This document shows positions 1 through 13,002 of a stretch of DNA of 13,002 nt, piece by piece. Source of the DNA: Methanobacterium sp. (GTDB lineage: Archaea; Methanobacteriota; Methanobacteria; Methanobacteriales; Methanobacteriaceae); the NCBI GenBank assembly GCA_003166335.1, contig PMWA01000109.1:1-13002 (forward strand), read 5' to 3'. The notes under the pieces were generated by a model that saw nothing but the letters and a program-made list of their open reading frames with translations, was not told the DNA's origin and searched no databases. Position 1 is the stretch's first letter, and every line of letters begins with the position of its first letter. Both the position numbers and the translations under genes were made by a program.

Positions 1-362
1 AAACCAATTCTAAAATGTGATTTCTTAGAGTTAAAATTGAAAATCAACCCTATTATGAATGACAATGAAAGAAGACCGCGGATCAAAAAATTAACCGTCA
101 TAATGTAACCATACGGACCAATGGCTAAAAAGCTTTCAGCTTGAGTGATCGGACTATAATGAGGTGGTAGTAACTGTGCAATTATATCTAAAACTAAATA
201 AAGTACAATTCCGATTATAGTAGCCAAGAAATAAGTACGCGGATTATGAAGCATATCCTGTCTAGAGTGCTTCATTCCGCTGACGGAATCAAATTTATCA
301 GCTCTTTTAGTAAATTTATCCTTTGATTCTTCTATATAATCGTCTGATTCCTTTTTTAACAT
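1..362 (-). CDS. DUF998-like membrane protein, N-terminal part (runs off the left edge)
   Basis: Open frame from ATG at 362 to the window edge: MLKKESDDYIEE...YFLATIIGIVLYLVLDIIAQLLPPHYSPITQAESFLAIGPYGYIMTVNFLIRGLLSLSFIIGLI. A TM helix followed by YSP-x-x-Q-A-x-S-x-LA-x-GPYG is what I recall as typical of DUF998. Confidence 0.75.
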   Translation of the reverse strand, partial: MLKKESDDYIEESKDKFTKRADKFDSVSGMKHSRQDMLHNPRTYFLATIIGIVLYLVLDIIAQLLPPHYSPITQAESFLAIGPYGYIMTVNFLIRGLLSLSFIIGLIFNFNSKKSHFRIG

Positions 363-437
363 TGATTTATATCCTATTTGAATACATTATTTCATAAATC
401 TAATCAAAGATTATATTTAAAACCCTCAAATTTATTT

Positions 438-473
438 TTATAATAATCAAAGTTTCTCTGGAGATTATTATAA
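438..473. promoter_or_regulatory. 11-bp perfect inverted repeat in a divergent intergenic region (possible operator)
   Basis: TTATAATAATC (438-448), 14-nt spacer, GATTATTATAA (463-473). Lies just upstream of a minus-strand TTTAAATA TATA-like box at about 413-420. Confidence 0.35.
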
Positions 474-654
474 GATAAGATTAGATGCCCCATTATTTTT
501 CAATACAATTTTTTAAACCTTAATAATTACATCCATTTTTCGAATTATCTATATTATAAACATTATTATTATAATCCTACGTTAACAAGTTTAGATAATT
601 ATAAATATGCAGTTAGGATATTATATTAACGTATTTAATAAAGGAGAAGAAAAA

Positions 655-1433
655 ATGATTGAAGAATTGAAAACACCACCATTTCTCAGGTAAATCATAA
701 TCATAGTCATTATTCTAGCAGCAGCTGTAGCATTAAAATTCACAGCACCGATTACAAGCCTTGTACTGCTTTCAATATTCCTAAGCATACTCATCTACCC
801 TTTTCTAAGATGGCTAGAGAAAAAAGGCCTCTCTTACAACTTATCAATTTTAGTAACACTCCTCGGAGTTTTTCTACTAGGCGCAGGAATATTAGCTTTT
901 CTCGTGGTAAGATTAGCCCAATTAATTAAAGCAATTCCCAGTTTATCTATAAGCTCCTCCAGCTTTCTAGCGCAATACGGTAATCAAATAATAAAGTTAA
1001 TTATCACGAATATTAATTTATCCCCCTCAGGAGAATTTACAGCATCAGGAATTTTTATAGTATTTGCTGTAATATTCCTAGTTTATGAGCTTCCCCAAAT
1101 AAAAAAAAGACTAACAAACGAATTAGGTGCAGATAACCTACCTTAAAAAAAAGTTTTGCTCTAGTCGGCGATTTCATCAAATACTATATAATCCGAATAA
1201 AAATCAACCTTTTTTATGGAATAGGCGTCGCAGGAATTCTTCTACTCTTTGATATAAATTTTGCATTACTCTAGGGATTATTAACATTTTTCCTAGAATT
1301 CATCCCATATATAGGCATTATAATAGCAGCAATACCACCCGTATTAGTTGCCTGGTCTAAATATGGAATCCAAGGAGCAATAATAATAGGACTATTCTTT
1401 ATCACAATCAATAACACAGCAGAAAACATAATC
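655..1433 (+). pseudogene. AI-2E family (PerM/UPF0118) transporter pseudogene, 3'-truncated
   Basis: RBS AAGGAGA at 641-647, ATG at 655. Reconstructed protein has SIFLSILIYPFLRWLEKKGL, IFLVYELPQIKKRL and FALL*GLLTFFLEFIPYIGIIIAAIPPVLVAW...NNTAENII. Lesions: TAA 691-693, 1-nt deletion near 1138, TAG 1272-1274 at the conserved W of LLWG. The ORF-track entry 904..1146 is a piece of it. Confidence 0.88.
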
Positions 1434-1604
1434 CACGTCGAAATAGGTGTTGGAAGGAAGGATAAAGGCCAAATTATAAAAGCTATTAAAAAGTATCGAT
1501 CTAAATATGGAATTGTAATCTCAAATGCCACAGATAAAATAAAAAAAGAGGATCAAGTGATTTTCATTCCTTTAATAACATTTTCTTATATTCAAGAAGC
1601 TTAA
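1434..1604 (+). pseudogene. C-terminal remnant of an ATP-binding protein (AAA_14/DUF4143-like tail) fused in frame to the AI-2E pseudogene
   Basis: HVEIGVGRKDKGQIIKAIKKYRSKYGIVISNATDKIKKEDQVIFIPLITFSYIQEA* is hydrophilic and basic, unlike the expected AI-2E continuation. It resembles the PVE(I/V)G...Q...YGIVIS...IFIPL ending of archaeal AAA ATPases. Confidence 0.55.
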
Positions 1605-1840
1605 GACTTTTAATGTAGTTTACCTCCGTTAAACTGTGATATCGTTAACCATAACGGTTGTTATAAGGTCTTCAAATCCAAAAATAGCTAATTATATTAA
1701 AACTATTAATATATAAATCTTTATATCAAAAGGGTACCATTAAACTTTACTTTCATTTACAACTTATATATTATGAAATTATTAATGCCAATTAAACAGT
1801 GCGAATAAATATGAGTTAAAAACGAGTGTGGTGATTTAGA

Positions 1841-2087
1841 GTGGACGTAGAAATTGGATTATCCATAAATGATGACAGAAATAAGGTTTGCACATTTGAA
1901 GATGAGAATGTGTTCGGTTCAGATAGTTCTTAAAAAAGATTATTCAAATGTTGAATCGAAACTACGGGATCTGCATATCCTTAAGGACATAGAGGATGCA
2001 TTAAATGATATATCTGAAACTAATGTATTTAAAGAACTAGTGGCTAGCTACGGATTTCTATCTATGGATAAAAAAGATATGGATTAA
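1841..2087 (+). pseudogene. Small acidic hypothetical protein, probably frameshifted near 1912
   Basis: RBS GGTGA at 1830-1834 precedes GTG at 1841 (MDVEIGLSINDDRNKVCTFEDENV...), which stops at about 1933. The +1 frame continues SVQIVLKKDYSNVESKLRDLHILKDIEDALNDISETNVFKELVASYGFLSMDKKDMD*. The track's ATG at 1869 has no clear RBS. Confidence 0.5.
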
Positions 2088-2108
2088 AAAAAAACTTGGA
2101 TATTCATT

Positions 2109-2252
2109 TTAGTCTTTTGTCTTTATTTCTTCATCGCACTCAGGGCATAAATATTCTCCTACTTTTCCAGATTTTTCAATTCCTTTAACTTCATCTTTTT
2201 CTCTTTTGAACCATTTATCGCATCTTCCACATCTCACACTTTCTTCAACCAT
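2109..2252 (-). CDS. 47-aa single-domain zinc-finger microprotein (CxxC...CPxC)
   Basis: RBS GGTGA (2258-2262) 5 nt before ATG. MVEESVRCGRCDKWFKREKDEVKGIEKSGKVGEYLCPECDEEIKTKD*. Two Cys knuckles; below the ORF-track size cutoff. Confidence 0.75.
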   Translation of the reverse strand: MVEESVRCGRCDKWFKREKDEVKGIEKSGKVGEYLCPECDEEIKTKD

Positions 2253-2531
2253 CAAAATCACCAACATACATATATGCTTATATCTTATTTTTTTCCATGT
2301 TTTTGAATCTTATTTGAAGTTTCAAAAATGATTACCAATAATTCGCCCATTTTGAATTTGAATGAAAAAAAATTAATAATAATTTTGTTAACCTAATAAA
2401 TAAATGGAACTATCAGAGAGGGGTAGATATGCAATAATTTGAAATTTTTAAGTGATCTCATTTTTTTTGTTGGCAGGAGAGGATATTTGTTCTCATCATT
2501 TTTGACCCTAAAAATATTATTGTATAAAAAC

Positions 2532-3014
2532 TTAACCTAATTTCAAATATCCTTTTTGAGGTTCATATACAATGCTTTTACTTTTCAATATTCTTAATAT
2601 TTCATAGGCTTCATCTTCAATTATATCATGTTCTAATAGTTCATTAAAAACAGCATATTTTGGAGCTATACCACCATGTTTATCCTCAAATATTTCAATA
2701 GCTGCTAAAAAAATTCTTATTTTATCCCTATCGTTCTCTTATCCTATATACAAGCTATTATCATGAATTATACACTGATCTTCAAACCAATCTTTAACTG
2801 GTACTGTAGGATCGTTCCCCATATCCCTAATTTCTTTTTCTAATCTTCTAATCTGATTAATAAGAGCATCTTCAAGTTCTGATTTAAAATATGGGTCTAT
2901 TTTTCCATATCTAATATGGATCAATGACATGAATTTGAATTTAAGATAGGGATCTGTGTCAGTTAAGTCTTTATGCTTCAATGCTTCAGTAATCAATAGT
3001 TTAAAGTCCTCCAT
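2532..3014 (-). pseudogene. Unrecognised N-terminal domain plus MCM C-terminal winged-helix-like domain, interrupted by an in-frame TAA
   Basis: RBS GGTG (3022-3025), ATG at 3014, 91 codons, TAA at 2739-2741, then the same frame stays open for 68 aa: ENDRDKIRIFLAAIEIFEDKHGGIAPKYAVFNELLEHDIIEDEAYEILRILKSKSIVYEPQKGYLKLG*. This matches the archaeal MCM C-terminal pattern RDK...E..GG.AP...E..LRILK...I(F/Y)EP..GYLK. Confidence 0.72.
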
Positions 3015-3544
3015 ATTCAAACACCACAAATGTTTCAATTCCCTATTAATATTGAAATAATAAGTTCAAAGATAAATACTTATTCAATATAACATCTAAA
3101 AAGATCTCCTCCGAAACAAAATTAATATTATGGGGGTTTAGAGTTTATTTTAGTACTTATCATCGATACTTTCGTTGAACATTGATATTTTTAAGCCATA
3201 TGGTCGGTTATATGAAGTTTAAATTAAAAATAATTAATTTTATTTAAAACATTAAAAGTATAAATGTTATTCGAATATTTTCTATTAAATTAAACATTTT
3301 ACTAATCTTAATTTCTAAAATAATTGTTTTTGCTTAAGATCGATTCGTTACTCTTAAAACATTTGTTCAAACTGAGTCTTCTTATTTAAATAAAGATAAA
3401 AAATTCATATAATTCTGATCTTTGATGGATTATATGAGGTGGAATGATATATATAAAACTTCAAATAAAAACTCGAGGCGGAAATAAATCCAAAAATAAC
3501 TCAAGTTAAAATAATTCGTTTAAAAATAATAATGTTAAAATAAA

Positions 3545-3919
3545 TTAGTGTTGAATTAGCGCTATCCGGACTCCATTTGGATCTTCTATGAATGCAAGGA
3601 TCTCAACTGGCGTTTGTGTGGGTTCAAGGGTAAATTTGGCCCCTTTATATTTGAGTTTTTCGACTGTGGTTTTCATGTCTTCAACTTCCATTCCAACTGC
3701 TATTAGACCCGGTTTTTGGGGGTTTTCTGCAGGGTTCTGGGGGTTTTCTAGAAATTCTATGAGCTCTATGATAGATTCCCCTTCGCCTTTCATGAATGTT
3801 ATATTAAGTCCAGGGCGGGGATTGAATTGTTTATCTATTTTAAGTCCCATTATTTCTGTGTAAAATTTGATTGACTCATCCATATCAGCAACTGCAATGG
3901 TAGTGTATTTAATTTTCAT
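3545..3919 (-). CDS. VOC family protein (glyoxalase/lactoylglutathione lyase-like)
   Basis: [27 protein letters not shown] and [15 protein letters not shown] motifs; 124 aa; AGGGA RBS. Confidence 0.9.
3711..3749. repeat. Imperfect tandem duplication with 21-nt period inside the VOC gene
   Basis: GGTTTTTGGGGGTTTTCT (3711-3728) vs GGGTTCTGGGGGTTTTCT (3732-3749), 16/18 identical; encodes [14 protein letters not shown]. Confidence 0.7.
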
Positions 3920-4002
3920 ATTTTTATCCCTAAATGTAATTTTACGAATATATTATTTTTGACAGTATTATTAACATTTACACTATTAAAATAACTTTAT
4001 TT

Positions 4003-4692
4003 TTAGAAAGTATTGTTATATTTTGATCTTTGTATTATTATTTTGAGGTATGCACCTATGAACCCACATACCAATCCATTGACAATTCCCAGTAGGATAT
4101 ATAGTATTAAGTAGAGATATGATCCTGTTAGAAGGGTTCCTAAAAAGAAAGAGATAGCACCAGTAATTAATGCATTTTTAGTTCCGATTACTATACTCTT
4201 AGATAAATAACCAACCATTATTAATAATATGAATGTTAAGAGTGTTAAAAAGCCATGTCCAAATGCTAATATTATTGTTATTACTATTGTTGCAGGTATA
4301 ACCAGGATCCATTGAATATTATGGAAATTTAGTTCATTTTTTATGGAATTAATGAAACCGGATTGCATACCATAAGAATCTCTGTGAATTGTATATTGAC
4401 TTCGATTATTAAGTATATGTTTTCCGATATTATTATAATAGAATTGTCGTAATCGGTTTTTTAGGTTTATTTTTCGAAATGAGAATATGGATTGCATTTT
4501 ATCTTGTAATATTTCTTTTTTTGTAGGTTTTCTTCTTATTGTGAATGGTTTCCAATGAGGATCTATAATATCTAAATTTTCAATATATCTTATTTTACCA
4601 CCGCAATCACATTTATCAACAAAATCTTTTGCTGATTCACCTGATTGCAATTTATAGTAACTTTTACATTTATTACAAATTAGATAACCCAC
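4003..4692 (-). CDS. Membrane protein with N-terminal zinc ribbon and about 4 Gly-rich C-terminal TM helices (possibly DUF5518-like)
   Basis: AGGTG RBS, GTG start. [36 protein letters not shown], a basic linker, then a hydrophobic C-terminus with VGYLS...GTKNALITG and [11 protein letters not shown]. Confidence 0.8.
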
Positions 4693-5060
4693 TTAAACAC
4701 CTGTAAAATTTTAAAATAAATAGTTATAAATTTTAATATTTAGAAATTTATTTTTTGATTGTTTTATATTATTCGTTTAATAAAATTTGGGTGAACTTAA
4801 ATTTGGAGAATTCCAACCATAATTAATAAAAACGTGGAAGTTTTAGTTAATTGTTCAATGATAATAAAGCTCAATTCTCTAAATTATTAAAAATAGGAAA
4901 TATACTATAAATTTATCATGAAATATAGCCTAATTGATTGATTATTGGTGATTTCTCTGATTTTGTGAAATTATTCTTCTAATTCTGGTATTAATATTTG
5001 AAATATAATGTATAAATTCTACTTCGTTATGACGGATATAACACAGTACAATTTCACAAT

Positions 5061-5279
5061 AAAAAAGTTTACTTTTGCTCTGATTAAAAAATAATCGATA
5101 GAATCACGAACAAGAGCAAATGTTTTGATTCAGTGTAGGATTATCAGCACCGAATCCTTTTTCAAGTCTTATTTTTATTTGGGGAAGTTCATAAACCAAG
5201 AATATGACTGAAAACAGAAGTAAGTTCCAATATCAATAAGTCCAGCAGAATCTGAAACAGGAATATTATCAACAATAAA
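5061..5279 (-). pseudogene. Internal fragment of a second AI-2E family transporter paralogue
   Basis: FIVDNIPVSDSAGLIDIGT/LLFSVIFLVYELPQIKIRLEKGFGADNPTLNQ/TFALVRDSIDYFLIRAKVNFF, with frameshifts near 5221 and 5125. Colinear with the 1000-1215 part of the first AI-2E pseudogene and shares VIFLVYELPQIK exactly. Confidence 0.85.
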
Positions 5280-5553
5280 TGTTGTTTTCGTATATAATTC
5301 TGAAATAAACAAAATCAAAGAGTATCAGGATGCTAATTATTAAATCATATATACCGAAATTATACACAGAACCAAGTTTTATACCTACAATAAATCCTAT
5401 AGATATTATAACCAATAAAAAGAGTTGATTATTATCAAAACTGATAACAACGATTCAAAAAATTATATTATAGTGCTTTTCCTCAATTGAAATTTCTTTT
5501 AATATATGTATAATATTTGAATTTAAAATTTAATAAATTTACAAACTTATCTC

Positions 5554-6771
5554 TTATTTTTGGTTACTTCTGCTTATTCTTCTGGCATAAAGGTTGGATA
5601 AAGGAGATGCTGTCAATCCATGGGCAAACACACTTAAAAGCACAGTGACGAAAACAACTGTAATGAAGGTGTTGTCACCAGGGAATACTTTTAATTCATC
5701 TAAAGCTAAAAGGGCCAGTACTATAGAGGCTAAACCTCTGGGACCAAACCAACCAATAAATAATACAGAATCCAAGCCTAGTTTAGTGCCTATCACTGAT
5801 ATGGCTACTGGTAACATTCGGATTACTGTTAAACTTAAAATTGCGTAAATGAGTATCTGCCAAGTTATATTAAAGAGCAGGGGAAGCACTACAATTCCTA
5901 AAAGGAAAAACACTCCCAAGTTTAATAATTGTCCTTCTGTAGCTGAGAAATCTATTAGAATTTTACCCGAGTCTTTAACAATATATCCTAATGCTAAACC
6001 GCCAATAAATGCAGCTATAAATCCACTTCCTCCTAATGCATCTGCTATCAAAAATGTAAGTATTGCCATTGCCAAAAATGCTATTCTCTGGAACTCTGGA
6101 GTGATCCATTCTTTGTCCCGTGCTTTTAAAACCAACCAACCCCCTGCAAGTCCAACACCTAGGCCCACTAATATTCCAAAACCAATCTGTTGGAAAGCAA
6201 CTTGAATAAAGTATACGGAAGGTTTAAAGGCTTCTGCAGCTAAACCAATGGCAATAAAAACAAGAAGGAAAGGAACCGAACCTCCATCGTTTAATCCGCT
6301 TTCAATTTCTATGGTACTCCGTATCCTTTCTGGTACTTTTTTATTTTGAACTACTATCTGTCCTAATGCTGCATCAGTGGGTGCCAGAGCAGCACCTATA
6401 ATGCCCGCTACCCACCAGGGTATACCGGGAAATAATAAAGTCGCTATTATAACTCCTAAAATGATAGTAATGGGCAAACCTATGGTGAGTAGTCTAGTGC
6501 TCAGATTATTCTCAAGGGCTTTTAAACCTACACGGGAAGCATCACTGAAAAGAACTAGAACCAGAGCTATTTCTGCTATCAAAAAAATTAGGGTAGAATA
6601 CGGAGGCTTGGTTACATCCACATATCCAGTAACCAACCATCCAATCAACATCCCAGCAACAATAAATATCATCTGAAAACTAATTGGCAGCTTACCAATT
6701 ACACTAGAAAAAATCGCTACAATCAATAGTATTATGAAAAAGAAAAGAAGTTCAAACACTAAAACCACCAT
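5554..6771 (-). CDS. Cation:proton antiporter, CPA1/NhaP-like family
   Basis: About 12 hydrophobic segments; LVLFSDA, GAALAPTDAAL, IESGLNDG and GWFGPRGLASIVLAL motifs. The true start may be the GTG at 6759, which has a GGTGG RBS. Confidence 0.93.
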   Translation of the reverse strand: MVVLVFELLFFFIILLIVAIFSSVIGKLPISFQMIFIVAGMLIGWLVTGYVDVTKPPYSTLIFLIAEIALVLVLFSDASRVGLKALENNLSTRLLTIGLPITIILGVIIATLLFPGIPWWVAGIIGAALAPTDAALGQIVVQNKKVPERIRSTIEIESGLNDGGSVPFLLVFIAIGLAAEAFKPSVYFIQVAFQQIGFGILVGLGVGLAGGWLVLKARDKEWITPEFQRIAFLAMAILTFLIADALGGSGFIAAFIGGLALGYIVKDSGKILIDFSATEGQLLNLGVFFLLGIVVLPLLFNITWQILIYAILSLTVIRMLPVAISVIGTKLGLDSVLFIGWFGPRGLASIVLALLALDELKVFPGDNTFITVVFVTVLLSVFAHGLTASPLSNLYARRISRSNQK

Positions 6772-7222
6772 ATTAAATTAGTTAACTTTTAAAATTATAT
6801 TGGAAATGTTTACTTAAATAATTATAATAATGATAGTCTATTGGATAATCAAATTATTGAGATAAATCAACTATAATTGTGAAGAAACATTTAAATTTAA
6901 GTAGTTTAGTAGTAAGAGTTATGTATAATTACTGTGATTTCGTTTTTAGAAAGTTATTTATACTAGAATGGAATATAAAGTAATATGGTAACCCTATGAT
7001 GAAAATGCGTTTATATGACGATATTCGAGAATTCAGTTATTAATCCTTATTATAATAATAGAAAAATTTTTTAAATCAGTAATCTAAAAATTCAGATCTA
7101 TTTTATTAAATATGTGTCATTTTACTAGTCATGATCTGAAAATGCCGTCTAATTATGTAACTTAAAATTTTTAGTATCTCTTATATTGATTGATTTAAGA
7201 TAATTAAGGGTTTTTTTGCATT

Positions 7223-8083
7223 TTAATTAATATTTTTCATCATACGTTCTGGTAATAAGAATACAGCACCTAGGAAGAAGCAAATTGCTCCTGTAAACGT
7301 TCCTAAACTCGTTAAAGTTAAACTAATAGGTAGACCTGTGCTTGGTGATACATATGAAGCAATTGCAGATACTCCGAATGCTATTGATCCTATTAAATTA
7401 AGTGCTACAATTCTCCATGATATATTGGAGGGTTTTAAGGACCAAAAACCATTCCCCACTTCAGTCCATGCCAGATAACTTGCTGTAAGAAAACATATGG
7501 ATCCATAAACATCAGGACTCCAAACCAGATAATTAATGTTACTAACTAAAAGGAAGCTTTGTAAAGCTGCTAAGGTGCTGATATTAAAGAATAAAGTCCC
7601 ACCGAATTGTATTAATGTTGACCACCAGTCTATACGCCTTGGTTCCCATGTAAGCAAGCGTAATTTTTCTATGATGTGTCTGCATAAATGTATTGGAGCA
7701 TTAATAGATTCAAGATATTGTAAAAAAGCTGCAGTTGTAAAGAATATTGAACCTATGAAAAAAATTTCATAACTAACTGCATTATTCAATATTTTAATGT
7801 ATATTTGAGATGCTCCTAGTGCAAAACATATGGCTCCAATTGCAAATAGGATTCCTATCCACCAGCTTACAGCACTAGGAGCCCACCAAATAGAACCAAG
7901 GTTTTTGTCAAGATTAGAATGATGTTTCCGATAATAACGAGAATTCCAAATTACAGAGCGACCTTCAGAATTTTTAAAAGTTGCTTGTGTTCTGAAGGGT
8001 CCCGGACCTTCACTTGTTTTACATGAACAACTCTTTGGAGATTTAACATAAGGCTTCGTTTCACAGTTATTATCCATACCCAA
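7223..8083 (-). CDS. Hypothetical integral membrane protein (about 6 TM, possibly YrhK-like repeats)
   Basis: GAGGGGG RBS, TTG start, 286 aa. Repeated helix motifs FAIGAICF, FFIGSIFFT, QFGGTLFFN, DVYGSICFL, NLIGSIAFG and TFTGAICFF. Confidence 0.8.
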   Translation of the reverse strand: MGMDNNCETKPYVKSPKSCSCKTSEGPGPFRTQATFKNSEGRSVIWNSRYYRKHHSNLDKNLGSIWWAPSAVSWWIGILFAIGAICFALGASQIYIKILNNAVSYEIFFIGSIFFTTAAFLQYLESINAPIHLCRHIIEKLRLLTWEPRRIDWWSTLIQFGGTLFFNISTLAALQSFLLVSNINYLVWSPDVYGSICFLTASYLAWTEVGNGFWSLKPSNISWRIVALNLIGSIAFGVSAIASYVSPSTGLPISLTLTSLGTFTGAICFFLGAVFLLPERMMKNIN

Positions 8084-8791
8084 AAGTTATTCCCCCCTCA
8101 TAGAATTCTATTTTATCCAATATTATCATTATATTTTTTTTTTATATCCAATTTCTGATGGAAATATTTAATAATTTTTGGGGACTGTTAATGTTTTTTC
8201 GTGTGCTTCCCTTATTGAACTAACTGATTATAATCGCATAACTCAATTATTAAAATGTAATATTATATGGTCTATACGATGTATTTCCAAAAATTGTTTT
8301 TATCCATTGGGAATGTAATTATTACTAAATGCTTTAAGTAAGTTGAATAAGTATTTTTTCCAAGTAAGTCGCCCATTAAATTCACTATTTACTATGGCTG
8401 ATGCTGATGCTGGTACTGCAGGGGGTCTTGATGTCGCGGTAACACTTTTATTATCTGTAATATGCACCTTTATAAATAATCTCCATCCGATGATTGATTT
8501 TACTTATCTAAATCTTAGTAATTAATGGCAGTATCTCCAACTTTTAATGCTTTAAAATAGTTATGATTCTAAAAAGGATGCCTTGCTGGCTTTTTTTTAA
8601 TGTTTACATTTTCTTTTTAACCAGTACTTATTGATAAAAAAAAAGAAATTATAATACATTCACTTTTTTATTTTTATACTATAAATTAAAAAAAATATAT
8701 ATTATAAATCAGTTATTTACTGAAACATTTGTAAATGGATAAATGAAATGATTTAGGGAAAATTCTTAGTAATTTAGGGGATTTTGTCAAA

Positions 8792-9598
8792 ATGGAAAAA
8801 AATGGTAGATTAATAATAGGTTATGATGGTGTGAAAGAATTGACAATGGAAATTAAGAATGCTTTATTGAAAGAAGGAGCTTCTCTGGTGAAATGCGCTG
8901 ATATCAGAAGTATTCCATTGGAGACCAGGCAATCAATGGATTATGCCATTTCTATTGGTGTGGCATTAAATCCTGATGTAATTAGGGGAGTATGGTTAAA
9001 TGGGCCAACTAAGGAATATTCTTTGGAAAAGGTACGGTTGAATAAGTTATTGAATCACTTGGCAGAGTTTGGGGCGGAACTATTGATAGACCGTGGATAT
9101 AATGCTATTCCGTTGTTGGTGAATGATTCGAAGAATGTGGATAGGCTAACGCAATGTTCTACATTTCAGCATAAAACAGCAGCTACAATGGCGGGAATGG
9201 GTTGGATAGGGAAGTCAGCGTTACTTGTAACTGAGGAATTCGGCCCTGCAGTTAGGATTAATACAATCCTTACTGATGCTGTGCTTGAATGTGGTACTCC
9301 AATTGAGGTTTCTAATTGTGGTGAATGCATGGAATGTATGAAAGCCTGTCCTGGAAAGGCAGTATCCGGTAATCTTTGGGATATTTCAAAGAGTAGAGAT
9401 GATATTGTTAAAGGCAGAGATTACATTTATAATATAATGAATTGCATGCGGTACATGATGAAATGTAATGAAGAATTAGGCATAGATGATTTAGAAGCCG
9501 TGGTTTGTGGTGTCTGTATTGCAGCATGCCCTAGAACCAAACGTTACTGTGAAAGGAATATAGAAATAGTGAATGGTAGTAATAATATTAGTAATTAA
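8792..9598 (+). CDS. Epoxyqueuosine reductase (QueG)-like 4Fe-4S dicluster protein
   Basis: HKTAATMAGMGWIGKSALLVTEEFGPAVRINTILTD, CGECMECMKACP and C...CGVCIAACP. The start could be further downstream (GTG at 8831). Confidence 0.85.
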   Translation: MEKNGRLIIGYDGVKELTMEIKNALLKEGASLVKCADIRSIPLETRQSMDYAISIGVALNPDVIRGVWLNGPTKEYSLEKVRLNKLLNHLAEFGAELLIDRGYNAIPLLVNDSKNVDRLTQCSTFQHKTAATMAGMGWIGKSALLVTEEFGPAVRINTILTDAVLECGTPIEVSNCGECMECMKACPGKAVSGNLWDISKSRDDIVKGRDYIYNIMNCMRYMMKCNEELGIDDLEAVVCGVCIAACPRTKRYCERNIEIVNGSNNISN

Positions 9599-9686
9599 GA
9601 ATTTTTGCAAAAATTCAACATTTCTTTTTGTATCATAAAAAAAATCTGGAAGAAAAATTTACATGCAGATTTCAATTTCTTCCCCA

Positions 9687-9821
9687 ATCACAAATCGGGA
9701 TATTAGAACTATGTTAGATATTTCTGATAATGCTGAATTAGATGAAATAAAAAAATTAATGGATCTTTAAGTTATAAGAAGGGAAGGTGAGGGTAGAAGT
9801 GTTCATTATATTCTTGTTTGA
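9687..9821 (+). pseudogene. C-terminal winged-HTH remnant (Fic-family or RecG-like/AlbA ATPase tail)
   Basis: ITNRDIRTMLDISDNAELDEIKKLMDL*VIRREGEGRSVHYILV* with an internal TAA at 9768-9770. Matches the ITNRD...IS...EIKKL...I..EG.GRS.HY.L wHTH pattern; the upstream gene body is absent. Confidence 0.7.
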
Positions 9822-9823
9822 TA

Positions 9824-9846
9824 GTGATTAGGTTCGTGATTAGGTT
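9824..9846. repeat. 11-bp direct repeat with 12-bp period
   Basis: GTGATTAGGTT-C-GTGATTAGGTT, starting 2 nt after the wHTH remnant's stop codon. Confidence 0.65.
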
Positions 9847-10084
9847 ATAATTATTACCAAATAGAGTAGAACTTTTGCTTTATCGGAGAAAAATAAGAGA
9901 GATAAAAGATGAAAGATTGGTATTGGATATAACCTATTTGGAAGAACATATGCTGTCAGTAGAACTTTTTCTTATGAATATGTGCTTCTCTTCTATTATT
10001 CATACTTTGTGATTTGTTGTAGCATTAAGGAGTAAATATTAAAGTTATATTGGAAAGACATATTATTATGAGGGGTGGATTGTT

Positions 10085-11164
10085 TTGGGTCGCCTTGTTT
10101 GTAAGAACTGTAACGGTTACTATGTATTAAAACCAAATGAACGTGCAAGAGATTTTGAATGTTGTAGTCTTTGTAATGGAAAATTAGAGTACGTCAGAGA
10201 ATCTAAAGAAAAAACTAATTTTAATACATATAAAAATTCTGAATATAATATGCATGTTAAAGACGGCGTTTCATCTGATAAAACTTATAATAAAAAGACA
10301 TCATCTGAATCGAATCATCCTGATTGGGATATTTCAACTGATGTAGATGGTTTGATTAGACGTCAGAAACGTTTAGCTGAAGAAGAGAGGTATTCTAATT
10401 CTTATAAAAAAGGTGTTGTATATAGACACGGAAAGGTTAAGACTAATGTAAAAAGTTTTAAAAAAGGGAAGGGTCGTTCTTATATTGATGAAAAAATATT
10501 TAAGTATAAATTGTTTATGGTTCTTGGTGTAATTGTATTTATGATTGGGATTATTGGAGTGATTTTTTCATTTTTATTATCTTTTTTTGTTTTAGTTGGA
10601 GCATTTATACTCTTTTATGGATATGATAATTCTAAAAGGTGGATAAAAGGGTCTAAGGGAGAAAAGTTAGTAGCAAAACACCTGAAAGTACTACCTAAGG
10701 ATTATTTTGTTTTTAATAATGTATTTCTCCCTGTTAATAGGGGTGATATTGATCATATTGTTGTAGGTACTAATGGAATTTTTGCTATTGAAACTAAAAA
10801 TCTCAGTGGTTGTTTTATCGTAGATGATGATGAATGGTTCTATGAACGTCATTATGAAGTAGTAAGAAGCAGATCACAGCCAGGAAAACAAATAAAAGCC
10901 AATGTTATGATTTTATTAGATTATCTTAATTCGAATGGGGTGAATACTGAGAATTTGTGGATTAATTCTATTGTAGCATTTACTAATCCTAATTTGATTA
11001 TTGAAGAAAGACCTAAACATTATGATATTCTAAGTCCTTCAAAGATTCCAGAATTCATAATCAGTCGGAAAAAAACATTAAATAAAGAGACTTTAAAAAA
11101 AGCTGTTAACTTAATAGAACCATATACAAGAGATTCATCTATAGATAAAATGATTAGGAATTAA
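10085..11164 (+). CDS. NERD (nuclease-related domain) protein with N-terminal zinc ribbon and two central TM helices
   Basis: GAGGGGTG RBS, TTG start. CKNC...CSLC leader; hydrophobic LFMVLGVIVFMIGIIGVIFSFLLSFFVLVGAFILFYG; NERD motifs GSKGEKLV, VFNNVFLP, DIDHIVVGTNGIFAIETKN and PGKQ. Confidence 0.9.
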   Translation: MGRLVCKNCNGYYVLKPNERARDFECCSLCNGKLEYVRESKEKTNFNTYKNSEYNMHVKDGVSSDKTYNKKTSSESNHPDWDISTDVDGLIRRQKRLAEEERYSNSYKKGVVYRHGKVKTNVKSFKKGKGRSYIDEKIFKYKLFMVLGVIVFMIGIIGVIFSFLLSFFVLVGAFILFYGYDNSKRWIKGSKGEKLVAKHLKVLPKDYFVFNNVFLPVNRGDIDHIVVGTNGIFAIETKNLSGCFIVDDDEWFYERHYEVVRSRSQPGKQIKANVMILLDYLNSNGVNTENLWINSIVAFTNPNLIIEERPKHYDILSPSKIPEFIISRKKTLNKETLKKAVNLIEPYTRDSSIDKMIRN

Positions 11165-11265
11165 GATTAATAATAATTACTGATGAATAATATGTTTAAT
11201 TTAAATAAATAGTCATTCAAAATTTATGTTGTTAATCTAATAATAAGAGGGAAACAAGAAAAAAA

Positions 11266-11424
11266 ATGTTAACTAATAAATTATTAGATGATTGTAGGTC
11301 ACGTTGGCATGAATTGAATGAAAGAGATAAAGTTAAATTGAGTTTTAGAGCTGAAGGCACTAAATTCGATGGTTATAGTGCCTTTATGAATGATTGTATT
11401 ACTTTAAAACAAATAAAACATTGA
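11266..11424 (+). CDS. 52-aa hypothetical protein with an HMG-box-like helical motif
   Basis: GAGGG 14 nt upstream of ATG. MLTNKLLDDCRSRWHELNERDKVKLSFRAEGTKFDGYSAFMNDCITLKQIKH*. Confidence 0.5.
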   Translation: MLTNKLLDDCRSRWHELNERDKVKLSFRAEGTKFDGYSAFMNDCITLKQIKH

Positions 11425-11516
11425 AAAGAATGTTAAAATTAGTATTGGTAATTCTAAGAATCAGATGAGATGGTTAGGATTATTTATGGGTAAACCATAA
11501 AAAGAATTGACTACAT

Positions 11517-12545
11517 TTATGTTATTTTTGCTATGTTGCCCATGATTGCGGCTTTGAGTACTACACCATTGACGGGTATAGTAGTTCTGCGACCGTCTTT
11601 GTTGATTGTTAAGGTGGTTTTATCAGTGCCTGTATAGTATTCTGTTTTTTGTTTGTTTTCTCTTTGTGAACCTATACCATCCTTGTAAGGTTCTATAGCT
11701 ACTATTTTCGTTAAATCTATATTGGTGGTTCTTTTAGAACCTATAAATATTAATCTTTTATTTGTAAGTACAAGAGTTCCCTGGTCTATGTTTTTAAGTT
11801 CTTCATGGGATTCGCTTCGTGCTGAAACAGCACCTAATCTGAAAGAAACACCTTTAGCCATTCTGAAAGTGGGTCCTCCATAACCTCCTACTGTTTGCCT
11901 TACAGCTCTAGGTTCACGGAGGGTAATATTATGCATAATTAGGGATGTTTCTTCATTTCTTTTAAGAATGATAGGAGAGTTCGTATTGCTATTGATTTTT
12001 GCAATGCCTTTTTGAAGTCCATTAATGAATTCATTAATGTCTCTATTTTTGACTGCTTCTGCTTCTTTTATTTCTCTTTGTCTTTTAATTTCATCAATTT
12101 TTCTTTGTTCCGCGTCAGAGACACCTCCACCTGCTATACGAGTCCATTCATCTACGGTGAGAGTTTGACCTTTGTATTCCTGCCAGTTTTCATAGTTTGT
12201 ATGGGAAATATGGGTTAGCTTATATTTTTCGCCTTTTGGTTCAAATTCTGCTCCACAATTATCACATTTAAAGATTCTTTTAGTACCTAAACCTAGAGCT
12301 CCCTTATGAACAATAGAGTTTAGTAATCCAGTTTTACAAACGGGACAATCAGGTTTATTACTATTATCATTGTTGGATGATAATTTTGCTCCGCAATCTA
12401 AACAGAATTTAGCATTAACCGGATTGTTATGACCACATTCAGGGCAAATCATTTTATTATCAGCTGTTTCTAATTTACCCCCGCATTCTTCGCAAAATTT
12501 AGCGTTTACAGGATTTTCTGTGCCACAATTAGAACAAGTAACCAT
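11517..12545 (-). CDS. Zinc-ribbon protein (double zinc ribbon plus a third ribbon) with C-terminal PH-like domain
   Basis: CSNC..CEEC, CPEC..CLDC and CPVC..CDNC; a charged helical linker; then ILKRNEE, YGGPTFRMAKGVSFRLG and DQGTLVLTNKRLIFIGSKRTTNIDLTKIVAIEPYKDGI, typical of prokaryotic PH-like domains. Confidence 0.85.
   Translation of the reverse strand: MVTCSNCGTENPVNAKFCEECGGKLETADNKMICPECGHNNPVNAKFCLDCGAKLSSNNDNSNKPDCPVCKTGLLNSIVHKGALGLGTKRIFKCDNCGAEFEPKGEKYKLTHISHTNYENWQEYKGQTLTVDEWTRIAGGGVSDAEQRKIDEIKRQREIKEAEAVKNRDINEFINGLQKGIAKINSNTNSPIILKRNEETSLIMHNITLREPRAVRQTVGGYGGPTFRMAKGVSFRLGAVSARSESHEELKNIDQGTLVLTNKRLIFIGSKRTTNIDLTKIVAIEPYKDGIGSQRENKQKTEYYTGTDKTTLTINKDGRRTTIPVNGVVLKAAIMGNIAKIT
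12381..12536 (-). repeat. Internal duplication (90-nt period) encoding two zinc ribbons
   Basis: CSNCGTENPVNAKFCEECGGKL vs CPECGHNNPVNAKFCLDCGAKL; NPVNAKFC is identical. Confidence 0.8.
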
Positions 12546-13002
12546 TTTAAAAACACATTAAAATTTTTTTATTATTTCTAAATTATTATTTAATTTTTTT
12601 CATATTTACTGTTTCTTTATGAAATCATATCCATCTTTACTTATAAATTTTCCAATTTGACATTTAGGACATTCAATTGATTATATTATTTTGTTCAGTT
12701 AATAATAATTTAGTATTTACTGACATTCTCCTTAAAAAAACATTTTAGAAAATAAAAAAAGTTTAAGTGCTGAGGGAGAATTTAAATGCTTTAGAATGAT
12801 TCCGATTGGATGGTATGGAATAACTCTTTAAGAACTTTTAATTGATTTACAAGTAATTGATAGTTGTCTGAGAGATTTTGCTTATCGAAAAAAACATTTA
12901 ACGTAAACATATATAATTATATTATCAATTAGGAAGGAAAATTTATGTAAGTTAAATATAAATTTGTTATATTTTTTAGTAAATTAATCTGGGGATGTGG
13001 GG

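Follow-up and report, generated by a model that had tools for sequence, protein, structure and literature searches.

The 13,002-nucleotide stretch of Methanobacterium DNA analyzed here (the window) contains a gene that ends in an MCM-type winged helix and encodes no helicase. This raises the question of whether the gene is a relic of mcm or a protein in its own right, and of what an MCM tail would do apart from its motor. We find that the gene joins an orphan helical domain to a tail of MCM origin, that it is under purifying selection and has a patchy, accessory distribution, and that the copy in this genome is a nonsense allele. The initial annotation had observed an MCM winged helix behind another domain in a nonsense-interrupted frame, and this observation is confirmed.

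Layout of the gene

The features of the gene and its surroundings are as follows.

2532..3014, minus strand: full 160-codon gene, consisting of an orphan helical domain, a linker, and an MCM-type winged helix; interrupted at codon 92
2817..3014, minus strand: orphan N-terminal domain, residues 1-66, with three predicted helices (2-13, 22-36, and the long last helix 41-66)
2742..2816, minus strand: linker, residues 67-91
2739..2741, minus strand: nonsense codon TAA (codon 92), Leu in near-identical intact alleles
2535..2738, minus strand: MCM C-terminal winged helix (PF21120), residues 93-160
3022..3027, minus strand: Shine-Dalgarno-like GTGGTG
2429..3123, no strand assigned: widest DNA shared with relatives' loci, a single-gene cassette

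Translation of the minus strand from 3014 to 2532 gives 91 codons beginning with the ATG at 3014, the TAA at 2739-2741, and then 68 open codons ending in ...IVYEPQKGYLKLG, with a stop at 2532-2534, as had been described. The GTGGTG motif lies 7 nt upstream of the ATG, and GGTG is conserved in 8 of 9 aligned upstream regions (one of these being a near-identical copy of the window), which agrees with the proposal that the gene has its own ribosome-binding site. Promoter and terminator scans gave results at chance level.

The nonsense codon is a real and common allele

Contigs from 3 of the 4 examined runs spanning position 2740 carry the window's letter, upholding the stop, and the fourth has a Leu codon. 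The three stop-bearing runs (four were examined of 20, mostly peat metagenomes) represent three studies, none of them flagged as the window's source, and since the stop recurs in these and in many contigs, a sequencing error at 2739-2741 is rejected. The identical stop is found in a metagenome locus (L027). Records of the exact 91-aa product come from 36 contigs and those of a 99-aa version with an upstream start from 4, and near-identical intact versions are recorded on 1, 3, and 1 contigs. The TAA at codon 92 is a real, common allele, commoner than the intact one, and intact alleles are found in the same habitat. The single nonsense change, as originally noted, stands where near-identical intact alleles have a Leu codon, and given the small number of other changes the loss of the tail is recent.

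No ATG, GTG, or TTG occurs after the stop before residue 143. Re-initiation of the tail is rejected on this ground, and the tail is predicted to be absent from the product of this allele. This genome's allele would likely yield the 91-aa N-terminal part alone and be null for tail function.

The tail is a diverged MCM winged helix

The tail had been called MCM-like, and by Pfam and PDB sequence, and tentatively by fold, it fits MCM rather than generic winged helix-turn-helix regulators. It matches PF21120 (MCM_WH_arc) over profile positions 1-63 with 48.6 bits (cut-off 26.1; E 8.3e-13), and this is the sole Pfam family at E<=0.1 for the read-through protein. PDB entry 2MA3, the C-terminus of M. 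thermautotrophicus MCM, is matched at E 1.1e-12, the other PDB match having E 0.29. The top Foldseek match is also 2MA3 (E 0.015, rmsd 2.9 over 64 columns) for a whole-protein model with pLDDT 43, which is too low in quality to be relied on, and in this low-confidence model the secondary structure of the tail agrees with three helices and a short wingless hairpin.

The truncated winged helix of archaeal MCM (PF21120; 2MA3, 2M45) likewise lies at the C-terminus behind a flexible linker. Family tails are 32-44% identical to MCM tails, and the tail in the window is 37% identical to that of the host MCM (contig C8). The family tail and 21 distinct MCM tails have 21 positions in common, and the MCM residues kept include R96/K98/R100 where helix 1 begins and, within the hairpin, E151/P152/G155/Y156/K158. 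In contrast, 17 positions, including most of helix 2, are fixed differently in family tails, which also have a one-residue deletion relative to MCM tails and do not retain two residues preceding helix 1 that are invariant in 21/21 MCMs. Net charge is 0 to +6 in seven intact family tails versus -3 to +1 in the 21 MCM tails. Outside the tail, the family differs from archaeal MCM in lacking the N-tier, AAA+, and lid, in having the orphan helical domain ahead of the tail, and in a linker that is unrelated or barely related.

A profile of the family tails also matches the winged helix of Pyrococcus RPA subunit Rpa2 (9F26, 9F27, 9F2A) at E 0.001-0.009, with the hairpin motif common to both. This related small winged helix, likewise at a flexible C-terminus, recruits proteins of the replisome, binding primase and PolD (PMC11686378), but it is a far weaker profile match (E 0.001 versus 7e-37 for 2MA3), and the family lacks OB folds.

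The N-terminal domain is an orphan and not an MCM lid

The first 91 residues had been described as lacking AAA+ motifs, and no Pfam family matches them. Searches of Pfam, PHROGs, NCBIfam, PDB sequences, the Atlas, and 1.84 billion representatives gave no identity for the N-terminal domain. Its model is an all-helical monomer of three helices with pLDDT 65, and three fold searches gave no match (top VIA Z 5.2, rmsd 2.5 over 49 residues). The best fold score falls within the background for helical models, and this absence of a match does not amount to a new fold. A presumed likeness to ribbon-helix-helix DNA-binding proteins found no support from Pfam (no match at E<=10), from the moderate-confidence, all-helical monomer model, or from the fold searches.

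When residues 1-92 were compared by hhalign to the lid-and-linker region of MCMs from Methanobacteria and of truncated paralogs, the probability was 0.8% and the score 14.8, a level reached by 19 of 200 column shuffles. Lid homology of the N-terminal part is rejected as not significant, in keeping with its earlier description as an unrecognized domain. Residues 55-72 contain an 18-column echo of the final lid helix and linker of MCM that is not significant, and profile comparison found no lid homology for residues 1-54. The 160-aa read-through protein has no match to PF00493 (the AAA+ domain, which holds Walker A/B and the arginine finger), to PF17855 (AAA-lid), or to PF14551 or PF17207 (N-terminal A / Zn / OB tier), there being just 91 aa ahead of the tail; the NCBIfam MCM model scores 15 bits against a cut-off of 940, in the tail region alone. 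The host also encodes a separate MCM and two Cdc6 genes, and a split host mcm is rejected since the host MCM, on contigs C7/C8, has its own tail. Since the searches turned up neither further relatives nor a fold match for the N-terminal domain, and its lid homology is not significant, we conclude that the gene is not an mcm fragment.

A narrowly distributed family under selection

Of 32 candidates searched with the read-through protein, 10 matched, made up of eight two-part clusters and two truncated clusters. The eight clusters are 160-166 aa long and 75-99% identical, with intact relatives ranging from P0002 (99%) to P0009 (75%), so that homologs of about 160 aa with both parts in one ORF do exist, as anticipated. 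Among proteins of 122-2000 aa the N-terminal domain occurs in eight clusters, 8/8 of which also contain PF21120, and of the 20 matches that a profile search returned from 1.84 billion representatives, none is to the N-terminal domain alone. The domain is present in 4 of 19 genomes of the same genus including this one, the other three being intact. One genome from another genus was added when 329 genomes of the class were screened with PF21120 and the 52 that had at least two matches were followed up. Across 185,579 species genomes, a scan found the same four relatives, all in Methanobacteriaceae, the family to which intact homologs are confined among those with a taxon given.

Weak PF21120 matches in ORFs of 155-200 aa were excluded as a different family, judged from four inspected. 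This conserved family (G000 C50 ~60-590; L084-L087), with apparent tandem winged helices, occurs in many Methanobacteriaceae.

Whole-gene Nei-Gojobori dN/dS was 0.19-0.44 across 27 informative pairs from eight copies, one of them identical to the window. In pairs with dS>0.5 it was 0.19-0.27, with both domains constrained, and in the closest pairs, which have few synonymous changes, the tail gave 0.8-0.9. The intact gene is thus moderately constrained and narrowly distributed, and we take it to be functional.

The family had been suspected to be undescribed, and within the literature and databases covered it appears so. The literature search, with most subscription journals outside its coverage, returned no paper on helicase-less MCM-tail fusions, and 'PF21120' was not found in the literature searched. 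Partial MCM homologs are already known in general terms (PMC7776575, PMC3914693, PMC3972481, and PMC12934983); the tail-only form of a known domain appears to be new.

A lone cassette at varying sites

DNA common to relatives' loci extends over ~480-690 bp per pair around the gene, and the flanks vary by lineage; the family gene stands alone as an accessory cassette whose site varies. A mobile-element origin, which the initial annotation had raised, did not find support: no family copy was present in the viral contigs, phage, or plasmid collections searched, and no terminal repeats or mobile-element ends were seen around the gene. Neighbors are mostly ordinary accessory genes, with some loci toxin-antitoxin-like or containing Fic, and some near SoFic-like, PIN, and nucleotidyltransferase genes. 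Judged by eye, no family copy adjoins a recognized replication gene, and P0002 matched 0 families of PADLOC 2023 at E<=1e-5.

Three neighbors recur with the copy from the other genus (L070), namely a small zinc-finger gene that the window also has, a gene for a PIN protein (L031), and an unassigned 106-aa gene (L023). Just downstream of the family gene, a 52-aa CxxC...CxxC gene occupies 2109-2267 of the window (minus strand), and a 78% identical copy lies at 6992-7155 in L070, ~400 bp from the family gene and in opposite orientation. The ORF region at 1818-2091 of the window, which has no family match, has an 82% identical second copy elsewhere in the genome (G000 C111 1870-2140). The window also encodes a Cys-rich membrane protein that matches no Pfam family (4003-4692, minus strand), a NERD nuclease that has a membrane segment and whose N-terminus is Cys-rich (10085-11164, plus strand), and a double-zinc-ribbon/PH-like protein (11517-12545, minus strand).

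Other helicase-less proteins with an MCM tail

Other proteins without AAA+ also bear the MCM tail in Methanobacteriaceae. Those below were taken from 19 chosen representatives and 20 chosen genome regions.

P0051, P0054, P0063: MCM tail with T5orf172/MUG113 (GIY-YIG-like)
P0050: MCM tail with the MCM N-tier, without motor
P0055, P0058-P0060, P0065, L068, L069: MCM tail with small unassigned domains
L071 5941-6585, minus strand: MCM tail with HNH, the tail upstream of the nuclease; the region looks viral by eye
L077 1879-3018, plus strand: MCM tail with PIN_8, after a dGTPase-like gene
L076, L083: MCM tail with HEAT repeats

Like the 160-166-aa family, these fusions (P0051, P0054, P0055, P0058-P0060, P0063, L068, L069, L071, L076, L077, L083) carry the MCM tail on an unrelated domain, but their N-terminal domains are unrelated to that of the family (7/7 hhalign comparisons below 1% probability) and they have separate places in the tail tree. 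In this tree of 71 rows and 72 columns, many forks of which are open, the 160-166-aa family forms one clade (100/100) on a branch of 0.91 changes per column. The 15 other fusions are scattered, several beside particular MCMs, and given the starred branches the helicase-less label must change at least 6 times. Judging from the tree, helicase-less proteins captured the MCM tail in several separate events.

At L069 2697-12501, a Pycsar-like pair, a helicase-less MCM-tail protein that belongs with P0055, P0067, and P0068, and a BREX-like operon lie in a row. In the scan for defense genes, 11 of 24 proteins matched, the 24 having been picked by eye with no baseline. In a 97% complete genome (G137), PF21120 is matched best by a 176-aa fusion on contig C10 (L068 6255-6782); the match list for this genome holds no full-length MCM tail, which an assembly gap may explain.

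Several MCM paralogs (L072-L075, L078, L079, P0052, P0062) consist of AAA+, lid, and tail without the N-tier, and in two N-tier-less paralogs a T5orf172/MUG113 domain replaces the N-tier. Extra or truncated archaeal MCM paralogs (PMC3914693, PMC7776575) are likewise accessory, patchy, and MCM-derived. They differ in retaining AAA+ parts (as do L072-L075, L078, and L079), while the family retains the tail alone, with no mobile element seen.

Possible functions of the intact protein

The intact gene would produce a catalytically empty protein with a diverged MCM winged-helix tail. Our favored reading, held tentatively, is that this protein may be a protein-binding mimic of the MCM tail, titrating Cdc6/Orc1 or docking on MCM. 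By analogy with MCM-tail biochemistry, the tail would bind protein rather than DNA. Its partner would be that of the MCM tail, most likely the Cdc6/Orc1 loader, with the MCM AAA+ ring ranked second, and through this binding the protein would be a dispensable brake on the loading of the helicase. The N-terminal helices may serve in dimerization or tethering.

The mimic reading rests on the basic residues of helix 1 and the hairpin motif, which are kept although helix 2 is remodeled, and on published binding of the tail to Orc1 and AAA+. According to PMC4357721, the AAA+ domain of MCM is contacted and braked by the linker together with the beginning of helix 1, where the family keeps its basic residues. 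PMC12141716 and PMC11686378 describe binding of the Sulfolobus MCM tail to origin-bound Orc1-1, and PMC4619765 and PMC13049513 a tail that restrains activity or assembly. Also counted in favor are the MCM-type tail with its 21 shared positions, the dN/dS values, the separate host MCM and Cdc6, and the independent captures. Against the mimic reading count the divergence of the tail with its 17 fixed differences, the non-conserved linker, and an AAA+ allosteric contact that is species-specific and linker-dependent (PMC4357721). The Orc1 contact is published for Sulfolobus, no copy was seen beside a replication gene, the tail dN/dS reaches 0.8-0.9 in the closest pairs, and the truncated allele is the commoner one. 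In M. thermautotrophicus, the Cdc6 contact is mapped to the N-terminal part of MCM.

Alternatively, though we consider this somewhat unlikely, the tail may have been repurposed as an adaptor or regulator with a new partner (a further replisome component such as primase or PolD, an unrelated protein, or DNA) and would no longer mimic MCM. The long, fully supported family branch, the fixed changes in helix 2, the shift in net charge, and the match to the primase- and PolD-binding Rpa2 winged helix fit such a history, but the retained helix-1 basic residues and hairpin motif do not. A repurposed DNA-binding protein, as the initial annotation had offered, is weakened by the isolated M. thermautotrophicus (Mth) and Sso MCM tails, which did not bind DNA according to PMC4357721; no DNA-binding fold was found for the N-terminal domain.

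It is unlikely, in our estimate, that the protein is a defense bait whose tail would trap the Orc1/Cdc6-like loaders that belong to invading plasmids or viruses, either by itself or together with neighboring toxin genes. Such a role is suggested by the fusion of other tails to HNH, PIN_8, T5orf172/GIY-YIG-like, and HEAT domains, by the positions of L069 between Pycsar-like and BREX-like genes and of L077 after a dGTPase-like gene, and by the SoFic-like, PIN, and nucleotidyltransferase genes near some family loci, but the family has no PADLOC match or effector domain, most neighbors are ordinary accessory genes, and the scanned proteins were eye-picked. Distinctly doubtful is the broader idea that nucleases, repeat proteins, and small adaptors of archaea repeatedly receive a copy of the cell's own MCM tail, which would be an integrated decoy baiting the Orc1/Cdc6-like loaders with which viruses and plasmids borrow the helicase of their host, with the 160-166-aa family as a stand-alone trap.

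We regard as quite unlikely a mobile-element gene that co-opted the host loader and is now stranded in chromosomes. Its patchy presence at different sites, in 4 of 19 same-genus genomes and one of another genus, would suit such an origin, as would the mobile-element derivation often given for extra archaeal MCMs (PMC3914693) and the related HNH-tail fusion in the viral-looking region of L071, but no copy occurs in the viral contigs, phages, or plasmids searched, terminal repeats are lacking, and the shared DNA stops close to the gene. The idea that the gene is a functionless remnant of an mcm duplicate is largely refuted and very improbable, since, for all that partial MCM homologs are known (PMC7776575), residues 55-72 weakly echo the lid end, and the gene is broken in many contigs, residues 1-54 have no detected lid homology, length is constant at 160-166 aa, and the gene has its own ribosome-binding site and a dN/dS well below 1.

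Implications

The value of the family is limited by its rarity and by the broken copy in this genome. It bears on the regulation of helicase loading in archaea and on the identity of the MCM tail's partner in Methanobacteria. Here a tail under selection occurs naturally apart from the helicase, and its intact and truncated alleles share one habitat, which offers a direct test of tail binding. That unrelated domains have captured the tail repeatedly suggests a module of general use for targeting or as a decoy, and if the decoy reading is true, these proteins would form a guard-and-decoy layer that draws on the machinery of replication.
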